From the IMG/VR virus record IMGVR_UViG_2639762987_000003: a stretch of DNA of 48,166 bases. One strand, 5' to 3'. The DNA comes from a virus (lineage: Duplodnaviria; Heunggongvirae; Uroviricota; Caudoviricetes). Under the pieces are notes generated by a model. It ran no database searches, had not been told where the DNA came from, and saw only the letters and a list, made by a program, of their open reading frames with translations. Shown here piece after piece: positions 1 through 48,166 of the stretch. A program made the translations under genes and the position numbers. Each line of letters opens with the position of its first letter. Position 1 is the first letter of the stretch.

Positions 1-34
1 TAAAGCACTTTTTATATAAATATATAATTATATA
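1..34. repeat. 34-bp terminal overlap identical to positions 48133-48166 (circular join or terminal redundancy)
   Basis: First 34 nt (taaagcactttttatataaatatataattatata) are identical to the last 34 nt of the window. Confidence 0.9.
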
Positions 35-37
35 ATT

Positions 38-625
38 TTATGCCACTTGCCAGAGAGCATCATGCAACTGGATACCTCCATTGCACTGGTTGCCCCAGCC
101 ATGCCAACCATCAGGTAAATCACCGCGAGAAAACAGCTCAATACGAGGAACATCACCTAACAGCCTTACCAGCTTGTCACGAACCACATCAGGCTTCCGA
201 GAATGCTCCAGACGAGGCGATGTAAACGACTGAATGATCCCCGCATCAAGGCGGGTCGGCAATTTGCCTTTTACCGCAAACAAGCAATCTTCACTGTTTG
301 CACGAGTCATATGCCCCATCCCCATCACCAGCTTATCTGGTTGTCGGCTACCACATTTGTTCCATGTGAAGCCCTTCATGGTCATAAGCCTGAATCCCCA
401 TGCTTTCACCACCAGCAACGCTTCTTCTGGCTGAGTCGGAACCCACCACATGGCCAACAAACACGATTCAGGATTAGCAAGCTGCCAGACAGGAATACGA
501 GCAATATCCTCAGCTTTCATCGTTGGATACTTAAAACCAGCTCCACGATTCCCATCCTTACACTTATCTTTGTATTCCCAGGGGGGATCTGCATAAATCA
601 GATTAAACAATGCAATTGCCTCCAT
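38..625 (-). CDS. DNA N6-adenine methyltransferase, MT-A70-like
   Basis: 195-aa ORF with DPPW motif (LIYADPPWEY) typical of MT-A70/Dam-like phage methyltransferases. Confidence 0.75.
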   Translation of the reverse strand: MEAIALFNLIYADPPWEYKDKCKDGNRGAGFKYPTMKAEDIARIPVWQLANPESCLLAMWWVPTQPEEALLVVKAWGFRLMTMKGFTWNKCGSRQPDKLVMGMGHMTRANSEDCLFAVKGKLPTRLDAGIIQSFTSPRLEHSRKPDVVRDKLVRLLGDVPRIELFSRGDLPDGWHGWGNQCNGGIQLHDALWQVA

Positions 626-933
626 GTTAGTTGTGCCTCCGGCGCTGATCTCCGGCAGTCATAACGCTGGCCAGCTCTACAGCAGACACAACGAAAAGGG
701 CACTAACCAGACTGATTAATGCCCTTGCCTGTTGTGTGCCGGATATCGCCCGACAACGCTGTTTTGGTAACACGGCTACAGTTCCGTGCCGCTCCAGCTT
801 TTACCCCTTTGCGGATAACAGGCCCTGCCTGTAACTTAGCCCCACGTTCGCCCGAAATGCGCACCAGGCACGCATAAAGATGAGCACGAAGGAAGTAACT
901 CCACCGCGCTTATCTTTATGTGTGAGAGTGAAT

Positions 934-1009
934 TGGTGGCCCCTACCGGATTTGAACCGATGACCGTGCGATTATGAGTCGCCTGCTCTAACCACTGAGC
1001 TAAGGGGCC
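934..1009 (-). tRNA. tRNA with CAU anticodon; acceptor, D and anticodon arms resemble E. coli tRNA-Ile2 (ileX-type), elongator tRNA-Met not excluded
   Basis: Reverse complement folds as a 76-nt cloverleaf: 7-bp acceptor stem GGCCCCT/AGGGGCC, D-arm GCTC-AGTGGTTA-GAGC, anticodon loop CTCATAA, T-arm ATCGG-TTCAAAT-CCGGT, terminal CCA encoded. Confidence 0.85.
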
Positions 1010-1150
1010 ATATTTGATCTGTTTGTCTGGTGTGGCGCCGCGCACGAAAATCCCAGCCAATAAATTCAGGATTTTTGGGCGCGGCGGCATATCAGACAAA
1101 CATGGTTGATGCGTGCGCCCATGAGAAAAGCGCATAGAATGTTGTAACTA

Positions 1151-1178
1151 TATATTTATATAATTATAGAAATATATA
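1151..1178. promoter_or_regulatory. AT-rich element containing perfect palindrome TATAATTATA (1159-1168)
   Basis: Member of a dispersed AT-rich motif family; lies between the lysis cassette and the tRNA. Confidence 0.5.
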
Positions 1179-1358
1179 TTACTTGGGGCAGTTGATTTCC
1201 CATGCCCTGTTATGAGCCAGAATATCTTTCTTTGTCTGGCGGTCCATAACATCGATATCGTGATCAGTCAGGTAGATGGGCTTTACCCAATCACAGGCGG
1301 TATCAACCACCACCGGGACGCTTCCACGACTCCCGCAGCTCGCGATCAACATCGTCAT
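1179..1358 (-). CDS. o-spanin (Rz1-like outer-membrane lipoprotein), overlapping the Rz-like gene out of frame
   Basis: Short ORF with lipobox-like LIASC near the N-terminus; overlaps the 3' part of the adjacent ORF in another frame at the end of the lysis cassette. Start chosen at an internal Met of the 1179..1388 track ORF. Confidence 0.5.
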   Translation of the reverse strand: MTMLIASCGSRGSVPVVVDTACDWVKPIYLTDHDIDVMDRQTKKDILAHNRAWEINCPK

Positions 1359-1581
1359 CAGCCATATGGTTAACACTCTGATGTACATTCCCCACCTCTT
1401 TTGTCACTTCTATACGCCGCTCCGCAGTGGCTTTTACGGCGGCTGCATTCTCATTAATGCGCTGCTTTTCAGCTTCATCTTCGGCCTTTTCTCGCCCCTT
1501 CATACGACCAAAACCAAACGCGCCGAATGCAACCAATATAATTGTGCCAATAAATGACAAAACGGCCTTCAAACCAGTCAT
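1303..1581 (-). CDS. i-spanin (Rz-like), N-terminal transmembrane helix and charged periplasmic part
   Basis: 92-aa ORF with N-terminal hydrophobic segment then charged/coiled region; start overlaps the endolysin stop. Confidence 0.55.
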   Translation of the reverse strand: MTGLKAVLSFIGTIILVAFGAFGFGRMKGREKAEDEAEKQRINENAAAVKATAERRIEVTKEVGNVHQSVNHMADDDVDRELRESWKRPGGG

Positions 1582-2120
1582 ACCACCACTCGCTCTTTCA
1601 TCCAGCCGTAGACAAACGACTCATTCGCCTCGCGCTTCTCCGCCAGCTCCAGATAGCGTTCGCCCTGCGTACAGTTCAGCGACGTCAGCATCACCCGTTC
1701 GCCGTCTTTTCCCCGATTCCCAAGATAAGCACGCAGCGCATTAATGGTACGTGGACCGATTCGTCCATCTGCATCCAAATCGGGATACAGCTTCCCACGC
1801 AGATTGAACACATTCAGCCAGCGTTGAAGCATTTTGGACGCCACTGTTGGCCCCATATTCACACCGGTATCACACAGCTCTGCGGCAATATCAGAGGATA
1901 ATGCGGCCACCTGATCAAAGCGTGGTCCGTACCAGTAATCAGCCTCAAGGATTTCCAGTGCCTGTTCGCGGGTTAAATCGCGCATATCGCCACGGTATCC
2001 ATGAGCACGGGCAGTGTTCTGAGTAATGCCCCACTTTGTTGGGCCTCCCTTGTCGTCAGGGTGATCCACATAGCCGCCCTCTTTTCCAAGAACGCTGTTA
2101 AAAATCTCATCTTTGGTCAT
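1578..2120 (-). CDS. Endolysin, GH108-type N-terminal domain with peptidoglycan-binding C-terminal domain
   Basis: Motif EGGYVDHPDDKGGPTKWGIT near the N-terminus is characteristic of GH108 lysozymes; sits between holin-like and spanin genes. Confidence 0.8.
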   Translation of the reverse strand: MTKDEIFNSVLGKEGGYVDHPDDKGGPTKWGITQNTARAHGYRGDMRDLTREQALEILEADYWYGPRFDQVAALSSDIAAELCDTGVNMGPTVASKMLQRWLNVFNLRGKLYPDLDADGRIGPRTINALRAYLGNRGKDGERVMLTSLNCTQGERYLELAEKREANESFVYGWMKERVVV

Positions 2121-2403
2121 GATTAAACCCTAATGCGTCAACTATCCGCGCCAGATTGCCCCTGAAATACAGAACAACGATGCAGATAATCAGATTTCCA
2201 ATAACCACCAGCCAGTGGGATTCTTGATAAAGACCGAACACATAACGGAAGGGAACATTGGCGTATACAATGACGTAAATATAAGCCAGAAAGGAAACAA
2301 ATGGACGATGCCTGGAGTCTTTCCGTCGATAAAGCATCAGCGCCATTACTATTACTGTGCAAAGCACCGCATTAATCAGTGCTGACGGGTCACTGCTTAC
2401 CAT
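2107..2403 (-). CDS. Holin-like or antiholin-like small membrane protein
   Basis: Several hydrophobic segments; located between the holin and the endolysin. Start uncertain (internal Met chosen). Confidence 0.45.
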   Translation of the reverse strand: MVSSDPSALINAVLCTVIVMALMLYRRKDSRHRPFVSFLAYIYVIVYANVPFRYVFGLYQESHWLVVIGNLIICIVVLYFRGNLARIVDALGFNHDQR

Positions 2404-2785
2404 TTGAACCCCCTCCACGTAAGCGGGAAAGCATTCCAAAGATGCTACCGAGATCCTGGCTGTTTACGAACGTGAGGATTTTAATGGTCAATGCAGCCAC
2501 AATAACCGCACCAAGCGCATCCAGAGGACGATCGTTGTAGCTGGTCCATTTAGCAAGAAATGAGCCAACTAACGGCGCTCCAATCACTCCAACAATGAAC
2601 GATGTAAAGAAATAGCCAATCAGCTTGAGACGGCTAATATTCACCGCTGTAGCAACATAGAAAACAGCGCCAGCAAATGCCCCGAATACAACGCCGTAAT
2701 CAATACCAGTTGCAATACCAAAAACGCTGGCACCCATCAGGCCACCAGCAGCAACGGCCGTACCGGAAATTGGTTCTGCTGACAT
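2390..2785 (-). CDS. Holin (multi-pass small membrane protein)
   Basis: 131-aa Gly/Ala-rich hydrophobic protein with charged C-terminus, first gene of the lysis cassette. Confidence 0.55.
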   Translation of the reverse strand: MSAEPISGTAVAAGGLMGASVFGIATGIDYGVVFGAFAGAVFYVATAVNISRLKLIGYFFTSFIVGVIGAPLVGSFLAKWTSYNDRPLDALGAVIVAALTIKILTFVNSQDLGSIFGMLSRLRGGGSNGKQ

Positions 2786-2797
2786 TGAAATCCTCGT

Positions 2798-2830
2798 TAA
2801 AAAAAAAGCCCCGCCGAAAAAGGCAGGGCT
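2798..2830 (-). terminator. Rho-independent terminator immediately upstream of the holin start
   Basis: On the minus strand, 9-bp GC-rich stem (one G-U pair), 6-nt loop, followed by a run of 9 U. Confidence 0.65.
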
Positions 2831-2975
2831 TCATAAAGCAACAAATTACGCGGTAATCGCTTAACGCAGTTTTACTACGTTAAATGAAACACTACACCCA
2901 GTTACCACCTAAAACAAGGTTTCCCCATAAAAAAACCTTCATATCGTGGTTAATCGATCAATAAAAAAGCAATGT

Positions 2976-3167
2976 TCAACTTTTTACCAACTGAACATCC
3001 CGACCAGGACTTCCATAATATTCGCCGATATTCCACTGCTTAAGTTGAGTAATCTTCTCCAACTTAACTCCCACAGAATCCAATTTCTGCCATGTTTTCG
3101 GTTGTATGTGCCTCATTACCCGCTCTGAATATCTAAATACTGCTCGTAGCCTCGCTAAATTGCTCAC
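2976..3167 (-). CDS. Hypothetical small protein
   Basis: 63-aa ORF with GGAGG Shine-Dalgarno 6 nt upstream of a GTG start; overlaps the stop of the upstream gene. Confidence 0.4.
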   Translation of the reverse strand: MSNLARLRAVFRYSERVMRHIQPKTWQKLDSVGVKLEKITQLKQWNIGEYYGSPGRDVQLVKS

Positions 3168-3880
3168 TTGTCGCCTCCTTTACGAATCTGTTCCGCCCAC
3201 TCCTCAAGAGATTTCTCCGCATATTCACCGGACAGGCCATCAATCGGGTGCGGTTCATTAGCCAACTCTTCTTTCGCTGACAAAATCATGCGTGTAACGT
3301 CGAAAACTTCACGCAAAGACTTATTGATAAATCCGTGATTGAACGCAGCAGCAAGACGGCTTGCGGTGTAGTTAATCCCCTCGTTGCGTGCCTCCGCACG
3401 TATTTCAGCCAGGAAAGCATCGGTGGCTGGAATGGGCTTTTGTGGTGATATAGCAATGCGAATTGTCTCAAGGTCTGGAGCTGTTTCCGCTGTTGGCACC
3501 TTGATATAACCCGTCTGCACCCCATTCATGATGAACCTGCGACGGTCATCACATATCGCCTTAAGCCCTGCATTCTCCGCCGCCAGCGCCGCACGACTGG
3601 CCTCCAGTTCAGCAATGCGTTTGCTTTGTGCTTCCCGTTCATTCAGCAACGCCTGCACTACTTCTGGGTTGAAAGCTGCGATATAACGAGCGTTGTTCTC
3701 TGCGTTTTTCTGTCCGTCAAAGCCGGTCCATTTGATAACGTCTTCACATCGTTTATCACCGGGTGTATGCACCGCATATGTACCAGTACCCGACGAAATA
3801 AATGCGACCCATTCGCCTTGTGTTGCCTGTTTTGCTATCTCACGTAGTGCCTGATAGTTAATTGCTGTGCTGTTAGTCAT
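3164..3880 (-). CDS. Ea22/Ead-like lambdoid early-region protein
   Basis: Resembles Ead/Ea22-like proteins by eye (segment YAVHTPGDKRCEDVIKWTGFDG...AAFNPEVVQALL); start set at Met with GGAGG 7 nt upstream. Confidence 0.45.
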   Translation of the reverse strand: MTNSTAINYQALREIAKQATQGEWVAFISSGTGTYAVHTPGDKRCEDVIKWTGFDGQKNAENNARYIAAFNPEVVQALLNEREAQSKRIAELEASRAALAAENAGLKAICDDRRRFIMNGVQTGYIKVPTAETAPDLETIRIAISPQKPIPATDAFLAEIRAEARNEGINYTASRLAAAFNHGFINKSLREVFDVTRMILSAKEELANEPHPIDGLSGEYAEKSLEEWAEQIRKGGDK

Positions 3881-4217
3881 TCCAGGCCTCCAGCTCGTTC
3901 TGAATCTCCTCGTCAACCTCGTCATTGGTGGCGTCTTCGTTCAGATGGTCGCGCGCCTCTTTGAGATACTGTTCACGGCGTTCGTGGTACCAGGCTGAGA
4001 ACTCCGGCGACCATCCTCGATTAGCCCCCTGAAAATCTACCATCGCATTATCCTCGGCCATACGCTCGACCATGCAATCCGCGGTGTTCAGTGCAACCTC
4101 ACGGATGTACCCCCGCAGGTCGCGCTTACGCCAATACGGGCTATATTTTGAGTCGCAGCGGCCTTTAAATTCGACGGTCCAGCGACGGATGCAGCGTGCG
4201 TTAAGTGATTTGCTCAT
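3873..4217 (-). CDS. Hypothetical protein
   Basis: 114-aa ORF in a tightly packed minus-strand operon. Confidence 0.45.
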   Translation of the reverse strand: MSKSLNARCIRRWTVEFKGRCDSKYSPYWRKRDLRGYIREVALNTADCMVERMAEDNAMVDFQGANRGWSPEFSAWYHERREQYLKEARDHLNEDATNDEVDEEIQNELEAWND

Positions 4218-4219
4218 AG

Positions 4220-4831
4220 TTATGCTTCCTTAATACGCTTAAACTCAATTACCCATACCCACGGGTTAGATAGCCAGTTCTCTTGCCCGTAAATACCGCG
4301 CCAGATATCACCAAAGCCAACGCGATAAACAGCTTCCGGCGGTGTAATCTTGTACGTCACCGGAGATGCGCCTTCTGCTTTAGCATCTGCCTCGCTCATG
4401 TCATGCAGCCGCTCCACACGCACGTCGGTAATTTCCAGCAAAATACGCGAAGCCCAGCGCGGCATGTGAATCGACGGGGTCCAGCCCTCAGCTGGCTTGC
4501 TACTATCTGAGTAATCAGCCTTGTAATCACACAGTTCAGAAGCCAGAGAGACACCATCTTTGATTTCCTGAATGACATCGTTATCCAGCCAAAAAGCGTT
4601 GAATGTTTCACGGACCCATATGCGATCACCAACGTTACCGAACGGGCATAAACCATGTTCCAGTGCATCCATAACGTGGGTATAGACACCATTGCGTTTC
4701 TTTGTCGGTTTACGGATAACCAGGCAGTTATCGGCCCTGACATTTTTTACAGGTCGGCGAGTCTGCGTCTTCCTTCCTTCGAGGATGGCCCTAACCATAT
4801 CGTCATTAAAAACAACACCACGTTCTTTCAT
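4220..4831 (-). CDS. Hypothetical phage protein with conserved N-terminal GRKTQTRRP motif
   Basis: 203-aa ORF; motif recalls a conserved phage protein family but the family cannot be named with confidence. Confidence 0.45.
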   Translation of the reverse strand: MKERGVVFNDDMVRAILEGRKTQTRRPVKNVRADNCLVIRKPTKKRNGVYTHVMDALEHGLCPFGNVGDRIWVRETFNAFWLDNDVIQEIKDGVSLASELCDYKADYSDSSKPAEGWTPSIHMPRWASRILLEITDVRVERLHDMSEADAKAEGASPVTYKITPPEAVYRVGFGDIWRGIYGQENWLSNPWVWVIEFKRIKEA

Positions 4832-5082
4832 TTAGAAGCCACCTTGTTCAATTTCCGGCGACAAGACACGCAATCATCAGGACTCTCAAAAGTGTCTGGC
4901 TCACGGTAATCACCAAAATACATCCAACGGCCGCAAATGCTGGTTACTTCACCTTCATTAAAATAATGATGTTTATTCGCCTTCATTGGCCTGACCCATC
5001 CGGCATTTTTCTTGCTCACTTCAACTCCTCCCGACGACGTTCCTGAAGCTCTAGCATTGCGGCTCGGAAATCCTGCCACCAT
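4828..5082 (-). CDS. Hypothetical small Cys-containing protein (true start may be the internal Met at 4986)
   Basis: ORF overlaps the upstream gene by 67 nt unless the internal start is used. Confidence 0.35.
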   Translation of the reverse strand: MVAGFPSRNARASGTSSGGVEVSKKNAGWVRPMKANKHHYFNEGEVTSICGRWMYFGDYREPDTFESPDDCVSCRRKLNKVASK

Positions 5083-5381
5083 TCCTCATCTGCAACGGGG
5101 GTGTTCCGCTCCAGCACCTTGTCCGCATCAGCGATCAGGTTTGCCAGACTCTTGTCTGAAATCTTCGTTACCGGAGTCGTTGGTTGCTCAACCTGCCCGA
5201 TAGGTTTTATCGTGCTCAAAAGGAGGCGACGGCGGGAAAGTGGTGCCCCACAACGACGGCCATCTTCCTTGCGATATGTTTCTTTCGGACCAACACACCA
5301 GGTTGTCGGCGTTTCGCGCAACTTCACTCTTTTCTCACCATCATTGGTAATGATTATTCCGGTATGGGTTTTGATGCTCAT
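5016..5381 (-). CDS. Hypothetical protein
   Basis: 121-aa ORF in operon context. Confidence 0.4.
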   Translation of the reverse strand: MSIKTHTGIIITNDGEKRVKLRETPTTWCVGPKETYRKEDGRRCGAPLSRRRLLLSTIKPIGQVEQPTTPVTKISDKSLANLIADADKVLERNTPVADEEWWQDFRAAMLELQERRREELK

Positions 5382-5680
5382 GCCACAGCCCCTCTCAACG
5401 GCTTAACTTTGGCTAATAAGGTGTTAAACAACATGGAGTTAGGATTCATGCCAAATGGCAATTCCGGTTTAGCGGAGTAGTACAGGCAACCATTTATTTT
5501 CCTGGTTGTTATCTGTCCTTCGGCAACCATGCTTCTCAGTCTGCAACGCATAGAGTTCTGCGACACACCAATGTGCTCCGCGATTACGTCCACTTTTGAA
5601 CATGGGTGATCGGTCAGGAAATTAATCACATCTTGGGGGTTAATAATTTTGCGTTTCATTGTCGAGGCGTCCTTATACAT
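5378..5680 (-). CDS. Hypothetical protein, possible small DNA-binding regulator
   Basis: 100-aa ORF directly downstream of an AT-rich motif and a hairpin terminator. Confidence 0.4.
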   Translation of the reverse strand: MYKDASTMKRKIINPQDVINFLTDHPCSKVDVIAEHIGVSQNSMRCRLRSMVAEGQITTRKINGCLYYSAKPELPFGMNPNSMLFNTLLAKVKPLRGAVA

Positions 5681-5704
5681 TTGTATAAATATATAATTCT
5701 ATAT

Positions 5705-5726
5705 ACGGCGGGAGACGTCCCGCCGT
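5705..5726 (-). terminator. Perfect 9-bp GC-rich hairpin (terminator or RNA stability element)
   Basis: acggcggga-gacg-tcccgccgt, 10 nt after the stop of the 5737..6804 gene; no clean U-run, so termination efficiency is uncertain. Confidence 0.45.
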
Positions 5727-5736
5727 AGGCTTACTG

Positions 5737-6804
5737 TCAGGCTTTCAATAGCGATTCTTTTAGATATCGGGCATCAGCCAGGGCGTTTGGAGTAATCTTG
5801 CGAACCCATGCATTACGGGTTGGACTCCACTTAAAGGCGCGTGATTTAAGCAGCGAACGAATGTTTGCCTCTGGTTTGCCAGGGAAATAAAACAGGATGC
5901 GGTTATCCTCTGGATCTATCTCCATAGAAAAGCCGTCGTATTCTTCGCGCTGTGCTCCTGTTACAGACTTGACCGATTCAAGCTCCTTAATACGGCTCTG
6001 TAGTCGTTTGATTTCGGCGTTATTGTTGCTCAGTGCGTATGAAGGGAATCCGATGTGCCCACAGAAATCTCCGGCCAGTAACTCTTTGGCTTCGCTTTCT
6101 GTAAACCTGAGATCGATTAATGCAGAAAGCTGCTGTATTTGGTCTTTTTTGTATTTGCGAATGGCCTTATTTGCGGCCTTCATTTTGACGTGTGACTTCA
6201 TGCAGCCTTGCAGCTTACGAAGCAACTTAAATAGCGCATCAGGATCATCAGACGAAATTCCATTACGACCAACACCTGCGGCTTTGCTCTCGTAGTGTGA
6301 TGCTTTACTTTCGCATTCAACAAACGCTTTTCTGAATAACGCATCAGCTTTAGACAAACGGCGGCGATGGCCTTTCGCGCTATAATGGTCAACTAAAATC
6401 GGCTGGCCTAACGGGATCACATCCAACAGGTCATGCGCTCGCTTATGCGCTACCGCACCTTCTTTTCTGGCTTTTTCTGCACGAGCAATATATCGGGCAA
6501 GACGCGCGTTCTGGCGTTCCTGATAGGTGTTTACGTAATCATCTCCGCGCTGCTGCTGTTCAAGCCATGCTTTGCGCAGATCTTCTGTTACGTCCACCAG
6601 CTCCGCAGGGATACAACCAGTTTGGGCTTCATAAGAGTAACCATCCTCATAGATACGCCCATCGTCTTCAACAAAGAAAAAGGTTTCGTGCTCATCGCTT
6701 TTGACCATACGACCATTAACATGGCGTAATAGGTAGCCAGTATCAGTGCTTAACAGGCTGTTAGGGTTGTTGATCCAGTCAGAAATAATTACTTGTTTAT
6801 TCAT
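5737..6804 (-). CDS. Hypothetical 355-aa protein, first gene behind promoter cassette A
   Basis: Start set at the ATG 8 nt downstream of the cassette's GGAG; the longer track ORF (from 6858) translates the conserved leader. Confidence 0.6.
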   Translation of the reverse strand: MNKQVIISDWINNPNSLLSTDTGYLLRHVNGRMVKSDEHETFFFVEDDGRIYEDGYSYEAQTGCIPAELVDVTEDLRKAWLEQQQRGDDYVNTYQERQNARLARYIARAEKARKEGAVAHKRAHDLLDVIPLGQPILVDHYSAKGHRRRLSKADALFRKAFVECESKASHYESKAAGVGRNGISSDDPDALFKLLRKLQGCMKSHVKMKAANKAIRKYKKDQIQQLSALIDLRFTESEAKELLAGDFCGHIGFPSYALSNNNAEIKRLQSRIKELESVKSVTGAQREEYDGFSMEIDPEDNRILFYFPGKPEANIRSLLKSRAFKWSPTRNAWVRKITPNALADARYLKESLLKA

Positions 6805-6912
6805 CAGATTTCTCCGGTTTAACCAGGGCGGGTATCGCTCGGTTTCGGGTATAACCATAGGAAATTTTTTCCCACCTGTAAAGCACTTTTTATATAAATC
6901 TATAATTATATA
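6801..6912 (-). promoter_or_regulatory. Promoter-leader cassette copy A: TATAATTATA palindrome, -35 TTTACA, 17-bp spacer, -10 TATGGT, ~45-nt leader, GGAG, ATG
   Basis: Near-identical to 16776-16877 and 48055-48166; lies about 60 bp downstream of the Q-like gene. Confidence 0.6.
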
Positions 6913-6973
6913 TTTATAGATTTTCGATGTTCCCGATGTCTACACACCATCAAAACAGCTCAAAATGACACTT

Positions 6974-7351
6974 TTACTCTCTTCGCTTTTTCAAATAGTC
7001 GACAACATACGCCCTGGCTTTTGCCAGCTTCCGGCGATACTGTCTGAGGCTAAGAGAAAGGGCGTGGGCTTTATCAATATGCGGTGCATTTATGTCGAGG
7101 CCCCGAATCTCCCACGCCCCGTATTCAATTCGGACAACCAGCGCCGCAGTCTCATCAACTACCGTGAGGGCCGTCACCGCTCCCTCTATACTGGTTTCCA
7201 GTGAGTCATTTGGTGCGCCGCCCCCTCCGGTAAACTGGCAGCGCGTAACCATCATCATTTCTAACATCGACGCGAAACCGCTACGGGCGTTGCAGCCATT
7301 GCGCACCCACAGCGCCCATAGCTCAAACAAGCTATCCAGATCGCGTCTCAC
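6974..7351 (-). CDS. Putative Q-like antitermination protein
   Basis: 125-aa protein whose N-terminal pattern (MRRDLDSLFELWALWV) resembles small Q-family antiterminators; gene is followed immediately by promoter cassette A. Confidence 0.45.
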   Translation of the reverse strand: MRRDLDSLFELWALWVRNGCNARSGFASMLEMMMVTRCQFTGGGGAPNDSLETSIEGAVTALTVVDETAALVVRIEYGAWEIRGLDINAPHIDKAHALSLSLRQYRRKLAKARAYVVDYLKKRRE

Positions 7352-7354
7352 TGT

Positions 7355-7687
7355 TCAGATCTCCCGTATCGTGACGGGATAAAGCGCCTCTACCTGCTTT
7401 TTCTTCATGATGTAGACGTCTGTTCGCACACCTTTAGTGTCGACACAATCAATCGTCCCATCGTCATAAAACACCATGAAATCAAGTTTATAAACGACAC
7501 CACCTGGCAGATGAAAAGGCACCTGCATAAGAAACGTCACAACGCGGCCAGCTTTTCTCAGTAGCTTCAGTTCGCAGTAGTAATCAGCCTCTTTTTTGCT
7601 ATCAAAAGCGATATCATCGACAACCGTTTTTTTATTGCCGTATTTGCTTTTCCTTGTCGCTGGTTTGCGAAAGCCGGTATATCTCAT
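7355..7687 (-). CDS. DUF1064-like phage protein
   Basis: Motif SKYGNKKT...FDSKKEADYYCELKLLRKAG typical of the DUF1064 phage family. Confidence 0.55.
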   Translation of the reverse strand: MRYTGFRKPATRKSKYGNKKTVVDDIAFDSKKEADYYCELKLLRKAGRVVTFLMQVPFHLPGGVVYKLDFMVFYDDGTIDCVDTKGVRTDVYIMKKKQVEALYPVTIREI

Positions 7688-8088
7688 TTGGTATCCCCTG
7701 GTACTTCACCAAGACTAAGATCAAACCCAATTTCGTCTTTAACTGACTGCGGCAACAGCTCCCACGTCTGCGCACACAAAAATTCATCTGTGCCATAACG
7801 CTCAACAAAGCGAGCACAATTACTCAGGGGAGGGTGACGAACGGCAATATGCGGAGGCACACGCCCACCACCAGGCACAACACCGCGATGATGTGGTGCG
7901 CACAACCCAAAGCTATGGAAGTGGCAATTCTCATCAACGCTGCCGTAATCAGGATCGTGATGTAGCTCCGTCCACAGCTCTGGATTCTCAATTTCACGGC
8001 CATCAATAATGCAAGCTATGCAACCCACGTGAGTGAGCACCGCTTGTATATAAAGTTTCTCTTTCTTCGTTGGTGTACGTCCGTTCAT
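7684..8088 (-). CDS. Putative zinc-binding/HNH-like nuclease-family protein (NinG- or Ref-like?)
   Basis: Cys/His-rich segment (HHDPDYGSVDENCHFHSFGLCAPHH); family assignment tentative. Confidence 0.3.
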   Translation of the reverse strand: MNGRTPTKKEKLYIQAVLTHVGCIACIIDGREIENPELWTELHHDPDYGSVDENCHFHSFGLCAPHHRGVVPGGGRVPPHIAVRHPPLSNCARFVERYGTDEFLCAQTWELLPQSVKDEIGFDLSLGEVPGDTK

Positions 8089-8321
8089 CAGCGCCCCTTA
8101 CCATTGATAAAGAGGTTGAACTCGTTGATTAACTGGACATACATGCTTCTGGCCGCGTAGTTCTTTGCCAGCTCTTTACGGGATGAGATCCCGCAAAACT
8201 CACGCAGAATCACAGAGGCCTCAGAACTGTTTGAAACGTTCTTCCCTGTTTTACTGGTCAGAAAGCGCCAGAATTGGGGATTCTGGCAATGCATCGCAGC
8301 ACCGCGAACATAACTACTCAT
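8088..8321 (-). CDS. Hypothetical protein
   Basis: 77-aa ORF in the early leftward operon. Confidence 0.4.
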   Translation of the reverse strand: MSSYVRGAAMHCQNPQFWRFLTSKTGKNVSNSSEASVILREFCGISSRKELAKNYAARSMYVQLINEFNLFINGKGR

Positions 8322-8833
8322 TGATGGCCCCCGTCATTTCTGGTGCTTTTCACCGTGCGGCTTCTTAAAAACCTGCCATCACGAACAACAGACACTTCTC
8401 GTTTACCCAACCTCATTTCACGGCGGTAACATTCAGAAAATGCCTCGTCCGGCATCATATAAATGCGACGCTTCGCCTCCGTATCCAGAAGGGAACGGCT
8501 TGGGGTTACATATAAGAACGACTCATCAATAGGGACAAAACCACGAGCAAGAATTGCTGGCAGAATACCAGGAAGAACGCAGAAAACAGCTCCACGATGC
8601 AGCAACATCTGGTACTCCATGACCTCCGTAATCCCCGTAACGACTGTTACGGTGTCACGTCTGTTACGGCTGGCAACCAGTCGCTGCACACCTCCAATTT
8701 TCTGCTCTACAGATAGACGTTTGCTATCGTTATCAATATGATCGATAACAAATCCTTTAATCGTTTGATCAAGGTAGTGCACCACCTGCGATTGAATCTG
8801 GTGATTATCACCAAAGAAGGCCAGAATCATCAT
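8318..8833 (-). CDS. Hypothetical protein
   Basis: 171-aa ORF, stop/start overlaps with neighbours. Confidence 0.45.
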   Translation of the reverse strand: MMILAFFGDNHQIQSQVVHYLDQTIKGFVIDHIDNDSKRLSVEQKIGGVQRLVASRNRRDTVTVVTGITEVMEYQMLLHRGAVFCVLPGILPAILARGFVPIDESFLYVTPSRSLLDTEAKRRIYMMPDEAFSECYRREMRLGKREVSVVRDGRFLRSRTVKSTRNDGGHQ

Positions 8834-9324
8834 TCCTCAAGCCTCCCAAGTGCTGAACGCCGGGCGTTGCTAATCTCCTTATGAATCAGCTCGATATCGC
8901 TGGAATCTTTATTCTTAAGCTCCAGCACGGTAATCGCATCACGAACCTCTGAAACGGTTACGTGTGAGTGTTTCCAGCGAGCAATGAATCGCGGACCGCG
9001 TAGATTGCAACGCTCCGCAGGCATCCCCAGCTCAGAGAAAACCGCTTTCAGCCTTGATAAGCAGTTAACAGGGAGATTCCCTTTGATCTTGTTCTGCCGA
9101 ACCGATGTGCCATCGCTACGCTGGCGCTGACGTTCGGCAAAATCTGCCGCCCATTGCTGGACGTTAATCCGGCCTTCCGAATACGCCACCAGCAGCGTCA
9201 GGTTATCCGCACGAGGGAATCTCTCGAAGCGATACCAGGCACCAATCAGTGATGACGTAAAGCAAAACTTTCTGGCAACACCAATTTGGCCTCCATTTTC
9301 GTCAACCCACTCCTGAAAGGTCAT
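8830..9324 (-). CDS. First gene of the operon divergent from the repressor; possible DNA-binding regulator
   Basis: 164-aa ORF transcribed divergently from the CI-like repressor across an operator-rich region. Confidence 0.4.
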   Translation of the reverse strand: MTFQEWVDENGGQIGVARKFCFTSSLIGAWYRFERFPRADNLTLLVAYSEGRINVQQWAADFAERQRQRSDGTSVRQNKIKGNLPVNCLSRLKAVFSELGMPAERCNLRGPRFIARWKHSHVTVSEVRDAITVLELKNKDSSDIELIHKEISNARRSALGRLEE

Positions 9325-9343
9325 TTAACGAACTCCAGTTAAA

Positions 9344-9461
9344 ACCACGATACGTGGTATTAAAACCACATATCGTGAGTTTTTCAATGGGCGAAACAAA
9401 AAATAACCTTCTATTTGTGGTCCACCTCTCGTCTTACCATGTGAAAACCACTAAATGTGGT
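9344..9461. promoter_or_regulatory. Operator cluster: ACCAC-N5-GTGGT palindromes at 9344-9358 and 9447-9461, imperfect site at 9365-9379
   Basis: Perfect inverted-repeat half-sites with 5-bp spacer in the divergent promoter region; the 9447 site abuts a TATAAA -10-like element before the repressor start. Confidence 0.65.
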
Positions 9462-9498
9462 AATGTATAAATAACCCACCATTCACGATTGATGAGAC

Positions 9499-10155
9499 AT
9501 GAAAAGCAACGACGAGAACATCAAGAAAGAAATAGGTCTGCGCATTCAGACTCTACGGAAACAATCCGGCATGACTGCCGGAGATCTCCAGCAAGTCACT
9601 GGAATAGGCTTAAGCACCTTGCAGAACTATGAGGCCGGATTAAGACAACCATCTATACCTGCCATCAAGAAAATCGCGCACGCCCTGAAAGCATCAGCGC
9701 CTTATATCGCGTGCTTAACAGATAACCCGTTCCCACCCCAGAATACTAACGCTCCTGTTATTCCTGGGCTTGTAGCTATAAAAAATGACATAGCATCGCA
9801 CGCCGGAGAAAAGCCAGTGCTGGCGATAGAACAGGAGATTCTACGAAGCAAGAACATCAACCCATCGTCTCTGTCAGTTCTCCAGAGCAACGATGAGTTA
9901 ATGTCACCAACAATATCCCCAGGCTCCCAAGTCCTGATTAATACAGACGATACAGAGATTCATGAGGGGATCTATGCCCTTGAAGACAGAAATGGCCTGG
10001 TTGTTTTGAGGCACTGTAGAGTCATACCGGGTGACAATGCTGTTATGCTGTCAACCGAAAGGGATGCTGAAATGAACACTAAGCATCTGAATAACGAGGA
10101 ATTTAAGCGTTATAAAGTTCTTGGCCGCGTAGTTAGTGTTGTCAACTGGTTATGA
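9499..10155 (+). CDS. CI-like repressor (N-terminal HTH, C-terminal LexA/S24-like fold)
   Basis: HTH segment (MTAGDLQQVTGIGLSTLQNYEAG) and C-terminal domain alignable by eye to lambda CI; the Ser of the S24 'SM' motif appears replaced (DELMSPT). Confidence 0.7.
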   Translation: MKSNDENIKKEIGLRIQTLRKQSGMTAGDLQQVTGIGLSTLQNYEAGLRQPSIPAIKKIAHALKASAPYIACLTDNPFPPQNTNAPVIPGLVAIKNDIASHAGEKPVLAIEQEILRSKNINPSSLSVLQSNDELMSPTISPGSQVLINTDDTEIHEGIYALEDRNGLVVLRHCRVIPGDNAVMLSTERDAEMNTKHLNNEEFKRYKVLGRVVSVVNWL

Positions 10156-10197
10156 TACACAGCACGGCGAAAGCCGTGCATTTCTACGCTCAAAAAA

Positions 10198-10212
10198 ACC
10201 ACATTTTGTGGT
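10198..10212. promoter_or_regulatory. ACCAC-N5-GTGGT operator site next to a TTGACA -35-like hexamer
   Basis: accacattttgtggt immediately upstream of TTGACA, before the 10248 gene. Confidence 0.55.
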
Positions 10213-10247
10213 TTTGACAACATGTAAAAGTATAAAAGAGGCTACGC

Positions 10248-10622
10248 ATGGAATTACATACAGCCAATAAAAACGAAACTCTGATCACTGCTGGAATCGA
10301 AATCCAAGCGTTGAACATAGCGATTGAGTGTATGTTATGCCAAATCATTGATAATGAGAAAGATATCGACTGGATAGAATCTATCCTTCATCTGGCATCA
10401 GAACAAAAAGTCTGCCTCAAAACGGCCTTACAATACGATGTGCCAGCGGTATCGAAGCTGTGCCAGCCATTGATGGCATATAACAGGGCTATTATTTCTG
10501 TATGCCTCATGATTCTTGATGAAACCCCCCCTCTTAGCGACCGCTCAGAAGCTGCTCTAACCCTCTCACGTAAACAGCGACAGCTAGCAAATCAACTGAT
10601 ATCAACGATAGCTGACCTCTGA
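10248..10622 (+). CDS. Hypothetical protein
   Basis: 124-aa ORF downstream of the repressor, followed by a terminator. Confidence 0.45.
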   Translation: MELHTANKNETLITAGIEIQALNIAIECMLCQIIDNEKDIDWIESILHLASEQKVCLKTALQYDVPAVSKLCQPLMAYNRAIISVCLMILDETPPLSDRSEAALTLSRKQRQLANQLISTIADL

Positions 10623-10627
10623 CTGCA

Positions 10628-10650
10628 AGCGGGCTAACGCCCGCTTATAT
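10628..10650 (+). terminator. Rho-independent terminator-like hairpin
   Basis: agcgggc-taac-gcccgct followed by a T/A-rich stretch just after the 10248..10622 stop. Confidence 0.5.
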
Positions 10651-10750
10651 GATTATAGATTTATATAATTATATAAAACGCTTTTCATCAGCCAAAAAGT
10701 TGGTTATGCTTACCTCGTTCTATAAATATAGATTTATAGAATTATATAAC
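10651..10750. promoter_or_regulatory. Two AT-rich palindrome elements upstream of parA (perfect TATAATTATA at 10664-10673; variant TAGAATTATA at 10737-10746)
   Basis: Same motif family as at 23-32, 1159-1168, 6901-6910, 11429-11438 and 16866-16875. Confidence 0.55.
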
Positions 10751-10772
10751 CAAACACATGGAGCCTCGACAA

Positions 10773-11426
10773 ATGACTATCTCTGTAGGTATTTTCAACG
10801 GAAAAGGCGGCGTAACCAAATCAACAATTGCCCGTGCTTTAGCAGTTGCTTATGCAAAGGCTGGCTGGAATGTATGCCTGATCGATATGGATGTGCTTAA
10901 CGGAACGGTAACGCGTTGGGTACAACGCAGAATGGCCAACAATATCGAACCAGCAATCGCGGCGCAGCCGTGCGGCACACCATCACAAGTCCAGAAAATC
11001 ATCGAATCAGAAGTATACGACCTGGTTATCGTCGATGGCGGTGCCTACGCATCTGAATCAGTACCGAAGCTATCTGAATTTCTGGATATGGTTATTTTGC
11101 CAACCCGATTCTCTACCGATGACCTGGAAACCACCGTTAACACTGCTCACGGCATCGTTAAAAAGGGTGTACCAATCAAGAAAATTTGCATGGTGTTTTC
11201 CGGCGCGGCTGAAAACGAAGCTGACTATATTGAAGCCCAAGAGTACCTGGCTAATACGCCATACTTTGTTGTCGATAAGTACATTCCCCACAAGCCAGCT
11301 CTGAGCAAAGCTCAGGATAAGGGCTTAAGCCTCATTGAGTGCTCATACGTTGCGCCACGCAAAAAGGCAGACGACGTTATTCAGGGGATTATCAACCAGC
11401 TTGAGGCTCTGACTACTGCCGCATAA
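10773..11426 (+). CDS. parA: ParA-family partition ATPase (small type Ib)
   Basis: Deviant Walker A motif GKGGVTKST near the N-terminus; start set at the ATG 9 nt after GGAG. Confidence 0.8.
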   Translation: MTISVGIFNGKGGVTKSTIARALAVAYAKAGWNVCLIDMDVLNGTVTRWVQRRMANNIEPAIAAQPCGTPSQVQKIIESEVYDLVIVDGGAYASESVPKLSEFLDMVILPTRFSTDDLETTVNTAHGIVKKGVPIKKICMVFSGAAENEADYIEAQEYLANTPYFVVDKYIPHKPALSKAQDKGLSLIECSYVAPRKKADDVIQGIINQLEALTTAA

Positions 11427-11457
11427 TATATAATTATAGTTTTATAGATTTATATAA
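11421..11457. promoter_or_regulatory. AT-rich palindrome element (TATAATTATA at 11429-11438) between parA and the small downstream gene
   Basis: Motif family member followed by tatagatttatata. Confidence 0.5.
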
Positions 11458-11469
11458 GAGGGGATACAC

Positions 11470-11718
11470 ATGGCCGCACCATCAAAACCACCAAAGAAGA
11501 ACAGCAAAGGCGTACCGCCATCGATCGAACAACCGCAGGTTTTCGACCCGACTGAAACGCCAACCAGAACCAAATCAGGTGGGGCACAAATGGCGTTTAA
11601 CGTCGACCCTGAATTTAAACGCGAGTACAAAACGTTCGCCAGCTCAATGGATATGTCATTGAAAGAAGTGCTGACAAAGTCTTTTGAGTTACTCAAGGCT
11701 CAATACAACCAGAAGTAA
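11470..11718 (+). CDS. Small ParG-like (putative ribbon-helix-helix) partition partner
   Basis: 82-aa protein with a Pro/Lys-rich flexible N-terminus, directly after parA; fold assignment is inferred from size and position. Confidence 0.45.
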   Translation: MAAPSKPPKKNSKGVPPSIEQPQVFDPTETPTRTKSGGAQMAFNVDPEFKREYKTFASSMDMSLKEVLTKSFELLKAQYNQK

Positions 11719-11780
11719 GAGAAGGTGACGGCCTCCAGCGCCAACTGTTGGCCGTCGCGACACAACAAGGGGAATTTGTT

Positions 11781-11930
11781 ATGTCCGAGCAACAATATAC
11801 ACGGTTACTGAAAACTCGTCTAACCGACCTCAAACGGCTGCAAGCTGGCTGCTTATTTGCCCTGCTATCCACCAGGCCAGAATGGGTACGTGAAGCAGTT
11901 CTGAAAGGCTTAATGCGCTCCAGCGTTTAA
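11781..11930 (+). CDS. Hypothetical small protein
   Basis: ATG preceded by AAGGGGAA; 49 codons. Confidence 0.35.
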   Translation: MSEQQYTRLLKTRLTDLKRLQAGCLFALLSTRPEWVREAVLKGLMRSSV

Positions 11931-11937
11931 ATTCAGC

Positions 11938-11963
11938 CATAAAAAAAGGCCCCCGAAGGGGCC
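11938..11963 (-). terminator. Rho-independent terminator for minus-strand transcription
   Basis: Stem aggcccc/ggggcct with GAA loop, followed on the minus strand by 7 U. Confidence 0.65.
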
Positions 11964-11969
11964 TAATCG

Positions 11970-12092
11970 CTACTTGCTGCTAATGTTTATCGTCACATTC
12001 AGAGCGTTATCAGTAATCTTCCAACCCTCCCCATGTGGCGTAAACAAAGCCCCAGTAACAACGATAAAAATACACATACAGTATTTTTTCAT
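11970..12092 (-). CDS. Candidate 40-aa hydrophobic peptide (possible type I toxin or small secreted peptide)
   Basis: MKKYCMCIFIVVTGALFTPHGEGWKITDNALNVTINISSK; AAGGG 8-12 nt upstream of the ATG; own terminator downstream. Confidence 0.35.
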   Translation of the reverse strand: MKKYCMCIFIVVTGALFTPHGEGWKITDNALNVTINISSK

Positions 12093-12415
12093 TGTATGGC
12101 CCTTACAGGCCGTTTCACGGCATCCCCACCGACGAAAACAACGCGAGAGCAAGCACGGCTGCTTGTGCTTGCATGTACGGCAACGGAGAATCCTCCCCTA
12201 AAGTCGGTGCCCGGGTGCGAATCGGCGGGAAGGTCCACAGGTATTTTACGATTATTTTAAGATTAGTAATAGGAAAGAAATTAAACGAAAAAACTCGTTT
12301 ATTTTCACAAAATCAGTAACCTACCCACAATCTGTGAGTTTGCAGGCACAACAAGAACCACAATTTTTTGAAGCATAATAGTGGACTATTATTACCTTTT
12401 GGGTAAAATTAACTT

Positions 12416-12516
12416 GCTGCTTGTGCTTGCGTGGTTGTTTATACAACAACGTAATGCTGAAAGGACCGCGAATCCGATCAGCACGAAAGAACCGTCCTCA
12501 ATAGGGCGGTTTTTTT
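12416..12516 (+). ncRNA. Candidate ~100-nt sRNA, 5' 15-nt complementary to the leader of the 11970..12092 mRNA
   Basis: TAAAAT -10-like element at 12404-12409; 15-mer gctgcttgtgcttgc at 12416-12430 is identical to 12158-12172; two internal hairpins; terminator 12491-12516. Confidence 0.35.
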
Positions 12517-12535
12517 GTTTCTGCCTACCAATAAA

Positions 12536-12550
12536 CCCACGCTATGTGGT
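12536..12550. promoter_or_regulatory. Operator-like CCAC-N5-GTGG site upstream of the antirepressor leader
   Basis: cccacgctatgtggt, followed by TAAAAT (12560-12565) and TTGACA (12575-12580). Confidence 0.5.
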
Positions 12551-12585
12551 TGTCTCTGTTAAAATCCCGCCGTATTGACATGAAT

Positions 12586-12682
12586 GCGCCATTGGTGGAC
12601 ACTTTCCGAGCCGTAGCAAAATCTACGGTCGGGATTGGAACCCCGTGGACACAATGGCGCATACCGCGTTAGCGGTTTTTTT
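12586..12682 (+). ncRNA. Candidate structured regulatory RNA domain (P1 c4-like antisense RNA analogue)
   Basis: 9-bp closing stem gcgccattg/caatggcgc (12586-12594 with 12652-12660) encloses a hairpin and the element GAUUGGAACC; ends with a short hairpin plus 7 T. Confidence 0.35.
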
Positions 12683-12848
12683 ATGCGTAAAGCACTGCTA
12701 CACCCAAATTATGGTGGGGCGTGCGGGGGAGTCGTAAGACTCGCCGGTTCGTCATTGTGTCCGGTAGTTCCAACCCTGCACGTCTCACCACCCAATGATT
12801 GGAACCTGACGGTGGTGAGTATCCTTAACCTTTAAGGGAATCATCACA

Positions 12849-13040
12849 ATGACAAACCTACCCCATGACTATTACGTCAACCTCGTAAAGATCCTTCTCA
12901 AGAAAGCCTCATACGCCGATAAATTCCGCCTGGCTGAAATCATCGAGCGCGAAGCTATGCGCATCGCCAGCAACGATAACGCTGTTTCTGACGCAAAAAT
13001 CTCCCTCGTAACCAAAGTAGTTATGGGAGGTGCAAAATGA
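12849..13040 (+). CDS. Small protein upstream of and overlapping ant (icd-like position)
   Basis: 63-aa ORF with AAGGGA 9 nt upstream; its stop overlaps the ant start. Confidence 0.4.
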   Translation: MTNLPHDYYVNLVKILLKKASYADKFRLAEIIEREAMRIASNDNAVSDAKISLVTKVVMGGAK

Positions 13041-14179
13041 AAACGCTTCCGACCGTTAACACCCTACAGCCTATCCTGCATAACCAGATCCCCGTTATCA
13101 CTAGTGAACTTCTGGCGCAGTTATACGGAACAAAAATCAAAAACATTTCTGATAACTTTCTGAACAACACGACGCGATTCGTAGCCGGAAAGCATTACTT
13201 TAAAATTGAAAAAAACGAATTACGCGAGTTCAAGAACAGACCCGAAACAATCGGGTTAGTTGGTAAAAATGCCCGCTCCCTAATTCTCTGGACCGAACGC
13301 GGGGCTGCACGTCACGCTAAAATGCTCGAAACCGATCAGGCGTGGGATGTATTCGAACGGCTGGAAGACTGCTACTTCAACCAGAACGCGCAAACGGCCG
13401 CGACCGTAACCGTCTCGCCAAACAATGCTCGTGAGGTTGTCGATACGCTCAACGCCAAACCGATGTTTTACATTAAGGTGTGCAATAACGAGCCACTCAC
13501 AACCTCAGCCGATGTTGCCCAAGCATTCAGCACCACAAACAATTCCATCGTTATGGCCATCGATGCGTTACGCATTCCTCGCACAGCTGCGGCGCGTCAT
13601 TTCTTTAAAGAGCAACGACCGTTGGAAGGAAGCGACCGCGAAATAACAATCTATCGCATGACAAAAGACGGATTTACCTTGCTCATGGAGAGTATCGACG
13701 GTCCAGGCGTGAAAGATATCAAGCTGGCCTACATTGAAGCCTTTAACGCTATCAGCAGCGTGTTAAAAACACAGTACGAGCGTGATCTGGCTAAACGACT
13801 GTACCAGGAAAAAACGATTATCCGCGCGGCAACAGAGCATAATCGGCTATTAACGGAACCGAACTACAGGAAGGAACTAATAAAGGAGTTTGACAAGGCA
13901 ACAGGGAAAACCAAAGCGGCGCTAAATCTGCCAGCAATGACTCAGGAAAATGTGATATCAGCCTTACTTCTTGATCTGCTCAGAAACGCCAGAGCACTTA
14001 TCAGCTTTGACGAAAATCTGAACCCTCAGCTCAAACTACTACCACCGACAGGCAAAGTAGTCGACCAAGCTGATCACAACAGCATACTCAGCGTACTGGA
14101 TGCAAACCTGCCAGCCAGGACACTACAGGAACTGATAAAAATATCTGCGGATAAACTGGCCGCAGGTGCAAAACCATAA
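13037..14179 (+). CDS. Antirepressor (Ant-like)
   Basis: 380-aa protein whose N-terminal region resembles antirepressor N-terminal domains (ITSELLAQLYGTK...RFVAGKHYFKI...LWTERGAARHAKML). Confidence 0.7.
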   Translation: MKTLPTVNTLQPILHNQIPVITSELLAQLYGTKIKNISDNFLNNTTRFVAGKHYFKIEKNELREFKNRPETIGLVGKNARSLILWTERGAARHAKMLETDQAWDVFERLEDCYFNQNAQTAATVTVSPNNAREVVDTLNAKPMFYIKVCNNEPLTTSADVAQAFSTTNNSIVMAIDALRIPRTAAARHFFKEQRPLEGSDREITIYRMTKDGFTLLMESIDGPGVKDIKLAYIEAFNAISSVLKTQYERDLAKRLYQEKTIIRAATEHNRLLTEPNYRKELIKEFDKATGKTKAALNLPAMTQENVISALLLDLLRNARALISFDENLNPQLKLLPPTGKVVDQADHNSILSVLDANLPARTLQELIKISADKLAAGAKP

Positions 14180-14213
14180 AACAAAGCGCCCGATTTGGGC
14201 GCTTCTTCAATTC

Positions 14214-14849
14214 TTAATATTTCGGTGTAATCAGTAGCGATACATGCCCTGATTTGTCACGAGAAACGTAATACTCGCCTCTCTTAGTCTTGAACTCAGC
14301 TTTCTGCATATCAGATTTAACAATCTGCTCTAACTGCGCAATCACGGTGTCTCTTTCACTTGACGCATCCAAGACTTCAACTGCTACGGCCATAGAAAGC
14401 AAGGAATCAGAGTTAGGCTTGGATACTCGCCATAATAACTCAGAAATCTTTCCATCCTTATCAACTCTAGCCCGACCGTTAACAGATGAGTTGATGGCAA
14501 ATTCAACGGTATTGTTACCTTGTTTAACAGACTTAATTCTTATAGTGGAGGTGGCTTTTCCTGATGTAGCGATGCCTTCAAGGTCATCATTATATAACTG
14601 CTTAAACTTATCTACGGTCACACCATCAAAAGCAGCTCCGGTGGTAGCCGTAGTGCTGGAGTCTTCTGGGATCAAGGTCACAGCCGCAAGAGTATTAACA
14701 ACTACAAAAGTAGCAATCCCGAGAAAGCCACTCACTAAAACAGCTTTGAACCTACTACCAGAAGACGAGGCACATTGTTTCCGATATGCGCCACGAACTA
14801 CGAAGAAACACAAAATCAGGCTAATAATAAACGCCACCAGCATCCCCAT
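14214..14849 (-). CDS. Hypothetical membrane-anchored protein (candidate exclusion or defence function)
   Basis: 211-aa ORF with two N-terminal hydrophobic helices and a Ser/Thr-rich extracytoplasmic part. Confidence 0.45.
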   Translation of the reverse strand: MGMLVAFIISLILCFFVVRGAYRKQCASSSGSRFKAVLVSGFLGIATFVVVNTLAAVTLIPEDSSTTATTGAAFDGVTVDKFKQLYNDDLEGIATSGKATSTIRIKSVKQGNNTVEFAINSSVNGRARVDKDGKISELLWRVSKPNSDSLLSMAVAVEVLDASSERDTVIAQLEQIVKSDMQKAEFKTKRGEYYVSRDKSGHVSLLITPKY

Positions 14850-15412
14850 AGAAATCTCCTTTTAGATATAAGGGTAAAGCAATATCGTATTAGATCTTCC
14901 TTTAGACACAACCCCCCCTCCCCCCATACAGGGTGCCCTTTACCGGAGTTCCGGCCCCTTCTCAAAAGCATCAAAAAAAGCTCGAGATCGAGTACCGGAA
15001 CTCATGCCACCAGATAGCTCCACATCGTTTCCAATGCTTCGCCGCCGTGTGCGCCCTGTGGCCCACAATCATGCCATTGGTCGTCTGATATACCTTCTTC
15101 TGCTCATAGAGCACAGGCGAGTTGTCGCACTCCTGCCTTTCTCAGACTCGACTTAGTTTAGATCGCTGTTCCTGGCTTGCGTCAGCACACTTTCCCCTTG
15201 TACGCATACCCGCGCGCCACTTCGCCCAAAAACACCGAACCCAACGAAGTGGCAAAGACAACGACGCGAGCGTGAGTCTGAAATGGGCACCAGTAAAAAA
15301 GGGGTTGCAGGCGCAAAAAGATTTGATTATCTTTAGACGCAAGAAAGCCGCCCCAATCAAGAGGTGTCTTTTTAAATCCAGCCTACCAAGCAAGATTTAA
15401 ATTTCAGACTGA

Positions 15413-15437
15413 AAACCGCCCGGCAAGGCGGTTTTTG
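15413..15437. terminator. Bidirectional rho-independent terminator
   Basis: accgcc-cggcaa-ggcggt flanked by A-run upstream and T-run downstream; follows the minus-strand HTH gene. Confidence 0.65.
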
Positions 15438-15505
15438 TCTTTCTGGCGCTTACATTACACCACCATAAAACGATCCGTAAAGGATCATTTGATCCCTTGT
15501 TCCAA

Positions 15506-15757
15506 TTATGACGACACTTTAACCTTTTCCCATACAAGGGTTTGCAGCCTTAACAGAATCGCATCTTTATCAAGGTGTGAAAGATCCTTAACCATATCGT
15601 CAAACGACAGAACGCGAATGGCCATCTCCATGACACTCGGCGGCCCCCCCTTCTCATATCGCTTATATGTAGCCAACGATATCCCAAACTCTTCGGCGGC
15701 TCGCTCCTGCGTCCAGTTCATCCCACGACGCCATAATTTCAATTCGTAACCCGTCAT
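15506..15757 (-). CDS. HTH (Cro/C1-type) transcriptional regulator
   Basis: 83-aa protein with HTH-like segment (MNWTQERAAEEFGISLATYKRYEKG). Confidence 0.55.
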   Translation of the reverse strand: MTGYELKLWRRGMNWTQERAAEEFGISLATYKRYEKGGPPSVMEMAIRVLSFDDMVKDLSHLDKDAILLRLQTLVWEKVKVSS

Positions 15758-15858
15758 TACATCCTCTACCTTTCCCTAGATATTCAATAAATTAGACATA
15801 GCCACTCACGACAAAATAAGATGTATTAACAATCCAATCTTTAGGCTTTAGGTAAAAA

Positions 15859-16284
15859 ATGAGTTCATCTGCTTTTGTCACCGTGGTCACTGGTGTAAGT
15901 GTTTTTGTTCTAGGCCAACTCATCGTCAAAGGAGCTATTGAGCCTTACATTTCATTCAGGGAACAACTAGGGAAAATATCCAATCTGTTATTGTGTAACC
16001 AAGCAAAAATAGTGAATCCTGGCTCGAACTTAAAGCCAGAAATCATTCATGATCTAAAAGATTCCGCAGCACAGTTAATGGCGAAATATTCCACTTTACC
16101 TTTCTATATCAAAAAGTTACATATCGGCTTTCGTCTTGTTCCATCAGCCACCGAGATTCTTGGTGCAGCTCAAAATTTGAACTATATAGCATCAATACAT
16201 GAAGGTAAGACTGGGGAAAATCCATCTAAGCATCTCGAAGAGATTGGCCATATGCTCAAAATACCAACTACCTATTCAAGCTAA
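15859..16284 (+). CDS. Hypothetical protein with N-terminal transmembrane helix
   Basis: 141-aa ORF in an AT-rich segment; only plus-strand gene in this block. Confidence 0.4.
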   Translation: MSSSAFVTVVTGVSVFVLGQLIVKGAIEPYISFREQLGKISNLLLCNQAKIVNPGSNLKPEIIHDLKDSAAQLMAKYSTLPFYIKKLHIGFRLVPSATEILGAAQNLNYIASIHEGKTGENPSKHLEEIGHMLKIPTTYSS

Positions 16285-16387
16285 CCCAATGTAAGTTATC
16301 GGCTTGCCCCACAATAAGTTATCTATCTTCAAACGCCCCCTATATTAACACTCGCAAAGTGTCAAAATGACACTTTGCGCATTGTGT

Positions 16388-16768
16388 TTACTTAACGAGG
16401 AATAAAAATGGTTTATCGTTCGGCGGTGTAATCGGGGCTGGCTCGCTTTTGCTCATGCGATCAGTGTACCAGGCCAACTCCTTGTCAAAGTAAGCCTGAT
16501 TAAAATAGGCCATGAATGTGGTTTCAAATCCATAACGACCGCTAATACGCAGCATCTGATTGCCGTTCTCTGTTTCCAGATATACCTGGGCACGTTCCTG
16601 ATTCTCCTTCAGCCAGGTTAAAGCCTCATCGCACGAGGACAAACGATACTCATCATCGTAGCCGTCATCGATGCGGCTTGAAGAAGAACGGCAAATCACG
16701 CCAACAGAACCAGCCAGGATAGTTTGAATTTTAAGGAAAGCGTTTTTGCGGATTTTAATCATGCTCAT
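16388..16768 (-). CDS. Hypothetical protein, first gene behind promoter cassette B
   Basis: 126-aa ORF whose ATG lies 8 nt after the cassette's GGAG. Confidence 0.5.
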   Translation of the reverse strand: MSMIKIRKNAFLKIQTILAGSVGVICRSSSSRIDDGYDDEYRLSSCDEALTWLKENQERAQVYLETENGNQMLRISGRYGFETTFMAYFNQAYFDKELAWYTDRMSKSEPAPITPPNDKPFLFLVK

Positions 16769-16775
16769 CGGGTTA

Positions 16776-16877
16776 TCTCCGGTTTAACCAGGGCGGGTAT
16801 CGCTCGGTTTCGGGTATAACCATAGGAAATTTTTTCCCACCTGTAAAGCACTTTTTATATAAATCTATAATTATATA
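16776..16877 (-). promoter_or_regulatory. Promoter-leader cassette copy B (identical to copy A over 102 bp)
   Basis: Same -35 TTTACA / -10 TATGGT / leader / GGAG as copy A; contains TATAATTATA at 16866-16875. Confidence 0.6.
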
Positions 16878-16889
16878 ATTCTATGAGCA

Positions 16890-16916
16890 CAAAAAAGCCC
16901 CTTTGCAACAGGGGCT
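16890..16916 (-). terminator. Rho-independent terminator ending the higBA transcript
   Basis: On the minus strand, stem agcccct/aggggct with 7-nt loop followed by 6 U. Confidence 0.6.
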
Positions 16917-16931
16917 TATCATTCGTTCTGA

Positions 16932-17231
16932 TCAGATGTTAAACGCTATTCGTTTTCCTGTGGGAAGCTCAACATCCAGGCTTAATTTGCCTCCCATAGC
17001 TTCAACGTAACGCTTTAATGTCGCCAGCTTTAAATCATTTCCGCGCTGCTCCAGCTTTGTTACTGCTGGCTGGCTTATACCCATCGCCTCAGCAACCTGT
17101 TTTTGTGATAACTGGAGTTCTTCACGCATCATCTGCAAGCCGACCTCAAGAATCATCTCATCTGCCATTTCTTTAATTCGCGCCTGGCTTTCAGGTGAAC
17201 GGCTGGCAATCACCTCATCTAATGTTCTCAT
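16932..17231 (-). CDS. higA: HigA-like HTH antitoxin
   Basis: 99-aa HTH protein (LSQKQVAEAMGISQPAVTKLEQ) immediately downstream of the toxin gene, 1-nt overlap. Confidence 0.65.
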   Translation of the reverse strand: MRTLDEVIASRSPESQARIKEMADEMILEVGLQMMREELQLSQKQVAEAMGISQPAVTKLEQRGNDLKLATLKRYVEAMGGKLSLDVELPTGKRIAFNI

Positions 17232-17584
17232 TACTTGCTCTCCAGTGTGTTCAGATGTGCTGCAAACTCATCCTCAGCTATACGCACCAGTTTTTCATAA
17301 AACCGTTTATCGTTACTTTTGTCTCCTGCACAAAGAACGATGGCCCGGCGAATCGGATCGAACGCATAAAAGGCTCTGATCGGACGGCCAGAAAACTGAA
17401 CGCGAAGCTCTTTCATATTTTTGTACCGAGAACCTTTTACGGTATCGGCATATGGCCTGGGTAACTCAGGTCCGTAAACCTGTAGCTTTTTCAAATCAGC
17501 CAAAACCTTTTCCTGAAGAGCGTCTTCTTGCTCATTTAGCCAGTCGTCAAATCGCTGGCTAAAAAGTACCGTCCACATGCTCAA
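17231..17584 (-). CDS. higB: HigB/RelE-family toxin (Gp49-like addiction-module killer)
   Basis: 117-aa protein with segments typical of HigB-like toxins (PIRAFYAFDPIRRAIVLCAGDKSNDKRFYEKL); toxin-first gene order. Confidence 0.65.
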   Translation of the reverse strand: MSMWTVLFSQRFDDWLNEQEDALQEKVLADLKKLQVYGPELPRPYADTVKGSRYKNMKELRVQFSGRPIRAFYAFDPIRRAIVLCAGDKSNDKRFYEKLVRIAEDEFAAHLNTLESK

Positions 17585-17587
17585 TCC

Positions 17588-17633
17588 TATAACCTGTAGT
17601 TTATATCACTAACTATATAACCTGTGGGTTATA
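17588..17633. promoter_or_regulatory. Putative higBA operator: direct repeat TATAACCTGT (17588, 17616) with TATAACC/GGTTATA inverted arms
   Basis: Repeats lie directly upstream of the toxin start. Confidence 0.4.
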
Positions 17634-17822
17634 ATTTCAAGAAAAACGGGGCTATTTAACATAATGGACGTTATCGGCACCACCGGATCACCGTTCATTG
17701 TCGGATCTAAAAAATCCGCTCAAAAGATCATGTTTTCCTGGGCGTTTTCCACCGTTTTTTATGTTGCTTATTTGTTAATGAAATCTCGTTTTCAGTTTCG
17801 CCTCATTTTCGACGCGAAAGCC

Positions 17823-18113
17823 CTATTTTTGTGACTTTACTCCTGGCATATGGACTTCCCAGCGACGAATCCCCATAGCTGCGCAAAAATCAGCCACATA
17901 ATTCAATCCCGCCCATTCGCGGATACCACCACGGGCTTTTTCAATGAAAACGGCAATCCCTTTTTTATTGAGAGCAAAAAGCCGCCAGCTTTTTGTCACT
18001 TCGTCCTGGGTAGCCACAACACAAGTGAAAGCTCCCATGCGATACAGGTCCAAGAACTCTTTGCGTGTTTTGCGTACAAGTTCCATAACAAACCTCATAT
18101 TTGCATGTTTCAA
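17823..18113 (-). CDS. Hypothetical protein
   Basis: 96-aa ORF with start/stop overlap to the upstream gene. Confidence 0.4.
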   Translation of the reverse strand: MKHANMRFVMELVRKTRKEFLDLYRMGAFTCVVATQDEVTKSWRLFALNKKGIAVFIEKARGGIREWAGLNYVADFCAAMGIRRWEVHMPGVKSQK

Positions 18114-18409
18114 ACATCTGTTTTGTTATCAATGAAGATTAACCCTAACCCAGCGAAGTAACACAGCAGCGCCCAGGCTGCATACGGAATGCTGGATCTG
18201 GATGTGGACTCCTTTAACATCTGCCAGTTGCGAACATTGCGACTATCTTTTAAGCCTAGTTTTTTGGCCAACTGCGAGCCACTCATTCCGGTGAGGCCAA
18301 TGACTGCCCGAACTTCTCCACATGTAGGAGATTCCCATTCATCCGCTTTTTTTAAACAAGCCGGATTCAACATTTTTAAAACAGTATCTTTATCCATAAC
18401 CATCTCCAT
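18110..18409 (-). CDS. Hypothetical HTH-containing protein
   Basis: 99-aa ORF with HTH-like segment (MSGSQLAKKLGLKDSRNVRNWQ); directly downstream of the origin-like region. Confidence 0.4.
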   Translation of the reverse strand: MEMVMDKDTVLKMLNPACLKKADEWESPTCGEVRAVIGLTGMSGSQLAKKLGLKDSRNVRNWQMLKESTSRSSIPYAAWALLCYFAGLGLIFIDNKTDV

Positions 18410-18779
18410 TTATTATATCTACGATGGTAGGAAATCTTTTCCTATGTGGCAATAGAAATTTACTACATTGCGTATAAGACAAGTTTTCTATGTCTAATAG
18501 GAAATGATGTTTCTTACGTTTTATCGCGTTCTGATGGCTACTGTGTGCGTATTTCTCGACGTTTATTGATAAGGCTCGCCCCTTCCTCCTGCAAAGCCCG
18601 GCCGTAGGCCTTATTTCGGCCTTATATAAATTGATTTTGTATAGTTCGAAACGCGCCGTTTCGAAAAGGATGATCAGGCTGCTCCATGCCTCCGGCAAGT
18701 GCCGGAGGAGGTATATTTGAGCGTAGCGACTCGAACCGGCGCGAGCTTTAGCTCGCTGCAAGGGCGAACATATTCACAG

Positions 18780-19040
18780 GCAAAGCCTGCGTAAGTTAAA
18801 TAAAGAAAGTCTTAATAAAAGAAAGTGATTTTGCATTTATTTGTTTAGTGCATCTATTATAAAAAACCATTTGCATATACATATCAAAACTGTGGATAAC
18901 TTTATTAGCCGATGCCTGTAAAGGCGATATTTTTGCTGTGTTCCGGTTTAGAGAAAATTAATTTAGATTGTTTTTTGAACAGATATTTTATTGCGACGTA
19001 GATAATCCTCCGGTAAAACCGGATTCATCATTCAGGTGGG
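18780..19040. other. Candidate plasmid origin region downstream of repA (AT-rich, DnaA box 18891-18899)
   Basis: TTATCCACA (as tgtggataa on the plus strand), repeated ATTTGCAT motifs and a ccggtaaaaccgg hairpin; GC-rich hairpins follow at 18590-18780. Confidence 0.45.
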
Positions 19041-19889
19041 TTAATGTTGGAGTGATTTCCAGGTCTTTCTTAACCTGTTATAACGCTGCTCAACGAGGGA
19101 TCGTAAATATGCAAGGTCAGCTCCAGGATACATGCCATCAGCAAATTCCTGGCTAACCTCTCTAGTGATTTGATGACGAAGTTCGGCCTCTCCCTTTTCC
19201 CGAACAAGACGCGCAGCTCTCTCCGCTGCTTTCTGTTTTGCCTTTATCTCTCTGGCCGTCTTCCTCTGATGCCATACATTCTCCATCTGCTCCTGAATAA
19301 CAATACGCTTATAATCAGCCTCCGTTATCGCTTTTTTAAGCCGTTCGCTATTCTTCGCATTGAAGTAATTAAGTTTCTGGCTAACCGCACGTCTCCATGC
19401 TTGTTCAGTAATACCAACGGTTTCCAGCAGTTGATCACGAATCTCTATTTTCGCTGGCCAATACTGTTTATTCACCCGATCCCAGCGACGTTCATAATCA
19501 ATAAAACCTAACGCTTTCAGTTGCGACAACGCCCTTGTACAGCGCGTTATAGACTTGTTCCCAGCTTCGGATACGGTAGACAGGCCGCAAAAATCAGCCA
19601 ACGCCTCAGCACTGGCCAGAACCCGCTTAGAAATGATGTTTACATGGTGCAAAATCGCAGCGATCACAGCATTAATCGCCCGACGACGATGCTCGTTTAT
19701 CCGGCGCTTCCGCTCTGACGGTTGATTAACGTAGAACGCAACCTCACACGTAAGATCACGCCCATTAATGCGCTGTAAAGCATCAGATAACACCAGCGGC
19801 AGCTTGTGCGTATGGTGCTTTGGAGGCTGGAACTCCGGCGACAAATTACAAACGTAAGCTGAACGTAGAGACGGCATTGGTCTATCCAT
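19041..19889 (-). CDS. repA: IncFII-type RepA1-like replication initiator
   Basis: Segment KSITRCTRALSQLKALGFIDYE matches the RepA1 core as recalled; start set at Met 44 of the track ORF to give about 282 aa. Confidence 0.75.
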   Translation of the reverse strand: MDRPMPSLRSAYVCNLSPEFQPPKHHTHKLPLVLSDALQRINGRDLTCEVAFYVNQPSERKRRINEHRRRAINAVIAAILHHVNIISKRVLASAEALADFCGLSTVSEAGNKSITRCTRALSQLKALGFIDYERRWDRVNKQYWPAKIEIRDQLLETVGITEQAWRRAVSQKLNYFNAKNSERLKKAITEADYKRIVIQEQMENVWHQRKTAREIKAKQKAAERAARLVREKGEAELRHQITREVSQEFADGMYPGADLAYLRSLVEQRYNRLRKTWKSLQH

Positions 19890-19899
19890 ATGTTCGCTC

Positions 19900-20010
19900 T
19901 TGCGTCCACGGAAAACCAACGTATAATGGGAGTTGTCGAGGCGCCCATGGTTAGTTGTTGGTTTTCCGTGGATGTCGCAAGAAGCCCGCAGATTTATCTG
20001 CGGGCTTTTT
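19900..20010 (+). ncRNA. Candidate CopA-like antisense RNA over the repA leader
   Basis: 15-bp inverted repeat (19906-19920 with 19957-19971) followed by a perfect rho-independent terminator (19983-20010), both on the strand opposite to repA. Confidence 0.35.
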
Positions 20011-20054
20011 GTTTCCATATCTGGTCACTTTCCAACCAGACACCCACAATCATA

Positions 20055-20069
20055 ACCACGTTACGTGGT
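20055..20069. promoter_or_regulatory. ACCAC-N5-GTGGT operator site upstream of the repA leader
   Basis: accacgttacgtggt; same palindrome family as the repressor operators. Confidence 0.55.
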
Positions 20070-20484
20070 TTTAAGAGAACTCTACCACAACACTTTCGGT
20101 CATGCACGAAGTCTCTCACTGATCGAACGATAATCCACCAGTAAAAGGATCTAAATTGGATCTCGTTTTGCGAGCATCATACTACTGGCCTAACTCCAGT
20201 CAATGATTCCCAGCCAGAAACCTGCGGTAAACTCATCGTTCAGCAATATGCTGTCCGGCTTCAAAGATAAGGTGACATCATCCCTTAACAGCGCGGCCAG
20301 TTCAGTTAAAGGGCTGTTCTGATTTAATGCTGGCCACTCATACCTGGTAATAAGTGGTCAGTCTTAACACTCACCATTTGATTGCACCCGTGTTGACGAT
20401 TTGTTACTGGATATCAGACACGCTGGATAGCCAGTAGAAACATACCATTAAAATTATTACAATAATTGGTCACATGATTATCTT

Positions 20485-21048
20485 ATGCTGAATAATAAAG
20501 ATATGAATATTAATGAACTTAAAGACTGTATTCACTATGAAGTAATCGGTAGCGAGCGTCCTTTCTCCTGGCGAAAGGCAATTGTTCGCGCAATAAAACA
20601 TAGAAGGGTTCGTTATTTATTTTGGTGGCGCATAGCCAAATACCTTTTTGATAAAGGCGGATACTGTCGGAAGATTGCGGGAAAAATAGAACGTTTCATT
20701 CTTGATAAATATAATGTAACAGTCCCTTTAACTGTAAATATAGGGAAAGGCTTTGATATTTCTTATCTCAACAGTGTTGTTATCGGTCACAAAGTAACAA
20801 TCGGTGAAAATTGTTCAATTAAGCCCGGAGTAACTATTGGACTTCGCGGGGAATTTAATGATATGGATATTGTTATAGGGCATAATGTGACCATTGGTTG
20901 TAATGCCACCATTCTTGGTGGCAAAGTGCGTATAGGAAACAATGTCACAATAGGTGCTCATGCATTGGTATTGCATGATATTCCTGATGATTCAACATTC
21001 ATCACTAAATTTCAGTCTGAAGTTATCTGCTCGTCCTCCCGAACATAA
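20485..21048 (+). CDS. Hexapeptide-repeat (left-handed beta-helix) acyl/acetyltransferase; candidate moron
   Basis: Repeated [LIV]-G-x-x-x-x hexapeptides ([22 protein letters not shown]...[32 protein letters not shown]); AT-rich segment; converges on the tail-fibre assembly gene. Confidence 0.7.
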
Positions 21049-21629
21049 CCCTGATTCATCAGCTCTGGCCATACGATATCCGGAGCTGTACTGGTGTCAA
21101 TTCTACTCACTAATACTCTGTATTTTCTCCAGGAATCCAGTTGTGAATTTTCCTCGTTTGTTGCTATTTCAAGATTAACTGCATCCTGCAGAATTGCGAT
21201 GTTATCTGTTGCTTCCTGGATCAACCTTGCCTTTTTCTCTTCCGCTTCCCGTATCCGAAACAGTTTTTCTGCTTCCTCATCATTCACCCAGGATACGCCG
21301 TCCCACTTCTGATACTCCCCTGCTGGCGACAACCAGGTGACATTCTCTGGTAGCGGTCCGAGTTCAGAAATAAACAATGCGTCCCCCGACGCCACGTCAT
21401 AGACCGTTTTACCACGATGGTCTTCAACAATATTCCACGATTCATTTTCACTGTTAAAAACTGCCACAAAGCCAGCAGGAATTTCCGGTGGGGCGATATC
21501 TGTAGAATTAGCTGGCAGCCCTGTATGAGGTGGAATATATGCGTCACCTTCACCAATAAACTCATTAGTTCCGGCCAGCAGGTTATAAATTTTTACGGTA
21601 CGTGATTGTTCACTCATTCTGAATGCCAT
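21012..21629 (-). CDS. Tail fibre assembly chaperone
   Basis: 205-aa protein directly downstream of the tail fibre gene, typical Tfa size and position. Confidence 0.7.
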
Positions 21630-24475
21630 TATGCAAGCCTCACAATATAATTAAATGCGATGTTTTTAACGGTGTTTTCCGCGTTACCAGCAGCGTTAAC
21701 GGTGATGGTGTGTCCATGTGAACCAATCTTAACAGAGTGCGTATGAGCGCCAATACCAACAGTGTGTGCATGTGCCCCAGCACTTGTAGCGGTACCTGAT
21801 ACTGAGTGGGTATGTGCGCCAGAAGAAGGCACAGTTCCATTCCCCACCACCGTGCCACTTGATGAACCATCCAGCCAGTCGAAATTCATACCGCCACTGT
21901 TTGGTCTCCTTAATGGAACGGTATGAGTATGTGCGCCAGCACTATTTGCAGTACCAGATACATTGTGGGTATGTGCACCTGTGTTATTCGTTGATTTAGT
22001 ACCGTAATCAAACGACGATGTGGTTTTCGTACCCAAATCCGTACTGGATGCGCTGGCACTGTGGGTGTGCGATTTAATGCCATCCTGTTCCTGAGACAAT
22101 ACGGCCCGACCACTGGCGGGTTTGCCCTTGATTGTCCAGCCGCGCATATCTGGAATAACACCAGAAGGATAGGCAATAGCCAGTTTCGGATATGCTGCCT
22201 TATCAAACGTCTGCCCCTGCATGATTGCATAACCTGCAGGTGGCGTATCTGATGGCCACGGCAGCGGAACACCTGGCGGAAACGCTTCAATATTTGCCGA
22301 GCCGTCAAATTTTACGCCGTTAATTGTCCTTGCCGTTTTCAGCTTTGTTGCTGTAGCAGCATTGCCGGATAGTTCGCCTGAAAGACCACCGCTGAATGTC
22401 TGTTTCGCCATCCATGTCTGAGCTTCGTCGATAATTGGCACACGTCTTGTCGTGATCGTGCGGCTTCCCGGATTTCCTGAAATGCGAACCATAAAAAAGC
22501 GGTAGTTGGCTTTACTTACAGTGCTGCGCCATACATGCATTGAGCGTCCCGAACCAGAATCATCACTCGGACCGACTGAGATGTTTATCAGGTTGCCATC
22601 AATGACGCCCCAGTCCATACCGTCGGGAATATTGGTCATGTTATCAAGCCGAACGGTTATCAGACTGCCCGGCACAAAATCGTAGGTCTGCCAGTCCAGG
22701 CTGGTGAGCTTTGCCACAGCACCGCCGATACCCAGATTCAGGGGAAGTGAATACGAGGTGTAGACTTCCCGCCATTCGCTCCATGAGCTGCCGGTAAAGA
22801 CGCGCTCAAAGGTGCGGCCTTTAAGGGTTGTACCTGTTCCGGCAGTTGTATAACGCTGCCATACATTAACACCATCAAACCGCCTCAACACTTCCAGAAT
22901 GCCGAGTACAGTCACGCCGTTTCCGTCCAGTACTGGACCGTTGGTCGCTTTACCTGTAACGCTGTAAATACCTGGTGAGGTTACATCATTCAAATCACCT
23001 TCGTAATAACGACTCTCTGACTGATGACCGACTCTTAACCACGGTTCCCACTGCGGATTTGATGCATCCCAGCTTGCCGCAAGACAGCGGACATACATAT
23101 TTCCACGGCGAGTGGTATAACGTTGCGTTCTTCCATAATTTCCGCCTTCGAGGATCTCAAGCATCCCCTGAGCAAAGCCGCCTTCCTCTGGATAATTGCG
23201 TTCATATGAAGCTATAGCTGAGCTACTGTTACGCCATAAACCAAGATGCTCGGCGGCTCCAAGCGTATTCAGGTCTATAGTCGTACTCAAAGGGCGGGTA
23301 GCAGATTGAGTGTGACGCCATACGCCCCACGGACCATCAGTGCCATTCCACTTATTGGCGAGTTTACGCATGTATACATTGCCGCCTCCCGTGGTAAAGC
23401 GTTGCGTACCTGCAAAATTGCCGGCAGCAAAAACCTCAAGCACACCGACAGCATTATCTTCCGGGAAATTTTTCTCCAGTGTTGCGTTGGTGGATGTTGC
23501 TTTAGACCAGATACCTGAATAAGCCTTAACAGGACCAAACGTATTCAGATCAGCATCAAGCGGCATTTCGCCATTGTTTTTCATAAACGTCAGGCTGGTA
23601 ACGCCAACATTGTCCAGAAAAGCTGATTTATCCTGGATATCTGCACCGTTCTGATTTTTCGCCAGACGTGAATTTGCGTTGTCATTTGCTGCCTTGACCG
23701 CTTTTGGCGTTGCCGCCTGCGTTTCAGACGTACTGTTAGTGGCACTACTGAGCTGAACTATCCCTTTTTGTGCCGTGGTGGCATTCTGGGCGGTATATTT
23801 TCCGTCAGCCAGGTCATATGCAGCCTTAACAGCCTTAGGCGTCGCTGCGAGCTTTTCAGACGTGCTATTGGTGGCATTACTGAGTTGAACAATGCCTTTT
23901 GATGTTAAAGTTGCATCAGGATGATTACGTGATTGCTCATGTTTTACAATAGCTTGCTTAAGCCGCTTTGCTGAAACAGCCAGGGAATCATCTGTACCTG
24001 CATCAATTTCTTGTTCATTAGCAAATCTTGCTACTCCAACAACAGTTTCGGTTGCGGGAGGGTTAATAAACTCAACATCACCAAATGTAATGTTTTTAGT
24101 ATCAAGATTTTTAATTGCTATATCACTTGATATTAAAGCAATTGTAGAAGATGCTTTATTTATTATTACTTGTTCTTGCGAGTATACAGCAAACAATGTT
24201 CCTTTATTTGTATACAAACCTATTGTATGGACAGCATACTCATCTTTACTATCATCCTTCGCAGTTACATGAATGGTATCAGGAGAAACGACTTTGCCTC
24301 CTATTGTGGTAAGTCGCTTTATTTCATCTGTTATTTTTGTTTGTGTGGTTGATGTGGCATAATATCTACTACCTAAACCAACAGAAACGATCTCAACTTT
24401 ATTTGTTCCAGTCTTGTTGGCATTAACCAGCGCCTTACGCCCGGCGTCAGTCATCGTAAATAATAATTTACTCAC
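21629..24475 (-). CDS. Tail fibre protein
   Basis: 948-aa protein with His-rich GAH(T/A)H(S/T)V repeats at the C-terminus. Confidence 0.8.
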
Positions 24476-24505
24476 GCTTAATTCCTTGGATTAACAAATC
24501 GCAAA

Positions 24506-25087
24506 TTAGCACTCACCAATTAATCGTACATAAGACACAGGCTGGAAAGCACCGACAATACCAACACCACCTGAAACATTGGTTGCTTGCGAAAATGTAA
24601 ATAGTGTTCTTGCCGACTTTGCACTCTTGATACTTCTTAACGTATCCTCCAACATCTCTTTCGAAGGAACAGCACCATCAAAAGAGTTAATCGAAGCAAC
24701 AATTGAGGCTGTATATGGTTCGCCAGGTGGTGATGTTTCAAACCATTCTGTTATGTTTACCTCTCCACCCAAGCTATTTACTACATCTTCAACCGCTGCC
24801 CTTGTACCCTTTATTCGCTTTGTTCGTATTATTGATTTAAAAACAGAACGCTTTAACAATACAGGCCAACTATCCCTCCATGTATCAGCATTCCATTGCC
24901 AAGCTAAATGATCGAGAACAACTGAGTCCAGGTTATCAACAACGCTATATATTTCTGTCTTATATATTAAATTGTTAATTGCTTGTAGTTCATCATCAAT
25001 AGCTTTCGACATAGCTATCACGTTGGGATCGCTAGCTAAGTTAGGAGGTAAAACATCCAACAAGCTAACATTAAAGATATCAGCCAT
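24506..25087 (-). CDS. Baseplate/tail protein, P2 gpI-like
   Basis: 193-aa protein in the gpI position after the gpJ-like gene. Confidence 0.6.
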   Translation of the reverse strand: MADIFNVSLLDVLPPNLASDPNVIAMSKAIDDELQAINNLIYKTEIYSVVDNLDSVVLDHLAWQWNADTWRDSWPVLLKRSVFKSIIRTKRIKGTRAAVEDVVNSLGGEVNITEWFETSPPGEPYTASIVASINSFDGAVPSKEMLEDTLRSIKSAKSARTLFTFSQATNVSGGVGIVGAFQPVSYVRLIGEC

Positions 25088-26204
25088 CCTCTAACCCCGC
25101 ATACTGGCAATTTATATTTCTCTCTCTGGCGACCTGTGTCTCTCCAATCACAGTAAAAACAGGACTTGATATTTCTAATCTTTTAGCCCCAGCATTTTTT
25201 AAACGTTGAATAATTTCATCTGGATTTATATCTCTTCCCATAACCGAACGTTGCCATTGTTTATACTCATCAATAGCTTTCTCAACCTCACTTTGAATTA
25301 AAGTTGTTCTGTTTTTGTCCGATGAGTTAATCCAGTATTTAATTATTATATCGTATTCAATGCTCTCTGGTTTCTTAACAAGAACTTTATCTGTGAATGG
25401 TCGAATATTAGTTGCAGAGAGAACGCTATTTATCTGCTCTAATAGTTCATTAGAAGGTATATCTCCGTTCTCTAACAAAGAACGGATTTCTACAATTCCG
25501 GGCGATGGTGTATATACATTCACATCTTTTATATTCTGATTGGCTGTTCTTGTCCAATATTTATAAGAATCCTCCGGCCCTGCTGTAGACAGTTTTTCCG
25601 GCGACAGTTTTATTCTTTCAGCATAATTATCATCTGACTCCGTATCAGCACCAGAATTAGATGTTGTTACATTCCTTACGCTGGAAACATACGGCAACGG
25701 AGTCACCAACTCATTTATTTGCCCTGGTAAAAAGCCATTCCCAGATAAACCAGGTATAACAGCATATCCTGAGACTGTACCAACTGTTTTCCCAGCAGGT
25801 ATTTCCAACAAAATATCTGTTTGGAAAATAACACCATTTCCAGTTGAAACTTGAGTGCCAGCAGGTATTGTATATATCCCCGATAATTTTGTTGACAGAT
25901 TAAACTCAAATGTAGTCAAGGCAGATTGAGCTTCCAGCCTAGGCGTATCCGTCAGATAGCCTATATGGTCGAGATATTCACCTTCACCATATGTAAGAAG
26001 GTTTTGTTTTGCAGAAAAATCGATAGCTTTTCTTTGCTGTATAATAATCTCACACAATGATAAGATGAATAATCTACGTGGATCAGCAGGTGCTAATGTT
26101 TCACCTGTTATACTCTCAAAAGCCCTGATTGAACGAGTTGTTATATCAGTCGGGTTAGAATCTGCGAAAGTAATATCTGGCAAACCACCACGCGGCAACG
26201 TCAT
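25080..26204 (-). CDS. Baseplate protein, gpJ-like
   Basis: 374-aa protein in the W-J-I order typical of P2/Mu-like baseplates. Confidence 0.65.
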   Translation of the reverse strand: MTLPRGGLPDITFADSNPTDITTRSIRAFESITGETLAPADPRRLFILSLCEIIIQQRKAIDFSAKQNLLTYGEGEYLDHIGYLTDTPRLEAQSALTTFEFNLSTKLSGIYTIPAGTQVSTGNGVIFQTDILLEIPAGKTVGTVSGYAVIPGLSGNGFLPGQINELVTPLPYVSSVRNVTTSNSGADTESDDNYAERIKLSPEKLSTAGPEDSYKYWTRTANQNIKDVNVYTPSPGIVEIRSLLENGDIPSNELLEQINSVLSATNIRPFTDKVLVKKPESIEYDIIIKYWINSSDKNRTTLIQSEVEKAIDEYKQWQRSVMGRDINPDEIIQRLKNAGAKRLEISSPVFTVIGETQVARERNINCQYAGLEDG

Positions 26205-26521
26205 TCTCTAACTCCTATCACAAGTTTTGGCCTAATAAAACCATCAGAAACGTCCGTTCTTTCAAAAGTAACAGAATGGATAATCGCTCTAGGCTCAAAC
26301 TCACTAATTTTTTGAATTATTTCTCGTGTTGCTGTAGCAATAAAAATTGGACTAGGGCTATCAACAAGACTTGAATTAATTCCTAATTTTCTGGCATATG
26401 GTACAGTGCCAATTTGAGTATTAATAATAGTAGAGACATTTTGCAAAACTTCTTCTACAACTGTTTTGGGCGACCAATCAATCGAGTAAGAAGGTGATGA
26501 TATGGTAAACGTATTATTCAT
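26201..26521 (-). CDS. Baseplate assembly protein, gpW/gp25-like
   Basis: 106-aa protein between the V-like and J-like genes. Confidence 0.6.
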   Translation of the reverse strand: MNNTFTISSPSYSIDWSPKTVVEEVLQNVSTIINTQIGTVPYARKLGINSSLVDSPSPIFIATATREIIQKISEFEPRAIIHSVTFERTDVSDGFIRPKLVIGVRE

Positions 26522-26985
26522 AATAATTTACCTAACGCACTTCTAGTTTTTGACTCTATATTGCCAGCAATATCAACTAATGCTTCTTTCAGAGAGGTCT
26601 GTCCGACTTCCTGTAATTTAATGCCGACGATAATCACTCGTGGATTCCCAGTTGGACCGAAATAAGTCCATGATTCCTCTATATCTGTAATTATAAAATT
26701 ACCAAAATACTGAATACCAATTACAACAGGATTTACTTCCTGAATTGATTGCATTGTCCTAAGTAATGAAAGCGCAGCCAATGGAACAATGCCAAGTGTT
26801 GTATCCAACCGCATATTAAAACTAACTTCATCCAGATCTGGACCTATATCCTCCAGAACAGGTTTAAGCCCAATAACATCATGGCGCGCTACACGACGCT
26901 TTGACGTCCTTTTAAAATTGTTGAACGTATTCACCACTATTGATGAGGCAACAAAAGGCATTGTACCAAGCATACCCACAATCAT
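26518..26985 (-). CDS. Putative baseplate component
   Basis: 155-aa ORF inside the baseplate gene block. Confidence 0.45.
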   Translation of the reverse strand: MIVGMLGTMPFVASSIVVNTFNNFKRTSKRRVARHDVIGLKPVLEDIGPDLDEVSFNMRLDTTLGIVPLAALSLLRTMQSIQEVNPVVIGIQYFGNFIITDIEESWTYFGPTGNPRVIIVGIKLQEVGQTSLKEALVDIAGNIESKTRSALGKLL

Positions 26986-27602
26986 GCCTGAGCCTCCGTT
27001 GTCGGAGCGTATTCCCCCTGAGCTGTGTGATGGTGGCCTTTAGATTTAATCCCATCAACATCTATATCACCACCAACAACCTTAACATTCCCAGAAATTG
27101 TAGCTGCAACACCTCCAGCAGAAGATCCTTTCATTCCACCTTTGAAGGTTAGTAATCCTTCAACTGTAGCATTTCCGGTAATGATGGTTTCTGGAGCATC
27201 AATAGTTACGGTTCCTGTAGCCTTAATGGTTACATCTCCGACAGCATCAACAAGGAGTAAATTAGATTCTCTGTCTATCTCAATACGAGTTCCGTTATTA
27301 AATCTAATGACGCGTTTATTAACAGTATTAGATGGCGGCTTCTGTGTTTCATCATAAAAACTACCAAGAATAAAACCTTGTTGCGGCCCCGCGGGATGAA
27401 AGATACACAAAACTTGCTCACCAATATCTGGCATCCAGTAATCAGCATTCTTATCTGTATTTTTCACAATAACTGATAACTTTGCCGAAGTGACGTTATC
27501 CTGATCATCGAAAGTAACTCTTGCTGTAACATCACCATCATCAATATCAGAAACAACGCCAACTCTTATAGTCTGACGTAATAATGTTTCTAAATCATTC
27601 AT
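26982..27602 (-). CDS. Baseplate spike/assembly protein, gpV-like
   Basis: 206-aa protein with beta-rich repeats and a C-terminal Gly/His-rich tip. Confidence 0.7.
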   Translation of the reverse strand: MNDLETLLRQTIRVGVVSDIDDGDVTARVTFDDQDNVTSAKLSVIVKNTDKNADYWMPDIGEQVLCIFHPAGPQQGFILGSFYDETQKPPSNTVNKRVIRFNNGTRIEIDRESNLLLVDAVGDVTIKATGTVTIDAPETIITGNATVEGLLTFKGGMKGSSAGGVAATISGNVKVVGGDIDVDGIKSKGHHHTAQGEYAPTTEAQA

Positions 27603-27604
27603 AA

Positions 27605-28606
27605 TTAATACCCATTAATTACTCTTCGGACATCAATCGAGGTGGTATAACCACTAGTCCCAATTGAATGCACAGCTTTCGATATAAGATATTTTCCAGA
27701 AAATGAACCGAATCCCTCCAGATTTATAGTTACACCAGCTACCAATCTGGTGTCTCCAACCAATACTAAAGATCCGGTATTTTGATATCTATTTTTAAGC
27801 CGCAAAGCAGCCTTTGCCTTACGTTTTGCTTCATCTAAATTAGCTACCAGTTTTCTTATCTTAAGATTCGACCCTTCTTCTACGGATGGATCTACCCAAG
27901 TATACGAAAGCGACTTTCTTTTTTTAGGTACGCGATATTTGCACGTGCAACTTTTATACAAATCTGTAGATTGTGTGCTAAAGCTATATCTGATTATCTC
28001 ATCAATACCTAACGTAAGCGTAGCGATAGGATCTTTTTGCTCAAACATCTCTTGAGCAAATATTATTAATTGGCTATCAGTGACCTTTAACGACAACCCT
28101 TCATCCTGGCAAAGTCGATGGAGAAATTTTAAATCGCTTTCCTCCATTTGATCTTCACGTGCATAATATGGATTACTATCACCATCAATAAGAAACAACA
28201 GTTCAAGGTTAGCTAATTTAGCTATAGAAGTTGCTATATCTTTAAGAGTTGTTTTTTCCCATGCATTACTTTTTAAATCACGTCTAATGCCTGATGAAAT
28301 AGGAACAGAAACAGCAGTTACCTCAACCACAGAAGGTGGTCCAGAGCAAGTTATGCCATCTACCTGGAATTTCCCGCACTCAAGGACGATTTGATTTATA
28401 GGCTTAAAGCTCAAATCAATAAAATCACCCTTTTTAGGTGTCCAGTCTCCAGACCATTTCCCATCATCATTTTTTAATATAATAGAAATATCATCGACCT
28501 GACCATCTTCATTATCTGTATAAGACATTGACAAAACATCAGGTGACATATGAGCGGTAATATTTACATTCTGATATATAACATCAAAAAGCGTTTTACG
28601 TAACAC
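27605..28606 (-). CDS. Tail protein, P2 gpD-like
   Basis: 333-aa protein immediately after the tape measure and X-like genes. Confidence 0.55.
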   Translation of the reverse strand: MLRKTLFDVIYQNVNITAHMSPDVLSMSYTDNEDGQVDDISIILKNDDGKWSGDWTPKKGDFIDLSFKPINQIVLECGKFQVDGITCSGPPSVVEVTAVSVPISSGIRRDLKSNAWEKTTLKDIATSIAKLANLELLFLIDGDSNPYYAREDQMEESDLKFLHRLCQDEGLSLKVTDSQLIIFAQEMFEQKDPIATLTLGIDEIIRYSFSTQSTDLYKSCTCKYRVPKKRKSLSYTWVDPSVEEGSNLKIRKLVANLDEAKRKAKAALRLKNRYQNTGSLVLVGDTRLVAGVTINLEGFGSFSGKYLISKAVHSIGTSGYTTSIDVRRVINGY

Positions 28607-28814
28607 TATTGCGTCTCCACGGAGGAAAATTGTTTACTGATATTGGCATAACCGGAGCATCAGGAACTTTAAGAATAATTCCCGCAGAAAAAAGCACCGT
28701 AAAGCGGTGCTCAGTATTAGCATCAATAAGAAGATAAGACAGGTACTCATTACCATACAACTTTAAAGCGATACTATCCCATGAGTCCCCTTGAACCGTT
28801 CTATAATCATCCAA
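28596..28814 (-). CDS. Tail protein X-like (possible LysM-like fold)
   Basis: 72-aa ORF between tape measure and gpD-like gene. Confidence 0.45.
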   Translation of the reverse strand: MDDYRTVQGDSWDSIALKLYGNEYLSYLLIDANTEHRFTVLFSAGIILKVPDAPVMPISVNNFPPWRRNSVT

Positions 28815-31599
28815 AACTTAATCTCCGTTGTTGGAACATATGAGCACTCAATTTCTTCTCAAAATCAGAATATCCCGCATCTAATGCTCTTTTAGCTGCC
28901 GCCTCAGTTTCCTTTGGTGAACCAGCCGGAAGATTGATTACAGGTGAATAGGTTATTCCACCAGTCACAGCGTTAACGTTCTGGCGAGGTCCAGAAGTCC
29001 CGGCGGCAGATATCCCGTGAGGTGATAAATTTGATTGCCCGAACTTGCTTGCTATTGCATTCTGTAAGCTGTTATTCCTGCTAACACCTGATGCCAGAGT
29101 AGTCATTATTGCACCACCTGACTTTGTTAGCTGTGAGAATGGACCTTTTTTCGCGTCAGAGAACGGTAAATACTCACGTACAGAAGAAAAAACGCCTTTC
29201 ACTTCATTAATTAAAGCATTTGCTTTTGATTTTATCCCAGTGATTAACGTCTCAATTATTTTTGCGCCTGACTCACTCCAGTTTATTCCAGATAAATAAG
29301 TCGTTACAGATTGGAATGCTCTTATAAAGAGTCCAACTGGTGAAAAACGCATAAAAACAGATACCAGTGTATCTATGATTTTCTTTCCTGTTTCGCTCCA
29401 GTTAATGCCAGAAAGGTAATTTGTTGTAATTTTAAATGCTTTAATTAAGAACGGAAGCGGAGACATCCATTTAAAAGCACTAATTAATGTACTGTAAATT
29501 CTTACACCTGCCGAACTCCAGTTTATGTTGGAAAGATAATCCCATGCTTTACCAAACATAGATATAATCCATCCATTGAGGTCAAAGTTTAAGATAAAGT
29601 TTTTTATAGCCTCAAATGATTTAACTGTATATTCCTTAACAGAAGGCCAAACTCTGACAGCATAATCTCTGATCTTATCCCAATTCTGATAGAGCAATAT
29701 TCCTGCGGCAACCAGCGCAGATATAGCCATCTGAATCCACCCGAAGGGTGTTAGCTTTGTCGCTACAGATAAAGCCAGCATAGCTACCCTACACGCTATA
29801 ACCACACTTTTCATGGTTAGAAACGCACCTGCCGCCATCACTATCTGAGACACAAAATTGGGGTTGTTAGCTACAAATTCACTAATTTTTGTAATCAGCG
29901 GAACCAAAACACTAAGCGCGGCATTCAAAGCAGGTTGCAAGGCCTGACCAAAACTTAATGATGCATTGCTAGCCTGAATACGTAATTGTTTCAATCGCTC
30001 CGCATTATCTTTCGTTATGTTGGCAAAATCGCGGTCAATAACAGCACTTCCAGCTCCAAGAGATGTTGCTTTGATTCTCTGGTATTCCTTCCAGTTTTGA
30101 ATCATCGGACGAACAAAGTTCTGAACCTGCATATCGCCAAATAGTTCACCAAGTAACTTCTGATCTCCGTTCTTAGTCATTTTCATGACAGAATGCATTG
30201 CAGCTTCGAATGGATTCTTCCCTTTTTTCTGCGCTGTTGTAACAATTTTATATAAATCTACACCGAAATTTTTCTTTGCTTTTTTTAGTGTTTCAGGGGA
30301 AAGTATTTTTGCCAAAAAGTTGTTCATATTATTAGCAGCCTCATCCGAAGTTGCAGCCCCCTTGCGAGCTATCTGCAAAGCTGCACCCATCGTCGCGGCT
30401 GCTTCTTTACCTCCCATTTTTAATGCCTGGAACTGAGCACCAAGCACAGGAAGATTTTTGGCCATATCTTTAAATTCAAAGTTCCCCTCTTTCCCTGCCT
30501 GAACCAGAATCCCCATTGCAGACTTCATTTGAGATGGATCAATCTTCAATGAGTCACTTAATGTAAATGATGCTTTCGAGACATCGAGGATATCAGAGCC
30601 AGTAGCTGTAGCTGTTCGCCCAATAGTTAGTAGATTCGCCTGAGCCTCTTTATAATCCTGCCCAGCAGCGACGAGAAAACCCTGAGCGGCCTGAATATCA
30701 GATGCAAACTGGTTGGTAGCCGTTCCGGTAACAAGCATCGCCTGCCCCATCGCCTGAACTTCTTCCGGCTTCATATCTGCCGTAAGACCAATCATTTTGT
30801 TTTCACGATTGAAATTTGCTGCATTGTTAGCAGCAGCAAATGCACCAGCCGCTACAGCACCAGTTTGTAATCCTGACCTTACAAGTTGACTCTTTGCCTC
30901 ACCAAGATGCTCTCGCTTCAATTCACGCTGCCTTTCCAACGCGCGGTTTAACTCCTCCTGAGCACGTTTTACTGCAAGAACATTTTTCCGTGCTTCAGCC
31001 AACGCATTTTTATAGCTGTTAATTTTATCAATACGTTGTTTTTCTAATGCCCGGTTAAGTTCCTCCTGCTGTTTTTTCACTTGCTGAACATTTGCTCTGG
31101 CTAAAGCCAAAGCCGTTCTGTAGCGGTTAACCTGCTCAACGCTACGGGCCTGAGCCTCACGATTACGATCAATGCTGGCTTTAAGCTCTTTCTCTCTTGA
31201 GGCCAAAGCTCTGGCAGATGTATCAGCTCCCTGATAGGCAGACTTTAAAGCGGCCAGTTCTTCACGCTGAGAACGTAGTGATGCTCGTAAATTCGATGAA
31301 TGTGTTTTTGCCTTCTCAAAGTCACGAAGCATCGCTCTGGTTGGATTGGCCGTGTTTTTTATTTGCTTCTGTAACTCTTCAACGCGAGCGGCAGCTTTAT
31401 GATATTCGAGGGCAGTCTGTCCAACCTTTACTTTTACAGATTGTAGCTTTTGAATTTCCCCATGTTCTTTCGTTAATCCAGCAAGCTCGGCATTTAATTT
31501 AGCAACAGCCTGATTAGCTGTAGTAAAACTTTTGGGGAGAGAGGCGGCAACTTTGCCGCCAATTTCAAAAGCCAGCTTAAAGTTCTTATTGCTGGCCAT
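28807..31599 (-). CDS. Tail tape measure protein
   Basis: 930-aa protein with long coiled-coil N-terminal part and three SGINWSE(S/T)G...II(D/E)TL repeats. Confidence 0.85.
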   Translation of the reverse strand: MASNKNFKLAFEIGGKVAASLPKSFTTANQAVAKLNAELAGLTKEHGEIQKLQSVKVKVGQTALEYHKAAARVEELQKQIKNTANPTRAMLRDFEKAKTHSSNLRASLRSQREELAALKSAYQGADTSARALASREKELKASIDRNREAQARSVEQVNRYRTALALARANVQQVKKQQEELNRALEKQRIDKINSYKNALAEARKNVLAVKRAQEELNRALERQRELKREHLGEAKSQLVRSGLQTGAVAAGAFAAANNAANFNRENKMIGLTADMKPEEVQAMGQAMLVTGTATNQFASDIQAAQGFLVAAGQDYKEAQANLLTIGRTATATGSDILDVSKASFTLSDSLKIDPSQMKSAMGILVQAGKEGNFEFKDMAKNLPVLGAQFQALKMGGKEAAATMGAALQIARKGAATSDEAANNMNNFLAKILSPETLKKAKKNFGVDLYKIVTTAQKKGKNPFEAAMHSVMKMTKNGDQKLLGELFGDMQVQNFVRPMIQNWKEYQRIKATSLGAGSAVIDRDFANITKDNAERLKQLRIQASNASLSFGQALQPALNAALSVLVPLITKISEFVANNPNFVSQIVMAAGAFLTMKSVVIACRVAMLALSVATKLTPFGWIQMAISALVAAGILLYQNWDKIRDYAVRVWPSVKEYTVKSFEAIKNFILNFDLNGWIISMFGKAWDYLSNINWSSAGVRIYSTLISAFKWMSPLPFLIKAFKITTNYLSGINWSETGKKIIDTLVSVFMRFSPVGLFIRAFQSVTTYLSGINWSESGAKIIETLITGIKSKANALINEVKGVFSSVREYLPFSDAKKGPFSQLTKSGGAIMTTLASGVSRNNSLQNAIASKFGQSNLSPHGISAAGTSGPRQNVNAVTGGITYSPVINLPAGSPKETEAAAKRALDAGYSDFEKKLSAHMFQQRRLSFG

Positions 31600-31604
31600 T
31601 AGTA

Positions 31605-31787
31605 TTAATCCTCATTAAACACGTCAATCCATGCGACGATTCGCCTCAACCGAAGCGAAAGCCAGTAGGATATAGGTGTTGATTGAGATGATTGAGATAG
31701 AGAACTCGCGGCCCTCATTATTTGCTTATCAATAGGTTTTTGCTCATCAAAACCTACGAGAGCAAAAAATTCTGTACCTTTTGACAA
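31605..31787 (-). CDS. Frameshift-extension ORF of the tail assembly chaperone (-1 frame)
   Basis: Overlaps the 3' end of the 31754..32035 ORF in the -1 frame; slippery heptamer T-TTT-TTG at 31763-31769. Confidence 0.55.
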   Translation of the reverse strand: MSKGTEFFALVGFDEQKPIDKQIMRAASSLSQSSQSTPISYWLSLRLRRIVAWIDVFNED

Positions 31788-32035
31788 ACTTTAACAAAGT
31801 CTTTCGCTGGTAATCCATTCAGATACTCTATTGGACGACCAATACAGCGAGCAGCCAAGGCTGCATGGACTTTATTATCAAGTGATGTTTGAACTGAAAC
31901 ATGCCCTTGAGATTGCAGTAAGTCCGATACCTCTAAAATATCACTGCCTTTTAGGTTGTCTAAATCAAGGTTGAGTTCAGTCACTGGCTCAAAGTCTTCA
32001 AAACGATATTCTTTACTTAATTTAACGGTTTCCAT
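31754..32035 (-). CDS. Tail assembly chaperone (gpG/gpE-like)
   Basis: 93-aa acidic protein between tail tube and tape measure genes. Confidence 0.6.
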   Translation of the reverse strand: METVKLSKEYRFEDFEPVTELNLDLDNLKGSDILEVSDLLQSQGHVSVQTSLDNKVHAALAARCIGRPIEYLNGLPAKDFVKVCQKVQNFLLS

Positions 32036-32044
32036 TTTTTCACC

Positions 32045-32566
32045 TTATAAACCTAAATCATCACGAACAGTTTTTAATATATCTTCGCCATCAAAGATAC
32101 AAATAAAGTTCAACTTATCAATTTCTAAGACTTCTTTCCCATCAATAAATAATTTGATATAGAGAACTTCGAATTCATTTTCTGAATCAGTGGCCTTTGC
32201 TACCTGTAGCGAACCCAAATCCAGTTTTTTAGGATTTAGCTTCATTGAAGCTCGAATAGGAACCGTTTTATATTTTCCTGTTCCGGCATCATAAACCTGC
32301 TGGCTACCGCGAAAATCTACCTGATGCGATGAGGATAGAAATAATTTTGTACCAGCAGAGGTCAGAGTTCGCCATTTAAGAGAGACAGTCATTGGTTTGA
32401 AATGCCCCAGCGTTCCGCTATCAAGCTCTCCAGCGATACCTGCACCACTAACAGTTTCTGTCATCATCTCAATTGATGGCAGCTTTGCGTCAGCAACACC
32501 GATAATACGGTTTCCCTCACCGTATACTGTAAAGTTAATAAGTCTCTCAGGAATTTGATTGCTCAA
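32045..32566 (-). CDS. Tail tube protein
   Basis: 173-aa protein directly downstream of the sheath gene. Confidence 0.7.
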   Translation of the reverse strand: MSNQIPERLINFTVYGEGNRIIGVADAKLPSIEMMTETVSGAGIAGELDSGTLGHFKPMTVSLKWRTLTSAGTKLFLSSSHQVDFRGSQQVYDAGTGKYKTVPIRASMKLNPKKLDLGSLQVAKATDSENEFEVLYIKLFIDGKEVLEIDKLNFICIFDGEDILKTVRDDLGL

Positions 32567-32582
32567 AGCAACCTCCTATTAT

Positions 32583-34046
32583 TTATTCAGAAAACAAGTT
32601 CAGCAGATAATCAGGATTATATTCCATGACGAACTCTATATCTCTGGCAGGTGAGAATGGTGTCATTTTTACATGGAATTTAACAATCCCGTCCATCAAT
32701 GACGTAATCGTGTTTTCAGACTGATCAAAGGTAACAACACCACCTGCAATATCCTGATTACCTGTGAGGCCGTTAAGCCAAATATTCGCACTTGTAACAA
32801 TCGATTCAATTAATCGACGGTTTGCAGGATTGTCTATTTTTGACCAATGCGAAAGAATTAACGTATTACCCACCCAGTTAAACATACGTCGGCAAACACG
32901 AAATGCGTCTTTGGGGTCTGTAGATGTTGGATAAATAGCATTACGGTTTCCCCATGATTTCCAACCATCAAAATTAAGGCTTGTTACAATCCCCTGTCCA
33001 TTTAAGTAGTTTGCCTGGCTAATGTTAAGCCATACTTCACTGCCATCTTTACGTACAGCACCGTCCATCTGTAGTTTTATATTTGACGGAGAACGTGATG
33101 GAATATCGCCATACTGACTATCCAGCAAGCATGTTGCGGCCGCTAAATGGGTTGAGTGATGGTAAATATTGTCACCAAGTTTCACCATCGGCCAGCACAC
33201 TGTCTGGTTAGCGGCCATGTGATTATTGTTCTGTTTCCATTCAGGAACAGCCGAGTAATCACTGATAGTAGATTTATCGGTCGGTGCATCAGTTATGGCT
33301 TCTGCTTTGAACAATTCACTAATCAACGCGGCTTTAGCCGCCATTAGCTGACCAACTTCACTATCAGAACTAAATCCAGGCGCAATCACTTGTCCAGGAA
33401 CCAACTTGAAGCGGGGATACACATCAGACAGTAACTCAAGCCCTGTATTGGCTTTAGTGTTGGAATCCACACCACCGATAATGTCATTTTTAGTTACGGC
33501 ACCGGGATCAAGATGTGTATAACTAACCTTAAGAGTAGCGTCTTTTTCGGTAATTTTTCCTCCGCTAATAGCGGTAATGACCGTATAGCCATTATCATCC
33601 AGCGCCAGCACATAATCGGTATCAACCGTTAACCCTGCCGAATCACCATCTGCTTTTTTCACAACAACAGATTTATATAAGACACCATCGTTAGAGAGCG
33701 TACCTTTCCCGCCAGAAAGTTTTACTACCTCATCAGTTACGTCTTTCTTATGCTTTGCTGGATCAAGCACATTGATAAATACAACTGGCGCAACACCATA
33801 TATTCCAAATGCGACTTTAATTACTTCGCTTAAAGTATATTTCTCGAAGTTTGTGCTATATCCTATTTTAGATACGGCCTCTGCGTATGTATAAGCAATG
33901 ATAGGTTTATTTACCGCTGAGGCTGGATCTTCTAACTGATTAACAGGAGCTGTACCAAATGCGACAATCAACCCAGCACTAACTTGTACTGGAGGAGTTA
34001 TAGATGTAGCCAGCTCAGATATATAAATACCGTGGCGATATCCCAT
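32583..34046 (-). CDS. Contractile tail sheath protein
   Basis: 487-aa protein at the head of the sheath-tube-chaperone-tape measure block. Confidence 0.8.
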   Translation of the reverse strand: MGYRHGIYISELATSITPPVQVSAGLIVAFGTAPVNQLEDPASAVNKPIIAYTYAEAVSKIGYSTNFEKYTLSEVIKVAFGIYGVAPVVFINVLDPAKHKKDVTDEVVKLSGGKGTLSNDGVLYKSVVVKKADGDSAGLTVDTDYVLALDDNGYTVITAISGGKITEKDATLKVSYTHLDPGAVTKNDIIGGVDSNTKANTGLELLSDVYPRFKLVPGQVIAPGFSSDSEVGQLMAAKAALISELFKAEAITDAPTDKSTISDYSAVPEWKQNNNHMAANQTVCWPMVKLGDNIYHHSTHLAAATCLLDSQYGDIPSRSPSNIKLQMDGAVRKDGSEVWLNISQANYLNGQGIVTSLNFDGWKSWGNRNAIYPTSTDPKDAFRVCRRMFNWVGNTLILSHWSKIDNPANRRLIESIVTSANIWLNGLTGNQDIAGGVVTFDQSENTITSLMDGIVKFHVKMTPFSPARDIEFVMEYNPDYLLNLFSE

Positions 34047-34336
34047 TATTTAATCTCCATGATAGAAGAAGAAACTCTAGAGTACATTACATACTCGACA
34101 CTGGTTTTATCAGAAAGTCTTTTTTCTGCATCTGCAAAATCACTGGTTGCCACAAACAAACACTTTGCACCAGGAATATGTGATATTAATTTTTCACACT
34201 CTGGAGATAAGCCATTCTTAAATAGTTTATGCTTCAAAATTGAGAGTTGAGGGATTGTTGGTCCTATATATACAAATGTTTGAGCAACATCTTCCTTCTT
34301 TTCTATATCTTCTTTACTACTTTTCTTATTAGCCAT
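34046..34336 (-). CDS. Hypothetical virion/neck protein
   Basis: 96-aa ORF between head and tail modules. Confidence 0.4.
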   Translation of the reverse strand: MANKKSSKEDIEKKEDVAQTFVYIGPTIPQLSILKHKLFKNGLSPECEKLISHIPGAKCLFVATSDFADAEKRLSDKTSVEYVMYSRVSSSIMEIK

Positions 34337-34822
34337 TTAGATAAACTCCTGAGACTGAATATTCTGAGGCTTTAATACTAGCCACGTTCCAGTTGCTTCC
34401 GTTATCCAATATGGATATGGTTGATCATCAAACATTCGCCATCTGATATCACCCTGAAAGAGAAATTTCTCTTCAAGTAAAGGCTTCTCCTGAAAATGAA
34501 ACATCATCCTTTCAAGAAGAGCCATTACCCATTCATACCCAGTATGGTCCTCACAAAAACCACCTAGAAGAAACTTAACCTTAACTTCATCCGTTTCAGG
34601 CTGCATTCCTCCTTCCGTGGGTCTGATAATCACATGAGGAAATTCTGGCGGTTTATCTGGAGATGGTTGTGATTTAGGAGGCAAGTACCCTTTAAATATT
34701 GTTGGAACAAACAATTTAATATCGCTGTCTGTTTCATCATAAGGAGGCCCCTGCACTAATAAATCATGGAAAACCTCATGTTCCAACCGATTTTTTATTG
34801 CATCTATCAAAAGATTAATCAA
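34337..34822 (-). CDS. Putative tail completion/neck protein
   Basis: 161-aa ORF between head and tail modules. Confidence 0.4.
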   Translation of the reverse strand: MINLLIDAIKNRLEHEVFHDLLVQGPPYDETDSDIKLFVPTIFKGYLPPKSQPSPDKPPEFPHVIIRPTEGGMQPETDEVKVKFLLGGFCEDHTGYEWVMALLERMMFHFQEKPLLEEKFLFQGDIRWRMFDDQPYPYWITEATGTWLVLKPQNIQSQEFI

Positions 34823-35163
34823 ATCGGCATTCCTCTGTTAGTATTAACAGTGAGAGTTATTTCCAATACACCAACATTATCTGATACTTCATCAACAATA
34901 TAACTTTTACCGTTGATTTTCATTGACTGGTCTTTGACAGGGAGAACAGGAAAATCTTTTCTTGAAACAAATAATATTATTTGCCCCTGATTTATTCCCT
35001 CTGCAAACTCAGCATATGAGCGTTTATTACGCTCATGAATAAGGTCTGTATCAATAACGGCAAGGATATCCTTGCCGTCTATGTTATATGTATCGGCAAA
35101 CTCTTTTTCATTGAGGAATATTGCAGAAATATCTTGCGCTATAACCTCTTTGAAGGAGTTCAT
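34819..35163 (-). CDS. Putative head-tail connector/head completion protein
   Basis: 114-aa ORF following the capsid block. Confidence 0.4.
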   Translation of the reverse strand: MNSFKEVIAQDISAIFLNEKEFADTYNIDGKDILAVIDTDLIHERNKRSYAEFAEGINQGQIILFVSRKDFPVLPVKDQSMKINGKSYIVDEVSDNVGVLEITLTVNTNRGMPI

Positions 35164-35555
35164 TACTTCTTATTACCTTTTTTTTGCGTTGATTTTTTCG
35201 CATTACTGGTATCAGAAGTAGCTACAGACTCAGATGAATCATCAGCAACCATTTCCTCATTGCCGCCATCATCCTCAAACTCAACCTCGAATACACAGCT
35301 ACCCGCCTCCGTTCGCGTAATCAACCCTGCGTCCACAGCATCATTAACAGCAGATGCGTATCCATGCTCAAAAGCTAACTTAGCAGCATCATAGCCCCCA
35401 GCCGATGCCAAATCACCATCCTCTTCGGTGGCAATAGCATGTCCTGACGCAATCAGTTCGGCAATTCTGGAGTTATCCATTAGCCCATTAAGCAAACGGC
35501 CCGCTTTTAGCGAGCCGTGGCTTATCGTATCAATGTTTTTAATCAGTCTGGCCAT
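35163..35555 (-). CDS. Hypothetical acidic protein downstream of the capsid gene
   Basis: 130-aa ORF with acidic stretch and Lys-rich C-terminus. Confidence 0.4.
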   Translation of the reverse strand: MARLIKNIDTISHGSLKAGRLLNGLMDNSRIAELIASGHAIATEEDGDLASAGGYDAAKLAFEHGYASAVNDAVDAGLITRTEAGSCVFEVEFEDDGGNEEMVADDSSESVATSDTSNAKKSTQKKGNKK

Positions 35556-36599
35556 TTAAACCACCTTAGCCACCAGATAGGCATCAGCCACACCAGGATT
35601 AGGCAGTGGAGATGACTTCATGGCAACATAACGGCCAGCCGGCTTACGAGTTACCCAGGTGTCTGGAACTCGTGGCGACTCAACAATCGTTAGAGTCTTT
35701 TCGGCGTCATCTACAAGCTCTACAGCACCATACAGCATCGTTCCTCGACCAGGAGAGCCAAAGAGGATCTTATCTTCCGGTACTAATGGTTCTGGTTTTC
35801 CTGTTTTATCATTGCGAATAAGTTCGTCGTAACCATAAAAATCGACACCTTCAAGATTGCCATAATGAGTTACGCCTTCTTCTAACTCCTTAGGCTCAAT
35901 ATACCCAAGCTCTTTTCGGCGATTATCAAGATATTTAGTTACTGCTTCATTTTTAACGAAGGCATCAACAACTTTTGCGCCCATTACGGCAACACGAGGT
36001 GTAAAACCTGAAGTTAGTGATACCCGACGTTTCCAGTTGCGAACATTGACCAACGGATCTGATTTTGCTGCACTCCATAAATCATCACCTGTCAGTTCAA
36101 GATATGGTTTATCTCCTTCCTCTTCAGGCCAAAAATAAACTGTGTCATCCACTCCTTCACCAACAATATCAACCTGCCCCGTAAACAAGACTTGTGCACA
36201 CATCCATTCTTCACGGCGGTTAACCATTTCATCAAGCTCAAGCAAATCTTTACCTAATTGCTCGGCGGCTCGTTCTTCTGGCGATTTTGCGTTGTAAATA
36301 TTCTCACCCGGAAGCCTGTTTAAAAGCAGCTCGGCTGTTGTTACCAAATCAGGTGCAACAAGTGGTGGCTCCAGAGTTCTCGTTACAAAGCCGCGTCGCT
36401 CAACGGTTTTTGAGCCAAAACCTTTACCAACAAACGGAGCCATAGTACGGCCCCCGCGAACAAAATCCAGATCAACTTTCTTTGTATTAAAGGTCTGAAC
36501 ACCAGGAAAAAAGGTACGAAGAAGAAAACGACGAGCCTTGAAATTCTGAATAACAGGCTCAAGCATTGTACGTCGTTCAAAAATATCAATATTCGGCAT
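35556..36599 (-). CDS. Major capsid protein, lambda gpE-like
   Basis: 347-aa protein with lambda E-like pattern (N-terminal LRTFFP; C-terminal PDTWVTRKPAGR resembling lambda PKNWVTTGDPARE). Confidence 0.8.
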   Translation of the reverse strand: MPNIDIFERRTMLEPVIQNFKARRFLLRTFFPGVQTFNTKKVDLDFVRGGRTMAPFVGKGFGSKTVERRGFVTRTLEPPLVAPDLVTTAELLLNRLPGENIYNAKSPEERAAEQLGKDLLELDEMVNRREEWMCAQVLFTGQVDIVGEGVDDTVYFWPEEEGDKPYLELTGDDLWSAAKSDPLVNVRNWKRRVSLTSGFTPRVAVMGAKVVDAFVKNEAVTKYLDNRRKELGYIEPKELEEGVTHYGNLEGVDFYGYDELIRNDKTGKPEPLVPEDKILFGSPGRGTMLYGAVELVDDAEKTLTIVESPRVPDTWVTRKPAGRYVAMKSSPLPNPGVADAYLVAKVV

Positions 36600-36619
36600 A
36601 AAAATACGACCTCTTTATA

Positions 36620-37003
36620 TTATGCAGATGGATTTTGTTGTGCGGTATTAAGGAATATCCCAACCTTCCGGCAAGCCAGATATACATCGGCAATCTTTGC
36701 TGATTCAGGAAGGATAACCGCATGTGCATTGAACATTCCGGTCAGCCATGCTGTTCCAACTTGCGCTGAATCAGTCGCATCAATATTGTGTTGAGCGATA
36801 CAATACGGTTCTTTTGCCTCCCCTTCACCAGAGAGATTTATTGGCGCCACAGTGACAACATTTGTTGTCTGATCAATACTGACAAAAGCAAGTAACTCAC
36901 CCCGTTTTACTTTACCGCTGGCAAGTTTAATACTTGTTGGAATTGCTGGCATACCACCAGAAATAATCAGATTATCTGGTTCAAATGAAAAAGACTCTCG
37001 CAT
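36620..37003 (-). CDS. Head decoration protein, gpD-like
   Basis: 127-aa protein between protease/scaffold and capsid genes. Confidence 0.55.
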   Translation of the reverse strand: MRESFSFEPDNLIISGGMPAIPTSIKLASGKVKRGELLAFVSIDQTTNVVTVAPINLSGEGEAKEPYCIAQHNIDATDSAQVGTAWLTGMFNAHAVILPESAKIADVYLACRKVGIFLNTAQQNPSA

Positions 37004-37012
37004 AAACTCACC

Positions 37013-38101
37013 TTAATTTTTATCGCGGTTTTTAAATACTGACCCAATAACATTTTTTACTGCTTCAGCCTGTTTGTTGCCGTTGTTTTCTGGTTGATTA
37101 ACATCAACTGAATCATTCACCTCACTTGCGTCTTCTTGCCGTTGATTAAGAAAGTTTTTGTTACGCGCTCGCTCTGCATTCATAATTTCCAAAGCAAGTT
37201 CAGCCGCAGAAACTCCTGTTTTGAATTTTGCATTCTTAACCAGGTCGTCATGACCAGGAATCACGCTATTCTCGATTGTTTCAATGCGCTCGCGTTCTGA
37301 TTTAACGCCCTCGTCTTTACCAGCATTAAAAACCTGATTGTATAATTCTGGATATTTATTTTTTAATTCATCAAGAGTCACAATATCGTCCTCATTTTGT
37401 TCATTTGATTCAGTAGATAACTCATTTTTATTTTGCGGCAACTTTGCGAGTGAATCAGGTAATTTTGAAAACCTTGATGCTTCAAAAGTTATTCCATTAA
37501 GCGAAAGCATCCCTTCCTTTATAGAAGCGGATAAGCGTATTGGTTTTTCAACTTCGTCAGCAAATCCAAGCTCTACAGCCTCTTCTGCATTTAGCCATGT
37601 TTCCTGATCCATTAGTTCAATTAATTTATCCTCAGAAAGCCCTGTTTTCTCCTTATATGCAGATAAAATACTATTGCGTATCTTATCCATCATCTCAGCA
37701 ATATCACGCAATTCATCCGCATCGCCAGCAGCAAATGTCCACGGATTATGGATCATCATCATAGCATTAGATGGGATAATAATTTTATCACCCGCCATTG
37801 CAATAATAGTTGCAGCCGATGCAGCAATCCCGTCGATATAAACCGTAATATTCGCCTTATGACGCTTTAATGATGAAAGAATAGCTTGAGCAGTAAAAAC
37901 AGAACCACCATAACTATTAATTTTTACGTTGATAGTATTTGATGAAATATCCTTTAATTTATTAACTATGTCAGAAGAAGAAACCTCATCAAATTCACCA
38001 ATATACCCGTAAATTAAAAGTTCAGCCGGAGAGTCATCTTCACCCGTGCTATTTTTTATTTCCCACCAATTAGGCATCATCAGTCTCCATATTTTGTTCA
38101 T
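37013..38101 (-). CDS. Prohead protease (ClpP-like) with C-terminal scaffold-like region, lambda gpC-like
   Basis: ClpP-like core (INSYGGSVFTAQAI...GIAASAATIIAMAGD) followed by long charged C-terminal part. Confidence 0.75.
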   Translation of the reverse strand: MNKIWRLMMPNWWEIKNSTGEDDSPAELLIYGYIGEFDEVSSSDIVNKLKDISSNTINVKINSYGGSVFTAQAILSSLKRHKANITVYIDGIAASAATIIAMAGDKIIIPSNAMMMIHNPWTFAAGDADELRDIAEMMDKIRNSILSAYKEKTGLSEDKLIELMDQETWLNAEEAVELGFADEVEKPIRLSASIKEGMLSLNGITFEASRFSKLPDSLAKLPQNKNELSTESNEQNEDDIVTLDELKNKYPELYNQVFNAGKDEGVKSERERIETIENSVIPGHDDLVKNAKFKTGVSAAELALEIMNAERARNKNFLNQRQEDASEVNDSVDVNQPENNGNKQAEAVKNVIGSVFKNRDKN

Positions 38102-39644
38102 TTACCTCAGAAACAGGAGGTGTAATAAGCCCCAACTCACGGCGAGCATTCTCTTCTCTGCCACAGATTTGTGCGGTTTCTTCCCAGTTAAGACCTGACA
38201 TTTCAGCCGCTTCTTTTTCACGGGTAGAGAATGTTTCCTCAACACGCAGTTTTGCAGCTTTGACTTCTTTAAGGGGATCTAATTGGCCTTGTGATGGGCC
38301 ATACCATTGAGCGCCACTCCATGCAGCGCGATATTCAGGCCCATAAAAAAAACCAGGGGCAATAACACGACCTTTAGCAACGGCTTCGGCCAACCATTCC
38401 TCATAGATCGGTTGGCAAAATGACTGAACCATCCAGTCACGTCGCATACGGAACATTTTCCAGGCTTCAAGTAATGCGGCCCTGCTTGCGCTATAACTTG
38501 CTGTAAAATGCTTTACCAAGAGTTCGTAAGGGAGTTCTAAAGCAGCCCCAATTTGACGGCATATGGCGACAACAAAACCATCAAATGCCGTATTTGGTCG
38601 CCCGGGATTTGCTGTATCTATCGACTCACCTTCACCCAAACTTACTATGGAGCCATTCCCCATTTCTTGGGTGTTATCATCATGGTTATCGATCTGCTCG
38701 TACTGAGGGATACCCGATTCACCGACTGGCCCATCAGGAGCGTCTGTTTTAATAAAGACAGTAAACATCCCTGACACAACCGCAGCAACCAATTCAGCAT
38801 CGGTGTATCGTCCTAACTGCTTCAATGCTTCAATTACAGGAGCAAGGACAGGAACGCCACGGCGTTGCCCAGGCCTTTCAAAATCCTGCATGACATGCAG
38901 AATATTTCTTCTTCCTGTTTTACTCCCATATGCGGGAATACGTTCCCACTTGCGGGTTACAAAACCAGAAGTCCCGGCTGGGTGATGTTTTGCAACCCAG
39001 TACGCCACAGGCTCGCTAAATTCACCAACCTCTACGCCACCGTAAAGATTTGGTATAAAACGATCCTCTGGATTGCAAACACGATCACCTTCAATTAAAT
39101 AGACGCACAAATCATATATAACACCCTTACGCTTAATAACTGGTAGCGCAGCAAATATATCGCCAGATGTTAACGCAGATATTTGGACCAATGATTGCAA
39201 TTGTCCAAAAGTACACATTCTTGATGCATCACAATTTGGAGAATCAGCCCATAATCTAAACTCACGCTCAACATGCTTTTCCCATGCTCGCGCTTCTTCC
39301 TGCGTCATCCCCAAGAAATCGGCATCAATGTTCGCATTTAGTTTTAAACCGGAACCAACAACGTTTGTCCTGATAGTTTTTATTGCGCCAACCGATAGCG
39401 GGTTTCCCATGAAGAGATCACGAGAACGCTCACGCAATTTATCTATATTTTTAACAATATCATCATCAGGAGAACCAGCTTTACTAAACCAACCCCTTAA
39501 TGATTTTTTATGAGTGCTTGCACCATGACGTGAATATCCAAGGTTATTAATACCTTCAAGTGCTTCTAACCGTTTTCTTGCCAAAGCTCGATTTAATGAC
39601 CTCTGAGGTGAAAACGGCGCAATAACTCGATCAAGAATATTCAT
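38070..39644 (-). CDS. Portal protein, lambda gpB-like
   Basis: 524-aa protein between gpW-like and protease genes. Confidence 0.8.
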   Translation of the reverse strand: MNILDRVIAPFSPQRSLNRALARKRLEALEGINNLGYSRHGASTHKKSLRGWFSKAGSPDDDIVKNIDKLRERSRDLFMGNPLSVGAIKTIRTNVVGSGLKLNANIDADFLGMTQEEARAWEKHVEREFRLWADSPNCDASRMCTFGQLQSLVQISALTSGDIFAALPVIKRKGVIYDLCVYLIEGDRVCNPEDRFIPNLYGGVEVGEFSEPVAYWVAKHHPAGTSGFVTRKWERIPAYGSKTGRRNILHVMQDFERPGQRRGVPVLAPVIEALKQLGRYTDAELVAAVVSGMFTVFIKTDAPDGPVGESGIPQYEQIDNHDDNTQEMGNGSIVSLGEGESIDTANPGRPNTAFDGFVVAICRQIGAALELPYELLVKHFTASYSASRAALLEAWKMFRMRRDWMVQSFCQPIYEEWLAEAVAKGRVIAPGFFYGPEYRAAWSGAQWYGPSQGQLDPLKEVKAAKLRVEETFSTREKEAAEMSGLNWEETAQICGREENARRELGLITPPVSEVNEQNMETDDA

Positions 39645-39880
39645 AAATCTCTTATCACCACTCGTTTAATTCGTGGGCCTCGGCGTATACCTGCTGATAA
39701 TCTTTCTACTTCATTACGCCAGTAATCCATCTCTTTTCTGACTTCTGATAAATCCGCACGAGTTAACTGCCGCGTACCAAATTTATATGACTGACCGCCA
39801 ATAGCAATAGCGCGATATGCTTCCCGCCAGACAGATAACATCTCTCTGGCTTCAGTCAGAGAAAATGCTTCATTGTTCAT
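39641..39880 (-). CDS. Head-tail joining protein, gpW-like
   Basis: 79-aa ORF between terminase large subunit and portal, as in lambda. Confidence 0.5.
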   Translation of the reverse strand: MNNEAFSLTEAREMLSVWREAYRAIAIGGQSYKFGTRQLTRADLSEVRKEMDYWRNEVERLSAGIRRGPRIKRVVIRDL

Positions 39881-39891
39881 TTATATTTCCT

Positions 39892-41748
39892 CTATATGGT
39901 TACGCCTTTACTTATAACTCTACGGCGTCTTCTACGTATACCTGACGAGTTCTGCACATACACATTACCTCGCATTTCCTGTTCGGCAAGCCAGTTAAAA
40001 TTAGGGTTCAGAATTTCCATCGCGGCAGTTGCATAGTTACGGCAATCAAGAGGCTCGTTACGCTCGTAGACTTTTACCCACTTTTCTTTTGTCTGCCCAT
40101 TTTTATATTCAAATATTTTCTTCTCTGATAATAATCCTTTAAAGTATTCGGTATCATATCCTCTGTCAGAATCTAATGGGAAATGCATATAACCAGGACC
40201 AGGATCATGTAGTTTAATTCTTGCCATGATGGTCCCTTTACCATCATCAACCCCCAAATTAAACAACATAGCACCCACACGGTTATTATTACTTGGCTTT
40301 CCTATAAACGGTAAACCTACCCCACCACGCCCCCTGATAGAGTATATTCGCCTTGATTCTCTCGGCTTAGTAAAGCGATATACCTCTGTCGTAAAATGCC
40401 CACCAGAGTCAATACAAACGGAAGAAATCTGTAATTTTCGACCGTCACGGAATGACCAGCTACGGAGTAAGTATTCATCAAGTTGTTTCCAGACAACATC
40501 TTGTGCGGGATCACCTGGGAATATTTTATATTCTATCCCCCATGACTCCTTACCTTTTCCCCAACCGACCAATTCACAAACTAAATACGTGTCCTGTACG
40601 TCAACACCAGCACTTAACAATAAAACATCATCTGGTAAAAACTCTTCAAACCTTATTCTGCGTTGCAACAAGTATTCAGGATCGATATCGTCTTTAGCAT
40701 CCTCTTTCCATGGCTCACCCAGCTTAAGGTTAATAAACTCCATTAATCCATTTTTATCGCGGTTTCTGGTTGCTTCCGTAAATTCTTCAACCAGCTCTGA
40801 CAATGCAACCCACGGGGAGTAAAGACTGTTAATATGAAAACCAACAATACCTTTAACTCCAGTATGTTCAGCTATCCATACCCCCTTCGCCAACCAATCA
40901 ACGTCTGGTTTACCAGATCCGCGCATAATCCCGCCGCACTCACAGCACTCATATCTGGCCGTTTCCGGTAACGCCTCACCTGAATCGCTCTTATCCCATC
41001 TGACTTGCGACCATTTCATCACCTGCATGGTGCCACAACATGGGCAAGGAACATGGTAGTAACGCTGATCGGAGAGCTTAAACCACTTGTGGATTTTGCT
41101 CGTTTCCTCCAAAACAGGAGTAGAAACAAAAACTTTCTTACGATTATGAAAGTTGGTAGTACGCTGAATACCTAGTTTTAGTGGGTCGCCCTCCTGCGTC
41201 ACACCGTAACGATCAATCTCATCAGCTAACAGTATTCGAATTGGCCTGGATGCAAGACCTGCTGGGGAATTAGCACCAACAAGTGCTATATATCCACCAG
41301 CGTAATGCTTCATACGTATAGTCGTGCTGGACTTTTTGGCTGCACCGCGCCCCTCTTTCCCTTCATGCAGCTTGTGTTTCAAACCAGGGGAATATTTGAA
41401 CGTCGGATCAATACGCTCCTTTGAAAAAGCCTCAGCCGCCTCTACCGTTGGATAAATCATCAACTGAGGAGATGGCTCCTGATCTGCAAAGTAACCCATA
41501 ACATTTAGCTGTAATTCGGATTTACCAATTTGCGAGCTACATTGCATCACTACTGTTTCTGTATCAGCGTCACCAATAACATCCATTGGTTCACGCAAAT
41601 ATGGCACTCGGCTTGTACGCCACGGCCCTGGCTCTGGAGACGTTCCCGGCGCTACATGACGATACTTATCAGCCCATTCGGAAACAGTTAGCCGTGATTT
41701 AGGGCGAAGCGCACGGAAAAAAGCGGTGCTCCATACTGTTTCGCCCAT
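39892..41748 (-). CDS. Terminase large subunit, lambda gpA-like
   Basis: 618-aa protein; N-terminal region resembles the gpA terminase family (TVSEWADKYR...). Confidence 0.85.
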   Translation of the reverse strand: MGETVWSTAFFRALRPKSRLTVSEWADKYRHVAPGTSPEPGPWRTSRVPYLREPMDVIGDADTETVVMQCSSQIGKSELQLNVMGYFADQEPSPQLMIYPTVEAAEAFSKERIDPTFKYSPGLKHKLHEGKEGRGAAKKSSTTIRMKHYAGGYIALVGANSPAGLASRPIRILLADEIDRYGVTQEGDPLKLGIQRTTNFHNRKKVFVSTPVLEETSKIHKWFKLSDQRYYHVPCPCCGTMQVMKWSQVRWDKSDSGEALPETARYECCECGGIMRGSGKPDVDWLAKGVWIAEHTGVKGIVGFHINSLYSPWVALSELVEEFTEATRNRDKNGLMEFINLKLGEPWKEDAKDDIDPEYLLQRRIRFEEFLPDDVLLLSAGVDVQDTYLVCELVGWGKGKESWGIEYKIFPGDPAQDVVWKQLDEYLLRSWSFRDGRKLQISSVCIDSGGHFTTEVYRFTKPRESRRIYSIRGRGGVGLPFIGKPSNNNRVGAMLFNLGVDDGKGTIMARIKLHDPGPGYMHFPLDSDRGYDTEYFKGLLSEKKIFEYKNGQTKEKWVKVYERNEPLDCRNYATAAMEILNPNFNWLAEQEMRGNVYVQNSSGIRRRRRRVISKGVTI

Positions 41749-41753
41749 GAGGT

Positions 41754-42305
41754 TTATTCTTCCTGCTTAATAAATCGGGATTCCTGGAGCGCCTGAAGCG
41801 CAAAATTAATCTCGTCTTCAATAATGCGTTCGATCTCCCTGGCTGTTTTGCCTTCACAACGGGGAGCTGCTCTTGGAGCAATACTAAATAAGCGGCTACG
41901 CAATTCATTAGCTGCCAGAAATGCATCATCCCTGACCGCATCTTTAGCGATGAGAGAGCCTTCCTTTTCTTCAAATTCAAGGCGTTTCAGCTTTGCCTGA
42001 TAAATTTTTTCTGCGGTCTTAGCCTTGTTGAATTGCACCGCAACACCGGAAGTACCACCAGCTAATCCGGCATCATCAGCGGGTAACTCTGGTTGTTCCG
42101 AAGATATCCCATGCCCTCTTTTTCCATTTTCAGCAGATACCCCACGACCAACCTGTCGGCTCGCTTCATAAGCCGCACTGGCTTTATCAAAATCCAGCTT
42201 GCCGCTTTTCAGCACTGGAATGCGACCGGAACGACAGAGCTTCGTAACCATTGCCGGAGAAATACCTTTCCGGCGGGCAAACTCTGACTTACTGACGATG
42301 GCCAT
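41754..42305 (-). CDS. Terminase small subunit, Nu1-like (N-terminal HTH)
   Basis: N-terminal HTH-like segment (SKSEFARRKGISPAMVTKLCRSGRIP); start overlaps the upstream stop (TAATG). Confidence 0.6.
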   Translation of the reverse strand: MAIVSKSEFARRKGISPAMVTKLCRSGRIPVLKSGKLDFDKASAAYEASRQVGRGVSAENGKRGHGISSEQPELPADDAGLAGGTSGVAVQFNKAKTAEKIYQAKLKRLEFEEKEGSLIAKDAVRDDAFLAANELRSRLFSIAPRAAPRCEGKTAREIERIIEDEINFALQALQESRFIKQEE

Positions 42306-42895
42306 TACTTGCAACCATTAGCAAGATACTGAACAAATCCCTCATGCGTTTCATGCGCGTCGTGGTACTGACGATAAACATCCAGCAACAATGCAATTTC
42401 CATATCCGTCGCGGGAATACGTTCTTTATCAATAGCCAGGTACTTAATTTGAACAACAGGGGAAGAATTATCGTCTTCTTCCTGCGGCTGTTCATCGCTT
42501 AACATTTCGTCAAGCTCTGCATCATTAAACCCAAGCAGATCAATATCAAAATCATCATCCATTAACTCTTTGACTTCTTCGGCCAGAAGCTGCATATCCC
42601 AGCCAGCATTTAAGGCCAGCTTGTTATCTGCAATCCTGTACGCCTTCTTCTGTTTTTCAGAAAGGTTACTCAACCGAATCGCCGGAACTTTATCCATTTC
42701 CAGAATTTCGGCTGCTGCAAGCCGCCCATGCCCCGCAATCAGTTCATTCTTTTCATCGATCAGCACAGGATTAGTGAAACCGAACTCACGGATACTGTTC
42801 ACCAACTGTTCAACTTGCTCATCTGAATGAGTCCGTGAATTTTTGGCATATCTGAGCAGCTTACCGACTGGTAAATATTCGATTTTTAGAGCCAT
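42305..42895 (-). CDS. ParB N-terminal (nuclease-like) domain protein
   Basis: 196-aa protein; paralogous by eye to 45562..46185 (shared GHGR and KKAYR(I/L)ADN...LNAGWD segments). Confidence 0.65.
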   Translation of the reverse strand: MALKIEYLPVGKLLRYAKNSRTHSDEQVEQLVNSIREFGFTNPVLIDEKNELIAGHGRLAAAEILEMDKVPAIRLSNLSEKQKKAYRIADNKLALNAGWDMQLLAEEVKELMDDDFDIDLLGFNDAELDEMLSDEQPQEEDDNSSPVVQIKYLAIDKERIPATDMEIALLLDVYRQYHDAHETHEGFVQYLANGCK

Positions 42896-43452
42896 TTTTT
42901 AACCGCCATAACACAACAGGTTAAAGAAAAATGTTTAACTTATTGATACTAAAAGAGAAAAATGACGATCTTTTTACTCATAAAAAATCACACAAACCAG
43001 CATAATTATCTGGTTTTATTAAGTTTTTATAAGTAAAAAGGATCTTCCGATGGTGTTTTGGTTAAAAGATTGGATGTATTTGCATGATTTATAAAGATTT
43101 TTATCAAAACAGCCTTGCATTGGTTAAAGATCTGCGCGTATCTTGATGATCTAAAAGAAAATTCTCTACTTTCTTTTCACCATCACAAGCACAGCAAAAA
43201 ATCACGTTTTCCCAATATTTTTCAATGAGATGGGTAAATTTCTTTTACCGCAACTTTTAACCTAACTTTTTTCACGTTTAGCTAGCCGAACATCGGGGTT
43301 CGAATGACCCGCATCCAACGCTTTTGGCCAGAAGGACCCAATTCTGCCGGACGATGAAACGATGCTCGTGCCCACCCACAGACAGCCAGCGAGCGACGCT
43401 ACAGAACACAGTGAATACACTCTGCATAACAACACCATCAACCACACGATGA
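42896..43452. other. Long intergenic region upstream of the packaging genes; candidate packaging or regulatory site
   Basis: About 555 bp without convincing ORF; AT-rich half contains four GATC sites (about 42969, 43041, 43128, 43152). Confidence 0.3.
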
Positions 43453-44172
43453 TTAACGAGAGAAAGTCTTAGAAAGAATGTCATCAATAGCCTTTGTGAC
43501 TTCATCAGCAAACGCATCCTCACCAGCACGCAGCGCCACGCCATGCCAATCAAGACGCTGCGAATAGTTAGGTTGCTGGATAAACGTAAGGATCAACGTA
43601 GGACGCCGCCCAACGCGCTGCCAGACGCCTGGTTGAAGCGGGTTACTTGTACCAGGTCGAACAACAAAAAACTCCGTAGGCTTGCCCTGACGGCGATTTT
43701 GATGCGCATCTCGCTGAACTCTTAGGCCAGATAAGACCTGCTGTAATTGCCCCCGCGAAATATTCCCGTATTTGTCCAGCTTTGCACCGGGACCAGGAGC
43801 AAGCTGCCAGCCGTTAGGCAAATATCCACCAGCCCTTAGCGCCCCTTCTGAGCGTTTGTACTGTCGTTGTCCACCTTCGATTTGCGGAGTCAACGTTACA
43901 GGGGCTGGCGTTCCTCCCCATTCACGAGCATACACAATGGCTGTAGGATCACTCTTCTTTGCGGCCAAAACGTAAGTAGAGTTCTGAATCCACGGCGTGG
44001 GCCTGTCAAATACCCGATTAATTTCATTCTTAATCGCAGCCTGAGAAGCCTTTGCCGTTCTGGTTGCCGCAAGCGCCATTGCGAACGGCAATTCGCGTTC
44101 TTCAAGGCGCTGGAGTTGTCGTTGAATATCCTGAGAAGAAAAATCCATCTTTATCTCAATTCTGTCAGCCAC
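43453..44172 (-). CDS. Hypothetical protein
   Basis: 239-aa ORF between the methyltransferase fusion and the intergenic region. Confidence 0.45.
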   Translation of the reverse strand: MADRIEIKMDFSSQDIQRQLQRLEERELPFAMALAATRTAKASQAAIKNEINRVFDRPTPWIQNSTYVLAAKKSDPTAIVYAREWGGTPAPVTLTPQIEGGQRQYKRSEGALRAGGYLPNGWQLAPGPGAKLDKYGNISRGQLQQVLSGLRVQRDAHQNRRQGKPTEFFVVRPGTSNPLQPGVWQRVGRRPTLILTFIQQPNYSQRLDWHGVALRAGEDAFADEVTKAIDDILSKTFSR

Positions 44173-44188
44173 CAGCGCCTCCTACACA

Positions 44189-45568
44189 CTACTTAATCAA
44201 CGGCCGGAAAGCCGCCAGCACATCATCAGATCGTCCGATTGTTGAACCACCAGGCAACGGCAACTCAAACTCAAAACGAACAGCTTTCTCCAGACTCGCC
44301 CAACTAAGGGAATCATCGTTAATGACGTGCAAATACCAGCTCTTACAGTTGAATATTGACCGCTTAATCCTGAAACCATGTACACGACACAACTGCTTCA
44401 CTTCATCATCAGAGTGAAACTTCTGGTAAAACCAGTGCCCCTTCCGGTACAACGCGGTAAAACCGTTATGATCAATAAAATAAAGCCGGCTTTTGGAACT
44501 CGCCGCTTGTGTTTGTTTCAGGACGGTTTCCAGCTCTCCACGGCTACGGCCAGAAAAGAATATTGACCCACCAGCTTTACACAAGCCTTTCAGAACCGTC
44601 AGAACGGACCATTCAGCCTCGACACTATCGACCGAGTTCAAAACGCTATCGCAAATCACGTAGTCGTAACGCCCTCGCGTTTTTAAGTCGTCCACCAGCG
44701 TATCAATCATCCGGTTTGTTGCGGTCCTATCCAGAGTGTTTCCAGCGCCCTTACGGCGGAAAAGCTCGAGATCATGCAGGTTATATCCCTTTGCCCTGAG
44801 CATTCGCGCGTAGTCTCCCTGCCCCGAACCAAAATCAATTCCTCTTGGCGTCTTGGCAATGATCGGGAGGATCAACGACTCATACAGGTTTGATTTCAGG
44901 CTGCCACCATTACGCAACCGCATAAGCTGCGCATACGTCTGGATGTATGTTGTTTTCTCCAGATGAGAATACTCAAATACACCATAAGTTTTATTCAGAT
45001 AACTTTGGTATTTTTCCTTCTCAACATCAGGGATCACAAACACCGTTAGCGGTGTGCGCGTCATCTTCGCTGCTAATGCATACTGAGCACAGTGAATAAC
45101 CTCGCCAGACTGAGTAGCAACACAACCACCCCACGGACCATACTTGATAACCAGTTCCGCTATGTTCTTTCGAACATATGCCATTTTCGCGCGCATATTG
45201 CCTGAGATCTGGCTTGCCGATACCTGAACAAAACCATGCTTATCTTCCAGACCGGACACCCTGCAACGCTCATCTCCGCTATCAAAATCCGTTCCGTTAT
45301 GCAGTTGGTTAAACCGTACTTCGTCGTATACCGTCGTTTCACAGGGCAACACATACACCGCAGCACGCGTTATTCCCAACTTACGTAGCGCCTTCGTCCT
45401 TTGGTGTCCCGCCACCAGCAAATCGCCGCGCACTATCAATGGCTTCACAAGCCCCAGCTCCCTGACGCTTTCCGCCAGCCTCGCAAGATCATCCTCACCG
45501 ATAAAACGCGGGTTATATTCCGCGCCGCGTAGGTGCGTTATGTCGTAATTGAGGTGAAGCATCAGCAC
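44189..45568 (-). CDS. ParB-like N-terminal domain fused to class I SAM-dependent methyltransferase
   Basis: N-terminal ParB-like segment (LVAGHQR) and methyltransferase motif I (IDFGSGQGDYARML). Confidence 0.65.
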   Translation of the reverse strand: MLMLHLNYDITHLRGAEYNPRFIGEDDLARLAESVRELGLVKPLIVRGDLLVAGHQRTKALRKLGITRAAVYVLPCETTVYDEVRFNQLHNGTDFDSGDERCRVSGLEDKHGFVQVSASQISGNMRAKMAYVRKNIAELVIKYGPWGGCVATQSGEVIHCAQYALAAKMTRTPLTVFVIPDVEKEKYQSYLNKTYGVFEYSHLEKTTYIQTYAQLMRLRNGGSLKSNLYESLILPIIAKTPRGIDFGSGQGDYARMLRAKGYNLHDLELFRRKGAGNTLDRTATNRMIDTLVDDLKTRGRYDYVICDSVLNSVDSVEAEWSVLTVLKGLCKAGGSIFFSGRSRGELETVLKQTQAASSKSRLYFIDHNGFTALYRKGHWFYQKFHSDDEVKQLCRVHGFRIKRSIFNCKSWYLHVINDDSLSWASLEKAVRFEFELPLPGGSTIGRSDDVLAAFRPLIK

Positions 45569-46185
45569 ACCTCCCCAGCCAGCAATGCGGATACAAATCC
45601 GATATAGCTGCCATTATCATCAACATAACGAGACACCGCGCAGTCAAAACGATCCGCTTCCTCATCCGTTGCCGGGATTTTATGACCTCCAAATGACAGG
45701 TACTGAACTTTTACGCCTGATTTGGCCTCATCCTTCTCAAATGGGATATCCATACCCTCTGTGTCATCGTAGACCGCCGCACTCAATAAGTTATCCAGTT
45801 CGCGCTGAGTAAAACCAATTGAGTCCAGAGCAAAATCATCGGCCGCAAGATCTGCAAGCTCCGCGCTTAACAACTCTTCATCCCAACCAGCATTCAGCGG
45901 AATACGGTTGTCGGCCAGACGATATGCCTTCTTCTGATTCTCCGTTAGCCCTTCCAGAACAATGCAGGGAACCTCATCCATCCCCAACTGAGTGGCCGCA
46001 GCAATTCGACCATGACCAGCAATTACAACGTTGTTCTCGTCTATCAGGATCGGATTAGTCCATCCGTACTCCTGTATGCTGGCAACAATCTGATCTACCT
46101 GCTCCACGGAGTGTGTGCGAGCGTTCTTTTCATAACCAATCAACACAGAAAGTGGTAAAGAAACCACATTAAGATGTTTTGTCAT
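45562..46185 (-). CDS. ParB N-terminal (nuclease-like) domain protein, paralogue of 42305..42895
   Basis: 207-aa protein with the same conserved segments as 42305..42895. Confidence 0.65.
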   Translation of the reverse strand: MTKHLNVVSLPLSVLIGYEKNARTHSVEQVDQIVASIQEYGWTNPILIDENNVVIAGHGRIAAATQLGMDEVPCIVLEGLTENQKKAYRLADNRIPLNAGWDEELLSAELADLAADDFALDSIGFTQRELDNLLSAAVYDDTEGMDIPFEKDEAKSGVKVQYLSFGGHKIPATDEEADRFDCAVSRYVDDNGSYIGFVSALLAGEVC

Positions 46186-46419
46186 GCCGTTTATCCGCTA
46201 AAATCCCCTCGCTTGTGCAAGCAAGTGGGCCTCGGTTTGTATCCACGGCACCCTGTGGGTATGAATGACTGTCGTCAGGTCGCAACTGACGGCGGTCGCC
46301 CACCTTCCAGTAATAAAAAAGCCACCAGCATTAACTCCACAGCGAGCTGGAGTTAATGAGGCAGCTTTGGTTTGCGCATTATCGCAGCCCCTGATAAGCA
46401 CAAGAGCTGCTGTAATGCG

Positions 46420-46749
46420 TTACGCAGGGATCAAACGGATGCGGCCGTTATTTACCTCAATACGAGAGTATTCCGGCTTACCATCAACGATTCCGGTAAT
46501 GACAAGTTCGCCATCAGACGAGCATTCTTCTTTGTCGTCTTCAAGTACCGCGCCTTCTGGCAAATCAACACAGGCAAAAACAGGGCAGCCTGGATAACGA
46601 TCATCTTCCATCGCAATCAACATCGATTCACCGAACCACTCTGTGGTAGCACGACCATCAGCCGCCTGATAGTGAATCAAATACTGGTTTTCGCCATTTG
46701 CATACTGAGCACGGGCTTGTACTTCTCCCCACTCTTCACTGATACGCAT
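46420..46749 (-). CDS. Hypothetical protein
   Basis: 109-aa ORF between a terminator and the ParB-like gene. Confidence 0.45.
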   Translation of the reverse strand: MRISEEWGEVQARAQYANGENQYLIHYQAADGRATTEWFGESMLIAMEDDRYPGCPVFACVDLPEGAVLEDDKEECSSDGELVITGIVDGKPEYSRIEVNNGRIRLIPA

Positions 46750-46840
46750 TGTTACCAGTTGGGATCATTCAAACTTAAACGGAACAGACTCTGCACCAAT
46801 GGCAATCGGTTTATCTTCTTTCTTTTCCATAACATCACCT

Positions 46841-46870
46841 GAAAATAAAAGCCCCGCGACACCGCGAGGC
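46841..46870 (-). terminator. Rho-independent terminator after the cassette-C proximal genes
   Basis: On the minus strand, 8-bp GC stem (one G-U) with 4-nt loop followed by UUUUAUUUU. Confidence 0.6.
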
Positions 46871-46878
46871 TGTAAGAG

Positions 46879-47043
46879 TTACTTTCGATAGAAATCAAGG
46901 CGCATTTGCTCCCGCTTAAGCCGAAAAGCTCTCTGCGCCACTAAGATGCGCCACAGGACACCAGCAATAACCACCAGCGAGATACAAAAACACACGGCCA
47001 CAATCATCAGAAAAATGCCAAGACCATTCATGAAACTATCCAT
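46879..47043 (-). CDS. Candidate 52-aa small membrane protein (below the ORF-track cutoff)
   Basis: Hand-translated MDSFMNGLGIFLMIVAVCFCISLVVIAGVLWRILVAQRAFRLKREQMRLDFYRK; GGAGG 13 nt upstream; overlaps 47028..47240 by 16 nt. Confidence 0.3.
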   Translation of the reverse strand: MDSFMNGLGIFLMIVAVCFCISLVVIAGVLWRILVAQRAFRLKREQMRLDFYRK

Positions 47044-47240
47044 TTTTCAATGAATACCTCCAGTAATATCAAGAGATACGCCGTACCCAGCGCGGTTCCT
47101 ACCGATATAGCTAAGACAAACCTCAAAGATAACGAGGTGTCTTTCGCTTTTCTCCAGACGTAAGCGCCAGCCAGAAATACCAACAAATCTCTTATTGGAA
47201 GCGGAAACCAGAACAAATCACTCGGCATAAGCACGATCAT
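47028..47240 (-). CDS. Small membrane protein
   Basis: 70-aa hydrophobic ORF with start overlapping the upstream stop. Confidence 0.4.
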   Translation of the reverse strand: MIVLMPSDLFWFPLPIRDLLVFLAGAYVWRKAKDTSLSLRFVLAISVGTALGTAYLLILLEVFIEKWIVS

Positions 47241-47517
47241 CTTCCGCTGCTGATTTACACGCCGCAGTTACTGATATATTGATAACCGGTGCGCTAATCG
47301 TGATGGACGACTCTGTCGGTTGACGCGATATAACTGAACGATGGTTATCAATGAAGTCCACAATCTCATTCAGGCATTCTTTAGCTGCCTCATCGTGACT
47401 TTTTCCGTATGCTTCACGGAGGACTTTCATCCTCATCATTGCTCCGTCACATATAGTCGAAAGCGCGTAAAGCACATCACTAACCGCCATTTCTTTTTTG
47501 GTGCTTGTCGAAGGCAT
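47218..47517 (-). CDS. Hypothetical protein
   Basis: 99-aa ORF in the cassette-C proximal operon. Confidence 0.45.
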   Translation of the reverse strand: MPSTSTKKEMAVSDVLYALSTICDGAMMRMKVLREAYGKSHDEAAKECLNEIVDFIDNHRSVISRQPTESSITISAPVINISVTAACKSAAEDDRAYAE

Positions 47518-47591
47518 CCCATGTTCTCCTTTGTCTGGATGTAAAAAAGCCCCGGCAATTGCCGAGGCTCGTTGTTCGTTATCGTTACGGT

Positions 47592-47792
47592 TTAATGCTC
47601 GCGTCGTCCGGCGACAACTTCGGATTTGTATTTCAGGTCGCCCAGCAAGAATTGCAGTTTAAGCATCTTTGCCGCCGTGTAGTTCCCTGATTCCACAACC
47701 TCTTTCATGAGGTCATAAACGGCCGCAACATCATCAGCCAGGAACTCTTTGCGTTGCTGCTCAGTCGCACGTTTGAAGGAAATACGCATCAC
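47592..47792 (-). CDS. Hypothetical small protein
   Basis: 66-aa ORF, start overlaps the upstream stop. Confidence 0.4.
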   Translation of the reverse strand: MMRISFKRATEQQRKEFLADDVAAVYDLMKEVVESGNYTAAKMLKLQFLLGDLKYKSEVVAGRREH

Positions 47793-48058
47793 TCATCATC
47801 TCCTGCCGCACATACAACCTCACAAAAAAAATCAGCAGAATGTTTCTCCTTGAACGAATGACGCTCAAAACCGCACTCAATATCAGGCGCAAAAACATCC
47901 ACCACATACGGTCTTTCAGAATGTTTGTTTTCCCAACGATAAACCGTAGTGACGTTGAAATGTTTTAACGCTTCACGGAACTCAACGCTGCCCGTCAGGT
48001 TTTTTGAGGTCAGGTATTGCAGGAGGTTTTTTACTACTTCACGGTCTTGTACTTTCAT
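47789..48058 (-). CDS. Hypothetical protein, first gene behind promoter cassette C
   Basis: Start set at the ATG 8 nt after the cassette's GGAG (MKVQDREVV...); the longer track ORF translates the leader. Confidence 0.5.
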   Translation of the reverse strand: MKVQDREVVKNLLQYLTSKNLTGSVEFREALKHFNVTTVYRWENKHSERPYVVDVFAPDIECGFERHSFKEKHSADFFCEVVCAAGDDE

Positions 48059-48166
48059 CAGATTTCTCCGGTTTAACCAGGGCGGGTATCGCTCGGTTTC
48101 GGGTATAACCATAGGAAATTTTTTCCCACCTGTAAAGCACTTTTTATATAAATATATAATTATATA
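48055..48166 (-). promoter_or_regulatory. Promoter-leader cassette copy C (continues across the circular join into positions 1-34)
   Basis: Same -35 TTTACA (48136-48131) / -10 TATGGT (48113-48108) / leader / GGAG as copies A and B; one mismatch in the AT-rich end; TATAATTATA at 48155-48164. Confidence 0.6.

Follow-up and report, generated by a model that had tools for sequence, protein, structure and literature searches.

The gap at 42896-43452 in the window, by which we mean the whole 48,166-nt stretch of DNA analysed, is best explained as the cos site of a phage-plasmid, a temperate myovirus maintained as a circular plasmid of about 48 kb; the site has the layout of that of phage lambda and is read on the minus strand. 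The assignment of a cos site, with cosN at 43298-43309, is in our judgement very probable. It is based on the positions at which records of relatives end, on a cosQ heptamer and its spacing, on homology of the core to an experimentally defined cos, and on the enrichment, placement and conservation of a short repeat.

The gene-free gap and the virion ends

ORF calls place the gap between two minus-strand genes. A preliminary description of this DNA had called it a gene-free region of 555 bp next to the packaging genes and the only long intergenic stretch of the late operon. Both points hold: the gap, at 557 bp, is the longest of the minus-strand late block, and the PGAP annotation of the 99.6% identical plasmid p142_C likewise has nothing between the two flanking genes. 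Among the records listed, from the 72 E. coli records with matching DNA, 39 of 40 carry no annotated feature in the gap, and one has a hypothetical protein annotated over the packaging site. A longer ORF-poor stretch is found at 11.4-13.0 kb, outside the late block. GC content is 29% in 42896-43260 versus 52% in 43261-43452. Small ORFs (33-91 aa) within the gap were rejected as genes because the DNA upstream of cosQ is unconserved and carries indels, and those of the AT-rich half because they fall in 90 bp that are deleted in phage vB_YpM_44. A search of 42700-43650 against Rfam at permissive thresholds identified no known RNA element, the sole match being a chance one to a plant microRNA (E 0.16).

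The predicted features of the GC-rich half and the surrounding genes are the following.

43453-44172, minus strand: 239-aa ORF, the last upstream of the gap (ORF list)
43343..43452, minus strand: variable spacer from the stop codon of the 239-aa gene to cosQ, assigned no function
43333..43339, minus strand: cosQ-like heptamer GGGTCCT, unique, at lambda spacing, conserved
43298..43309, minus strand: cosN, 12-nt cohesive-end segment GGTCATTCGAAC, placed by the record ends of near-identical Yersinia phages
43263..43297, minus strand: box after cosN, CCCG-N8-CGGCTAGCTA-A-run, conserved in enterobacterial relatives
42305..42895, minus strand: ParB/Srx N-terminal-domain protein of 196 aa, first gene after cos (Pfam ParB_N 3.8e-8; phrog_620)
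41754..42314, minus strand: TerS (phrog_57 1.3e-41), with a likely ATG at 42305 that gives 183 aa
39892..41748, minus strand: TerL of the gpA family (GpA_ATPase 7.1e-76; GpA_nuclease 1.1e-84)

Three Yersinia phages, vB_YpM_39, vB_YpM_41 and vB_YpM_44, are 95-98% identical to the window across the cos region. The records of vB_YpM_39 and vB_YpM_41 start with GGTCATTCGAAC and end with GGATGCG, a break at 43310|43309, and that of vB_YpM_44 starts with CCCGATG and ends with GGTCATTCGAAC, a break at 43298|43297. These break points, which are taken from the start and end coordinates of relatives' database records (all from one laboratory and flagged circular) and not from virion DNA of the present element, fall at two positions exactly 12 nt apart that flank GGTCATTCGAAC, and we infer that the nicks are located there. 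Records of Vibrio phages with a 63-65% identical TerL break at the homologous spot, and that of Vibrio phage XM1 has a 12-mer at both ends at the position homologous to cosN, as expected of a filled-in 5' overhang; by this analogy, and that of the 5' ends of Serratia phage BZS1, the overhang may be a 5' extension. Its length is uncertain by one or two bases, since the right-hand break varies from 10 to 12 nt in the Vibrio group.

The core around these ends (43270-43342) is conserved at 83%, versus 32% in the DNA just upstream, where the spacer has a mean identity of 0.32 to seven diverged relatives and many indels. The earlier suggestion of a candidate cos site is therefore borne out by relatives' record ends that fall inside the region and by a lambda-type layout, with a correction of its placement: the AT-rich, GATC-bearing half is best assigned to cosB, whereas cosN and cosQ lie in the GC-rich half (43298-43339). 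The pac site that had been offered as another candidate is not supported, given ends that are fixed, 12 nt apart, and a terminase of the gpA type; headful packaging by a PacA/PacB enzyme, as at a P1-type pac, does not fit these findings.

cosQ and the box after cosN

Wieczorek and Feiss are said to have reported in 2001 that lambda cosQ is the heptamer GGGTCCT. The same heptamer occurs once in the window, both strands counted, and lies 23 nt from the left nick, the spacing found in lambda. It is invariant in all relatives, and its distance to the nick is 22-23 nt in the Vibrio phages and 24 nt in Serratia phage BZS1. The composite GGGTCCT-N21-CGGGT appears in none of 100 shuffles. Distant gpA-TerL loci were gathered by scanning genome contigs with a TerL alignment (the same scan with a narrower TerS alignment gave no matches), and in 73 diverse loci of this kind GGGTCCT is enriched 15-fold at 500-1200 nt upstream of terL, with 19 hits versus 1.2 expected. 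The cosQ of lambda is 7 bp long and highly conserved (PMC4669245). By this likeness the heptamer at 43333..43339 would serve as the packaging-termination signal, and the sequence patterns suggest that it may be read by a conserved part of TerL.

The box at 43263..43297 occupies the position of lambda's I2 segment. Its CG.CTAGCT element, which resembles CGCGGGTTTTCGCTATTTATGAAAA of lambda, recurs at the equivalent place in the Vibrio phages, in BZS1 and in many of the distant gpA-TerL loci. The comparison of loci shows that the cosQ heptamer of lambda, the spacing of this heptamer and the CTAGCT box have been conserved upstream of gpA-type terminases in many bacterial phyla, which would allow simple prediction of cos sites in uncultivated phages.

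The AT-rich half and the proteins that may read it

On sequence grounds, the AT-rich half is best read as an extended cosB, a putative recognition and bending region that runs up to the ParB/Srx-like gene, with the features listed below.

43254..43262, minus strand: repeat F1, GGTTAAAAG, at +48 from the left end, identity 1.00, invariant in all relatives
43242..43249, minus strand: repeat F2, GGTAAAAG, identity 0.89
43173..43181, minus strand: repeat F3, GGTGAAAAG (GGTAAAAAG in relatives), from the alignment with relatives
43082..43171, no strand: 90-bp segment with GATC 43129 and 43148 and window repeat R1, cleanly deleted in vB_YpM_44
43122..43129, plus strand: window repeat R1, GGTTAAAG, inverted, from motif scan and alignment
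43060..43067, plus strand: window repeat R2, GGTTAAAA, inverted, identity 0.67, the weakest copy
43031..43044, minus strand: left half-site of the conserved inverted repeat, GATCCTTTTTACTT, including GATC 43041, from the alignment
43003..43015, minus strand: IHF-like site at the centre of the inverted repeat, AACCAGATAATTA in the window and AATCAGAYAATTA in relatives
42967..42979, minus strand: right half-site of the inverted repeat, GAGTAAAAAGATC, including GATC 42967, from the alignment
42919..42926, plus strand: repeat R4, GGTTAAAG, inverted, identity 0.89
42897..42904, minus strand: repeat F5, GGTTAAAA, overlapping the ribosome-binding region of the ParB/Srx-like gene, from motif scan and alignment

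The motif GGTTAAAR has five copies in 367 bp and seven in the whole window; shuffled sequences contain 0.08 copies on average, and five copies are not reached in any of 2000. Conservation of the motif columns, at 85% versus 52% for the remaining AT-rich half, is attained by none of 2000 random block sets, and this contrast is inflated by the fact that the boundaries of F3, the half-sites and the IHF-like site were set after the alignment had been viewed. Repeat F1 is the predicted equivalent of lambda R3, and so the candidate primary TerS site: the first repeat begins at +48 in the window and in BZS1, at +50 in the Vibrio phages, and at +53 (R3) in lambda. The 90-bp segment at 43082..43171 is, to judge from its absence in the plaque-forming Yersinia phage vB_YpM_44, dispensable for phage viability.

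Further from cosN, at +266 to +343 and away from the +48 repeat, lie the inverted half-sites and the IHF-like site. Eight diverged sequences retain thirteen outer pairs of the inverted repeat and show one compensatory change. A 31-nt hairpin was considered and rejected for this element: it folds well in the window (z = -5.65), and its inner stem is lost in relatives. Because the relatives keep only the outer 13 pairs, the inverted repeat is better read as two protein half-sites; these carry the GTAAAAAG core, as do the cosN-proximal repeats. Against the IHF consensus WATCARNNNNTTR, the window copy has one mismatch, and most relatives have a perfect match preceded by an A/T-rich tract. From cosN to the first gene there are 414 bp; in lambda, the Vibrio phages and BZS1 this distance is shorter by a factor of two to five. 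The next gene is the ParB/Srx gene and not terS, so the distal part may have a function other than packaging.

TerS is the probable, though by no means assured, reader of the GGTTAAAR repeats. It is homologous to the TerS of BZS1 (26% identity, E 2e-10), and its N-terminal residues 5-55 are predicted to form a strand-helix-helix-wing-helix arrangement with a pLDDT of about 88. Its relation to lambda Nu1 is faint: there is no Pfam Phage_Nu1 hit, BLASTP to Nu1 gives E 0.39, and a profile comparison aligns TerS residues 7-35 with Nu1 3-31 as a weak match (E 8.7e-4, probability 23%). A fold search with the small domain returned Xis and BldC as best matches with E above 1, a sequence search against solved structures gave no meaningful match, and Foldseek gave no significant hit for TerS because a long coiled coil dominates. 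A locus that appeared to combine a 49%-identical TerS with the same intergenic DNA was considered as a natural experiment and rejected because its terS/terL region has disrupted reading frames. TerL carries both an ATPase and a nuclease domain, the latter probably the one that nicks cosN, and domain and profile matches among the further neighbours include a lambda-family portal and a ClpP-type protease.

In the mechanism that we propose, TerS would bind the GGT(T/A)AAAR repeats, with the invariant +48 copy in the role of lambda R3, and a host bending protein (IHF), together with the intrinsically AT-rich DNA, would help to wrap the region. A gpA-type TerL anchored there would nick both strands 12 nt apart, and packaging would proceed towards the terminase and head genes, in the direction of decreasing window coordinates, until the motor stopped on meeting the next cosQ-cosN of the concatemer. 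On infection, the 12-nt ends would anneal and regenerate the plasmid.

Among the other readings, the one that survives best, and which we consider unlikely but worth keeping in view, leaves cosQ and cosN as described and gives the distal AT-rich part (about 42896-43230) mainly to transcriptional control of the ParB/Srx-terS-terL operon, with the half-sites and the IHF-like site as an operator or activator site. No equivalent of this distal part is present in the Vibrio phages or in BZS1, where cosB spans 60-140 bp; regulated promoters, too, typically have half-sites about 50 bp apart with an IHF site between them, and the last repeat, F5, overlaps the ribosome-binding region of the ParB/Srx gene. 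However, consensus scans of both strands of 42700-43600 detected no sigma-70-like promoter and no intrinsic terminator, lambda-like read-through would suffice for genes that are co-directional on both sides, and the GTAAAAAG core shared by the half-sites and the proximal repeats argues for one binding protein.

The identity of that protein is the subject of a second and somewhat less probable reading, in which the repeats form a parS-like array for the adjacent ParB/Srx protein instead of TerS, and this protein loads by cosN and aids or regulates packaging or plasmid maintenance. The ParB/Srx gene comes first after cos here and, as a homologue at the equivalent position, in the Vibrio phages X29, XM1 and R19R; two more paralogues lie just upstream of cos, and repeats of the GGTTAA type occur in both lineages with the gene. 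In BZS1, on the other hand, closely similar GGTAACA repeats lie between cosN and terS although that interval has no ParB/Srx gene. The lineage-specific short repeats that many distant gpA-TerL loci carry at a similar distance past the cos core may count against this reading as well. The protein has a ParB_N domain only, with no HTH DNA-binding domain recognised. The repeats also differ from the parS centromere of a ParABS system, being 8-9 bp long and non-palindromic, and the plasmid's ParA is encoded at 10758-11426, 32 kb away. A literature search returned no paper that links ParB-like proteins to cos cleavage.

The four GATC sites within about 190 bp of the AT-rich half, reported in the preliminary description, were recovered at 42967, 43041, 43129 and 43148, spanning 185 bp. 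Over the window, GATC density is 2.8 per kb, which is below expectation (136 observed versus 168-213 expected). Four sites within 190 bp occur at two places, the other being 15394-15583, and 6 of 2000 dinucleotide-preserving shuffles of the AT-rich half reach four, so the cluster is real and locally unusual but not unique. In diverged relatives, the sites at 43041 and 42967 are kept in 18 and 15 of 19 sequences, and those at 43129 and 43148 in 4 and 3 of 19. The two conserved sites flank the IHF-like site and abut the inverted half-sites (GATC-CTTTTTAC ... GTAAAAA-GATC).

This arrangement resembles the pac site of P1, also the packaging site of a phage-plasmid, in which clustered GATC lie on either side of an IHF site. 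P1 pac has seven GATC in repeated hexamers whose methylation is required for cleavage, and P1 uses a PacA/PacB terminase, headful packaging and terminal redundancy; the present element has fixed ends, a gpA-type terminase and just two conserved GATC. Sternberg and Coulby reportedly described in 1990 that recognition of P1 pac is under Dam-methylation control. That the cluster similarly makes recognition of the present cos dependent on Dam methylation, the methylation state gating terminase binding in a replicon that has also to persist as a plasmid, seems doubtful to us, and the sequence at most weakly suggests that this cos may be sensitive to methylation. The local density of sites, the direct contact of the conserved pair with the half-sites, the MT-A70 methyltransferase and ParB_N-methyltransferase fusion that the element encodes, and the precedent of P1 speak for such a gate. 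Nevertheless, two of the four sites are unconserved and deleted in the viable vB_YpM_44, and some relatives lack the conserved ones, with GATT or GAAC in 4 of 19 and CATC in 1 of 19. The pair could be conserved simply as part of half-sites that a protein binds. The closest plasmid has a frameshift in its MT-A70 gene, and neither cosN nor the +48 repeat contains a GATC. A related and equally speculative idea is that the distal cosB forms a second, regulated nucleoprotein module, built of the two inverted half-sites with their adjoining conserved GATC and the IHF site between them, which would tie cos recognition to Dam methylation and/or the ParB/Srx protein. It would amount to a P1-pac-like methylation gate on a lambda-type cos; if this is true, a prophage on a plasmid could retain its cos intact without engagement at the wrong moment.

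A replication origin, lytic as the preliminary description had also proposed or of the plasmid, with the repeats as iterons and the GATC sites for sequestration, is highly improbable. Like many origins, the region combines a low GC content with short repeats, clustered GATC and an IHF-like site. However, 42896-43452 has no DnaA box, and genes for an initiator, a helicase or a primase are missing from its surroundings. A perfect DnaA box (18891-18899) and AT-rich direct repeats (18796-18826) are grouped with repA (19041-20018) at a distance of 23 kb, and GGTTAAAR does not occur near repA. Cumulative GC skew falls steadily across the whole window with no turning point here, and in relatives the repeats at corresponding positions belong to cosB.

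Comparison with characterized packaging sites

The element is of an ordinary kind, a lambda-type cos, here mapped to base level in this phage family. The lambda site is organised as cosQ-cosN-I2-cosB, with R3, I1, R2 and R1 in cosB (PMC4669245). Shared with it are a gpA-type terminase, a staggered 12-nt cut, the identical cosQ heptamer 23 nt upstream of the left nick, a conserved A/T-rich box after cosN and a first repeat at about +50. The inverted copies that enclose an IHF-type site, among repeats of either orientation, recall R3-I1-R2 (PMC4669245), and in both phages the terminase genes come directly after cos, across which the late operon runs. In contrast, the cohesive end GGTCATTCGAAC matches GGGCGGCGACCT of lambda at 3 of 12 bases, the right nick is flanked by CC and not CG (the left flank is CG), and the repeat is GGT(T/A)AAAR instead of CGTTTCC. 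In addition, cosB is about 370 bp long versus about 120 bp, terS is separated from cos by a ParB/Srx gene, and TerS is not detectably of the Nu1 family by sequence. Feiss and colleagues define the "lambda-like phages" by cohesive ends similar to GGGCGGCGACCT and CG flanking both nicks (PMC4669245), a group from which the present phage is excluded by its end identity and right flank.

Serratia phage vB_SspM_BZS1 provides the experimentally defined reference, with 12-nt 5' cohesive ends GCATTGCGCGCC determined by PhageTerm and junction PCR (PMC7556043). Besides its homologous TerS, it has a gpA-family TerL of 37.5% identity, GGGTCCT 24 nt upstream of the nick, a CGTCTAGCTA box after the overhang and GGTAACA repeats from +48. 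It differs in having no more than three repeats, which occupy about 30 bp directly ahead of terS, in lacking an intervening ParB/Srx gene, a distal inverted repeat and a GATC cluster, and in being an integrating prophage.

The closest non-enterobacterial relatives are the Vibrio phages X29, phi 2, XM1, PVP-XSN, R19R and Rostov 7, whose TerL, TerS and ParB/Srx proteins are 63-65%, about 41% and about 60% identical. They share the gene order cos, ParB/Srx, terS, terL and a homologous core of GGGTCCT, 22-23 nt, GGTGCTCGCGAC and CCCG...CGTCTAGCTA, followed by GGTTAACA repeats from +50. Unlike the present site, theirs has five direct repeats in about 100 bp, about 140 bp to the first gene and no conserved GATC pair.

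N15 is likewise a phage-plasmid with a gpA/Nu1-type terminase and conserved cosQ, cosN and I2 (PMC4669245), and has a critical TerS site at the R3 position with accessory copies further off (PMC4669245). It differs by its lambda-like ends (10 of 12 identical), its linear plasmid prophage and an accessory site inside terS. Phage vB_YpM_HQ103, considered as a possible relative, proved to be an unrelated P2-like phage.

A literature search returned no publication that deals with this phage group, with its cos or with vB_YpM_39, vB_YpM_41, vB_YpM_44 or vB_EcoM-613R2, and cos goes unmentioned in the paper on XM1. The coordinates of cosQ, cosN and the candidate cosB repeats, at base level, supply true virion ends for the annotation and re-orientation of records. 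They predict that any replicon acquiring about 0.45 kb of this cos would be mobilisable, and they define fragments for cosmid-style vectors or transduction tests. Of 5426 complete E. coli genomes, 72 contain the phage-plasmid of about 48 kb, among them that of the quality-control strain ATCC 25922, and Yersinia pestis EV76 is infected by it as well.

Cohesive ends and the cos core

The unannotated 557-bp gap at 42896-43452 lies between the genes for a 239-aa protein and a small ParB/Srx-like protein. In the listed transcription order, the neighbourhood comprises:

45562-46185, minus strand: ParB/Srx-like protein
44189-45568, minus strand: ParB_N-methyltransferase fusion
43453-44172, minus strand: 239-aa protein
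42896-43452: gap
42305-42895, minus strand: second small ParB/Srx-like protein
41754-42314, minus strand: TerS (phrog_57)
39892-41748, minus strand: gpA-family TerL
after TerL, minus strand: lambda-family portal, then ClpP-type protease

GC content is 52% in the half by the 239-aa gene versus 29% in the half by the ParB/Srx gene, and Rfam, promoter and terminator scans of the gap found no known RNA, promoter-like or terminator-like sites. The gap had been proposed in the preliminary description as a cos/pac site or lytic origin, with attention drawn to its GATC-rich half. Our findings bear out the cos option and make it very probable that this is a lambda-type cos site with cosN at 43298-43309, as indicated by fixed record ends 12 nt apart, the GGGTCCT heptamer with its spacing, and homology to defined cos sites. 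Its core lies outside the GATC-rich half: cosQ (43333-43339) is followed by cosN, a CTAGCT/A-tract box, and then an extended, repeat-rich, AT-rich cosB.

The records of Yersinia phages vB_YpM_39 and vB_YpM_41 start with GGTCATTCGAACCCCGATG and finish with GCGTTGGATGCG, and that of vB_YpM_44 starts with CCCGATG and finishes with GGATGCGGGTCATTCGAAC. In each case, joining the ends restores exactly what the window has; the breakpoints of the three assemblies therefore fall at two positions, which are 12 nt apart and flank GGTCATTCGAAC (minus strand, 43309-43298). Such a pattern is what assembly of a linear genome with a 12-nt cohesive end should produce, and no annotation rule would account for it, because the start is 414 bp ahead of the first gene. 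Fixed ends contradict a headful pac site. Next closest are Vibrio phages (TerL 63-65% identical, same ParB/Srx-terS-terL order), whose linear records break at the position homologous to the window cosN. The PVP-XSN record starts with GGTGCTCGCGAC; 11 and 10 bases of this sequence close the X29 and R19R records, respectively, and in XM1 the 12-mer stands at either end, as filling-in of a 5' overhang would produce.

In the window, GGGTCCT (43339-43333) is followed by 23 nt, the 12-mer, CCCGATGTTCGGCTAGCTA and then GGTTAAAAG. The heptamer occurs once in the whole window, both strands included, and the composite GGGTCCT-N21-CGGGT appeared in 0 of 100 shuffles. In lambda, GGGTCCT, the genetically defined cosQ, likewise stands exactly 23 nt ahead of the left nick. 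The two sites probably work in the same way, but the window cohesive-end sequence is not lambda-like. PMC4669245 describes cosQ as 7 bp and highly conserved. Serratia phage BZS1, whose TerS is homologous to that of the window (26% identity, E 2e-10), carries 12-nt 5' cohesive ends, as shown with PhageTerm and by junction-spanning sequencing (PMC7556043); GGGTCCT lies 24 nt before its nick, CGTCTAGCTA follows the overhang, and three GGTAACA copies precede terS.

We examined 73 gpA-TerL loci spanning many phyla. In the interval 500-1200 nt upstream of terL they carry 19 sense-strand heptamers where 1.2 would be expected, a 15-fold enrichment (P ~1e-16), and most heptamer-anchored loci share the same downstream pattern. 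The lambda cosQ and its spacing appear ancient, judging from these comparisons, and could serve to predict cos in uncultivated phages. A core of GGGTCCT, 19-25 nt, CGGGT, about 12 nt, CCCG, about 8 nt and CTAG recurs 590-1140 nt upstream of terL at distant gpA-type loci, including L050, L056, L059, L062, L064, L074, L077, L079, L086 and L112, in phyla that include Bacillota, Armatimonadota, Gemmatimonadota and Cloacimonadota.

Repeats and GATC sites of the AT-rich half

In a comparison of 19 distinct gap versions from phage-like IMG/VR contigs (TerS 83-99% identical), the 110 bp following the 239-aa gene could not be aligned (identity 0.32). From cosQ to the CTAGCT box the sequence hardly varies (0.83), and in the AT-rich half conserved islands are scattered through diverged DNA. 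Five of the seven GGTTAAAR copies in the window fall within the 367 bp of this half, a number reached in 0 of 2000 shuffles (mean 0.08). Counting slightly degenerate copies, and numbering from the left nick (43310|43309) along the minus strand, the arrangement is:

+48, +61, +129, +331, +406, sense strand: forward copies
+181, +243, +384, sense-strand numbering: inverted copies
about +266 (43044-43031): left half-site of the inverted repeat, also an inverted copy

Motif columns are 85% conserved, a level equalled by 0 of 2000 random block sets, versus 52% for the remainder of this half, with some motif boundaries drawn after viewing the alignment. No version differs in the first copy, and its position (+48) matches that in BZS1 (+48), the Vibrio phages (+50) and lambda R3 (+53).

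The motif is lineage-specific (GGTAACA, GGTTAACA or CGTTTCC), and the TerS recognition-helix region varies in step with it, relatives with the same motif having the same TerS N-terminus. The predicted structure confidently models an N-terminal strand-helix-helix-wing-helix domain, and in a profile comparison TerS weakly matches the Nu1 helix-turn-helix; a structure search with TerS returned no significant structural match. That the ParB/Srx protein reads the repeats instead of TerS is improbable: its gene is kept beside cos in two lineages, but BZS1 has equivalent repeats although no ParB/Srx gene separates its cos from terS. On either side of the window cos lie paralogues with a ParB/Srx N-terminal domain, three in total (42305-42895, 44189-45568 and 45562-46185, all minus), one fused to a methyltransferase domain, and the one directly downstream is also kept in the Vibrio relatives.

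A conserved inverted repeat, GATC(C)TTTTTACYY ... RRGTAAAAAGATC, is made up of two motif copies; its 13 outer pairs are kept in all relatives, with one compensatory change, and its inner part is not conserved. The centre of the repeat, AATCAGAYAATTA, matches the IHF consensus perfectly in most relatives and with one mismatch in the window. Half-sites around a central IHF-like site resemble the lambda R3-I1-R2 arrangement (PMC4669245), although here they lie far from cosN.

The GATC cluster noted earlier is real (42967, 43041, 43129 and 43148); four sites occurred in 6 of 2000 shuffles of the AT-rich half, and this density, four within 190 bp, is found at two places in the window, the other being 15394-15583. 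The sites at 43041 and 42967 form the outer ends of the two half-sites and are conserved in 18 and 15 of the 19 versions, respectively. The other two, 43129 and 43148, occur in only 4 and 3, and both fall within a 90-bp segment (43082-43171) cleanly deleted in vB_YpM_44, isolated on Y. pestis; therefore, the cluster as a whole is not a required unit. P1 pac offers a precedent for a methylation role, which by analogy is possible at the two conserved sites; the earlier emphasis on methylation is not supported. The natural deletion in this viable phage (OR545055.1, 1-312; locus L038) is a ready-made mutant for cosB mapping.

This cos was previously unannotated; its kind is well known and its mechanism unsurprising, and the mapped site is useful for annotation. 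The distal module of half-sites, IHF-like site and GATC, together with the adjoining ParB/Srx gene, is the only point of real interest remaining.

Probable replication origin and the phage-plasmid

The origin reading of the gap is unlikely, since a search of the gap found no DnaA box, GGTTAAAR is absent near repA, and GC skew has no turning point at the gap. The repA gene and the elements lying shortly beyond its 3' end are:

18796-18826: two adjacent AT-rich 15-nt direct repeats
18891-18899: perfect DnaA box TTATCCACA
19041-20018, minus strand: repA

The stretch 18796-18899 is likely the plasmid origin, given these sequence features.

A scan of 5426 complete E. coli genomes found the gap DNA in 72; in 71 of these it is plasmid-borne, on plasmids mostly of 47-52 kb among those listed, including that of ATCC 25922. 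The closest match, plasmid p142_C, has annotated genes for RepA, ParA and a toxin-antitoxin pair, along with lysis genes and a complete myovirus structural module. This location and gene content identify the window as a phage-plasmid. Near-identical genomes are on deposit as vB_YpM_39, 41 and 44 and Escherichia phage vB_EcoM-613R2.

The enzyme initially described as Dam-like is an MT-A70 family methyltransferase (about 46.4-47.0 kb), annotated as frameshifted in p142_C (L037, 16307-16893), and may therefore be dispensable. Between the lysis genes and this methyltransferase lies a tRNA gene (937-1009, minus; Rfam tRNA, 67 bits), annotated as tRNA-Ile in p142_C.

The 1.6 kb at 11426-13037 lack an ORF of at least 90 aa and contain three Rfam matches above gathering score:

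11942-12238, minus strand: ryfA (141.8 bits)
12610-12682, plus strand: isrK
12707-12795, plus strand: C4 antisense RNA

Since C4 serves P1 and P7 as their immunity RNA, the present phage-plasmid, a myovirus, seems to possess an RNA switch of the P1-like immI type.
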